Shown here piece by piece: positions 1 to 37,790 of a stretch of 37,790 bases of DNA. Each line of letters begins with the position of its first letter. Positions within the stretch are counted from its first letter, which is position 1. Below the pieces are notes generated by a model. It did not search any database. It was not told the origin of the DNA and saw nothing but the letters and a program-made list of their open reading frames with translations. Both the position numbers and the translations under genes were made by a program. The DNA lies in assembly GCA_031425655.1 (NCBI GenBank), contig JANPJS010000318.1, forward strand, positions 1 to 37,790, in the 5' to 3' direction. The DNA comes from Abditibacteriaceae bacterium (GTDB taxonomy: Bacteria > Armatimonadota > Abditibacteriia > Abditibacteriales > Abditibacteriaceae).

Positions 1-36
1 GAAATTTCCACGCGGCGCTTTTGGTTGTCTTATTTA

Positions 37-203
37 ACCCAAGTTGCCACCTATTTTGCCCCCGATTGAAATCGGGGTCTACCGTTACAAAACCGGCCTG
101 CGCCGGTTAAAAAGAGTCCGCGACGGGCGCCCTTTGGGCAGGGGACTTTGTAGCGACAGACCCCGAATTTATTCGGGGTGGAGGCATTGGCAGCAACTTG
201 GAT
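37..203. mobile_element. Degenerate MITE with IS982-like ends (ACCCAAGTTGCCAC ... GCAGCAACTTGGAT) enclosing a family-B palindromic repeat pair
   Basis: Imperfect 14-bp TIRs at 37-50 and 190-203 match the ends of the 2171-2345 element; internal inverted pair at about 59-177; AT-rich flanks but no clean target duplication. Confidence 0.55.
124..142 (+). repeat. 19-bp mini dispersed repeat CGGGCGCCCTTTGGGCAGG (copy 1 of 6)
   Basis: Matches copies at 17721, 17833, 24763, 28437 and 36723. Confidence 0.9.
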
Positions 204-249
204 TTTTATTACTTGGACTTGGAAGTCCGGCGCTTGTCCGGCTCTTTGG

Positions 250-408
250 CTACTTGGCTACGCCTTTGAACGGCTCCTTGTCGCTTTTCACGTCCATGAT
301 TTCGCCGGTTTTCGTATCGCGTTTGGCGCTGTTGCCGCTCGCGGTTTCAAATTGCGTGCGCTCTTTTACGGCGCCTTTACGACTCTTGTCTCCCGTATTC
401 GTTGCCAT
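250..408 (-). CDS. Small basic hypothetical protein (MATNTGDKSRKGAVKERTQF...KPFKGVAK type), C-terminally truncated by an 8-bp duplication
   Basis: ATG at 408 with AGGGG upstream; resembles a widespread family of about 60-aa proteins; the TAG stop is created by tandem TTGGCTAC x2 at 246-261. Confidence 0.7.
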   Translation of the reverse strand: MATNTGDKSRKGAVKERTQFETASGNSAKRDTKTGEIMDVKSDKEPFKGVAK

Positions 409-543
409 GATTGCACCCCTTTGAATTGCGACGCTCGGCGTCACATCGGCGCGGCAAATTGCAATTCATGTTCCCGATGCTTTGCCGAGGCTGGCGGCAG
501 AGGCGGTTCCGACTTGCCTTACAGCCAGATCGTGTGCTGAAAC

Positions 544-1179
544 TTACGGAGTCACTTTACCGGGAGATCGTGGTGGCGAGGCACGACCTGCCTTTTCCAA
601 CGAGGTGCCGAAGGGAATCAGGATGGGCGTGGAATGCACGGAGTCCATGCGACTGATGCGCCATGCCTCGCCAACACGGCGCAGAAAAAACGGCTGCACT
701 TCATTACGGTCTGCATAAATGAACTCAACCATGAGGCGCGTCTCATTCGGCGCGGAGTCCTGCTTCGTGCGCAGGTTAACGGCGACTCCTTTAACCGGAG
801 CCATCAAGCGTTTCAAATAGCCGATTAAATACGCATCGCCTTTTTCGGCGCGCGTGCGCTCCAGTTGGCCGCGCAATGGGTCGGTAAATTGTTCCAGATA
901 GGCGGTTAAGTTCCCGGCACGCGCGGCTGCGGTCGCCGCTTCTATGGAACTTATCATGGTGTTATCCAACGACGCCGGTGTTGCTGCGGTCACGCCACGC
1001 GTAGCCGCCGTCGGGGTGCGTGGCTGGCGTGGCCGGCGTGCCGAATAAAGTGCGCTGACCAGTGCCGCGCCGAGCATCGCCAGCCCAAGCCATAACTGTG
1101 GCGGCAATTTCGGCAAACGCTTAATTGGCCGGTGCGACTTGGGCTGTGGGCGTGGGACTGACGGCGGTTGGCGTGGCAT
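544..1179 (-). CDS. Membrane-anchored hypothetical protein (one TM helix, Pro/Thr/Ala linker, small alpha/beta domain, possibly NTF2-like)
   Basis: ORF 544..1233, likely start ATG 1179; TM segment LWLGLAMLGAALVSALY; overlaps the 3' end of the upstream hflK-like gene. Confidence 0.7.
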   Translation of the reverse strand: MPRQPPSVPRPQPKSHRPIKRLPKLPPQLWLGLAMLGAALVSALYSARRPRQPRTPTAATRGVTAATPASLDNTMISSIEAATAAARAGNLTAYLEQFTDPLRGQLERTRAEKGDAYLIGYLKRLMAPVKGVAVNLRTKQDSAPNETRLMVEFIYADRNEVQPFFLRRVGEAWRISRMDSVHSTPILIPFGTSLEKAGRASPPRSPGKVTP

Positions 1180-2134
1180 TAACGATTCCTGAAGCATCCG
1201 AAGTGGACGCGGGAGTGGGCGTGGCAATAGCATTCGCGGGGCGCGGCAGCAAGTTTAAATCTACCGGGTTGCGCTTTCCGGCACGATCCACGGAAATGAC
1301 TTTCAGGCGTGGCAGGATGTGCTCCATAGCCTCGAAATAAAGCCGGGTGTTGCTGACGCCGGGCGCGCGGCGATATGCGTTATAGGCCTGGCTAAAGCGC
1401 GCCGCATCGCCTTGGGCTTTGAGTATGGCGGCATCGCGGTAACCGATGGCTTCTTCGCGCAGTCTGGCGGCTTCTCCCTGCGCGGCGGGTAAAGTCGCGT
1501 TGGCGTAGGAACGCGCTTCCTGAATAAGGCGGTCGCGGTCTGCGCGTGCGCTGGCGACTTCGCGGAATGCGTCGGCGACCGCAAGCGGCGGGTTCACGCC
1601 GGCGATGTTGACGGCGGTAATTGTAAGGCCTAAGCCGTAGGCGTCGGACGCTTGCTGGGTGCGGAGGCGCACTGCATCCTGTGCTTCGAGCTTACCGATA
1701 GTCAACAAAGCATCCACCGGGCGCTCTGCCACCGTAGTCGCTACCGCCGCTTCCGCCGCTTGCTGCAAGACCCGTGTCGTGTCGGCTGCGGAGAATAAAT
1801 AGGCGCGCGGGTTGTCAATTGTGAACTGCACCAGCAATTCCACGTTCACCAGATTTTGATCGCCGGTGAAGCACTCGCCGTTCGCTGCCCCGCCGCGATT
1901 CAAGGTTTGATCGGCGGCTTCAAAGCCTATGTTGAGCCGCTTTTGTTCACGCACTTTGAGGCGATTGACTCGATCTACGCCCCACGGCAGCCCAATGTGC
2001 AAGCCCGGAGGCACTCGGTCGGCGACGACTTTGCCGAAGCGCCGCACCACCGCCTGTTCGTCCACTTGAACGATGTAGACCCCGGTTAAAAGCCACAGTC
2101 CGCCTAAGAGTCCCAGAATACGTTGTTTGGTCAT
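1121..2134 (-). CDS. hflK: HflK-like SPFH (band 7) membrane protein
   Basis: N-terminal TM, VVRRFGK...PGLH, FTGDQNLVNVE, VNPPLAVADAFREV, AQGDAARF, RLYFEAMEHIL motifs. Confidence 0.85.
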   Translation of the reverse strand: MTKQRILGLLGGLWLLTGVYIVQVDEQAVVRRFGKVVADRVPPGLHIGLPWGVDRVNRLKVREQKRLNIGFEAADQTLNRGGAANGECFTGDQNLVNVELLVQFTIDNPRAYLFSAADTTRVLQQAAEAAVATTVAERPVDALLTIGKLEAQDAVRLRTQQASDAYGLGLTITAVNIAGVNPPLAVADAFREVASARADRDRLIQEARSYANATLPAAQGEAARLREEAIGYRDAAILKAQGDAARFSQAYNAYRRAPGVSNTRLYFEAMEHILPRLKVISVDRAGKRNPVDLNLLPRPANAIATPTPASTSDASGIVNATPTAVSPTPTAQVAPAN

Positions 2135-2170
2135 AATGCTAATGCAGAAACGCGAAAATCAAATATTTTA

Positions 2171-2345
2171 ACCCGACTTGCTACCCATCACATCCGAAGT
2201 AGTGGAGTCGCATTCAGCCCCCACCCAACCTCCCCCGGAGAGGGAGGAGTAGATTCTTCAAGGCCCTTTGCTTTGAAAAAACGTAACTCCTCTCCCCTCC
2301 GGGGGAGGTTGGGTGGGGGCAAAGACGATAAGTAGCAACTTGGGT
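2171..2345. mobile_element. MITE with IS982-like ACCC termini and 7-bp target duplication TATTTTA, carrying a family-A palindromic pair
   Basis: TIRs ACCCGACTTGCTAC (2171-2184) and GTAGCAACTTGGGT (2332-2345); TATTTTA at 2164-2170 and 2346-2352; internal inverted arms 2217-2249 and 2287-2320. Confidence 0.8.
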
Positions 2346-2349
2346 TATT

Positions 2350-3246
2350 TTACGGTTTCCCATTGATGCGCCCGCTGGTCAGCAATCGCATCAAATCGGA
2401 GTCGGACGAGAGAATCACGGTTGTTTTTTCGTTCATGAATTTTTTGTAGGCATCCAGTGTGCGGGTCATTTTGTAAAAATTCGGATCGCGGTTATACGCG
2501 TCGGCATAGATGCGCATGGCCTGAGCATCGCCCCGTCCCTTGATCTTTTCAGCTTGCTCGTAACCGCGCGCTAAAATTTGGGTTTTCTCGCGGTCGGCGG
2601 CGGCGTGAATGCGCGTGGCCTGTTCCGCACCTTGAGCGCGATATTGGCGGGCGATGCGGTCGCGCTCGGAGCGCATCCGGGCAAAGACGCTTTCTTTGTT
2701 TTCTTCGGGCAGGTTGATGCGTCGCAGGCGCACGTCCTCCACTTCAATGCCGTATTGATCGCGCGCCGCTGCGGCACAACGCTGTTTCACGGAATCCATG
2801 ATCGCGCTGACTCGCACTTGCTTTGGGTTTGTCGCTACCAACTGGTCTAAATCGTGATTGCCCAGCGCGATGGAAATTTCCGATTTCACGATGTCTTGCA
2901 GGCGGCTCTCGGCTCCGGCGCGATCCACGACCGCCTGCAAAAACTTCTGCGGATCGTCCAGCCGCCAGATGACAAAGGAATCCACCACCAGATTTTTCCG
3001 GTCGCGCGTCAACAGCTCCGATGGCGAAGGAATGAACGATTGGCGCCGCACATCAAGCCGGATGCGGCTTTGCCACGGCCATTTGAGATGCAACCCGGCC
3101 TCGCGCGTTATCGCCACGGGCCGTCCGAATTGTGTCACGACGGCGGCTTCGCTTTCGTCCACGACGTAGAACGTTGAAACGATTATCAGCACTGCGACAA
3201 GAGCGGCAAACGCCTTGATTCGTGATTTCATGGTGTGCAGATTCAT
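2350..3246 (-). CDS. hflC: HflC-like SPFH membrane protein
   Basis: VVTQFGRP, LTRDRKNLVVD, DVRLRRINLP, VFARMRSERDRIA, GDAQAMRIYADAYNRDPNFY..TRTLDAY motifs; alternative start 3231. Confidence 0.9.
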   Translation of the reverse strand: MNLHTMKSRIKAFAALVAVLIIVSTFYVVDESEAAVVTQFGRPVAITREAGLHLKWPWQSRIRLDVRRQSFIPSPSELLTRDRKNLVVDSFVIWRLDDPQKFLQAVVDRAGAESRLQDIVKSEISIALGNHDLDQLVATNPKQVRVSAIMDSVKQRCAAAARDQYGIEVEDVRLRRINLPEENKESVFARMRSERDRIARQYRAQGAEQATRIHAAADREKTQILARGYEQAEKIKGRGDAQAMRIYADAYNRDPNFYKMTRTLDAYKKFMNEKTTVILSSDSDLMRLLTSGRINGKP

Positions 3247-3262
3247 TCGGCTTAAGTAATCG

Positions 3263-3405
3263 GGAGAACGATAAACAGGAAGACGGAAAGGGCGGGAAGG
3301 TGGGAAGAAGAAAACGAAGTCGTTTTCTTGCCTTTGTCTGCGAACATTTCCATTACTCCACAGATTGCTTTTCCGTCTTCCCGCTCTTTCCGTTTATCGT
3401 TCTCC
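3263..3405. repeat. Intergenic inverted repeat built from degenerate purine-rich short units
   Basis: GGAGAACGATAAAC (3263-3276) pairs with GTTTATCGTTCTCC (3392-3405); inner GGAAGACGGAAAG-like units mirrored by TTTCCGTCTTCC. Confidence 0.7.
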
Positions 3406-3430
3406 TTGTTAATTAGCTCAGTTGAGCCAT

Positions 3431-6400
3431 TTATTCTTCCTCCTCCGATGGTTGTTGTGGACGCGGCACAGCGGGCAAACCCGGCAGTTCCGGCAATGCG
3501 CCCTCGGAGAGCCACATTTGCCGCCGTCCTCCGGCGCGCGGATCCATAACGAATTTGTTCGGCCCGGCTAACGCTTGTTCCACCGTTTCAAGATACATCC
3601 GATTGGCGTTGACCTGTGGCCCGGAACGGTAGCCGGTGAGCATCTGTGTGAAGCGGCTGGCATCGCCGGACGAGCGGTGGGCGCGCTCGAAAGCGTAGCC
3701 TCCGGCCAGCGCCAAGTTTTGCGCGGCCTCGCCGTGTGCGAGCGGAATTGTCTCGTTGCGATAAGCTTGCGCTTGATTGATCAGTGAGGATTTTTCTTCT
3801 TCGGCGCTCGATACGTTCCGATAAGCCGGAACGACTTCCTGCGGCGGATGCACGTCTTGCAAGCGCGCCGAAAGCACTTCTATGCCGCTTCCATAGGAAT
3901 CGCAAGTGCTTTGCGTGGAGCGCGCAATGGCCGCTTCGAGCGCGCCGCGGCCCGTTGTCAGCAAGGCCTGCATGGATGTTTGGCCCGCTGCACGTCGCAA
4001 AGCGGCTTCGCCGGCTTGGTGCAGCACGCTTTCTGCGTCGCTCAGGCTAAATAAATACTGAGATGAGTTGCTGATGCGATATTGCAGCGTCAAATTGACT
4101 TCCACGAAATACTCATCGCCGGTCAGCAGCAGCGACTCGTCGGCCACGCGCTCCAAGTTGCCGCGATGCTCTGTGCTCCATTCCGACACCCCGACCGGCG
4201 GGGATGCAACAGTGCTTTTCGTCGCGAAGTTGACATTTTTTCGGGTGCGAAAACCAATTTCGGCGCGGCGCACGCCGGCCACGTTGACCTTCGTAACTTT
4301 GTCAATCGGCCACGGCGCGCGATAATGCAGGCCGGGGCCGATGTTCGCGGCGATTAATCTGCCGAATCGCTGCGCCACACCGACCTCGCCTTGCGCGATG
4401 CTATAAAACCCCGACATCAGCCAGCCCACGAAGACAACGCCGACAAGGGCGAGACAGATTCGTTGTCGGTTTTGCCGCGCCGTTTCGCGCCATTGGCGCC
4501 CATGTTCGGTGATGCGTTGCAACGGCAAACGCGCCGTCCAACGTGCGATTTTCTGCGGCAGCCAAGTGGTGCGCGGTGCCGCAACGGTATCGCCCGGTCG
4601 CCAGGGTTTGCCGTAAAGCAAGCGCAGCGAACTGGTGACGACTAAAAGCGAGGCGATTTGGTGCTCGACAGCGGCCAGAATCGGCGACAGGTCGCGGCTG
4701 CCGTCGCCGAAATAAGGATGGGCCGCTTGCAGGCGGAAGCCAAGCCAGGCTAAAGCTCCGCTCGCGCTCAAAATTACGCTCAGGCTATTGAGGCCAATGG
4801 CGAACCACAGAATGTTGCGACGAATGGTGGACAGGGCACGGCGGCTAATGACAATCGTTTCGGGCAGGCGTGCCAAATCGTCGGCGACGAAGACGACGCC
4901 TGCGGTTTCCACAGCGATGTCGGCTCCGCCATGACCCATCGCCACGCCGACATCGGCGGCGGCGAGCGCCGGCGCGTCGTTGATGCCGTCGCCGATCATG
5001 GCAACGCGATAACCCGCGGCCTGCAAAGCGCGCAGACGCGCCATTTTATCGGCGGGAAAAAGATGCGCGGACACTTCGGTAATCCCGATTTGACCTGCCA
5101 CCGCTTGCGCGGCTTTGGCGCTATCGCCGGTCAACATCAAAATGCGTTCGATGCCCAGCGCTTTCAGCGACGACACCACGCTCGCCGCTTCGGGCCGCAC
5201 GCGGTCAGTCACGGCAAGCAGGCCGATTATCTCCATTTTGCCAATGGGCAAAGTCGCGGCGGCGACAAATATGACAGTGTTGCCCTTTGCTTCAAGCGCC
5301 TCGGCGCGTTGCGATAGGTCGGGCGGCAGCGCGACGGCTTTGTCATGCAAAAGTTGGCGGTTGCCCGCTAAAAGCAGTTGCCCTGCCTGCGTCGCGGTCA
5401 TGCCCAAGCCCGGCTGATAAGTGGCGTCGTCAAGCGGCGGCAGCGTGCCGGTGTCGCCGTAAGCTTGCCGCACGGCGGCGCTGAGGGGATGAGCCGAGCC
5501 TTGCTCGGCTGTGGCCGCGAGGCGCAGCACTTCTTCCTGCGTGCGGCCTGCGGCGGCCACGATTTCGACGACTTCAGGACGGCCTTGCGTCAGCGTGCCG
5601 GTCTTATCGAAAATGACACAGTTGACCCGCGCGAGGGCTTCGAGAGGAGCGCCGCCGCGCATGAGGATTCCACGCCGCGCGCAGCGTCCCAACGCCGCCG
5701 CCATGCCGGTCGGCGTGGCTAAAATCAAGGCGCAGGGACACGCGATAATCAGCGTGGCCGCCATGCGCGTGAGAGCGACGGAAAGCGCCGCTCCTAAAAT
5801 CCAATAATAAACGGCAAAAGTCAGCGCACCTATGATAAGCACGATGGGCACGAAGTAACCGGCCCAACGATCCGCGAGGCGCTCGACGGGTGCTTTTCGC
5901 GCCTGCGCTTCGGCGACGAGGCGAATGATCTGCGCCAGCGTAGTGGCCTCGCCGACGGCCCTCGCTTCGACTTCGAGCAGCCCCATCGTATTGATGGTGC
6001 CGGTGAAAACTTCGTCGCCGGGTTGTTTGAGTAACGGCAACGACTCGCCGGTGAGCGCGGACTGATCCACAGCCGATTGCCCGGTTTGCACCACGCCATC
6101 TACGGGAATACGCTCGCCGGGGCGGATGATGACGCTATCGCCCACCACGATTTGCTCAATCGGCAGCGTGATTTCATGGCCATCGCGCCGCACGGTCGCT
6201 GTGTCGGGCGCGAGGCCGAGAAGAGCGGCAAGTGCGCCGCGCGTTTTTTCAACGACGTAACCTTCCAGCGCCGTGCCGATCAGCATGATGAGCACGACTT
6301 CGGCGGCAGCCGCGAATTGGCCGATGGCTAACGCGGCGAAAGCGGCAATGGTTACGGCAAGGTCGCCGCCCATTTTGCCTCTGGAAAGACGCGACAGGCT

Positions 6401-6643
6401 GTCCCAGAAAATGCCGTAGCCACCCGCTAATGTGACCAGCAGCGCGGCATCGAGTCCGAAGATTTTGGTGACCACGCCGCTCACGTAGAGCAGCAGCATC
6501 CCCGTGACCACGCCGATCATAGCCACGTCGCTCCAGGCTACGCCGCCTTCGGCTTCGTCATCTTCGTCGTGAATTTCGTCAATGTCGGGGTCTGACATCG
6601 GTTCTGTGTGTGGTTCCGGGTAGGGGCGGGAGCCGATGTCCAT
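3431..6643 (-). CDS. Heavy-metal P1B-type ATPase fused to a C-terminal HflK-like SPFH domain
   Basis: TGES, CPC (5732-5740), DKTGT, HP, TGD and GDGINDAP motifs, then an extra TM and HflK motifs (QRFGR..GPGLHY, LLTGDEYFVEV, DVHPPQEVVPAY, GDASRF, RMYLETVEQAL) in one uninterrupted 1070-aa frame. Confidence 0.92.
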   Translation of the reverse strand: MDIGSRPYPEPHTEPMSDPDIDEIHDEDDEAEGGVAWSDVAMIGVVTGMLLLYVSGVVTKIFGLDAALLVTLAGGYGIFWDSLSRLSRGKMGGDLAVTIAAFAALAIGQFAAAAEVVLIMLIGTALEGYVVEKTRGALAALLGLAPDTATVRRDGHEITLPIEQIVVGDSVIIRPGERIPVDGVVQTGQSAVDQSALTGESLPLLKQPGDEVFTGTINTMGLLEVEARAVGEATTLAQIIRLVAEAQARKAPVERLADRWAGYFVPIVLIIGALTFAVYYWILGAALSVALTRMAATLIIACPCALILATPTGMAAALGRCARRGILMRGGAPLEALARVNCVIFDKTGTLTQGRPEVVEIVAAAGRTQEEVLRLAATAEQGSAHPLSAAVRQAYGDTGTLPPLDDATYQPGLGMTATQAGQLLLAGNRQLLHDKAVALPPDLSQRAEALEAKGNTVIFVAAATLPIGKMEIIGLLAVTDRVRPEAASVVSSLKALGIERILMLTGDSAKAAQAVAGQIGITEVSAHLFPADKMARLRALQAAGYRVAMIGDGINDAPALAAADVGVAMGHGGADIAVETAGVVFVADDLARLPETIVISRRALSTIRRNILWFAIGLNSLSVILSASGALAWLGFRLQAAHPYFGDGSRDLSPILAAVEHQIASLLVVTSSLRLLYGKPWRPGDTVAAPRTTWLPQKIARWTARLPLQRITEHGRQWRETARQNRQRICLALVGVVFVGWLMSGFYSIAQGEVGVAQRFGRLIAANIGPGLHYRAPWPIDKVTKVNVAGVRRAEIGFRTRKNVNFATKSTVASPPVGVSEWSTEHRGNLERVADESLLLTGDEYFVEVNLTLQYRISNSSQYLFSLSDAESVLHQAGEAALRRAAGQTSMQALLTTGRGALEAAIARSTQSTCDSYGSGIEVLSARLQDVHPPQEVVPAYRNVSSAEEEKSSLINQAQAYRNETIPLAHGEAAQNLALAGGYAFERAHRSSGDASRFTQMLTGYRSGPQVNANRMYLETVEQALAGPNKFVMDPRAGGRRQMWLSEGALPELPGLPAVPRPQQPSEEEE

Positions 6644-6709
6644 GAAGGTAAGGTCGGAAAAATTGATGCGGCAGAGGTGTGATGAATTTACGCCGAAGCG
6701 ACGAAGCGG

Positions 6710-9598
6710 CTACGCACCATGAATCCACATCGGTGAAGACCAGGCCAGTTGACCATCGGCTTGCTCGATGCGGACATAATAATAGCTCATGCCCTGACAG
6801 CCTTCGACATCCGTCCATGACAAGTCCACTTGGGTGGTGTTCGGCATGGCAGTGTAGACAATTTTGTTGTTTTTAACGACGATAACGCGCGCTATCGGGC
6901 CGGTGCCGGTCACGCTAATCTGCAAAGACGGCAGCGTTTGGATGGTGAACTCATCGCCCATTATCTTGTTGCCGCAGCGCACGTCCAGCAGGATGTTGTC
7001 CGTGGCCGCGTAACAGTGACGCCGGCGCAAGGCATCCACGACGCCTTGAGGCGTCGGTGTCGAGGCGTAGGCCATGGTGTAAGAAATATGCGTCGAGCGG
7101 TGATCGGACGAGGATTCAAAGCCGAGCCGGTAACCCTTTGCCAGCGCGTTCCACACGTAGCCCGCCGGGTTATAACCGCCAATGGCATCGGCGGCAGTGG
7201 CGCTGCGCGGCGCGCCCTCGTATTCGTAGCTTTGACGGTCGCCTTGATAAATTTCCACGATTGGCTCGACTTCACGGTCGTTATCGCGCCAGTCTGTGCC
7301 GCCGACATACTGTCCAGAGGTATGGGCGGCGCAGATGCCGTCGAAGGCGCGCAGATATTTATAAAGCATCTTGGTGTCGTTGGGCGAAACTCCGTTGGCC
7401 TGATTGCCTTTGAGGCGTGGTAAGGGCCGGATGCCGCGTTCCGGGAAGATTATGTTGCGATGGCCGTCGGGAAAACTCACGCTGCGTTCGTAGGAAAAGA
7501 CCGGCGCGAACTGGCTTGGCACAGTAAAAGCGTCGGTGTGCTTTTGCACCAGCCACCAGGTGTATTCGCGGTCTCCTCCCGATGAGCCGGGAGCTGAGCC
7601 GCTATTGTGGTCGCCGTTGCCGATCCAGTCTAAAGTTGCGGCATCGAGGCCATAGCGCCACATATCAATCAGGCTGCCCTCGCTTTTGCCGTCGCCGGAG
7701 ATTTCCGTGTGACGATGAAACTCGCCACGGACAATCTGATAAACGTCGGGGCCGGCTCTAGCGCGGTAACTCCGCAAACGGCTCACATCGTTACGTTCAG
7801 CCAGAGTTTTGGCGTCCACATCGTGCATCGTTGCGGGGTCGGCAACCAATGCGGGAGCGACGGCGGGGCCAGACCCCGCCATCCCGGTAATCGGCGCGAT
7901 GTAGATTTGATTGCGCCACGGCGTGCTGTAAGTTTGGTTGCGCCCATCGCTGGTATGCACCAGATAAAGCGCGCCGCCCGGCCCGTTGGCGAATGCGGGG
8001 CGGGCGTCTAATGCGTTGTCGGAATTGGGCACCGTGACCACAGGCGCCCAGGAGCTGCCTTCATAGAACGTAACGACCGAGTGCCACGATGTGGAGACAG
8101 TTTCCTGCACATCGGAAATCGGACGGCGGCAGGTGAGAAACACCCGGCCTTTGTCGTCGGTGCCCAGGCGCGGAAACGCCGTTTGGGTGCCCGTGTTGAG
8201 AGTTGCTAAAGTCCCTGCGGTTTTTAAACGCTGCCCGTCGGCATAACAACGCACATTAATGGTGTGGCCCGAATAAAGCGGAATGCCGACAGCGGGGTCT
8301 CTATACAAGCGTCCATAATCCTTGCCCCACAGCGGCCCGGCTTCTTCCCAGGCGATCCACACCCGATTGGCCGCATCGCACACAACCGAAGCTCTGGCCT
8401 CAAATTTTGGTGAGTCGCTGACGTTGATGGCCGGGCCAAATTCTGCGCCGTCCAACCGGCGCAGCATGACATCGTAATCGCCCTTATCGTAGGTGTCCCA
8501 GACAGCCCAGACGCTGCCGTCGTTGCCGCACGCCAGTTGCGGGTCCCAATCGTTGGCGGAACTGGTGCTGATCGGCGTCGCGCCGTTCCAGTTTTCGGTG
8601 CCGCGCGCGACTGAACTTATCAGAATATCGGACGTGCCGTTGGCGAAGCTCTGCCAGGCCAGCCAGATGTTGCCGGAGGCATCGCGCGCCAGCGCGACGT
8701 GTAAGTCGGGGGAGGCGTCCTGCGTAATCTGAATGGGCGGGGAAAGCGCGCCGTTATTATAGCGGCGCGCATAAACGTCCCATTGGCCGCCAACCTTCTG
8801 CGACCACGCGACCCAGACCTCTCCATCTAAGCCTGTGGCCAACGCGGGACGGTAAACATCCTGTCCCGCCGGCGTGAGATCGGCCATATGCGACCACTGT
8901 CCCGCGCCGCCCTGAGCCGTCAGTCGCGCCAGACGAATCTGGTCGCCGTTGCCTTGCGGTCGCAAAAAGTCGAACGATTGCGGCTCCGTCAACATTGGAC
9001 GTAAAAAAGGCAAATTCGACTGGCCGTAGGTATAAGAAACGTAAGCTGTCCACAGTGTGCCGGTCGTGTCGGCGGCGGCAGTGGGAAAGTCGTCTTCCGT
9101 GTTGCCGGCAGGCAGGGTGAATTCCGAGAAAACACGCTCGGCGGAAGCCGCGCCGTTCAGCAGGAGAACAGGCTGTCCGAAGACCAGAGCGGCGGGCGCG
9201 AAACTGAAATTGCCTTGCGCGGTAGTAATCTGAATTTGCGTTTGAGAACTGGCCTTGAGCGTTATCAGAACGCCGTTGGTGTTCATCTTACGGGTGACGG
9301 GACTGATGCGCGTCGAGGCAACCCAACTCGTCGGACTGATCCATTTGTCGGTTGAGCGGAAATTCCAGCCCTGTGAACCGATGAAGGTGCCGTTAACGAT
9401 GCTGAACGAGCCGTCCCAGTTTGTGGGCACGGTATCTTTTTTCCCGAAAAGCACGCGCACCGTTATAGCCTGCGGCTCGACGCGCGTGCCGGCGTCCTGT
9501 CCCACCACCTGAGCGCCGCTGCGCTGCACCCACCACGCGCCGCTGGCCAACATGAAGCCGAGAGCCAAAAAAAGCGAGGCGAAACGAATTTTTTTCAT
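6710..9598 (-). CDS. Secreted protein: propeller-like repeats plus C-terminal PHP-type (DUF3604/CehA-McbA-like) metallohydrolase domain
   Basis: Signal peptide MKKIRFASLFLALGFMLASGA; repeated D-x-x-P-x-L-A..G-x-V-W-x-A-W blades; PHP-like motifs GEFHRHTE, GDH, YE, GHRN, AHT, VEIYQ, SSDH. Confidence 0.8.
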   Translation of the reverse strand: MKKIRFASLFLALGFMLASGAWWVQRSGAQVVGQDAGTRVEPQAITVRVLFGKKDTVPTNWDGSFSIVNGTFIGSQGWNFRSTDKWISPTSWVASTRISPVTRKMNTNGVLITLKASSQTQIQITTAQGNFSFAPAALVFGQPVLLLNGAASAERVFSEFTLPAGNTEDDFPTAAADTTGTLWTAYVSYTYGQSNLPFLRPMLTEPQSFDFLRPQGNGDQIRLARLTAQGGAGQWSHMADLTPAGQDVYRPALATGLDGEVWVAWSQKVGGQWDVYARRYNNGALSPPIQITQDASPDLHVALARDASGNIWLAWQSFANGTSDILISSVARGTENWNGATPISTSSANDWDPQLACGNDGSVWAVWDTYDKGDYDVMLRRLDGAEFGPAINVSDSPKFEARASVVCDAANRVWIAWEEAGPLWGKDYGRLYRDPAVGIPLYSGHTINVRCYADGQRLKTAGTLATLNTGTQTAFPRLGTDDKGRVFLTCRRPISDVQETVSTSWHSVVTFYEGSSWAPVVTVPNSDNALDARPAFANGPGGALYLVHTSDGRNQTYSTPWRNQIYIAPITGMAGSGPAVAPALVADPATMHDVDAKTLAERNDVSRLRSYRARAGPDVYQIVRGEFHRHTEISGDGKSEGSLIDMWRYGLDAATLDWIGNGDHNSGSAPGSSGGDREYTWWLVQKHTDAFTVPSQFAPVFSYERSVSFPDGHRNIIFPERGIRPLPRLKGNQANGVSPNDTKMLYKYLRAFDGICAAHTSGQYVGGTDWRDNDREVEPIVEIYQGDRQSYEYEGAPRSATAADAIGGYNPAGYVWNALAKGYRLGFESSSDHRSTHISYTMAYASTPTPQGVVDALRRRHCYAATDNILLDVRCGNKIMGDEFTIQTLPSLQISVTGTGPIARVIVVKNNKIVYTAMPNTTQVDLSWTDVEGCQGMSYYYVRIEQADGQLAWSSPMWIHGA

Positions 9599-9780
9599 CG
9601 GAATCTCAGCGTCACTACGGCCTCTCTATTTTAAATCAAAAGGTCATGGCTCGAAAGCCGCAACGATGAAATTGTCGTCGCAGCGACCACTCGCCTTTAT
9701 GCGGGTCTGAAATTCTGGCACAATGAAAAGTTATGTCTCTCCACCGCTTTTCGTCCTCCGTGCTGTAGGAAACTCCTCCT

Positions 9781-12700
9781 GTGTTAAAAGCCACCTTTTC
9801 TGCCGGCAACGTATTGTGGGCCGTCCTCATCGGATGGGCGCTGTGGCTCACGGGCGGCGCGGTGAGCGCCGCCACACTCACAGTAGGCAATCCATCGGAT
9901 AGCGGCGTCGGATCGCTGCGTCAGGCCATTGCCGATGCGATGGAGGGCGACACTATCAATGTCCCGTCCGTCGGCACGATTATTCTGAGCAGTGGCGCGC
10001 TCGTCATTGATAAATCGCTAAGCATCGTGGGCACGGGCGCGGTGCCATTGACCATCAGCGGCAATAACGCCACGCGCATTTTTCAGGTTACGTCCGGCAC
10101 GGTCGTGCTGGCCGGTTTTACCCTGACGAGCGGTCTTGCCGAGGCGGGCAGTGCGGGAGGCGCGATTCGCAATTCCGCGACGCTGACCCTCAACAATTGC
10201 ACTGTTACCAACAGCAGAGCCGAAACAGGCGGCGGCATCTGTAATGACGCCGATGCTCTGCTGACTCTGAATAACAGTTTTGTAGATGGCAATGCGGCCA
10301 TCGGGGCGAACGGGGCAAACGGCGGCGGCATCGTCAACTCCGGCATTCTCACGGTCAATTCCAGCACGTTTTACCGCAATCACACCGTTAGCGGCGAGGG
10401 CGCCGGCATTTATCAGGCGCAGGGCGGCCTTCTCGTCAACAACAGCACGTTTTACGGCAACAGCGCCAGTTTTGCCTGTGCGGGACGGGGCGGCGCCCTC
10501 GCCGTCGAGGGCGGCACTGCCGAAGTAAACAACTCCACGATTGCCGGCAATTCGGCCAGCGCCTCGTTTGGCGGCGGCGGCATTTTTCAGGGTGCCGGCA
10601 CCCTGAGCCTCAACAACACGATCTTAGCCGGAAATAGCGCGCCCGATGGCGGCGCGGATTGCAGCGGCACCATCACGACGGGCGATTTTAACTTAGTGCA
10701 GGACACTTCGGGCTGCACGCTGGCCGGCACTCACAACGTGATAGGCCAAGACCCGCTGCTCGGACAAGTGCAAAACAACGGCGGCCTCACGTTCACGATG
10801 GCGCTTCTTTCCGGCAGCCCGGCTCTTGACTCTGGAAAAAGCGCCGGCACGCCGCCCACAGCGACCGACCAACGCGGCGCACCACGGCCTGTCAATTCGC
10901 CTGCCGTCATTTCCGGCGACGGCAGCGACATCGGTGCGTTCGAGGCCAATGATCCCGCGCAAACCGGCTTGTTACTGGTGAACACTCTCTCCGACCATGA
11001 CGATGGCGTCTGCGGCGCTACCGATTGCACCCTGCGCGAGGCGATCCATACGGCCAATAACCGCGCCGGCGACGACGCCATCGGTTTCATTGCGGGATTG
11101 GCCGGCACTATTGGTCTGGAGCAGGCGTTGCCCGCTTTGATGTCCAACATCGTCCTGACCGGCCCCGCCGCGCCGGGAATCATCGTGGAGCGCAGTCAAG
11201 TTCCCAATACGCCCGATTTTTCCATTTTCGTCGTCTCCGAGAGCGCAATAGTGACGATTTCCGCGTTGACTCTGCAACACGGGCGCAGCGAAGCCGGCGG
11301 CGGCATTGTCGTCAATGCCGCCGCCGGCTTGACGCTCAGCGGATGCACGCTTATAGACAACGAGGCAACGGCAGGCGATGGCGGCGGTGTTCTCAATCTC
11401 GGCGCGTTGGCACTTGTCAACTGCACCCTTGCGCGCAACATCGCTCCCAACGGCAAAGGCGGCGGCGTTGCCTCGAACGGCACACTCAGCCTCGCGCACT
11501 GCACTCTGACCGGGAATAGCGCCGGCTCCGGAGGTGGCCTCGACATCGCTCCGGCCACATCGGCCACCATCAACGGCAGCCTGTTCGCAGGCAACAGCGC
11601 GCCGTTGGCTGCGGATTGTCAGGGCGCCTTCACGACGGGCGACTATAACCTTGTTCAAGACCCTTCCGGTTGCGTGCTGTCGGGAGCCAATAATATCACC
11701 GGCCAAGACCCGCTGCTTGGCCCGTTGCAAGACAACGGCGGCCCAACCCCGACCTGCGCGTTACAGTCCGGTAGCCCGGCGCTGGATACCGGCGGCCAGG
11801 CCGGCGGCCTAAGCGCGCCCACCGACCAACGCGGCTTCGTGCGGCCCGCCGATAATCCATCGCTGCCCAACCCGCCCGGCGGCGATGGCAGCGATATTGG
11901 CGCGCTCGAAGCCGATGTGACGCAGGGCAACGGCGTTATCGTTGTGAACACCACCGATGACCTTGACGATGGCGCTTGCACTGTGCGGCATTGCTCACTG
12001 CGCGAAGCCATTAATGCCGCGAACGCTGCTCCCAATGCCGCGCTGCCGGACGAGATTCGCTTCGCTATTCCCGGCACTGGGCCGCGCGTCATCGCGCCGC
12101 TCACGGCGTTTCCGACCATTAGCGAAGCGGTGATTCTGGACGGCACGACCCAAGCGGGTTATGCGGGTCTGCCCATTATCGAAATCAGAGGAACTTCCGC
12201 CGGCGCGGGCGTTGGCGGGCTGACTATCAACGCCGCAGGCTGCCGGGTGAAAGGCTTATCCATCACGCGCTTCGCGGCCAATGGCATCACGCTTTTAGCG
12301 GGCCAAAACGTCGTTGAAAACTGCTGGATCGGTATTTTCGCCGGCTCCACTTCCGGCGGCGCGGCGGGCAACGCCGGCAGCGGCATTTTCATTGACAACG
12401 TGCCGAGCAACACCATCGGCAGCGTAACCGCCGGCCTCGGCAACGTCATTTCCGCCAATAATGGCGATGGCATCCTGTTGCGCGGCAGCAGTGCCGGCAA
12501 TAACCTGGTGATCGGCAATTCTGTTGGCTTGGCTGTCAATGGCACGCTGGCGCTGGGCAACGGCGGCAACGGCATCGGGCTGGATGGAGCGACGCAGAAC
12601 ACTATCGGCGGTCAAACCGGCGGCGAGGGCAATGTTATCGTGGGAAATCGCGGCAACGGCATCTTTTTGCAAGGCGGCGCAACCGGCAATGTTATAAAAG

Positions 12701-14850
12701 GCAACAAAATCGGTGTTGCCCCGAACGGTGCGGCGCTGGGTAATATTGACGACGGCGTGCTCTTGGAAGGCGCATCGGCCAATATTATCGGCGATGCGGC
12801 GAGCGGCGCGGGCAACGTCATTGCCGGCAACGGGAACCACGGCGTTCAGATTACGAATGGCGACGGCAATACGATTCGCGGCAACGCGATTTACTCCAAT
12901 ACGCTGCTCGGTATAGAACTCGGCACCGATGGCGTCACGATCAACGACGCGCTTGACGCCGATGCCGGCCCGAATCAAGCGCAAAATTACCCGGTTATTA
13001 CGGACGTGACGACAACAAACGACCAGACGACGATTGGCGGCACTTTCAACAGCCAGCCAAACGCGACGTATATTCTGGATTTCTATCAAGGGCTGGTTCC
13101 CGATCCCAGCGGCAACGGCGAAGGCGACGTGTTCTTGCAAGATGCCGGTGGAGCCGGTTCGCCGGTTGTCACCACTGACGCGAATGGCTTCGCGGCTTTT
13201 AGCTTTACCATTGCCGGAAATCTCGGCGATCAATACGTCAGTGCGACGGCTACTGATGCCGCCGGCAACACCAGCGAATTCTCCGGGGTTATAAATTCTC
13301 CATCCGTCACAGTCACCGATGTCACGGTCACCGAGGGCAATGCCGGCGTCGTAAGGGCTGATTTTGTCGTGAGTTTGTCTGTCGCCGGTAGTCGAACAAT
13401 ATCGGTGAACTACGCCTCCGTCAATGGCACCGCCTTAGCGCCGGGCGATTATACCGCGACCACAGGCACCTTAAGCTTCGCGCCGGGCCAGACCAGCAAA
13501 ACAGTCAGCGTCTCGGTGAACGGTAATTACGTGCCGGAAAGCGATGAAACTCTGTTCCTCAACTTGAGCGATGCGGTCAATGCAACGCTGGGCGACGCGC
13601 AAGGTATAGGCACTATCGCCAACGACGATTTCGACACGACGCCTCCCAGCGTGAACTTCACGACTTCGGCGACTACGCCGGCGGGCACCACGCCACTGAG
13701 CAACGCCACGCTTTACAACGCGATTCCAACGATTACCGGCGTCGCGGCGGATGCGGGCAGCGGAGTATCGAAAGTCGAACTGCGTTTGTATCGTGCGTCC
13801 GCCGTGGCGGGGGTTTACGAAGAGTGGAACGGCACTGTTTGGACTGCGAGCGCGCGGTTGAGCACGGTTTTGAGTCCGGCGGCGGGCGGTGCCAATGTGA
13901 GCTTTAGCAAGAGCGGCGGTTGGCCCAGCGGCAGCAATCTGTCGAGCGGCACTTACTATCTGGTGGCTTACGCCTATGACCGGGCCGGCAAGTATGGCTT
14001 TTTCGCCACCATTTTCAAAATAGTGAGTGACACGACGCCTCCCAGCGTGAGTTTCACGACTTCAGCGACGACTCCTGTCGGCACCACACCACTGAAGAAT
14101 GCCACGCTTTACGAGGCGATTCCAACGATTACCGGCGTGGCGGCGGATGCGGGCAGCGGAGTATCGAAAGTCGAACTGCGTTTATATCGCGCGTCCGCCG
14201 TGGCGGGGGTTTACGAAGAGTGGAACGGCACGGTTTGGACTGCGAGCGCGCGGTTGAGCACGGTTCTGAGTCCGACGGCGGGCGGTGCCAATGTGAGCTT
14301 TAGCAAGAGCGGCGGTTGGCCCAGCGGCAGCAATCTATCGAGCGGCACTTACTATCTGGTGGCTTACGCCTATGATCGGGTCGGTAAATCAGCTGCCGTG
14401 AATACGTTTTTCAAAGTGGGCAATGACACCACAGCGCCCAGTGTAAGTTTCACGACTCCGACCACCAATCCGTCCGGCACGACGCCGCTTGAGAACAGCA
14501 CGGTTGGCGCTATCCCCGACATTACCGGCGTGGCAGCGGATGGCGGGAGCGGCATCGCGCGCGTGGATTTACGTTTGTATCGCGCGACAAGCACAGCCGG
14601 GGTTTACGAGGAATGGAACGGCACGACTTGGACAGCTTCGGCGCGATTAAGCACAACGATGAGTCCGGCAAGCGGCGGCGCCAGTGTAAGTTGGAATCGC
14701 AGCGGCGTCTGGCCGACGGGCAGCAACCTGGCGAACGGCACTTACTATCTCGTCGCTTACGCTTATGATCGCGCCGGTAAATCAGCCTACATCGCTACTA
14801 TTTTCAAGGTCAGTTCTTCGAATAGTGCCACCCGTAGCGCTCCCGGTTAA
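9781..14850 (+). CDS. Large secreted/surface protein: choice-of-anchor-Q and CSLREA repeats, right-handed beta-helix, Calx-beta domain, three Ig-like repeats
   Basis: GSLRQAI, CTLREAI and CSLREAI; LGPLQDNGGPTPT..SPALD..DQRG..DIGA; NQAQNYPVI..GNTSEFS; Calx-beta (VTEGNAG..DYTATTGTLSFAPGQTSKT..ESDETL); DTTPPSV repeats. Confidence 0.85.
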   Translation: MLKATFSAGNVLWAVLIGWALWLTGGAVSAATLTVGNPSDSGVGSLRQAIADAMEGDTINVPSVGTIILSSGALVIDKSLSIVGTGAVPLTISGNNATRIFQVTSGTVVLAGFTLTSGLAEAGSAGGAIRNSATLTLNNCTVTNSRAETGGGICNDADALLTLNNSFVDGNAAIGANGANGGGIVNSGILTVNSSTFYRNHTVSGEGAGIYQAQGGLLVNNSTFYGNSASFACAGRGGALAVEGGTAEVNNSTIAGNSASASFGGGGIFQGAGTLSLNNTILAGNSAPDGGADCSGTITTGDFNLVQDTSGCTLAGTHNVIGQDPLLGQVQNNGGLTFTMALLSGSPALDSGKSAGTPPTATDQRGAPRPVNSPAVISGDGSDIGAFEANDPAQTGLLLVNTLSDHDDGVCGATDCTLREAIHTANNRAGDDAIGFIAGLAGTIGLEQALPALMSNIVLTGPAAPGIIVERSQVPNTPDFSIFVVSESAIVTISALTLQHGRSEAGGGIVVNAAAGLTLSGCTLIDNEATAGDGGGVLNLGALALVNCTLARNIAPNGKGGGVASNGTLSLAHCTLTGNSAGSGGGLDIAPATSATINGSLFAGNSAPLAADCQGAFTTGDYNLVQDPSGCVLSGANNITGQDPLLGPLQDNGGPTPTCALQSGSPALDTGGQAGGLSAPTDQRGFVRPADNPSLPNPPGGDGSDIGALEADVTQGNGVIVVNTTDDLDDGACTVRHCSLREAINAANAAPNAALPDEIRFAIPGTGPRVIAPLTAFPTISEAVILDGTTQAGYAGLPIIEIRGTSAGAGVGGLTINAAGCRVKGLSITRFAANGITLLAGQNVVENCWIGIFAGSTSGGAAGNAGSGIFIDNVPSNTIGSVTAGLGNVISANNGDGILLRGSSAGNNLVIGNSVGLAVNGTLALGNGGNGIGLDGATQNTIGGQTGGEGNVIVGNRGNGIFLQGGATGNVIKGNKIGVAPNGAALGNIDDGVLLEGASANIIGDAASGAGNVIAGNGNHGVQITNGDGNTIRGNAIYSNTLLGIELGTDGVTINDALDADAGPNQAQNYPVITDVTTTNDQTTIGGTFNSQPNATYILDFYQGLVPDPSGNGEGDVFLQDAGGAGSPVVTTDANGFAAFSFTIAGNLGDQYVSATATDAAGNTSEFSGVINSPSVTVTDVTVTEGNAGVVRADFVVSLSVAGSRTISVNYASVNGTALAPGDYTATTGTLSFAPGQTSKTVSVSVNGNYVPESDETLFLNLSDAVNATLGDAQGIGTIANDDFDTTPPSVNFTTSATTPAGTTPLSNATLYNAIPTITGVAADAGSGVSKVELRLYRASAVAGVYEEWNGTVWTASARLSTVLSPAAGGANVSFSKSGGWPSGSNLSSGTYYLVAYAYDRAGKYGFFATIFKIVSDTTPPSVSFTTSATTPVGTTPLKNATLYEAIPTITGVAADAGSGVSKVELRLYRASAVAGVYEEWNGTVWTASARLSTVLSPTAGGANVSFSKSGGWPSGSNLSSGTYYLVAYAYDRVGKSAAVNTFFKVGNDTTAPSVSFTTPTTNPSGTTPLENSTVGAIPDITGVAADGGSGIARVDLRLYRATSTAGVYEEWNGTTWTASARLSTTMSPASGGASVSWNRSGVWPTGSNLANGTYYLVAYAYDRAGKSAYIATIFKVSSSNSATRSAPG
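13633..14811 (+). repeat. Three tandem 396-bp (132-aa) intragenic Ig-like domain repeats
   Basis: Units start at 13633, 14029 and 14425; units 1 and 2 are near-identical in DNA, unit 3 is diverged. Confidence 0.9.
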
Positions 14851-14901
14851 TCTGAGATGCCCGGCTCTTTGCCGTCGCTGGCTCCTTCCGCTTGGGCGTA
14901 T

Positions 14902-15249
14902 TTAGCGCATGAGGCGCTTCTGGTAATCTTCGAGTGAAAAACCAGCACATTCCGCCGGATGGACACAGCACAGATTTTTCCAATCGCTGATGTTTTGGTC
15001 ATCGAGTAACACGTTTGGCTTTGGCAAAAAAGCGACGAAACAATCACCGATGCCGAATTCCTCTGCGCTTTGCCTTGCGTAATCTGCGCCGCCTGAACTC
15101 CAGCAATACAAAATGGCACCCTGTTCTTTGAGCACCCGAATTTGCTTGATTGTCGCCGTCATGGGGATGCGCTTTTGTCCGGCGCTACGCACGAAAGTGT
15201 CGTCTACATCCACGAAAATGTAAAACGGATTCGGCACGGTCATATCCAT
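14902..15249 (-). CDS. Small capless HAD-superfamily phosphatase-like protein (DUF705-like)
   Basis: DVDDT motif I, CWSSGG motif II, LPKP..LLDD motifs III/IV. Confidence 0.75.
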   Translation of the reverse strand: MDMTVPNPFYIFVDVDDTFVRSAGQKRIPMTATIKQIRVLKEQGAILYCWSSGGADYARQSAEEFGIGDCFVAFLPKPNVLLDDQNISDWKNLCCVHPAECAGFSLEDYQKRLMR

Positions 15250-15258
15250 AGGTTGCCG

Positions 15259-16086
15259 TTACGCTCCCGGCTCTTTGCCGACGTGAGCGCTCTGCGCTTG
15301 CGCGGCTCTGGCGCGTGCTGCGCGGGCGGTGCGTTTTTGGTTATTCCACGGAAAATCGCGCGGCTCGGTGCGCGGCTGCGGCGCCAGTCCGAAGCCTAAA
15401 ATATAAGCGCGGCGCGGCTGGTCGGACAAGTTCGGCGCCGTGTAGTGCATCGTCCGCGAAAGATGAAAGGTCGCGCCGCCGGGTGGCAAGGGGCATATCG
15501 CCACTTGCGTTGCGTCCGGTGCTTCGTCAATTTCCAAGCCGTGAATGCGTGGGTCGTTGTTGATGGTGTGGTGCGGCTGCACCGGCCATTCGTGCGTGCC
15601 GGGCACGAATTGCATACAGCCGTTTTCCAATGTCGCTTCCTGCAAGGGAATCCACACGCTGAGCGAATAATAATCGAGGTCGGCGTTCCAGTAGGCCTCG
15701 TCTTGATGCCACGGCGTCGGCGCCCCGTGCCGCGCGGGTTTGAGAATGGCGTGTTCGCCCATGTCCACGATGCCGTCGCCAAGAAGCTGGCGCGCGATGG
15801 CCCGCGCGTTGGTGCGCAATAATGTGTCGCGCAGTTCCGGCGCGTATTTCACCGGATTCAAAATCTGCGGCAGTGCGGCGGGTTTGCCTTCCTCGTCTGT
15901 GCCGGCAAGGTCGAATTGGTTGCCTTCGTCGCGTCCGGCGCGGGTGGCGAAAAGGCGGTCGTAAACCTCGCGCACGAAGGCGACTTCTGCGGGCGTGGTG
16001 ATTTTTTCAATCGCCAAATAGCCGTTATGCCGAAAAAATTCGACTTGTTCGGAAGAAACGGAAATGGTGGATTCAATTTCGGCCAT
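15259..16086 (-). CDS. Phytanoyl-CoA dioxygenase (PhyH) family Fe(II)/2OG dioxygenase
   Basis: TPWHQD, WIPL..ENGCMQFVPGTH, FH..TMH..N..R motifs. Confidence 0.9.
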   Translation of the reverse strand: MAEIESTISVSSEQVEFFRHNGYLAIEKITTPAEVAFVREVYDRLFATRAGRDEGNQFDLAGTDEEGKPAALPQILNPVKYAPELRDTLLRTNARAIARQLLGDGIVDMGEHAILKPARHGAPTPWHQDEAYWNADLDYYSLSVWIPLQEATLENGCMQFVPGTHEWPVQPHHTINNDPRIHGLEIDEAPDATQVAICPLPPGGATFHLSRTMHYTAPNLSDQPRRAYILGFGLAPQPRTEPRDFPWNNQKRTARAARARAAQAQSAHVGKEPGA

Positions 16087-16091
16087 GAGTT

Positions 16092-16484
16092 TTAAGTCGC
16101 TTGCAAAACGTGCAAGGCGTAGCGTTGTTTCAGTTCGCCGTTGACTAATACTTCGACGAAAAGCGGGCCGGGTTTATGCAGAGGCAGGCCGGCGAAAACT
16201 TGCACGGCGGTGAAATGCGCCAGCAAATCGGTTAGCTCGAAAGTGATGGGTTCGCCCGCGATGATGACGTTGTCGTCGCCGTCCACGAAGCGGGTTTGCT
16301 GCATCCATTCGCCTTCGCCGTTGCACCATTTGTTGACCACGCAGCAATTGGCGTGTTGGGCCGGAAACTGGCTGACGGCGATTTGCTCGAACAATCCAAG
16401 CAAAATCCATTTGCCGTTTTGCTCGCGGCGAACTTCGTCGCAAAGCACGGTGTAAAGCAGGTCGGGTTCAATCATCTGCGCCAA
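16092..16484 (-). CDS. Hypothetical protein, DUF6941-like
   Basis: LCDEVRREQNGKWILLGLF ... LP..PG.L.VEVLVNGE pattern; overlaps the anmK 3' end. Confidence 0.65.
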   Translation of the reverse strand: MAQMIEPDLLYTVLCDEVRREQNGKWILLGLFEQIAVSQFPAQHANCCVVNKWCNGEGEWMQQTRFVDGDDNVIIAGEPITFELTDLLAHFTAVQVFAGLPLHKPGPLFVEVLVNGELKQRYALHVLQAT

Positions 16485-17688
16485 GTTTAGCCGCCATGCC
16501 CGGCTTTAGCAGCAAACGGCGCGGCGCATCGGGCGGTGATTGCACGACTTCATTGAGCAACGCGCGATAATTTGCGCCCGGCGTCAGGCTACCAAGCACG
16601 ACTTCACGCGCCGCGCCGGTCGCCGTCGGCACGTTGGCCGCGTAGCCGTGCAGCGCCGCGTAACCGAGAACCGCGAATGCGACGGCTTCTTTGGCGTCGG
16701 CGGGCAAACCGATTTCGTCGGTGCGATGTAGCTTGTTCCCACAAATAGATTGGAAATGATCCATCAAAACCGGATTGCGTGTGCCACCTCCGCCGACCCA
16801 GACTTCGTCACATCGAGGCACAAAATTACGAAAGGCCATCAAGATGGTGAACACCGTAAAATCGGCTAAAGCTGCCAAAATGTCGCCGTCGCTCAACCCT
16901 TCCTCGCGAGCTTCTGCGATGCAATTTCGCGCCATTTCCGGCCCGAAAAGCTCACGTCCGGTAGATTTTGGCGGCGGTTTCTCGAAATAAGGATGATGTA
17001 TCCATGCTCCAAGCGGTTGCCATTCGAACCTTCCAGCACGGGCCAGTTTTCCATCTTCGTCGAACGATTTTTCGCCGTTGGTGATAATCCGCATCGCTTC
17101 GTCCATCAGCACGTTGCCGGGGCCGGTGTCGAAGGCGATAATATCGCCTTCGGGCGGCACATAAGTCAGGTTGGCGATGCCGCCGATATTGAGCAACACG
17201 CGATGCTTGGTTTCGTGGCGCCAGAACAGCGCGTCGAAATAAGGCACGAGCGGTGCGCCCTGACCTCCGGCGGCGATGTCGCGCGGGCGAAAATCCGCGA
17301 TCACGGTGCAGCCGGTGCGCTCGGCGATGACGGCGGGCGCGCCGAGTTGCAGGCTGGAAGGCGTGCCATCCGGCTGATGCCACACGGTTTGGCCATGTGA
17401 GGCGATGAGATCAATGTCAGAAAGTGGAATTTGCGCTTGCTGCGCCACCGAAGTCGCGGCCTGCGCGAAGGCTTCGCCGAGCCGGAAGTTGAGTTCGCAA
17501 ATGGCGCGCGTTGAGCCTGCATTGGGCGGCAGAACGGCGCGCACAGCATCGCGCAAAGTGCTGTCCAAAGGCTGCATCGCAAAGGCCAGCCGTGTCAGAA
17601 TAAGGGTGTCTCCGTCGCGTTCGATGTCCACGAGCGCGGCGTCAATAGCGTCCAATGAAGTGCCGGACATCAAGCCAATAATTTTCAC
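16468..17688 (-). CDS. anmK: Anhydro-N-acetylmuramic acid kinase
   Basis: GLMSGTSLDAID, SHGQTVWH, DFR..DIAAGGQGAPLVP, NIGGIAN, FDTGPGN, PPKSTGRELF, KEAVAFA. Confidence 0.95.
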   Translation of the reverse strand: MKIIGLMSGTSLDAIDAALVDIERDGDTLILTRLAFAMQPLDSTLRDAVRAVLPPNAGSTRAICELNFRLGEAFAQAATSVAQQAQIPLSDIDLIASHGQTVWHQPDGTPSSLQLGAPAVIAERTGCTVIADFRPRDIAAGGQGAPLVPYFDALFWRHETKHRVLLNIGGIANLTYVPPEGDIIAFDTGPGNVLMDEAMRIITNGEKSFDEDGKLARAGRFEWQPLGAWIHHPYFEKPPPKSTGRELFGPEMARNCIAEAREEGLSDGDILAALADFTVFTILMAFRNFVPRCDEVWVGGGGTRNPVLMDHFQSICGNKLHRTDEIGLPADAKEAVAFAVLGYAALHGYAANVPTATGAAREVVLGSLTPGANYRALLNEVVQSPPDAPRRLLLKPGMAAKLGADD

Positions 17689-17696
17689 GAATGTTG

Positions 17697-17875
17697 GCCC
17701 TCACCCCCGGCCCCTCTCCTCCTGCCCAGAGGGCACCCGCGCTTCGCGGGAGAGGGGAGTCCAGACCTCAAATTTGGCGACATTCGATTTTCTGCTACCA
17801 AGTTTGAAACTGCTCCCCTCTCCCGCGAAGCGCGGGTGCCCTCTGGGCAGGAGGAGAGGGGCCGGGGGTGAGGGC
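17697..17875. repeat. Family-A palindromic repeat pair with perfect 63-bp inverted arms, each containing the 19-bp mini repeat (copies 2 and 3)
   Basis: Arms 17697-17759 and 17813-17875 are exact reverse complements; mini repeat at 17721-17739 and 17833-17851. Confidence 0.92.
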
Positions 17876-17896
17876 ATTCTCCCAGGAATTTCGATT

Positions 17897-20626
17897 ATGA
17901 GAGTATCCCATTTGCCGTTGCTTACGCTTCTCGCCACGCCTGCCGTCGCGCAGGACGCGAGTTTTCCTTTTGTCATGCCGTGGGACGACGCGGCTAAAAA
18001 CGCCGTGGACGTGTCGTTTCTCAATCCCGCGCCGCTGACCGAAAAACATCGCGTCGTGGTGCGCGGCGGGCAGTTTCGTGACCTAACGGGCCGTCGCGTG
18101 CGCTTTTTGGGCAATAACCTCACGTTTAACGCCAATTTTCCGAATAAAGACGACGCACCGAAAATCGCGGCGCGGATGCACAAGCTCGGTTTCAACATCA
18201 TGCGCCTGCATCACATGGACTTTTTCAAGGCGCCGCGCGGCATCTTCGACGCGAATTTCCCGGACACGCAGCATCTCGACGCTGAGCAGCTTGACCGCCT
18301 TGATTGGTTGCTTTATCAATTCGCGCAACACGGCATTTACGCCAATTTGAACTTGCACGTTTCGCGCGCTTTCACTGCCGCCGACGGCTTTCCTGATACC
18401 GATAAAATTCCCGGTTTGGGCAAAGTCACGTCGTATTTCGAGCCGCGCATGATCGAATTGCAAAAGAACTTCGCGCGCGACTTGCTGAACCATGTCAATC
18501 CGTATACCAAGCAGCGTTGGGGCGACGACCCGGTCTTCGCTTTAATCGAAATCAACAACGAAGACACGCTCGTTGGCGAAGCGTTTGGCGACGGTTTGAA
18601 CACGCTGCCGCCGCATTACAAAAACATTCTGATGACGCGCTGGAACGGCTTTCTCAAGCAGAAATACGCTTCGACGGCGGCCATGCTGCAAGCGTGGAAC
18701 GGCAATTCGACGCTGGGCAACAACGTGCTTTTTAATCCGCAACTCGCCGACGGCAACGCCTCGTGGACATTGGAACAGCAGCCGGCGACGAAAGCCGAAA
18801 TGACCGTCGAAGAGGTGGTCGGCGAAGCCGAAACCGGCGCGCTTCCCGCCGGGCGCGCTTTGCATTATAAAACGCTGCAAAAAGGTGAGATGAGTTGGCA
18901 CGTTCAAGGGCATCAGAACGGTTTGGATTTGCAGGCCGGGCAAAGCTACACGCTGAAATTCTGGGCGCGAGCCGACAAGCCGCGCCGCCTCAGCGTTTAT
19001 ACCGGCAACGATCAGACGCCGTGGAGGCACGTTGGGTTGGAACGCACCATCGAACTTGGCCCGAAGTGGAAGAAATTCACATTCGTTTTCGCGGCCAACA
19101 CCGATGTTATTCCGATGCATTCGCGCCTTTCGTGGATTTTGGGCGGCGAAGTCGGCGATTTATGGCTGGCCGGTTTATCGCTGCGCGCCGGGCGCGCGAT
19201 TGAACTCGAAGCCGGCGAATCTATCGAGCAGGGCAGCGTGACTTTTCCCATGCCCGAAATGCCGGGCGCGGGCGCCGATTTCATCGGCGTGCTGATGGAA
19301 ATCGAAAATCAATACGCGCAGCAAATGCGCGATTATATCAAGACAGATTTGAAGGCAAAGTCGCTGGTGACGTGTTCGCAGGCCAGTTACGGCGGCGTGG
19401 CCGGAGTGTGGCGCGAATCGCAAATGGACTGGGTGGATATGCACGCCTACTGGCAGCATCCTAATTTCCCGCGCCGCCAGTGGGATTTCGCCGATTGGAA
19501 CATTCCCAACACTTCGATGACGCGCGACCCGAACGGCGGCACTTTGCCGGGCTTGGCCATGCACCGCGTGGCGGGCAAGCCGTTCACGGTCAGCGAATAT
19601 AATCACGCGGCGCCCAACGATTTTCAAGCCGAAACGCTGCCGCTGATTTGCGCTTACGCCGCGCGTCAGGATTGGGACGGCGTTTTCCTTTTCGATTATC
19701 ACGGCGACCGCGACAGCTTAAATAATCAGCGCATCAAAGGCTTCTTCTCGACTGACACCAATCCCGCGAAAATGGCGCTAATGCCGGCTGCGGCCATGCT
19801 CTTTCTGCGCGGCGACGTGGCATCCGATAACGCCGAATCGGGCACGCTTTTTTTGCCCACAGAGGCCGCGAAAATCGCGGCTTTGACAGCGGGCAACGGC
19901 CCGGCGTGGAATCAGCTTGACAGAGTCTGGCGCGCCGCCTTAACACAAGACAAGGTGTTGTTCGGCACTAACGAAGCGTTTAATCGCAAGCTAAGCATCG
20001 GTTTCGGCGCTGGATATGACAAACCCGTCTACGAGCGAGGCGGTAACCCTTCGCTCCGAGAAATTCAGAGGGACTCATGGGAAGTAGTGTGGAGAAAGTG
20101 GTCTAACGTCGATACTGGCAGTCCGATTCCCGGCCTTCAAGTGATTTGGCCTTTTCCCGGCCTACAAGTAACCTCGTCCTCGACCGTCGCGTTCGTATCG
20201 CATTATCGCGGCAACGAAGCCAGCGTCGAACTCGGCCCGGCAACGCTAAAACTGCGCCCGACCACGCCGCAAAGCCTGCCGTTCGTATCGCTGACATTAA
20301 GCGCGTTGGACGGCGACACGCTGCAAAACTCGTCGCGTTTGCTGCTGACCGCCGTCGGTAAAGTCGAAAATATCGGCATGAAATGGAACGAAACGCGAAC
20401 GAGTGTCAGCAACCAATGGGGCGAAGTTCCGACGATGGCCGAAGGCATCAGCGGCGAAATTTCGTTGAATACCAACCTGAAAACGGCGCAAATCTGGGCG
20501 CTCAAAGGCAATGGAGAACGCGTCAAACTGGTGCCGAGCGAATTAAAAGACGGCGTGCTGCGCTTTTCTATCGGGCCGGAGCATCAAACCGTGTGGTATG
20601 AAATCGCCGCGCCGGACGCGAAGTAA
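17897..20626 (+). CDS. Secreted clan GH-A glycoside hydrolase with a CBM4/9-like module inserted in the catalytic domain (GH148-like architecture)
   Basis: Signal peptide from ATG 17897; GFNIMRLHHMD, IEINNED (acid/base), DMHAYWQHP, PFTVSEY (nucleophile), QDWDGVF; inserted WHVQ..Q.GLDLQAGQSYTLKFWARAD..WKKFTFVF module. Confidence 0.8.
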   Translation: MRVSHLPLLTLLATPAVAQDASFPFVMPWDDAAKNAVDVSFLNPAPLTEKHRVVVRGGQFRDLTGRRVRFLGNNLTFNANFPNKDDAPKIAARMHKLGFNIMRLHHMDFFKAPRGIFDANFPDTQHLDAEQLDRLDWLLYQFAQHGIYANLNLHVSRAFTAADGFPDTDKIPGLGKVTSYFEPRMIELQKNFARDLLNHVNPYTKQRWGDDPVFALIEINNEDTLVGEAFGDGLNTLPPHYKNILMTRWNGFLKQKYASTAAMLQAWNGNSTLGNNVLFNPQLADGNASWTLEQQPATKAEMTVEEVVGEAETGALPAGRALHYKTLQKGEMSWHVQGHQNGLDLQAGQSYTLKFWARADKPRRLSVYTGNDQTPWRHVGLERTIELGPKWKKFTFVFAANTDVIPMHSRLSWILGGEVGDLWLAGLSLRAGRAIELEAGESIEQGSVTFPMPEMPGAGADFIGVLMEIENQYAQQMRDYIKTDLKAKSLVTCSQASYGGVAGVWRESQMDWVDMHAYWQHPNFPRRQWDFADWNIPNTSMTRDPNGGTLPGLAMHRVAGKPFTVSEYNHAAPNDFQAETLPLICAYAARQDWDGVFLFDYHGDRDSLNNQRIKGFFSTDTNPAKMALMPAAAMLFLRGDVASDNAESGTLFLPTEAAKIAALTAGNGPAWNQLDRVWRAALTQDKVLFGTNEAFNRKLSIGFGAGYDKPVYERGGNPSLREIQRDSWEVVWRKWSNVDTGSPIPGLQVIWPFPGLQVTSSSTVAFVSHYRGNEASVELGPATLKLRPTTPQSLPFVSLTLSALDGDTLQNSSRLLLTAVGKVENIGMKWNETRTSVSNQWGEVPTMAEGISGEISLNTNLKTAQIWALKGNGERVKLVPSELKDGVLRFSIGPEHQTVWYEIAAPDAK

Positions 20627-20641
20627 TTGCGGAAGCAAATT

Positions 20642-21811
20642 ATGCAGCGCCTTCGCTCGATAAAAGAGGCCATTTTCGCTCTGTTTCTCGCCGGGTTTTA
20701 TGGCGTGGCGGTGGCTTTTGTCGGCGCGTTGGTTTTCGTGCCGACGATGGCTGCGCTTGGCTTTCTTGGCTCCTTTGTGGTGTGGTTTGGGCTTTACGGC
20801 TTTGCGGTTATGGTTTTGCCGGGCGGGTTTTGCTGGGCCATCGCGCTGGCATTGTTGCATCGTTCTCGCGTCTGGTGGCTCGCCGCTTTTGCCGGCGCCC
20901 TGCCGGTGTTATGGAATTTTCTTCACCTTGATATTTCGCGCGCTGTCAACCGTCTCGAATTTTCTTCTGTGACGGTGCTGTCGGTGCGAGTTTCGATGTT
21001 GTTATTGAGCCTGATTTTCTTCGGCGGCCTGTCATGGCTGTTCGTAAATCGCTCACGCTACGGCATCGCACATTATCGGGGGTGGCAGGCGGTTTCGGCT
21101 TTTGCGGACGCGGCGCCGTTCAATTCGTGGAAAACGGAGCGTCGAATCTTTGTCGCTTTTGCCTTGCCGGTCGCTTTATTGGCTTTGCTCATCGGCGCGA
21201 AACTCGAACCGGCTGTGGCTTCCAATCGAGCGAGAATGGCCCGTTATGGCTTTTGGGTCGTGGTGCAAGGCAGTTGGCGTCAGATTGCGCCCGCCGGTCG
21301 TAACGAATCGTGTTCCAATAATCTCAGGCAAATCGCGCTGGCGCTGGCGATGTATTCTCAGGATTATGGCGAGCGGTTTCCTCCCGTTGCGACTGGCGGC
21401 CAATACTATGGCTGGGCCGATAATCTGCAACCCTACTCCCGTGATCCGTTGTTCTTGCAGTGCCCGCAGGAAACCTGGAAAATGCCGGGAAACGATGCGC
21501 GCCTGCCTGATTACACCGATTATTGGTTCAACGGCAATTTATCCGGCGTGGCTGCGACAAATCTGACCAGTTCATGGCAAACCATCGCATTCGGCGACGG
21601 CAATGATGGGGCGGACTTAACGAATGCGCGCTACAATTTCAAAGCGATGCCGCCGCGCTGGTTGGCAAGGCCTGATTCGCCGGCTTTCCGGCATATGGAC
21701 GGCTGCAATTTCGCCTTTGCCGACGGCCACGTCAAATGGCTGCGCCAACCTTACAAGTTCGCGCCGAATTTAGGCAAAGCGGCAGGTTCTTATTCGTTTT
21801 CGATCAAATAA
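20642..21811 (+). CDS. Polytopic membrane domain fused to a DUF1559 / H-X9-DG domain
   Basis: About 5-6 hydrophobic helices, then SCSNNLRQIALALAMYSQDYGERFP ... RHMDGCNFAFADGHVKW. Confidence 0.8.
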   Translation: MQRLRSIKEAIFALFLAGFYGVAVAFVGALVFVPTMAALGFLGSFVVWFGLYGFAVMVLPGGFCWAIALALLHRSRVWWLAAFAGALPVLWNFLHLDISRAVNRLEFSSVTVLSVRVSMLLLSLIFFGGLSWLFVNRSRYGIAHYRGWQAVSAFADAAPFNSWKTERRIFVAFALPVALLALLIGAKLEPAVASNRARMARYGFWVVVQGSWRQIAPAGRNESCSNNLRQIALALAMYSQDYGERFPPVATGGQYYGWADNLQPYSRDPLFLQCPQETWKMPGNDARLPDYTDYWFNGNLSGVAATNLTSSWQTIAFGDGNDGADLTNARYNFKAMPPRWLARPDSPAFRHMDGCNFAFADGHVKWLRQPYKFAPNLGKAAGSYSFSIK

Positions 21812-21875
21812 AAGGACAAGCAGCTAAAAGTGGCAAGACCAGCCAGAGCAATTTGCGACGAGAGGAGAGCATGAA

Positions 21876-22568
21876 ATGAAGCGCAGCAAGAAACGCTTAC
21901 TGATTATCTCGTCACTCCTCGCGGTGCCGCTCGTCGCGGCGGCCATCGCCTTCCCCATTTTCGCCCGCGCCCGCGAAAACGCGCGCAAGTCGAGTTGCCG
22001 GACTAACCTAAAACACATCGCGCTCATTCTGGCGCTATATGCGAAGGATTTCGATGACCGATTGCCGCCGGTTGCCTTGCACAGTGCCGACGAAGTGCAT
22101 CGCGTTCGCACAGCCAACAGAAAAGCATGGGAAACGGGAGGCAATCAAGTGCCGGGTTCGCCCTTTGGCTGGTGTGACGCGCTTTACCCATATGCAAAAA
22201 GCACTTCCATTTATCAGTGCCCTTGCGAAGTTTCCGACAGCACTGATAGCCCAACCCAGCGCGGCTACACCGATTACTGGCTTAACACGCACGTCGCCGG
22301 AAAGAAGCGTGCCGGGCTAAACGCCGCCACAATTTTCATGATCGGCGATGGCAACGGGCACGAGCAGTCGAATGCGCGTTACAGCAAATCCGCCTTGCCT
22401 GCCAATCTCGCGGAAGACCGCTCTGACGACCTTCACTGGCAGCCCGCGTGGCCTCTGCGCCATCTGGGCGGCGCCAATTATACGTTTGTGGATGGTCACA
22501 TCAAGTGGCTGAAACCCGAAGCTGTTTCCACCGCGCCCGGTGCCGCTTACACCTTTGCGCCACACTAA
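21876..22568 (+). CDS. DUF1559 / H-X9-DG protein lacking a canonical prepilin N-terminus
   Basis: FPIFARARENARKSSC..NLKHI..LYAKDFDDRLP ... RHLGGANYTFVDGHIKW. Confidence 0.85.
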   Translation: MKRSKKRLLIISSLLAVPLVAAAIAFPIFARARENARKSSCRTNLKHIALILALYAKDFDDRLPPVALHSADEVHRVRTANRKAWETGGNQVPGSPFGWCDALYPYAKSTSIYQCPCEVSDSTDSPTQRGYTDYWLNTHVAGKKRAGLNAATIFMIGDGNGHEQSNARYSKSALPANLAEDRSDDLHWQPAWPLRHLGGANYTFVDGHIKWLKPEAVSTAPGAAYTFAPH

Positions 22569-22605
22569 CACTGCTCAACTGCGTAACATGAGACAAAAGG
22601 ACAAA

Positions 22606-23583
22606 ATGACCAACACAATCAGCAAAATCGGCGTGGCGGCGACGCTTTTCGCCGCGCCGTTGCACGCGCAGGGCATTCCCGGCATCATGGCGCCGGACGC
22701 GGCGGTCGAGAAAATCGCCACAGGTTTTCAATTTACCGAAGGCCCGGTTTGGGACAAACGCGGTTTTCTGCTCTTCAGCGACATTCCCGCCGACACGATT
22801 TACAAATGGACGCCGGTTGCGGGCCAAATCGAAGGCAAAAGCGAGGTTTTTCGCAAACCGTCGGGCCAATCGAACGGATTAGCGATAAACGCAGCCGGGC
22901 AACTCTTCGCCTGCGAACATAAAAATCGTCGCGTGTCGGTCACGGTATACGGAATCATTGTGCCCATTGCCGAACGCCTCAACGAAAATTTGCAAACGCC
23001 GCCGGTTTCGGTGCCGGTTTCTGCTACTTTTGAAGGCAAGCGGTTTAACAGCCCGAACGATCTGACGATTGCTGGCGATGGCGCGGTTTATTTCACCGAC
23101 CCGGCTTATGGGTTGCCGAGGATGACCGAAGGCAAAGAACTTGATTTTGAAGGTGTGTTTCGCATCGCGCCGGACGGCAAAATCACGCTTTTGGCGCGCG
23201 ATTTCGTGCATCCCAACGGCATTGCGCTGTCGCCAGACGGCAAAACGCTTTACGTCAACGATTCCGACAACAAGGTCAGTCATATGCGCGCTTTCGACGT
23301 TTTGCCCGACGGCAGCATCGCCAACGGGCGCATTTTCGCGGAACTCAAAGAAGCGGGCAAGCGTGGAAGCCCGGACGGCTTGAAGGTGGATAATTTGGGC
23401 AATGTTTACTCAAGCGGGCCGGGCGGCGTGTGGATTTTCTCGCCCGCCGGAGCGTTGCTTGGTAAAATCTCCGTGCCGGAAGGGACGACCAACCTCGCGT
23501 GGGGCGATGCCGACGGCAAATCGCTTTTCATCACGGCGAGCAAAAGCGTTTATCGCGTCAAAATGCTGGCTGCGGGCCGGTAG
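22606..23583 (+). CDS. SMP-30/gluconolactonase family protein, secreted
   Basis: FTEGPVW, FSDIP, SNGL, FNSPND, YFTDP, PNGIALSPD, PDGLKVD; AAGGA RBS before ATG 22606; signal peptide. Confidence 0.92.
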   Translation: MTNTISKIGVAATLFAAPLHAQGIPGIMAPDAAVEKIATGFQFTEGPVWDKRGFLLFSDIPADTIYKWTPVAGQIEGKSEVFRKPSGQSNGLAINAAGQLFACEHKNRRVSVTVYGIIVPIAERLNENLQTPPVSVPVSATFEGKRFNSPNDLTIAGDGAVYFTDPAYGLPRMTEGKELDFEGVFRIAPDGKITLLARDFVHPNGIALSPDGKTLYVNDSDNKVSHMRAFDVLPDGSIANGRIFAELKEAGKRGSPDGLKVDNLGNVYSSGPGGVWIFSPAGALLGKISVPEGTTNLAWGDADGKSLFITASKSVYRVKMLAAGR

Positions 23584-23602
23584 ACAATTTCAAAGGAAGA
23601 CA

Positions 23603-24637
23603 ATGCAGAAAAGATTAGTGCAAGGCGGCCTTGCCGCCGTGACCGTAACCAGTCTCGGATTGGCGGCGATGGCCGCGCAGGGCGCGTTTCGCGCTTATTA
23701 TGCCAACGATGAAGTTGGGCGCAACGTCGTGATGATTTTGTCGGACGCGCCGTTGGAAACCATGCTGACGCGCACCGGCAACGTCACCGCCGATATTCAT
23801 GTCAATCCCGAAAACGCGCTCGATCAGCCCAAAGCGCGCTTCGTGGTGGACATGGCTTCGCTGGAAACCGGCATCAAGTTGCGCGATGAGAAGATGCGCG
23901 GCCCGGAATGGCTGGATGTCGCGAAATATCCCAAAGCCGTGTTCACGCTGACCAAGCTGATAAGCGCCACAACCGACGTGCAAAAGCTGGAACCGGGCAA
24001 AATGCGCCGCTTTTTGGCCGAAGGCACGATGGAAATGCACGGTGCCACGAAGGAAGTTCAGGCCAATGTCGAAGTTACGACGCTGGCCGCCAACGCCGAC
24101 ACTGCCACGCGCCTTAAAGGCGATTTGCTGCACGTCAAAGCGACGTTTCCGATCAAACTGAGCGATTACGGCATCGTTATCGCGGCTCCGGCCAAGCTGA
24201 AAATCGCCGACGTAGAACAGGTCACGGTGAACGTATTCGCCAGCACCGAATCGAAGCCACCCACCGCCGCGACGGCGACGGCGGCAACCACAGGAGCGAA
24301 AAAGACTATGGACAACGGATTGATTATCGAAGACGTAAAAGAGGGCGACGGCGACGAAGCCAAAGCCGGACAGCCGGTCACGGTGCATTATCGCGGCACT
24401 TTCCCCGACGGGCGTATTTTCGACGAATCGTATAAGCGCGGCCAGCCCTTTGAATTTCAACTGGGCGCCGGGCAAGTGATTAAAGGCTGGGATCAAGGCG
24501 TGGCCGGCATGAAAGTCGGCGGCAAGCGCAAGTTGACGATTCCGCCCGATCTGGGTTACGGGGCGCGCGGAGCCGGCGGCGCGATTCCGCCCAACGCAAC
24601 GCTGATGTTTGAAGTCGAGCTTCTCAAAGTTGGCTGA
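23603..24637 (+). CDS. YceI-like domain fused to FKBP-type peptidyl-prolyl isomerase, with signal peptide
   Basis: YceI motifs SLETGIKLRDEKM..WLDVAKYP, GTMEMHGATK, IKLSDYGI; Thr/Ala linker; FKBP motifs VTVHYRG, FDES, VIKGWDQG, IPPDLGYG, IPPNATLMFEVELL. Confidence 0.9.
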   Translation: MQKRLVQGGLAAVTVTSLGLAAMAAQGAFRAYYANDEVGRNVVMILSDAPLETMLTRTGNVTADIHVNPENALDQPKARFVVDMASLETGIKLRDEKMRGPEWLDVAKYPKAVFTLTKLISATTDVQKLEPGKMRRFLAEGTMEMHGATKEVQANVEVTTLAANADTATRLKGDLLHVKATFPIKLSDYGIVIAAPAKLKIADVEQVTVNVFASTESKPPTAATATAATTGAKKTMDNGLIIEDVKEGDGDEAKAGQPVTVHYRGTFPDGRIFDESYKRGQPFEFQLGAGQVIKGWDQGVAGMKVGGKRKLTIPPDLGYGARGAGGAIPPNATLMFEVELLKVG

Positions 24638-24653
24638 AGAAAACGACAAACCC

Positions 24654-24822
24654 CAGGGCAATCGCATTAGGATTTTTCGGTGTTTCCCGAACTTGCCCGG
24701 CGACTAAAAACGCGGCGACTAAAAGCGCTGAAAAAAAGAGTCCACGAAGGTGGACTTTGCCGCGGGCGCCCTCTGGGCAGGGTTGCCGCGAATTTATTCG
24801 CCGGGCAAGTTCGATTGCCCTG
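24654..24822. mobile_element. MITE with ISAs1-like CAGGGCAATCG ends and 9-bp target duplication GACAAACCC, carrying a family-B repeat and mini repeat copy 4 (24763-24781)
   Basis: Left end CAGGGCAATCGCATTAGGA (24654-24672), right end CGATTGCCCTG (24812-24822); GACAAACCC at 24645-24653 and 24823-24831. Confidence 0.8.
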
Positions 24823-24823
24823 G

Positions 24824-24863
24824 ACAAACCCCGCCGGAGCGAAAGCTTCGGCGGGGTTTTGTT
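24824..24863 (+). terminator. Rho-independent terminator after the YceI-FKBP gene
   Basis: AAACCCCGCCGGAGC-GAAA-GCTTCGGCGGGGTTTT hairpin followed by T-tract. Confidence 0.8.
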
Positions 24864-24888
24864 ATGAGTCTGCGGCGCACTCGCGTGT

Positions 24889-24917
24889 TTGACTCAGGCG
24901 CGGCTTTAAGTGACAAT
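24889..24917 (+). promoter_or_regulatory. Candidate sigma70-type promoter for the DUF5693-csaB cluster
   Basis: TTGACT-N17-GACAAT just downstream of the terminator. Confidence 0.45.
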
Positions 24918-24993
24918 GGATTGCGGTTTGTCGCATCGAAACCGCGATGTCGCGCCATGCGGACAGCACTTTTACTTTCGAGGTTGAGCTTCG

Positions 24994-27312
24994 TTGAACA
25001 TCTTTTCGCATCCGCGTTTTCGCATCGGCTGGGTTCTCATTGCCATCGCCACCATCAGTTCCATCGGCTGGTCGCTGGTGCGCTGGAATTACGAAAACAG
25101 CCTGGTCAACACGCAACTGACGGTTGATTACGACGACACGCGCTCTTTTGCCGACGCTTCGCAAATGTCGCACGCCGATTTGCTAAGTCAACTGAAAACG
25201 CGCGGCATTAGCAGCGTGGCGATTTACCAGCAAACGCTGGGCAGCCTGCGCGATAACGGACGCATCGTCATTCTCACGCGCGAAGAAGCCGAAACGCAAT
25301 ATCCGCGCGTGGCCTGGAATCGCTACGTTCCGGCTTATCGCTTCGTGATTCTCACCAGCGCCGCGCAAGCGGAACTGCTGCAACAGATTTATAGCCATTT
25401 GCAAGAACAAGCGCAGCCCAGTTTGCCGCTGAAATTGGTGAACTTGACGCCGAATGCGAAGCTGGAATTCTCTGCTCCGCTGCAAGGCATTTTCATTCCG
25501 GCCTCGCGGCAGCTTATTTCCGACGCGCAAGTCGGTTTCGATCCGGCGCAGGTGAAAGTGTTGCAAAAGCTGAATTTGCGAGTCACGGCGCGCCTTTCCA
25601 ACACGCTGAACTTAAATCTCGACCGCTTGCGCCAACGCTTGGACGAAGCGGCGGCGTTGGGCGCCAAAGTCATTATTTTTTCCGAAGACGAAGTGCTCGG
25701 CTATCAATCGCTGATTCCGATGGTTTCGCGTGAATTGAAAAATCGCGGCCTGCTTTTCGGCGCCATCGAGTTTTCCAAGCAGCGCGGCCTTGAAGAAATG
25801 ATGACGCGCAGCGACGGGATGCTGACGCGCGTGCATAGCGTGGCCGGCGACGAGGCGGCGAAGGCCAAAAAGGACGTTTTAGTCGAGCGTTACGTGCGCG
25901 CCATCAAAGAGCGCAACATTCGCGTGGCCTATATTCGCATGGTGCGCCAGCTCAAAGGCGAGTGGGAAATTGATGCCGGACAAGAGCAAAACGCGGCAGG
26001 CGGCGCGCAAGCCACGCTCAAAGACACCGCATTAACGCAAAATCTCAACTTCGTCGCGCAGATTGCGCGCGAACTGAAACAGCCGCCGATTCCCAAGATG
26101 GCGTTTTTGCGTCCCGGCCTGAAAATGTCCGACGCGCACGGCTTCCGCGATTATCCGCGCTCGTGGCTGCTCGATCACGGATTGGGCGAAACCAGCGTTA
26201 AAATCGCGCTGTATTTGATGCGTTTTCTGGCCGGATTGGGCGCGGTGGGCGCGGTGTGGCTGCTGCTGAATTTGTTCCTCGATCTTTCCGTGCGCCAGCG
26301 CATGGACTTGCTTTTTCTGGGAATCGCCTGCTGTGCGATTTTGTCGCTTTCGGCGGGCAAAGGCGCGCAGATTTTGGCTCTTATCGTGGGCTGCACCATG
26401 ACGCCGATTGCTTTATTGTGGGGCGGCCTGGCGGGCGTGTGGGACGCATGGCACCATGAAGGCGTTCGCAATCCCGATAATTTCGTCGAACAAGTGCGGC
26501 CCGGCGCGGCTTTTTCGTTAGCCTGTAGCGTTTTGCTCAGCACTTCAGCTTTAACGCTGTGCGGCGGCCTGATAACCGTCGCTTTGCTCAATAAATGGAC
26601 TTACATGAGCAAAGCCGACGAGTATTTTGGTGAAAAAGGCACGCTGCTGGCGCCGCTGATCATTGTCGGCATTGCTTTCGCGGGCAAGATTTTTCCGCAT
26701 CGCGTGATGGTGGATGGCGCCGCCATCGCACGACAGCATGCCGGCGAGCATTTGAACAAGTTTTTAGACGATGCCTTCACGGTTCGCTATTTAATGATCG
26801 GCTTGCTGGTGGCCGTCGCGGGTTTCGTCTGGATTGCGCGCACCGGCAACGACAGTGGCATGGACATTTCTCCTCTGGAGCTGAAAATGCGCGCTTTTAT
26901 GGAGCAGGTTTTCATTACGCGTCCACGCACCAAAGAAGTCTTCGTGGGCAATCCCGCGCTGGTTTTGGCGGTCTTTTTAGGATTGAAACGTCGCTGGCCG
27001 CTGTTTTTGGGCTTGGTTATGGCCGCGACCATCGGGCAGACCGACCTTTACAACACGATGTGCCACATTCACACACCGCTGTTTTATTCCCTTCTGCGCT
27101 CAGTTCACGCCATTTGGCTGGGCTTATTAATTGGCGGCGCTCTGGTGTGGCTGTGGAATTGGCTGGAGAAATTCCTGCGCCGCCGTGATGAAAATCGTGA
27201 TGACAAGCGTGGGACGCTCGCCGCGGACGCTTTGCCGCGCGCCGACTGGCCGCGTGCGGCATCCGAAACGCCTGCCGAGCCGCTGGTGAATGACCCCGGA
27301 GTCCGCCTGTGA
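24994..27312 (+). CDS. DUF5693 family integral membrane protein
   Basis: IEFSKQRG, RVHS, RYVRAIKERNIR, F.GEK..L.APL, RTGN, RPRTKE..GNP, IGQ..NTMCHIHTP motifs; lies two genes upstream of csaB; TTG start uncertain. Confidence 0.8.
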   Translation: MNIFSHPRFRIGWVLIAIATISSIGWSLVRWNYENSLVNTQLTVDYDDTRSFADASQMSHADLLSQLKTRGISSVAIYQQTLGSLRDNGRIVILTREEAETQYPRVAWNRYVPAYRFVILTSAAQAELLQQIYSHLQEQAQPSLPLKLVNLTPNAKLEFSAPLQGIFIPASRQLISDAQVGFDPAQVKVLQKLNLRVTARLSNTLNLNLDRLRQRLDEAAALGAKVIIFSEDEVLGYQSLIPMVSRELKNRGLLFGAIEFSKQRGLEEMMTRSDGMLTRVHSVAGDEAAKAKKDVLVERYVRAIKERNIRVAYIRMVRQLKGEWEIDAGQEQNAAGGAQATLKDTALTQNLNFVAQIARELKQPPIPKMAFLRPGLKMSDAHGFRDYPRSWLLDHGLGETSVKIALYLMRFLAGLGAVGAVWLLLNLFLDLSVRQRMDLLFLGIACCAILSLSAGKGAQILALIVGCTMTPIALLWGGLAGVWDAWHHEGVRNPDNFVEQVRPGAAFSLACSVLLSTSALTLCGGLITVALLNKWTYMSKADEYFGEKGTLLAPLIIVGIAFAGKIFPHRVMVDGAAIARQHAGEHLNKFLDDAFTVRYLMIGLLVAVAGFVWIARTGNDSGMDISPLELKMRAFMEQVFITRPRTKEVFVGNPALVLAVFLGLKRRWPLFLGLVMAATIGQTDLYNTMCHIHTPLFYSLLRSVHAIWLGLLIGGALVWLWNWLEKFLRRRDENRDDKRGTLAADALPRADWPRAASETPAEPLVNDPGVRL

Positions 27313-27331
27313 AATCGGGGCGATGCTTGCC

Positions 27332-28264
27332 ATGAGCTATTTGCTGGTAGTGGACGACCACGACGATTTACGCGCCGCCGTCTGCCTGCTGTTGCGTATG
27401 GCCGGTCACGAGGTGGCGATGGCCGCCGATGGCCGGCAAGCCTTAGCCAGCGTCAGCGAGCGCGAGCCTGATCTCATCGTGCTCGACTTGTGGATGCCCG
27501 GCATGAGCGGTTTTGCGGTGTGTCGCGTATTGAAGCAAAATCCATTTACGGCGCGCATTCCGGTCTTGATGTTGACGGCGCAAAGCGACGTAGAACACAA
27601 AGTCGAAGGCTTCGAGGCCGGGGCCGACGATTATTTAGCTAAGCCTTTCGAGCCGCGCGAATTGCAGGCGCGCGTGACTTCGCTCTTGCGTTTAGTGCAG
27701 CGCGAAGGCGAACGCAATCCATCGAGCGGTTTGCCCGGAGGACTGGCTATCGAGGCCGAAATCGCGCGGCGTTTGGCTTTGCAGCGCGAAAACGGCGCGG
27801 CTTTTTGCGTGGGATACCTCGATCTCGATCATTTCAAGTCCTTCGCCGACACATTTGGATTCGCCGTCGCCGATCAGGTGATTCGTGCCACGGGGCCGGC
27901 GCTACGACGTGCCCTGAAATCGTGCGGCGCTCCCGACGACTTCGCTGGACACATTGGCGGCGACGATTTTATCATCGTCACCAGCGCCGAAATCGCGGAA
28001 AGCGTGGCGCACGCTACTGCGCTCGAATTCCGCCGCGCCGTCGCCGAAGCCATCGGAATCGAAGCCGTTCAGTGCAACACTTTTCGGGGACGCGACCGGC
28101 AAGGCCAGGAGCGCGATTTTCCAGTCGCGTGCCTTGCATCTATTATGCTTATCGTCGAGGCCGGGCGTTGGGTTTCGTTTCCCGCTTTAGGCGAGCGCGC
28201 CGCCGATTTGAAACGCGATGCCAAAGCCAACGGCGCCGGGGCGATATTAATGGCGAACTTGTGA
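27332..28264 (+). CDS. Response regulator receiver plus GGDEF-type domain (GGDDF variant)
   Basis: VVDD, LDLWMP, MLTA, DDYLAKPF; NPSSGLPG, YLDLDHFK, GHIGGDDF; alternative start 27323. Confidence 0.88.
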   Translation: MSYLLVVDDHDDLRAAVCLLLRMAGHEVAMAADGRQALASVSEREPDLIVLDLWMPGMSGFAVCRVLKQNPFTARIPVLMLTAQSDVEHKVEGFEAGADDYLAKPFEPRELQARVTSLLRLVQREGERNPSSGLPGGLAIEAEIARRLALQRENGAAFCVGYLDLDHFKSFADTFGFAVADQVIRATGPALRRALKSCGAPDDFAGHIGGDDFIIVTSAEIAESVAHATALEFRRAVAEAIGIEAVQCNTFRGRDRQGQERDFPVACLASIMLIVEAGRWVSFPALGERAADLKRDAKANGAGAILMANL

Positions 28265-28284
28265 AAATGCGGCTTTGGGGCTTA

Positions 28285-28523
28285 GAAGCAGTCTGAGAAT
28301 AGTCATTAATCCTGAGTTGAGCCGCTTTTCAATAGGACGCGGAGCTTCGCTATCCGACCCGCAAGCGGGTGCCCCGATTTCATGCGCGGATTTTCGCGGA
28401 TTTCTTTTCTGCAAAACCGCGCCTTCAAAGCCGTTTCGGGCGCCCTCTGGGCAGGATAGCGAAGCTCCGCGTCCCATTAAAAAGTCTTTGGTGTTACTCT
28501 GTAACCAATTCTCAGACAGCTTC
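28285..28523. mobile_element. MITE-like element with 16-bp TIRs (GAAGCWGTCTGAGAAT) enclosing a family-D palindromic pair with two mini insertions
   Basis: TIRs at 28285-28300 and 28508-28523 (1 mismatch); flanks TTA/ATA; internal pair 28331-28478; mini repeat copy 5 at 28437-28455. Confidence 0.7.
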
Positions 28524-28536
28524 ATAAATTCCCATT

Positions 28537-29640
28537 GTGAACTTCTTTCTTTCCGGCTATTACGGCTACGACAACGCGGGCGACGAAGCGGTTTTAGCGG
28601 CGATTCTCGATCACATCGGCGCGCTAAAGCCGCAGGGCAGTTTCACCGTCACGGCGGGCGATGCGGCGCGCGTTGAGCAAAATCACGGCGGCGGACGGAA
28701 TTTGCGCGCCATTGGGCGCCAGAATCCCAAGCAGCTTGTCCCGGCGATTCGCGCCTGCGACGTGTTCATTTCGGGCGGCGGCAGCTTGTTGCAAGACGTG
28801 ACCAGCGTGCGCAACGTGGTGTATTACACGTCGCTGATTCGCTTCGCGCGCTTGTCGCGCAAGCCGGTGATGATTTACGCGCAGGGCGTCGGCCCGCTGC
28901 GCAAGCGCTTTTCGCAAAAGCTGGCACGCGCCGCGATGCAAAGCGCTCGTGTCATCACGCTGCGCGACGACGATTCCGCTGCTTTAGTGAGAAAACTGGG
29001 CGTGACAAGAAAAATCGAAGTCACCGCCGACCCGGTGTGGGCGCTCGGAGGGATGAGGGATGAGGGCGGAGGGATGAAAAGGGCGCTTCGCGCCGAAGGC
29101 GCCGCTTCATCCCTCATCCCTCATCCCTCATCCCTCATTTGGACGGTTGCTTTGCGTTCGTGGCCGGGCGAGCAGGGCAGTGAATCCACGGCGCGCTTCG
29201 TGACGGCTTTGCGCGCGGCGGCGCAAGCGGCAGAGGCGCGGCTGCGCTTTCTGCCGATGCAACATCCGGCGGATTTTGCTATCTTGCAAGGGGCCGGTGT
29301 GAAAGACGACGAGATTGACGGCGCGCCCTGGCAGCATCCGCGCCAAACCATGACGCAAATCGGCGCGTGCGACGTGGTTATCGCCATGCGCTTGCACGCT
29401 TTGATTTTCGCCGCAGCGCAAAGCGTGCCCTGTGTGGCTGTCAATTATGATCCGAAAGTGCAGTCGTTGGCGCAGCGCATCGGCGCGCCGCTGATAGGAA
29501 GCGCTTCGCCGGACGATTTGGCGGGTCTGCAAAGTGCCATTGCGTCCGCGAAACCGATTGACGCCGGCGTGTTAAGCGAATTGCAAACCAAAGCGCGCCG
29601 CAACGCCGAATTAGCTGTTGGAGTGACGAATTACGATTGA
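28537..29640 (+). CDS. csaB: Polysaccharide pyruvyl transferase CsaB
   Basis: SGYYGYDNAGDEA, ISGGGSLLQDVTS.RN..YY, AQGVGPL, LRD..S, ADP, MRLHALI, YDPKV. Confidence 0.92.
   Translation: MNFFLSGYYGYDNAGDEAVLAAILDHIGALKPQGSFTVTAGDAARVEQNHGGGRNLRAIGRQNPKQLVPAIRACDVFISGGGSLLQDVTSVRNVVYYTSLIRFARLSRKPVMIYAQGVGPLRKRFSQKLARAAMQSARVITLRDDDSAALVRKLGVTRKIEVTADPVWALGGMRDEGGGMKRALRAEGAASSLIPHPSSLIWTVALRSWPGEQGSESTARFVTALRAAAQAAEARLRFLPMQHPADFAILQGAGVKDDEIDGAPWQHPRQTMTQIGACDVVIAMRLHALIFAAAQSVPCVAVNYDPKVQSLAQRIGAPLIGSASPDDLAGLQSAIASAKPIDAGVLSELQTKARRNAELAVGVTNYD
29048..29138. repeat. In-frame heptamer tandem-repeat hairpin (GAGGGAT)n/(TCATCCC)n inside csaB
   Basis: Four GAGGGAT-type units at 29048-29075 and four TCATCCC units at 29107-29134. 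Confidence 0.9.
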
Positions 29641-29701
29641 CGAATTACGATTGACGATTTTCGGGCGCCCAACTCGTCAATCGTAATTCGTCAATCGTCA
29701 C
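29624..29701. repeat. Heptamer tandem-repeat hairpin (TGACGAA/TTACGAT)n overlapping the csaB stop codon
   Basis: Five units at 29624-29658 mirrored by TCGTCAA/TCGTAAT units at 29674-29701. Confidence 0.88.
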
Positions 29702-29706
29702 TTACG

Positions 29707-30345
29707 ATGTCTTGTATTTTTCTGATTCGCCACGGCGAAGTCGAGGGCAATTACGGGCCGGAGCGCAGTTTTACCGGCTGGGGCGATAAGCCTTTGACGC
29801 CGCGCGGCGAAGCGCAAGCGCAAGCTGTCGCCGGGCGTTTGGCGCGCGAGCCGCTCAAAGCCATATATTCCTCGGATTTGCAGCGGGCGCACGCGACGGC
29901 AGCCGCCATCGCCGCGAAACATGGTTTGGAAGTGGTGGACGACCGTGCTTTGCGCGAAGTGAATTACGGCTTGTGGGAAGGGCTGGGCGACAAGCAATTG
30001 CTCGAAGAATGGGGCGATTTGTGGCGTCGGCGCGTGGCCGATCCGCAAAACGTGGCGCCGCCCGAAGGCGAAAGCTACGCCGATTTGTGGAAGCGTCTGG
30101 AACCGGCGTGGACGCGCATTCTTCAAGCGCACCCCGACGAAACCGTCGCAATCGTGGGGCATAACGGCAGTTTGCGCTTGCTGCTGTGCCATTTGTTGGG
30201 CGCGCCGGCCTCGAATGCGCGGCACATTCGCTTGATGAATACGAGCATTTCGAGCGTGGAAAACGAGCGAAATCCGATGGAAACCGGCACATCGCGGCTC
30301 GTCATAACCGGAATTAACGATACCTGCCATCTGGCGGGAATTTAA
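29707..30345 (+). CDS. Histidine phosphatase (phosphoglycerate mutase/CobC-like) family protein
   Basis: LIRHGE, YSSDLQRA, LREVNYGLWEG, PEGES, VGHNG. Confidence 0.9.
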   Translation: MSCIFLIRHGEVEGNYGPERSFTGWGDKPLTPRGEAQAQAVAGRLAREPLKAIYSSDLQRAHATAAAIAAKHGLEVVDDRALREVNYGLWEGLGDKQLLEEWGDLWRRRVADPQNVAPPEGESYADLWKRLEPAWTRILQAHPDETVAIVGHNGSLRLLLCHLLGAPASNARHIRLMNTSISSVENERNPMETGTSRLVITGINDTCHLAGI

Positions 30346-30365
30346 CTTGAGGAAACCAAAGAAGC

Positions 30366-32090
30366 ATGGCAGTAAACGATAAAAACAAGCCGGCGACCGC
30401 GCCGATCAACGCCAAAACCCGTCATTCGACGGAAGACGATGCCTATCCCGGCACCCCGCTGTCTCTCACCGGCATTCGCGGCCATCTCACCAAGAGCGTG
30501 CTGTGGAAAATGGTGTTGGGTCTGCTGATTTTCATTTTCGCGGTCGGCTTTGCCATTACCGCGATTGCGCCGCCCAGCGGCCCCGGCGGCGCGCCGCGCG
30601 GCGGCGGGCCTGCGCGCGTGGCGACCGTCGGCAATCAAGTGGTGGATCGCACCGCGTTTGAAAACACGGCCAATCAGCAAGTCGAAATGATGGCGCAATT
30701 CGGCCAGAAAACCGACCCGACCAGCCTGATGGGTCTGCGCCAGCGCGCTTTAGACGGCCTCGTTCAAAACGCGACTGAATATGATGTCGCGGTCGAGCAA
30801 GGTTTCACGCCGTCCGGCAGCGAAGTGGACGCCGAAATCGAAAAGAAAATCAAGGAATACGTCAAAGCGCAGGAAGGCACCAATCCGACGGCGTTTCGCC
30901 GCCAGATGGAAGCGCAATTCGGCTCGATGGCAAAGTTCGAGGAAAATGCGCGCAAGAACATGAACGCGCAGCGCGAAGGCGTTGCCAAAGAATTGGCCAT
31001 CGAAAAGCTGAAAAAGAGCATTCAGGACAAAAACGTCGTCACCGAAGCCGATTACAAGAAAAGCGTCACCAAACTTGATCTTTACCAGATCACTATTCGC
31101 CCCAAGCCGATTGATCCGGTCAAAGACAAAGACGTGAAAGCCGCGACCGACAAGCACAAGGCCGAGGCCAAAACACGCGCCGAAAAATTGGCCGCCAGCC
31201 TGAAAAACGCCGATCTTGCGACCTTCAAGGCCACCGCGCAAAAAGAAAGCGACGACACCGTCACCAAAGCCAAAGGCGGCGCGCTCGGTTTGAAATTGGT
31301 TTCCGACCCCAGCTTTTCCGCGCCGCAAGCGGAAAAGGACGCGATTGAAAAAGCGACCGGCAAAATCGTCGGGCCGCTGGAAAACGAATACAACGGCGGT
31401 TTCGACATCTTTTTCATCAACGGACGCAAGGAAGATTTGCCCAAAGACTTCGCCAAAAAGAAAGCGGAACTGGTCAAAACTTACGAAACGACCAAAGATG
31501 ACGAGGCGTGGCGGAAATACAGCGAAGAGTTGAAGAAAACGCGCACGGCGGAGATTCTCGACCCGTCGCTTCAGGCTTACAAAATCCAGATGGAAAAGCT
31601 CGCTACGGCGTCGCCCGATCAGCAAAAAACGCTGCGGGCCGATGCTCTGGCGAAATATCAGGAAGCGTTAGCCACAGCCGGCCCTGAAGAATCGGCGGCG
31701 CTGCATTATCAGATGGCGCAGCTTTATTTGATGGATTCGCAATCCGCCAAACATATCGAATCGCTGGAAGCCGCCGTCAAGGAAAGCAACGACGCCACGC
31801 TGCGCGTTCAACTCGCCGGCGCTTTGCACACCGCCAAGCGCAGCAAGGAAGCTCTCGACCAGTTGAAAGAAGCCTCAAAGCGCATAGACGAAAATCCGTC
31901 GCCGCCCTCGCCCTTTGGCGGCGGCAACCCGGACGACGGCCTGCGAATGCAAATCGCCAGCACTTACGATATGCTCGGCAAAAAAGACCTCGCTTTGGCC
32001 GAGCGAAAAAAAATCAAGCCCGCCGCGCCGGGGGGAATGGGCGGAATGGGCGGCAGCAGTCCGTTCAACATTCAACCGCAAATTCGTTGA
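30366..32090 (+). CDS. Membrane-anchored SurA/PrsA-like chaperone with parvulin-like segment and C-terminal TPR-like helices
   Basis: N-terminal TM, VATVGNQVV, helical SurA-N-like region, F..TAQKESDD..TKAKGGALG parvulin-like motif, helical tail. Confidence 0.7.
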   Translation: MAVNDKNKPATAPINAKTRHSTEDDAYPGTPLSLTGIRGHLTKSVLWKMVLGLLIFIFAVGFAITAIAPPSGPGGAPRGGGPARVATVGNQVVDRTAFENTANQQVEMMAQFGQKTDPTSLMGLRQRALDGLVQNATEYDVAVEQGFTPSGSEVDAEIEKKIKEYVKAQEGTNPTAFRRQMEAQFGSMAKFEENARKNMNAQREGVAKELAIEKLKKSIQDKNVVTEADYKKSVTKLDLYQITIRPKPIDPVKDKDVKAATDKHKAEAKTRAEKLAASLKNADLATFKATAQKESDDTVTKAKGGALGLKLVSDPSFSAPQAEKDAIEKATGKIVGPLENEYNGGFDIFFINGRKEDLPKDFAKKKAELVKTYETTKDDEAWRKYSEELKKTRTAEILDPSLQAYKIQMEKLATASPDQQKTLRADALAKYQEALATAGPEESAALHYQMAQLYLMDSQSAKHIESLEAAVKESNDATLRVQLAGALHTAKRSKEALDQLKEASKRIDENPSPPSPFGGGNPDDGLRMQIASTYDMLGKKDLALAERKKIKPAAPGGMGGMGGSSPFNIQPQIR

Positions 32091-32237
32091 ACATACGCCA
32101 GTTGAAACCGGCGGCTGGAAGAGCGAACTCCGCCTTCGCGGACTTCAAAATTCTTTGACAGCCTGCGAAGGCAGGCTTCGCATCTTCAGCGGTCGGTTTT
32201 AACCGGCCTGAGAGGTCAACCGCAAATCCGTTAAACA
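32072..32237. repeat. Family-B palindromic pair (32098-32207) flanked by a 22-bp direct repeat of the gene 3' end
   Basis: TCAACCGCAAATTCGTTGAACA (32072-32093) versus TCAACCGCAAATCCGTTAAACA (32216-32237). Confidence 0.85.
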
Positions 32238-32266
32238 AAAGGCACGGCTTCCCCGCCGTGCCTTTT
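32237..32266 (+). terminator. Rho-independent terminator
   Basis: AAAAGGCACGGC-TTCCCC-GCCGTGCCTTTT. Confidence 0.8.
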
Positions 32267-32315
32267 CGTTGCGGGACGTTATTTTATGCCACCCTGCTAT
32301 TTGGCGCCGTTTGGT

Positions 32316-32438
32316 GCCCGGCGGCTGAAGCCGCAGGCAACAACGGCACGAAGCCTCCCTGCGGAGGCTCAACTTTTTAATTTTTAGCCTCCGCAGGGAG
32401 GCTTCGTGCCGTTGTTGCCGCGACTTTAGTCGCCGGGC
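32316..32438. repeat. Family-B palindromic repeat pair upstream of deoB
   Basis: GGCAACAACGGCACGAAGCCTCCCTGCGGAGGCT and its reverse complement; the GTTGCCGCGA..TT..TCGCCGGGC end is shared with 24782-24806. Confidence 0.88.
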
Positions 32439-32464
32439 CGATAGGTAGCAAGTCAGGCTCTTTT

Positions 32465-33616
32465 ATGCCACGCGTGCTTTTGCTGATTCTCGACGGCGTT
32501 GGCTGCGGCGCCGCGCCGGACGCCGAAATCTACGGCGACAGCGGCGCCGACACGCTCGGCCACATTTTCGCCGCGTGCTCCGATTTGCGTTTGCCGACAC
32601 TGTGCTCGCTCGGTCTTGACAACGTGCTTGGCGTATCCGACCGAACGCCGCGCGCCGGTTGGGGCCGCATGATCGAGCAGTCGGCGGGCAAAGATTCCAC
32701 GACCGGCCATTGGGAATTGGCCGGCGTAATTACCAAAAAGCCGTTCGCCGTCTTCGATAAATTTCCGCCGGAAATCGTGACCGCATTGGAACGCGAGTGC
32801 GGCACGCGCTTTTTGGGCAACTACGCGCGCAGCGGCACGGTGATATTAGATGAACTCGGCGCCGCGCATCTGCAAATTGGTCTGCCGATTCTCTACACCA
32901 GCGCCGATTCGGTGATGCAAATCGCCGCGCACGAAAATGTAATCCCGCTGGAACAACTTTATGAAATCTGCCGCGCCGCACGTCGCATCGCCGACGAATG
33001 GAACATCGGGCGCGTCATCGCGCGGCCTTTTGTCGGCGAAATCGGCGACTTTGCGCGCACCGGCAATCGCCACGATTTCTCCCTTGTTCCGCCGCGCACG
33101 GTTTTGAACGCGCTGTGCGAGGCCGGTCATTCGGTTATCGGCGTTGGCAAAGTCGCTGATTTGTTCGCGGGAAGCGGCTTTTCCGAATCGTTCGCTACGC
33201 AGTCGAACTCCGAAGGCATGGCGCGCATCGAAACTTTGTGGAAAACGCGGAAAAACGGCTTGATTTTCGCCAATTTAGTGGATTTCGATATGCTTTTCGG
33301 CCATCGCCGCGACGTTCTCGGCTTTGCCCGCGCATTGGAAGAATTCGATCTGTGGCTGGCGAGATTTCTTCTGCAATTGCGCCCCGATGATTTGCTGATA
33401 ATCACCGCCGATCACGGCAACGATCCGACGTTTCGCGGCAGCGATCACACGCGCGAAACCGTGCCTTTGCTCGTGGTTTCCGAGTTCACGCGCCAAAACC
33501 CGCAATGTTTTGGCTGGCGCGCGTCGTTCGCCGATGTCGCGGCAACGCTTTCGCAATGGTTTAAAATAGAAACGTGGCCCGTCGGCGTGCCGCTGAAAAT
33601 AAAGGATATTGAATGA
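32465..33616 (+). CDS. deoB: Phosphopentomutase
   Basis: LILDGVGCG, GKDSTTGHWEL, YTSADSV.QIAAHE, GRVIARPF, NLVDFDMLFGHRRD, TADHGNDPT, DHTRE. Confidence 0.95.
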   Translation: MPRVLLLILDGVGCGAAPDAEIYGDSGADTLGHIFAACSDLRLPTLCSLGLDNVLGVSDRTPRAGWGRMIEQSAGKDSTTGHWELAGVITKKPFAVFDKFPPEIVTALERECGTRFLGNYARSGTVILDELGAAHLQIGLPILYTSADSVMQIAAHENVIPLEQLYEICRAARRIADEWNIGRVIARPFVGEIGDFARTGNRHDFSLVPPRTVLNALCEAGHSVIGVGKVADLFAGSGFSESFATQSNSEGMARIETLWKTRKNGLIFANLVDFDMLFGHRRDVLGFARALEEFDLWLARFLLQLRPDDLLIITADHGNDPTFRGSDHTRETVPLLVVSEFTRQNPQCFGWRASFADVAATLSQWFKIETWPVGVPLKIKDIE

Positions 33617-34290
33617 CTGTTCAGGAATTTGCGCGCTATTTCGATCATACGGTTTTGAAGCCGGACGCGACCGCAGAAGACGTGCTTCGACTTTGCAATG
33701 AAGCGCGTCAGTGGAATTTCGCGGCGGCGTGCGTGGCGCCGGGTTGGGTCGCTTTAGCCGCCGATATGCTCAAAGGCAGCGGCGTGGCGGTCGCAAGCGT
33801 TGCGGGATTTCCGCACGGTAACACGCTGAGCGAAGTAAAGGCTTTCGAGACCAGCGGGGCTATCACTGCCGGCGCGACCGAAATTGACATGGTTTTGCCG
33901 ATTGGCTTGGCCAAAAGCGGCGCCTGGCAACAAGTCGAAGCCGATATTCGCGCCGTCGTCGAGGCCGCGCGCCAGAAGCCGGGCATCATCGTCAAAGTGA
34001 TTTTCGAGAACGCGCTGCTGACGGATTCCGAAAAGCAAAAGGCGTGTCTGGTTTCGGAAGCCGCCGGAGCAAGCTTCGTGAAAACCTCGACCGGCTTCGC
34101 GGCATCGGGCGCGACGGTCGAAGACGTGCGTCTGATGCGTCGCGTGGTGGCGAATCGGTTGGGCGTCAAAGCGGCGGGCGGCATCCGCGATTTAGAAACC
34201 GCATTGGCGCTCATCGAAGCTGGCGCCGACCGATTGGGCAGTTCAGCCTCGGTGAAAATCGTCGAAGCTTACGCCGCGCAGAATTCGTAA
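33613..34290 (+). CDS. deoC: Deoxyribose-phosphate aldolase
   Basis: DHTVLKP, GFPHG, EIDMV, KVIFE, FVKTSTGF, VKAAGGIR, RLGSS; ATGA overlap with deoB. Confidence 0.95.
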   Translation: MTVQEFARYFDHTVLKPDATAEDVLRLCNEARQWNFAAACVAPGWVALAADMLKGSGVAVASVAGFPHGNTLSEVKAFETSGAITAGATEIDMVLPIGLAKSGAWQQVEADIRAVVEAARQKPGIIVKVIFENALLTDSEKQKACLVSEAAGASFVKTSTGFAASGATVEDVRLMRRVVANRLGVKAAGGIRDLETALALIEAGADRLGSSASVKIVEAYAAQNS

Positions 34291-34310
34291 ATCGAATTGT
34301 AACTCCGTAG

Positions 34311-34472
34311 GGGCGTATCCAGATTGAACACGGCGGCGCGGCCAATTCGGCGACGGATAACATCGCCAGCGTGATTCAAACCGTTGTCGCCGCGCAGCTT
34401 ATCGGCAAATCCAATTTGCTCGATTCACCGGCAGTGAATGGCATTGTCAGCAGCGATGGCAAGAGTCTTTAA
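34311..34472 (+). pseudogene. Possible orphan 3' gene fragment (..IEHGGAANSATDNIASVIQTVVAAQLIGKSNLLDS..)
   Basis: Stop-to-stop open frame with host-like codons and no start at its 5' end. Confidence 0.35.
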
Positions 34473-34498
34473 TTTGAAGTTAGGACGCTCACAGAGTT

Positions 34499-34607
34499 AA
34501 TAGAACGCGGAGCTTCGCTACGCGGATAAATGCGCAGATTCTCGCTGTTTGACCTAAAACCGTGAAAATCCGTGTCGTTTCCGCGTAGCGAAGCTCCGCG
34601 TTCTATT
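34499..34607. repeat. Family-D palindromic pair with perfect 28-bp arms
   Basis: AATAGAACGCGGAGCTTCGCTACGCGGA (34499-34526) and its exact complement (34580-34607); same family as 28331-28478. Confidence 0.9.
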
Positions 34608-34637
34608 GGAATCACCGATTTTAAAGGAATTGAAGAA

Positions 34638-35645
34638 ATGAAGCGTTGCATTTTGACGGGATTGGGCGGGCGCGGCCTGCACTGGATGAACGCGCTGAAC
34701 CAGCGCGACGACGTGGAAGTGGTGGCGGGCGTCGAGCCGAGCGAAGCGAACCGCGTGCGTGCTGAAAGCAAAGGCATGGCGGCGGACAAGATTTTCGTGT
34801 CGTTGGATGATGCTTTGGCGCACGTCGCAGCCGATTTCGTGCTCGATGTGACGCCGCCGGCTGTGCATCATTTGGTCGCGGAAAAAGCGTTCGCCAAAGG
34901 CTTGCACGTTTTGGGCGAAAAGCCGCTCAGCGATAATTTTGCGACGGCCAAAAGTGTGGCCGAAGCGGGCGCCAAAGCCGGCGTCAAGCACATGATTACG
35001 CAGAATTATCGCTTCGGCGCCCAGCCGCGCACCACGCGCAAGATTCTCGCGGATGGCCTCATCGGCGCGCCGGAGCAGTGCGACGTGCGCTTTTATATGC
35101 CGTGGGCCGACGCGCCCGGCAGTCATTACGTCACCGAGCCGTTCATGCTCATCAACGACATGATGGTGCATCACTTCGATTTGATGCGTTACGTTTTAGG
35201 AGCCGATCCGGTCGCGGTGCAGGCGATTACTTGGAATCATTCGTGGGGTTGGCACAGCGGCGATGCCGCGCACGCTATCGTTTTCGAGTTTCCGAACAAT
35301 TTGTGGGGCACGCACACGTCCTGCGGCTGCGCGGTCGGTTCAAAAACCAGTTGGAATGGCGATTGGCGAATCGAAGGCCCACAAGGCTCGCTTGACTGGG
35401 ACAGCGCCGGGACGTGGCATTCGCATTTGCATCGCACCGAGCAAAAAATAGATCGCCAGCCCGTCGAGCATATCGCCGTGCCGCCGTCCGAGCAGGCGAT
35501 TTTAGACGAATTTTTCGCCGCGATTGACCAAGACCGCGAACCGGAATGCAGTGCGAATGATAACTTGAAGTCGCTGACGATGGTCTTCGCCGCGATTCAG
35601 AGCGCGAAGCAAAAGCGCCGCGTCGAGTTGGCGGAATTGGCGTAA
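34638..35645 (+). CDS. Gfo/Idh/MocA family oxidoreductase
   Basis: GLGGRG, TPP..H, HVLGEKP, QNYRF, DMMVHHFD; AAGGA RBS before ATG 34638. Confidence 0.92.
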   Translation: MKRCILTGLGGRGLHWMNALNQRDDVEVVAGVEPSEANRVRAESKGMAADKIFVSLDDALAHVAADFVLDVTPPAVHHLVAEKAFAKGLHVLGEKPLSDNFATAKSVAEAGAKAGVKHMITQNYRFGAQPRTTRKILADGLIGAPEQCDVRFYMPWADAPGSHYVTEPFMLINDMMVHHFDLMRYVLGADPVAVQAITWNHSWGWHSGDAAHAIVFEFPNNLWGTHTSCGCAVGSKTSWNGDWRIEGPQGSLDWDSAGTWHSHLHRTEQKIDRQPVEHIAVPPSEQAILDEFFAAIDQDREPECSANDNLKSLTMVFAAIQSAKQKRRVELAELA

Positions 35646-35669
35646 TTTTTGTGGTGTGCCAACTAAACG

Positions 35670-35796
35670 ATGACTGCGTTATCCATTGAGGAACGGGTAA
35701 AGATTTTCTACACCCGGTTACGAGAAGCCCCGGCAGCGAGTTCGGCACAGACGCAGCCGAGAAACGGAATTTTACAAAGAGGGAGGTCGGCCATGA
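35670..35796 (+). pseudogene. Internally deleted upstream gene of a coupled two-gene (TA-like) module
   Basis: N-terminus MTALSIEERVKIFYTRLREAPAASSA, then a different frame reads RSRETEFYKEGGRP-TGA; that stop overlaps the next ATG (ATGA at 35793-35796). Confidence 0.5.
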
Positions 35797-36095
35797 AACT
35801 GAAATTGGAAGCTTTGGTTCAGGAGATTAAGCGCATTTTTCCGCTCGCTCGTGTTGATTTCGATTATTTTTCGTCGGGCACAGCTTCAGTTGGCGTGGCG
35901 CTTGAGGGCCGGTTCTTTGTCCTCGATTATTTCCCCAAAGAAGGATTCGGCGTTTCGGAAGTGCTGGATGGCGAAGGTTGGTTGCACGGACATGAGCACA
36001 GCTTTGCAAACCTTGAAGATGCCAAATGTTACTTTGTATCGCTAATTGCAACTGCTGAGAAGGTGCCAGCAGAAAGGCCTCTTGCTGTTGCCTGA
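35793..36095 (+). CDS. 100-aa hypothetical protein (putative partner/antitoxin-like domain)
   Basis: GGAGG RBS before ATG 35793; F..LDYFPKEGFGVS pattern. Confidence 0.7.
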   Translation: MKLKLEALVQEIKRIFPLARVDFDYFSSGTASVGVALEGRFFVLDYFPKEGFGVSEVLDGEGWLHGHEHSFANLEDAKCYFVSLIATAEKVPAERPLAVA

Positions 36096-36103
36096 GAGAA
36101 TTT

Positions 36104-36150
36104 AAAAAGCAAAGCGGGCGCTTCATCACGAAGCGCCCGCTTTGCTTTTT
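36104..36150. terminator. Bidirectional rho-independent terminator
   Basis: AAAAAGCAAAGCGGGCGCTTC-ATCAC-GAAGCGCCCGCTTTGCTTTTT between convergent genes. Confidence 0.9.
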
Positions 36151-36553
36151 AGCCTTGCTGCATGAGTTCTTCGAGTGCGGCGATGATTTCTTTGTCTTTG
36201 ACTTCGCTCAGGCCATAAGCGAACGAGCCTTGCGAGTTGAAAAGTTTCCAGAACCACTCGAAATTGTTTAATTCGATGGTTTTCTTGAGCAGCGTCACTT
36301 TCTTGCCGCCGATCCAGTAAGCGAAATTATGGTTGGAGGATTCCTTAATTTCGTCCGTGATGTAAAAGCCGACTAAGTGATATTGGTCTTGGTTTCCGGC
36401 GCCGTTGATGCCGGTAATCATCCAGACTTGCTGTTCGAGAACAGTTTTCAAGAAGGTCAGGCTTTTATTGGTGAGGAAGCCGGTGCCGTTTTTGGAGGGC
36501 TTCAACTCATATCCCATGCTGTTTTTGTTGTGATAAACGACGAAGTGTTTCAT
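36149..36553 (-). CDS. AT-richer hypothetical protein, possibly a PUA-like (EVE/SRA-type) domain
   Basis: Start MKHFVVYHN at 36553 (alternative 36577); the further upstream ORF extension is translated MITE; HFVVYHN..MG, VWMITG, YHLVG, LN..EWF, QGSFAYG pattern. Confidence 0.7.
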   Translation of the reverse strand: MKHFVVYHNKNSMGYELKPSKNGTGFLTNKSLTFLKTVLEQQVWMITGINGAGNQDQYHLVGFYITDEIKESSNHNFAYWIGGKKVTLLKKTIELNNFEWFWKLFNSQGSFAYGLSEVKDKEIIAALEELMQQG

Positions 36554-36658
36554 GGGAGAAGTTTTTTTTACAGTCATTTGGTTGTTCGACAATCTCGACG
36601 AGGAATGCATTAAGCATAACACGGGGCCGGATTTGACTTCGCCGGGAACCATACACCA

Positions 36659-36879
36659 CAGGGCAATCGCATTAGGAAATTGGGAGGCCAAAGAGAGTGT
36701 CATTCCGAGCGGAGTTTCGAGTCCTGCCCAAAGGGCACCCGGCGAGAAATGCAGTCGAGGAATCTTGCTGTAAGGCACTCTCCTTAAAGATTCCTCGACT
36801 GCGTAAGCTCGTAAAACTCGCTTACTCCGCTCGGAATGACAGCCTTTTGCTGTTCTCAAATCCTAATGCGATTGCCCTG
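36659..36879. mobile_element. MITE with perfect 19-bp ISAs1-like TIRs and 10-bp target duplication CCATACACCA, carrying a family-C pair and mini repeat copy 6 (36723-36741)
   Basis: CAGGGCAATCGCATTAGGA (36659-36677) and TCCTAATGCGATTGCCCTG (36861-36879); CCATACACCA at 36649-36658 and 36880-36889; internal TGTCATTCCGAGCGGAGT..GAGGAATCT pair at 36698-36841. Confidence 0.9.
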
Positions 36880-36946
36880 CCATACACCACAGGGCAATCG
36901 CCACCCGGCGATTCATGGCTGGGTGATATTTCGTCGAAAACTCCGC

Positions 36947-36975
36947 TTGCGTTCTCTCCACATCTGCTTTATAAT
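36947..36975 (+). promoter_or_regulatory. Sigma70-type promoter upstream of rpoB
   Basis: TTGCGT (36947-36952), 17-bp spacer, TATAAT (36970-36975). Confidence 0.7.
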
Positions 36976-37208
36976 AAAACCCTTGTCGGCTCCTGCCGAT
37001 TCCTCACGAACTACGTCCATCGAATTGATGCTGACGCTTTGAATACATCCCGCGACGAACCTTCGTCGCTTCCCTGTCGAAAATCGTAATCTTTTTGCAC
37101 GTCCACTTGTTGAAGCGAAATTAAATGCCGGGCGGAGTCGTTTGGCCGCCGGATTTTGTGTCGTGTGCCGTTTCGGACGTAATTGTCGTTAATCCGAGGA
37201 GAAATTTT

Positions 37209-37790
37209 ATGGCGTTGAGCATCGGCGGAGAGATTCGCCAGAAGCGTGCTGGAAGTCGCAGCCATTGGGACGAGCAATTCACTCGCACCGATAGGCCCAC
37301 GATGGGTTCCGGTCGCTCGATTGAAAAAGCCACGGTCGTGCAATCGGCCACGCAGCGTTCGCATCTGAACCAGTTCGAGGGCATTGACATCCCGAATTTG
37401 GTGGAAATGCAGTTGGAATCGTATCAATGGTTCCTCAACGAGGGCCTCCGCGAGTTATTCGATTCTTTTTCGCCGATCGAAGACTTTACCGGTGCGATGT
37501 CGCTGGAATTTCTCGATTACACCTTGGGCGAACCCAAATTCACCCCGGACGAGTGCCGCGAGCGCGATCTGACCTACGAAATGCCGATGAAGGTCAAGGT
37601 TCGCGTGGTCAACAAAGAAACCGGCGAATTGAAAGAATCCGAAGTCTATCTCGGCGAATTGCCGTGCATGACGCAGCGCGGCACTTTTATTATCAACGGC
37701 GCCGAGCGCGTTGTTGTCGCGCAGCTTTCGCGTTCGCCGGGTGCTTATTACAAAGAAGAAATCGCTTATTCGGGCCGCCGCTTGTTGCAG
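37209..37790 (+). CDS. rpoB: DNA-directed RNA polymerase subunit beta, 5' part (runs off the window)
   Basis: Not in the ORF track; translated by hand from ATG 37209 (GAGGAG RBS): IPNLVEMQLESYQWFL..GLRELF..FSPIED..ECRERDLTY..GTFIINGAERVVVAQLSRSPG. Confidence 0.97.
   Translation, partial: MALSIGGEIRQKRAGSRSHWDEQFTRTDRPTMGSGRSIEKATVVQSATQRSHLNQFEGIDIPNLVEMQLESYQWFLNEGLRELFDSFSPIEDFTGAMSLEFLDYTLGEPKFTPDECRERDLTYEMPMKVKVRVVNKETGELKESEVYLGELPCMTQRGTFIINGAERVVVAQLSRSPGAYYKEEIAYSGRRLLQ

What the first reader, a model, noticed from the sequence alone, without database searches (positions are those of the whole stretch)
544..9598. Candidate undescribed system: secreted PHP metallohydrolase + P1B-ATPase-HflK fusion + HflC + HflK + membrane-anchored unknown
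Seen: five co-oriented genes, with gaps that are short or filled by repeats, encoding three SPFH domains (two K-type, one C-type), and no ftsH or hflX in the window. Established: E. coli HflK and HflC alternate in a large membrane cage around FtsH, and some P1B-ATPases supply metal to exported enzymes rather than detoxify. Inference: this is a repurposed HflK/C cage into which a metal pump is built through its fused HflK subunit, forming a membrane microdomain that could hand metal to the co-encoded secreted multinuclear PHP enzyme. The 544-1179 protein could be an adaptor or lid.
Basis: partly seen in the sequence, partly recalled or inferred. Interest (0 to 1): 0.88.

Follow-up and report, generated by a model that had tools for sequence, protein, structure and literature searches.

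The report
Caged metal pump serving secreted enzymes
A metal pump welded to a membrane-cage protein, two more cage subunits and a small anchored adaptor occur almost only in bacteria that also carry one large family of exported metal-dependent enzymes, which suggests a dedicated station for loading metal into those enzymes outside the cytoplasm.

Summary
All five genes are real. This scan has already noted the P1B-ATPase::HflK fusion with HflC, HflK and a small gene in other genomes, and an unfused SPFH-trio-plus-pump locus is in print (Pseudomonas hmtA). The tie to the enzyme is new here. In 903 genomes from three phyla, 44 of 49 genomes with the fusion carry the beta-propeller/PHP enzyme family, against 8 of 854 without it. 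The pump is single copy, the enzyme up to about ten copies, with one copy within 1.5 kb of the pump in 19 of 49. Trios fused to other transporters lack the small gene (0 of 12 loci) and mostly the enzyme. A structure prediction docks the small NTF2-like protein on the enzyme's C-terminal Ig-like domain (score 0.78, best control 0.00; mark reached by 116 of 157 solved and 2 of 215 mismatched pairs). The pump forms its own clade (CPC, N-x20-HQ) without an N-terminal metal-binding domain. The enzymes have Sec-type, not Tat, leaders. The SPFH trio is paralogous to ordinary hflKC. Best reading (0.6): a periplasmic metal-loading station serving many client enzymes. Metal, transport direction, cage assembly and co-transcription are untested.

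The parts
6710..9598 (-). Exported enzyme, 962 aa: Sec-type N-terminal hydrophobic leader, small beta-sandwich, beta-propeller (about 165-575), PHP-like multinuclear metallohydrolase domain (about 617-865), C-terminal Ig-like domain (about 866-960); the proposed client
   Evidence: NF038032 E 1e-13, below cut-off; model pLDDT 79.7; propeller Z up to 36.6, rmsd 3.3, 352 aligned
7004..7750 (-). Catalytic domain with candidate metal ligands H628, H630, D663, H664, E704, H713, H759, E782, D832, H833, H837
   Evidence: each is the modal residue at frequency 1.00 in 120 homologues; all but D663 and H837 are invariant in the 23-row alignment with distant subfamilies
6719..7003 (-). C-terminal Ig-like domain of the enzyme; predicted docking site of the small protein (residues 888-932)
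3431..6643 (-). P1B-type metal ATPase (about 1-680) fused through a cytoplasmic linker and one further transmembrane helix (729-747) to an HflK-type SPFH/coiled-coil subunit (about 748-1040)
5732..5740 (-). TM4 CPC metal motif (DKTGT phosphorylation motif at 5594-5608)
   Evidence: CPC in 112 of 120 homologues, the other 8 partial or unmatched; invariant in 49 of 49
4658..4663 (-). TM6 His-Gln motif (N619 ... H661-Q662), the clade signature
   Evidence: HQ in 120 of 120; N-x20-HQ spacing in 110, x41-42 in 9, unmatched in 1
4166..4183 (-). (E)WxxxH motif inside a ~17-residue insert of the fused HflK SPFH domain, on the periplasmic side
   Evidence: 120 of 120 homologues and 40 of 40 fused loci; 0 of 35 free trio HflK, 0 of 15 two-gene HflK
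2350..3246 (-). HflC-type SPFH protein of the trio clade
   Evidence: TIGR01932 204 bits; trees
1121..2134 (-). Free HflK-type SPFH protein of the trio
   Evidence: TIGR01933 218 bits
544..1179 (-). Single-TM protein with an NTF2-like periplasmic domain and a C-terminal PxLIP[FY]GT motif; proposed adaptor (start may be the TTG at 1116). Predicted binding strands at 769-795 and 592-627
   Evidence: DUF4878 weak in 3 of 12; pLDDT 78.2; NTF2-like, best Z 10.1, rmsd 3.6, 112 aligned, no standout
2217..2320 (.). Intergenic inverted repeat; a genome-wide dispersed element, not specific to the system
3253..3415 (.). Intergenic inverted repeat; a genome-wide dispersed element, not specific to the system

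Best explanation
A dedicated periplasmic metal-loading (maturation) station for a family of exported beta-propeller/PHP hydrolases. (1) The enzymes cross the inner membrane unfolded through Sec, so they must take up their metal cluster outside the cytoplasm (leader type shown; consequence inferred). (2) A P1B ATPase of its own clade, without a cytoplasmic metal-binding domain, pumps a divalent metal from cytoplasm to periplasm (clade and motifs shown; direction inferred from the general P1B mechanism; metal guess Mn 0.4, Zn 0.3, Fe 0.2, other 0.1). (3) Its fused HflK subunit co-assembles with the free HflK and HflC into an HflK/C-type periplasmic cage, which builds the pump into the cage; the EWxxxH insert may relay metal or hold the pump (fusion and insert shown; assembly inferred from E. 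coli HflK/C). (4) The membrane-anchored NTF2-like protein catches the enzyme by its C-terminal Ig-like domain through beta-strand addition and holds it at the pump (predicted, not shown). One station serves all enzyme copies of a genome, which explains the tight co-occurrence with only partial gene linkage.
For: Co-occurrence, same genomes searched with both queries. Own phylum: both 24, fusion only 4, enzyme only 6, neither 267 of 301. Acidobacteriota: 16/0/1/284. Planctomycetota: 4/1/1/295, and the fusion-only genome G839 has an enzyme gene cut by the contig end beside the pump (L134). The pattern holds inside families: in G000's family 1 of 26 other genomes has either, the same genome G046; both occur in 9 families of the phylum. 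Linkage: enzyme within 1.5 kb of the pump in 19 of 49 genomes, within 20 kb in 29. In 9 of 76 metagenomic enzyme loci an HQ-type pump follows downstream, always co-oriented. Specificity control: trios fused to CDF or ArsP, or with unfused HN/HE-type pumps, had no small gene in 0 of 12 loci and no enzyme match in 6 of 7 genomes (G722, G704, G328, G344, G043, G167; G620 weak at E 2e-52). Predicted complex of enzyme 160-962 with the small protein: score 0.78, best of 3 controls 0.00, runs agree in at least 96% of contacts, partner pLDDT at least 86; mark reached by 116 of 157 solved and 2 of 215 mismatched pairs. The interface uses the small protein's conserved KGxA strand and PxLIP[FY]GT tail (modal frequency 0.57 against 0.48 elsewhere), and no solved homologue of the enzyme was found by sequence apart from one weak propeller hit. 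Leaders: 103 of 104 hydrophobic, 0 of 104 with a Tat consensus; pump N-termini: 0 of 102 with CxxC. G000 has separate Cu+-type and P1B-4-type pumps for detoxification.
Against: No transport, metal or expression data. Exceptions: G593 has at least 7 enzyme copies but no trio HflC, small gene or HQ pump was found; G297 (92% complete), G074 (88%) and G797 likewise; G123 and G246 have weak enzyme matches and no trio HflC; G137 and G164 (about 90% complete) have the pump but no enzyme match. 64 of 76 metagenomic enzyme loci show no operon part within the DNA held. On the enzyme side the predicted interface is not more conserved than the rest of the domain (0.56 against 0.69). Kin are not independent (15 of the own-phylum positives are one genus), so the Fisher p-values overstate. 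The related Pseudomonas pump HmtA is described as an importer induced by zinc limitation (PMC4542158 passages). Co-occurrence cannot separate dependence from a shared mobile cassette or niche.
Confidence: 0.6

Rival explanations
1. An SPFH-scaffolded metal efflux or homeostasis platform (effluxosome-like). The enzyme and its anchor protein travel with it only as cargo of one mobile cassette or because the hosts share a niche, and the enzyme needs no metal from the pump.
For: The same K-C-K trio is fused to CDF and ArsP transporters and sits by ZntA-like and P1B-4 pumps, all export-type families. Distribution is patchy (0 of 3 congeners). Enzyme-only genomes exist (G593, G297, G074, G797). Scaffolded P1B efflux platforms are known (PMC9374683 passages).
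Against: Most enzyme copies are unlinked and divergent (22-54% identity to the window's) yet stay almost confined to pump-bearing genomes (44 of 52 enzyme-positive genomes). The pump has no N-terminal metal-binding domain. G000 has other efflux pumps. The small gene stays in the pump operon while its product is predicted to bind the enzyme.
Confidence: 0.15
2. A metal-scavenging importer like HmtA. The tethered hydrolase breaks a metal-binding ligand or polymer in the periplasm, and the pump takes the freed metal in through the cage.
For: HmtA is called an atypical importer, and its cluster with three HflK/C-type genes rises under zinc depletion (PMC4542158, PMC11761036 passages). An adaptor holding the enzyme at the pump fits this reading too. 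HN-type pumps of such trios lie near the HQ clade, though without support.
Against: P1B pumps act as exporters by the general mechanism (PMC13460109 passages). No uptake genes recurred among the 54 neighbours scanned; enzyme copies sat instead by sulfatases and glycoside hydrolases in several loci, which suits catabolic enzymes.
Confidence: 0.13
3. Ordinary HflK/C regulating FtsH; the fusion merely shields the pump from, or feeds it to, the protease.
For: All three SPFH domains pass the HflK/HflC equivalog cut-offs and are G000's only HflK/C-type genes; G000 has ftsH.
Against: 270 of 301 phylum genomes have no HflK match. 9 of 9 Acidobacteriota/Planctomycetota fusion genomes checked carry a separate two-gene hflK-hflC. 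Two-gene HflC is its own clade (support 99), and placing the window's HflC in it is disfavoured (p-AU 0.032). This reading does not explain the enzyme link.
Confidence: 0.07

Closest known systems
Pseudomonas aeruginosa hmtA cluster PA2434-PA2439 (PaFlo5-7 plus the P1B ATPase HmtA)
   Same: Three HflK/HflC-type genes together with a P1B ATPase; patchy distribution; separate from housekeeping hflKC (PMC4542158, PMC11761036, PMC13086221, passages read).
   Different: The pump is not fused there. A stand-in locus with that gene order (L117) has CPC+HN rather than CPC+HQ and a different membrane domain fused to HflK. No NTF2-like small gene or enzyme was found in such loci.
E. coli HflK/HflC cage around FtsH (PDB 7VHP, 7WI3, 9CZ2)
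   Same: SPFH domains with a periplasmic coiled coil; the fused domain matches E. coli HflK at E 3e-62.
   Different: Two unlike HflK subunits, one carrying a pump and an EWxxxH insert; separate clade; not in an hflX-hflK-hflC operon.
Mycobacterial CtpC with PacL1 (metal efflux platform; CtpC also proposed to metallate secreted proteins)
   Same: CPC in TM4 and a His in TM6 (the review gives N-X18-H-N-X-S/T for CtpC, PMC13460109 passage); a small membrane-anchored partner; a scaffolded pump.
   Different: HQ rather than HN, with x20 spacing. The small partner has a folded NTF2-like domain predicted to bind the enzyme, not a cytoplasmic Glu/Ala chaperone. The CtpC platform forms without flotillin (PMC9374683). 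The Mn/secreted-protein paper was seen only as cited in PMC9374683.
Biosynthetic P1B pumps such as FixI/CcoI/CopA2 that supply copper to cytochrome oxidase (recalled, from no call)
   Same: A pump that delivers metal to an extracytoplasmic client instead of detoxifying.
   Different: Not a Cu+-type motif set (no YN/MxxS; separate clade); the client is a hydrolase family; an SPFH cage is built in.
CehA/McbA-type and DUF3604 PHP-like metallohydrolases
   Same: HxH ... His/Asp-rich catalytic domain followed by an Ig-like C-terminal domain.
   Different: Below the family cut-off, extra beta-propeller, DH instead of DxH in the last motif, substrate unknown.

Membership tests
P1B-type ATPase | A, P and N domains with DKTGT and GDGxND; Cys-containing TM4 motif | tested here: met
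P1B-1 (Cu+, CopA/FixI) | CPC with TM5 YN and TM6 MxxS (motif set recalled) | tested here: not met
   HQ in 120 of 120; outside the YN/M clade
P1B-2 (ZntA) and P1B-4 | TM5 K with TM6 D, or SPC with HEG (motif sets partly recalled; SPC per PMC13460109) | tested here: not met
P1B-6 / CtpC-like | SCA in TM4 (FezB) or N-X18-H-N-X-S/T between TM5 and TM6 (bioRxiv 2020.01.10.902569, PMC13460109) | tested here: not met
   CPC and N-x20-H-Q-x-[SAG]; a near variant, and no FezB or CtpC sequence was in the tree
P1B subclass by function | Transported metal and direction | not testable with these tools
   needs transport assays
HflK/HflC (SPFH3) | Profile match above the TIGR01933/TIGR01932 cut-offs; N-terminal TM helix plus SPFH domain | tested here: met
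Canonical FtsH-modulating HflK/C | Two-gene hflK-hflC operon and orthology to it | tested here: not met
   K(fused)-C-K layout; separate clade
Canonical FtsH-modulating HflK/C | FtsH-contact residues R141, E142, R185 of E. coli HflK (PMC13220708) | tested here: inconclusive
   E142 is not kept even in 15 of 15 two-gene HflKs, so the test cannot discriminate
Canonical FtsH-modulating HflK/C | Assembly into a cage and binding to FtsH | not testable with these tools
   too large for the complex tool; needs pull-down or cryo-EM
hmtA-type cluster | SPFH trio adjacent to a P1B ATPase | tested here: met
   (HflC in 38 of 39 fusion loci, free HflK in 34 of 39)
hmtA-type cluster | Orthology to HmtA and Zur-type zinc-starvation control | not tested
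   HmtA sequence not obtained; no regulator-site search made
PHP superfamily | HxH plus further conserved His/Asp/Glu ligands | tested here: met
   the last motif is DH, not the recalled DxH
PHP superfamily | Distorted (beta/alpha)7 barrel matching solved PHP structures | tested here: inconclusive
   whole-protein fold searches were filled by the propeller; the domain was not folded alone
CehA/McbA family (NF038032) | Score above the curated cut-off of 80 bits | tested here: not met
   51 bits; 5 of 12 homologues match weakly
NTF2-like / DUF4878 | NTF2-like fold | tested here: met
   (many tied rows at Z 8-10; fold only, no specific family)

The most novel reading that the evidence does not exclude
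A new class of metalloenzyme-maturation machine: an SPFH cage with a built-in ATP-driven pump forms a closed periplasmic chamber, into which an NTF2-like adaptor recruits Sec-exported apo-enzymes by a shared C-terminal Ig-like tag. A weakly binding metal (Mn or Fe) is then loaded away from competing zinc and copper. The CDF-, ArsP- and HmtA-type trios would be the same device with other pumps and other clients.
Probability: 0.3. Interest if true: 0.93.

Novelty: new variant of a known kind. Interest (0 to 1): 0.82.

Why it matters
Bacterial SPFH cages have one structurally defined client, FtsH, and how exported enzymes get the right metal in the periplasm is largely open. Here a natural fusion fixes the client transporter, phylogenetic profiling names a downstream enzyme family (4448 hits among 8000 candidates; no functional name in the listed hits), and a predicted adaptor-enzyme interface gives residues to mutate. 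Both questions become testable with five genes. It also predicts that this enzyme family will be inactive when expressed alone, which may be why it has no assigned function, and it offers a reading for the unexplained Pseudomonas hmtA cluster.

Tried and rejected
The genome-contig scan with the whole fusion was swamped by ordinary P1B pumps: 3 of 80 loci were fusions. The metagenome scan with the single small protein found nothing, and the small-protein alignment had no searchable stretch. The intergenic inverted repeats were rejected as system features. Promoter and terminator scans were at chance level (4 against 3.4; 14 against 14.8). No RNA holder was listed, so co-transcription is untested. 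The FtsH-contact residue test was inconclusive. Fold searches of the enzyme showed only the propeller; sequence search of solved structures gave one weak propeller hit. Literature: searches found no paper on an ATPase-HflK fusion or on a link between this enzyme family and a pump; subscription papers are mostly outside the library and no supplements were read. The Padilla-Benavides 2013, Smith 2014 and Lewinson 2009 papers were not held and are cited only through papers that quote them. Scan look-ups for the enzyme link showed nothing. The sulfatase/glycoside-hydrolase neighbourhood of unlinked enzyme copies has no baseline and is kept as a lead only. Only one complex could be modelled, so adaptor-cage and adaptor-pump contacts were not tried.
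Full report
Observation. The window holds five minus-strand genes in the order enzyme (9598-6710), ATPase::HflK (6643-3431), HflC (3246-2350), HflK (2134-1121) and small gene (to 544). Family scans confirm a heavy-metal P-type ATPase with a C-terminal HflK domain above cut-off, an HflC and an HflK. The enzyme has no Pfam hit and a below-cut-off CehA/McbA match; the small protein has no hit. The repeats in two gaps are genome-wide elements. The genome (5.98 Mb, 97% complete) has ten Band_7 matches, of which only these three are HflK/C-like by tblastn, and one ftsH on another contig. Names among the homologues point to Armatimonadota.

The fusion is a conserved family. Searching with the HflK part among proteins of 588-1873 aa gave 598 hits among 7999 candidates. 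In 39 fusion loci examined (3, 17, 19) HflC was present in 38, the free HflK in 34 and the small gene in 32; several misses are contig ends, and in four loci (L101, L109-L111) the operon is split. Earlier notes of this scan reported this four-gene unit in at least seven other genomes; I re-tested that here.

The pump is its own clade. It has CPC in 112 of 120 homologues, TM6 HQ in 120 of 120 and N-x20-HQ in 110. Sixteen fused pumps form one branch (support 97, quick tree) apart from Cu+-type, Zn-type and P1B-4-type pumps; the deeper link to HN-type pumps is unsupported. None of 102 full-length members has an N-terminal CxxC. G000 has a separate Cu+-type and a separate SPC/HEGS pump. The nearest described motif is CtpC's His-Asn in TM6 (PMC13460109, passages); CtpC has been argued to move manganese or zinc (PMC9374683, passages), so the metal cannot be read from the motif.

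The SPFH trio is not the housekeeping hflKC. 270 of 301 phylum genomes have no HflK match at E 1e-20. Eight Acidobacteriota genomes and one planctomycete with the fusion, all 9 checked, also carry a two-gene hflK-hflC. Two-gene HflC proteins, including one from an hflX-hflK-hflC operon, form a branch with support 99, and forcing the window's HflC into it gives p-AU 0.032. The same K-C-K layout occurs with HflK fused to CDF or ArsP transporters or to an unnamed membrane domain, as earlier scan notes said, and unfused in the Pseudomonas hmtA cluster, which rises under zinc depletion (PMC4542158 and PMC11761036, passages; PMC13086221, passages, reports only mild phenotypes). The pump-fused HflK carries an insert with (E)WxxxH in 120 of 120 homologues and 40 of 40 loci; it is absent from 35 free trio HflKs and 15 two-gene HflKs and loosely matched in 8 of 12 other fused HflKs. 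It lies next to the positions where E. coli HflK contacts FtsH (PMC13220708, passages), but conservation of those residues was uninformative.

The enzyme. The model (pLDDT 79.7) shows a leader, a beta-sandwich, a beta-propeller, an alpha/beta catalytic domain and an Ig-like C-terminal domain. Eleven His/Asp/Glu positions are at frequency 1.00 in 120 homologues. Feature neighbours are DUF3604 clusters. The PHP fold itself was not confirmed structurally. 103 of 104 full-length homologues have a hydrophobic leader and 0 of 104 a Tat consensus. The family is large (4448 hits among 8000 candidates) and often multicopy (up to 11 matches, some partial, in one genome).

Co-occurrence, the main new result. 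The same genome samples were searched with the fused HflK domain and with the enzyme's catalytic region. Own phylum (enzyme E 1e-40): both 24, fusion only 4, enzyme only 6, neither 267. Acidobacteriota (E 1e-60): 16, 0, 1, 284. Planctomycetota (E 1e-60): 4, 1, 1, 295. Pooled, 44 of 49 fusion genomes against 8 of 854 others. Fusions were called from top-scoring matches in frames of about 980 aa or more; five own-phylum calls rest on shorter frames (G229 checked in L096; G216, G240, G146 and G224 not fetched). The tool scored at most seven candidates per genome, so misses are possible, and kin are not independent. The pattern nevertheless repeats within families (1 of 26 in G000's family for both queries, the same genome). 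Follow-up of exceptions: G191 has the small gene at a contig end; G208 is 74% complete; G593, G297, G074 and G797 showed no trio HflC, small gene or HQ pump; G216 and G240 are under 70% complete, while G137 and G164 are about 90% complete and lack an enzyme match. Genomes whose trio carries another transporter lacked the enzyme in 6 of 7 cases (G620 matched at E 2e-52), and 0 of 12 such loci had the small gene. An enzyme copy lies within 1.5 kb of the pump in 19 of 49 genomes and within 20 kb in 29; 18 have none on the contig. Seen from the enzyme side, 12 of 76 metagenomic loci had an operon part within 8 kb (9 with the HQ pump, always downstream and co-oriented; 3 with the small gene only), and 3 of the 16 with at least 5 kb on both sides. 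So this is one pump per genome with many enzymes, not a fixed five-gene operon.

The small protein. It has one transmembrane helix, an NTF2-like domain and a conserved PxLIP[FY]GT tail. In several loci it has left the operon's end and sits beside the enzyme gene (L034, L118, L220). I used the one complex job on enzyme 160-962 plus the small protein's soluble domain: score 0.78, best of three controls 0.00, runs agreeing in at least 96% of contacts, partner pLDDT at least 86; that mark was reached by 116 of 157 solved complexes and 2 of 215 mismatched pairs, counts that hold only roughly with my own alignments. The model pairs the small protein's KGVAV strand with strand 925-931 of the enzyme's Ig-like domain and packs the conserved tail on 911-919. 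The small protein's side is somewhat more conserved than the rest of it (0.57 against 0.48); the enzyme's side is not (0.56 against 0.69), as backbone strand pairing would allow. This supports binding; it does not show it.

Mechanism. Shown: fusion, motifs, clade, paralogy to hflKC, co-occurrence, partial linkage and leader type. Predicted: adaptor-enzyme binding. Inferred: export direction, cage assembly, metal hand-over and the metal's identity. The simplest reading that covers all of it is a periplasmic metal-loading station: the enzyme leaves by Sec as apo-protein, the adaptor holds it by its C-terminal domain, and the pump built into the cage releases metal beside it (0.6). A walled space would matter most for a weakly binding metal such as Mn or Fe, which zinc and copper outcompete in the open periplasm (established metal-affinity order, recalled). 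Rivals are an efflux platform with hitch-hiking cargo (0.15), an HmtA-like scavenging importer (0.13) and an ordinary FtsH cage (0.07). Unlinked enzyme copies lay by sulfatases in L176, L178, L179 and L185 and by glycoside hydrolases in L175 and L176, among 54 neighbours scanned from 19 loci, a hint of glycan-related substrates without a baseline.

Novelty. The parts are known and the trio-plus-pump layout is in print without a mechanism. I found no paper on the fusion, the adaptor or the enzyme link (searches; PMC2636767, passages, has no occurrence of 'ATPase'; PMC11672702, held part searched, gave nothing relevant; bioRxiv 2020.01.10.902569, passages, was used for P1B-6 motifs), and the scan's notes returned nothing for the enzyme. 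I rate it a new variant of a known kind, interest 0.82, with a 0.3 chance that it is a new class of caged metallation machine.

Noticed in passing
L128:16285-18228, and L129, L130, L132: A bona fide DUF3604 gene (Pfam E 1e-219 for L128) lies divergently next to the enzyme gene upstream of the pump in four related Acidobacteriota loci; it may be a second client type.
   Followed up: partly
L115:7367-17269 (Aquibium plasmid): CDF-fused HflK, HflC and HflK followed by a ZntA-like pump, a PCu(A)C copper chaperone and an SCO protein: an SPFH trio beside periplasmic metal-delivery genes.
   Followed up: partly
L137 and L170: Two CDF-fused HflK domains nest inside the ATPase-fused HflK clade and keep the WxxxH insert, suggesting a swap of the transporter; these genomes gave no enzyme match.
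   Followed up: partly
L139:1171-3183 (G074): An enzyme-positive genome without the fusion has an unfused pump with CPC and HELSS in TM6, a possible stand-in for the HQ pump.
   Followed up: no
window 4730-4800: G000 and close relatives have a ~21-residue insertion between TM5 and TM6 of the pump (N-x41/42-HQ in 9 of 120 homologues).
   Followed up: no
L172:6201-14598; G593 C15: Three enzyme paralogues in tandem in some Acidobacteriota.
   Followed up: no
L151: In G387 an ordinary two-gene hflK-hflC, an enzyme copy and the pump operon lie within about 20 kb; second HflK hits at similar distance occur in G465, G494 and G548.
   Followed up: partly
window 9781-14850: Divergent 1689-aa surface protein with CSLREA, choice-of-anchor Q, beta-helix, Calx-beta and Ig-like repeats; no link to the system was tested.
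   Followed up: no
window 252-410: A short minus-strand ORF of about 52 codons follows the small gene; not analysed.
   Followed up: no
window 35-200, 2217-2320, 3253-3415: Three dispersed palindromic repeats (REP/MITE-like) with 77, 79 and 14 hits in the genome; many copies lie near contig ends.
   Followed up: partly
L029: Frameshifts in both the pump and the enzyme gene, probably long-read assembly errors; a 3-kb gap separates the fusion from hflC.
   Followed up: no

Follow-up and report, generated by a model that had tools for sequence, protein, structure and literature searches.

What would join a metal pump and a subunit of a membrane cage in one polypeptide, and is the joint genuine? 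The question is raised by a locus in the window (the whole stretch of DNA that was analysed, 37,790 nucleotides), where positions 3431–6643 of the minus strand form a single open frame of 1070 amino acids, in which an intact P1B ATPase is followed by a ninth helix and then by a complete HflK domain. With its neighbours it makes up a module of a secreted PHP metallohydrolase, the pump–HflK1 fusion, HflC, HflK2 and a small anchored protein:

544–1233, minus strand: small protein with a membrane anchor and a soluble domain that belongs to no named family (weak matches to DUF4878/DUF4864); the true start is probably near 1116–1077
1121–2134, minus strand: HflK2, a free HflK paralogue of 337 amino acids, without the two His residues of HflK1
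2350–3246, minus strand: HflC, 298 amino acids (TIGR01932, 204 bits, cut-off 134)
3431–4408, minus strand: HflK1 (SPFH1, an insert with W822 and H826, SPFH2, D-V-H932-P, coiled coil, C-terminal strand and tail)
4409–4468, minus strand: ninth membrane helix, the HflK anchor (residues 726–745)
4469–4615, minus strand: basic cytoplasmic linker (residues 677–725), poorly conserved, open in related strains
4616–6643, minus strand: P1B-type ATPase part (residues 1–676) with a short acidic N-terminal tail lacking CxxC and eight membrane helices
6710–9598, minus strand: secreted protein of 962 amino acids with an N-terminal signal or anchor, central repeats and a C-terminal PHP metallohydrolase domain

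The fusion and its junction

The Pfam domains of the fusion protein follow in the order E1-E2_ATPase (144–324), Hydrolase (341–564) and Band_7 (748–960). The same protein exceeds the cut-offs of two NCBIfam families, TIGR01525 for heavy-metal ATPases (564 bits, cut-off 346) and TIGR01933 for HflK (206 bits, cut-off 159). Its first part has the features of a P1B-type ATPase, namely TGE (198–200), a Cys-Pro-X motif in M4 (CPC, 302–304), DKTGT (346–350), the HP-type His (H385), GDGxND (551–556) and eight membrane helices. The second part has those of HflK: an anchor helix, SPFH1 and SPFH2, a coiled coil and an hflC partner gene. In the AlphaFold model (mean pLDDT 79.4, pTM 0.62), the eight ATPase membrane helices are followed by the ninth helix (726–743) and by SPFH and coiled-coil parts; the best Foldseek match is the copper pump 7r0g (TM 0.81 on the target). 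The linker has low confidence in this model; across 119 fusions its net charge lies between 0 and +11, with a median of +5. A preliminary description of this DNA, which had proposed one open frame with intact ATPase motifs, a basic linker, an extra membrane helix and a complete SPFH and coiled-coil HflK domain, is borne out by these data. It had also spotted the free HflK but overlooked two neighbours that track the fusion across genomes, the metallohydrolase gene upstream and the small gene downstream.

A contig of run X1, which may be the window's own source, covers 2295–4975 without any difference. The junction is also bridged by contigs of a related strain, in X2 (4168–4669) and, in a different study, in X3 (3925–4964), which show one compensating +1/−1 pair there and keep the frame. 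Among the listed differences, 23 were tested after exclusion of two sites within the compensated pair; 15 are silent, eight change a residue and none creates a stop. Across the junction, none of the three contigs thus shows a stop or an uncompensated frameshift between the domains. A sequencing or assembly artefact was therefore rejected, the junction being crossed in frame by contigs of two studies.

That homologues might always be split genes is refuted by the best-scoring 120 of 7830 proteins, a list ranked by whole-length score, which favours fusions: all three Pfam domains are present in 119 of them (the window protein included), and the remaining one is a partial protein. Source names among these 120 are Abitibacteriaceae, Armatimonadota and Acidobacteriota, from which the window probably belongs to the Armatimonadota/Abditibacteriota group, and the fusion is retained at about 40% identity across at least three phyla. 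The fusion of a P1B ATPase and HflK is real and conserved. It is assembled from known parts and is undescribed in the papers searched; a full-text search, largely of the main texts of open papers, yielded none in which a P-type ATPase and an SPFH domain are joined.

Eight ATPase helices would leave the C-terminus of the pump in the cytoplasm, and since a basic linker and a ninth helix follow, the SPFH domain should lie outside. This outer location, anticipated in the preliminary description, agrees with that of E. coli HflK/C, which is periplasmic (PMC13220708). The asymmetry of Lys and Arg around the ninth helix is weak (3.0 before vs 2.1 after, 119 fusions). It is plausible that the SPFH side is also the side where metal exits, and only plausible because a related locus of Pseudomonas aeruginosa is reported as an importer.

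The metal site of the pump half

The catalytic motifs are intact and invariant across an alignment of 119 full-length fusions, and ATP-driven metal transport is the predicted function of the pump half. The membrane site consists of C302-P-C304, N619 in M5 and H661-Q662 in M6, each found in 119/119 proteins, with S665 in 109/119. The outer loop between M5 and M6 carries a 21-residue insert, and none of the 119 fusions has a CxxC within its first 60 residues.

CopA-type pumps (P1B-1) have YN in M5, MxxS in M6 and a CxxC domain, a pattern that is also visible in our reference loci. ZntA-type pumps (P1B-2) have Lys in M5 and DG in M6, and the P1B-4 pattern is SPC and HEGT. Identity with CopA was rejected because M6 of the fused pump has HQ, CxxC is lacking and the protein is placed outside the CopA clade; among the five commonest residue pairs at this site, none has Tyr before N619. 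P1B-2 and P1B-4 were rejected because their motifs differ. Database labels such as ‘Cu+-exporting ATPase’, assigning the fused pump to CopA or ZntA, were likewise rejected. FezB of ferrosomes (P1B-6) resembles the fused pump in its M6 His, the lack of a classical N-terminal metal domain and a membrane-organising gene cluster. It has D[Y/F]SCA in M4 and HNxxT in M6 in place of the CPC and HQ found in 119/119 fusions, so that this identity was also rejected; the FezB paper makes no mention of SPFH (bioRxiv 2020.01.10.902569).

CtpC of Mycobacterium tuberculosis, which seems to come closest, is described as a scaffolded pump that has CPC in M4, an Asn in M5 and a His in M6 (PMC13460109, PMC13764973). 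By motif comparison only, the fused site reads N-X20-H-Q-x-x-S, against the quoted CtpC-like CPC with N-X18-H-N-X-(S/T). The fusions thus have H-Q at a spacing of 20 (41–42 in 9/119), and CtpC has H-N at 18. Judged from these motifs, the pump site appears nearest to CtpC and to a Firmicutes-rich HN group, in which the spacing is likewise 20. The scaffolds differ: here it is a fused and presumably periplasmic SPFH domain, whereas the PacL1 foci of M. tuberculosis are described as flotillin-independent (PMC13460109, PMC13764973).

Seventeen fused pumps form one clade (support 97) in a 75-row tree that supports no sister group. Two collection scans were dominated by generic ATPases, with only 5/159 loci belonging to the module; the others served as tree references. 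Elsewhere the genome encodes one CopA-like pump, one P1B-4-like pump and two ZnuA genes.

The SPFH trio and a co-inherited secreted hydrolase

The HflK domain of the fusion aligns over its full length with HflK of the E. coli HflK/HflC–FtsH cage (PDB 7vhp, 7wi3, 9cz1, 9cz2, 9paw; E 3e-44), and an HflC partner adjoins the fused HflK1, again as in E. coli. The E. coli complex, a periplasmic cage of 24 subunits, is our structural model for the trio (PMC13220708). Unlike in E. coli, there are two HflK types, one of them joined to a pump, and no linkage to ftsH. E. coli HflK contacts FtsH via R141, E142 and R185 (PMC13220708); directly after the position of R141/E142, HflK1 has a 39-residue insert that contains W822 and H826, which E. 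coli HflK lacks. Residue 932 is His in HflK1 and Arg in E. coli.

Both His features distinguish HflK1 from its relatives. His before Pro at position 932 occurs in 30/32 HflK1, 0/32 HflK2 and 1/30 single HflK proteins. The W...H pattern of the insert is found in all 17 pump-fused HflK1, in 5/6 from loci with a separate pump gene (split loci), in 1/2 joined to a CDF domain, in 0/7 other HflK1, and in none of 62 HflK2 and single HflK proteins. Because both sites are modelled at low confidence (803–827, 933–942), no metal site is visible in the HflK1 model. In the preliminary description, the free HflK was proposed to set the number of pumps per ring. HflK2 is conserved and by sequence systematically unlike HflK1, as would fit a mixed ring, but loci with an unfused pump have it too. 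In a quick SPFH tree, with unsupported deep branches and 17/30 single HflK proteins omitted, the pump-fused HflK1 form one clade (support 95); a common origin of all HflK1 types finds no support in this tree.

A second SPFH gene lies within the examined region of 19/20 fusion loci from other genomes. Of 24 loci compared, 13 proved to contain the small gene and 11 the gene of the secreted protein, and three further loci (L262, L263, L277) contain the full or nearly full module. The small protein, whose soluble domain may be NTF2-like by resemblance, is restricted to fusion-bearing genomes within those sampled. A complex prediction for it with HflK1, HflC and HflK2 scored 0.13 against a mark of 0.32, which speaks neither for nor against an interaction.

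The gene for the PHP protein is located 66 bases upstream of the fusion. Its PHP domain is modelled with a pLDDT of 90 as a barrel with His/Asp/Glu metal ligands, and its best structural matches are the PHP phosphoesterases 3e38 and 2anu. Ten ligand-type residues (H628, H630, D663, H664, E704, H713, H759, E782, D832, H833) are invariant in 30/30 hydrolases. An N-terminal hydrophobic stretch is present in 26 of these 30, and a Tat consensus in none. The protein scores 51 against NF038032 (cut-off 80), and a sequence search of the PDB with the PHP domain gave nothing below E 0.11.

We found a near-complete tie between the fusion and this one subfamily of secreted PHP hydrolases, which is new here. 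In 420 genomes of three phyla, three centre genomes being excluded, the hydrolase subfamily is present in 19/19 fusion carriers and in 1/401 non-carriers. In the window's phylum (121 genomes), the fusion, the small protein (by a profile that drew on seven of these carriers) and the hydrolase occur in the same 17 genomes. The hydrolase is also present in G074, an 88% complete genome in which the fusion was not found. All three occur in the same three genomes of the second phylum (that of L020; 151 genomes, of which the unpublished G174 is counted in the denominator only). In the third (that of L001; 151 genomes), frames of about 1000 amino acids and hydrolase matches below E 1e-100 share the same two genomes.

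The line at E 1e-100 that separates the hydrolase subfamily from weaker matches was set with the results already in view. Kin genomes are not independent and few candidates were scored per genome; as the carriers belong to about ten lineages, the Fisher value overstates the association. Carriers and non-carriers are mixed within families (2/11 in f1, 3/6 in f15), and a control protein from the window is present in 61/121 genomes of its phylum. Many carriers have more than one hydrolase gene, at unlinked sites (five loci in G213; up to nine PHP matches), which argues against mere hitch-hiking. Six further non-carriers have weaker matches (E 1e-43 to 1e-73), and distant PHP relatives occur in nine, the profile having been built mostly from carriers. 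A divergent planctomycete fusion from outside the samples (L270, G125), with HE in M6, is accompanied neither by a hydrolase at E 1e-10 nor by the small protein; such fusions may escape detection at E 1e-40.

Possible function and alternative explanations

We regard the chances as about even that the module is a caged exporter, a device dedicated to supplying metal to Sec-exported PHP hydrolases. The ATPase would move a divalent transition metal, most likely Zn or Mn and possibly Fe, out of the cytoplasm to the outer face. HflK1, HflC and HflK2 would build a periplasmic cage of the HflK/C type over the part of the membrane in which the pumps sit, with some HflK positions of the ring carrying them. 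The His residues specific to HflK1 may hold the released ion. The recipients would be the co-inherited PHP hydrolases, which would require several metal ions and acquire their fold after leaving the cytoplasm; the small anchored protein may serve as adaptor. The hydrolase is thus a proposed client; its co-occurrence with the fusion fits any shared pathway, not metallation alone. CtpC reportedly supplies metal to the secreted enzyme SodA (review PMC13764973), and CtpA is likewise given in the review literature as a precedent for a pump that metallates secreted enzymes. An SPFH oligomer enclosing transport proteins is described for the stomatin dome around AQP1 and UT-B, which, unlike the fusion, is eukaryotic and non-covalent and encloses passive channels (PMC13041759).

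A general platform for detoxifying efflux is unlikely, though the best of the alternatives. Its cage would cluster and stabilise exporters, as PacL does for CtpC, and would have no specific client. P1B pumps on a scaffold are indeed known from the PacL–Ctp effluxosomes (PMC13460109, PMC13764973). Moreover, HflK1 is joined to other transporters in further HflK1–HflC–HflK2 trios, to a CDF domain in L091 (weakly in L220) and to an ArsP_1 permease in L264, L267 and L268, and L092 is surrounded by copper genes and a ZntA-like pump. The missing CxxC speaks against this explanation, as do the other efflux pumps of the genome and the absence of a recurring family of metal-sensing regulators among 24 loci; nor would it account for the link with the hydrolase.

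Somewhat less probable still is an uptake device like HmtA of P. aeruginosa, in which the His residues of the cage would bind Zn or Cu where it is scarce in the periplasm, the hydrolase perhaps having released it, for import by the ATPase. PA2439–PA2434 comprises three SPFH genes (PaFlo5–7) and a P1B ATPase gene (hmtA) in one locus (PMC4542158, PMC13086221). The locus is reported to serve uptake and to be induced by lack of zinc: loss of znuA raised PA2434–PA2439 by 5.6- to 14.4-fold (PMC4542158), levels were also higher in zinc-depleted proteomes (PMC11761036), and Zur bound the PA2439 promoter (PMC8531726). In one study, however, hmtA mRNA was not repressed by zinc. The same order, the trio being followed by an unfused P1B gene and HflK1 carrying an unnamed membrane domain (no match to CDF in a profile comparison, probability 0.3), was found in Paraburkholderia, Rhizobium, Klebsiella and Burkholderia, and likened to PA2439–PA2437 plus hmtA (PA2435) by gene order and annotation alone. 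Five of six such split loci share both HflK1 His motifs (W...H and xHP), metal ABC genes flank L087, L268 and L222, and a joint clade of fused and split ATPases has a p-AU of 0.35. In the best tree, however, the two are not joined, each forming a well-supported clade of its own (97, 99). The Asn of M5 is missing from the split pumps, so that pumps of the P. aeruginosa type differ from the window's in M5 as well as in being separate genes, with another membrane domain on HflK1. The hydrolase is mostly absent from the CDF, ArsP and split versions, and from all 201 genomes examined in the phylum of the P. aeruginosa-type loci. No Zur-like box above shuffles was found upstream of 24 fusion-module starts with three probe motifs, which may not be those of this phylum; the only start to exceed its shuffles is that of the ArsP locus L264 (12 vs 11), and scanning 36 upstream regions for Zur/Fur motifs and palindromes brought no useful result. 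The two ZnuA genes already present also argue against a need for further uptake.

We consider it improbable that the trio is the genome's HflK/C and controls FtsH, with the fused pump feeding zinc to FtsH within the cage or being shielded from it there. The hflK genes of the module are the sole genes above the HflK cut-off in the genome, which has one ftsH, and the equivalents of R141 and R185 are conserved as Arg in HflK1 (107/119 and 114/119; the Glu is not conserved). However, the window protein itself has His at the R185 position, ftsH is located on another contig, and genomes such as G213 and G273 have, in addition to the module, a lone hflK elsewhere. In addition, 103/121 genomes of the phylum have no HflK match at E 1e-15, so that HflK is not a housekeeping partner there. 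An incidental fusion or artefact whose halves work apart is hardly credible: the linker is poorly conserved and modelled at low confidence, but the fusion persists at the identity given above in at least three phyla, each half forms a single clade and the junction is bridged in two studies.

The fixed arrangement has practical value: with the client of the cage covalently attached, stoichiometry, topology and function become directly testable. The roles of bacterial SPFH cages for clients besides FtsH are an open question. A recent study with knockouts for every one of the nine SPFH genes in P. aeruginosa reports slight phenotypes only, and a term search of its text returned neither ‘ATPase’ nor ‘heavy metal’ (PMC13086221). 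Correct periplasmic metal loading of Sec-exported enzymes is poorly understood, and the tie to a hydrolase family offers a read-out. The unusual claim that HmtA is an importer merits re-examination along with its SPFH trio.

More tentatively, and with rather more doubt than for the window's own module, the SPFH cage may be an extracytoplasmic metallation chamber, its enclosed space filled with metal by pumps fused to its wall and the HflK1 histidines relaying the metal to PHP hydrolases just exported into it; such a cage would have been re-armed elsewhere with CDF, ArsP or a separate P1B pump, including in P. aeruginosa. Among plasmid records, all 11 that carry a split-type pump also carry a split-type HflK1.

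Repeats, pump insert and outer neighbour in the window

Two repeats lie between genes of the window's module, and the pump itself carries an insert:

2164-2345: segment between hflC and hflK2 holding an inverted repeat, whose arms span 2217-2243 and 2294-2320
3253-3415: second hairpin, imperfect, located between hflC and the fusion gene
about 4690-4760: insert of 21 residues within the pump's outer loop that joins membrane helices M5 and M6
9781-14850: secreted beta-helix/Calx-beta protein (1689 aa), encoded divergently from the module

Because all 182 bases of 2164-2345 are missing from the related-strain contigs in sequence sets X2-X4, this segment is probably a small repeat that was inserted recently. 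In the same contig comparison, the related strain lacks 16 bases at the hairpin of 3253-3415. This hairpin could reduce expression of the downstream genes and therefore alter the subunit ratios.

The loop insert is common to nine of the 119 aligned full-length fusions and adjoins the presumed metal exit. The 1689-aa protein, which ends in three Ig-like repeats at its C-terminus, did not recur as a neighbour among the 24 loci compared.

Divergent, damaged and scattered modules

L270 8065-11322: divergent planctomycete fusion (CPCP in M4, HE in M6)
L015 7973-11081: fusion frameshifted in this assembly
L216-L219 and L272-L275: scattered module of genus g12

The hflC and hflK2 genes belonging to the L270 fusion are located on a separate contig, and a search of its genome (E 1e-10 for the hydrolase) identified neither the hydrolase nor the small protein. 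In L015, two peptidase-like frames on the opposite strand lie between the fusion and hflC. All components are retained in g12: hflC stays with the fusion, while hflK2, the small gene and the hydrolases are found on other contigs.

Trios with a separate pump or other cargo

L142 1120-11902 and L276 4833-12774: trio and separate pump gene, then ABC-2 transporter genes
L220 7455-13645, also L221 and L222: trio with a degenerate CDF domain on its HflK1

CPC is missing from the pump of L276. The trio with the degenerate CDF domain is followed by a His-rich P1B-4-like pump in L220 and L221, and by metal ABC-like genes in L222. Two sampled genomes (G029 and G056) contain both this type of trio and a fusion module.
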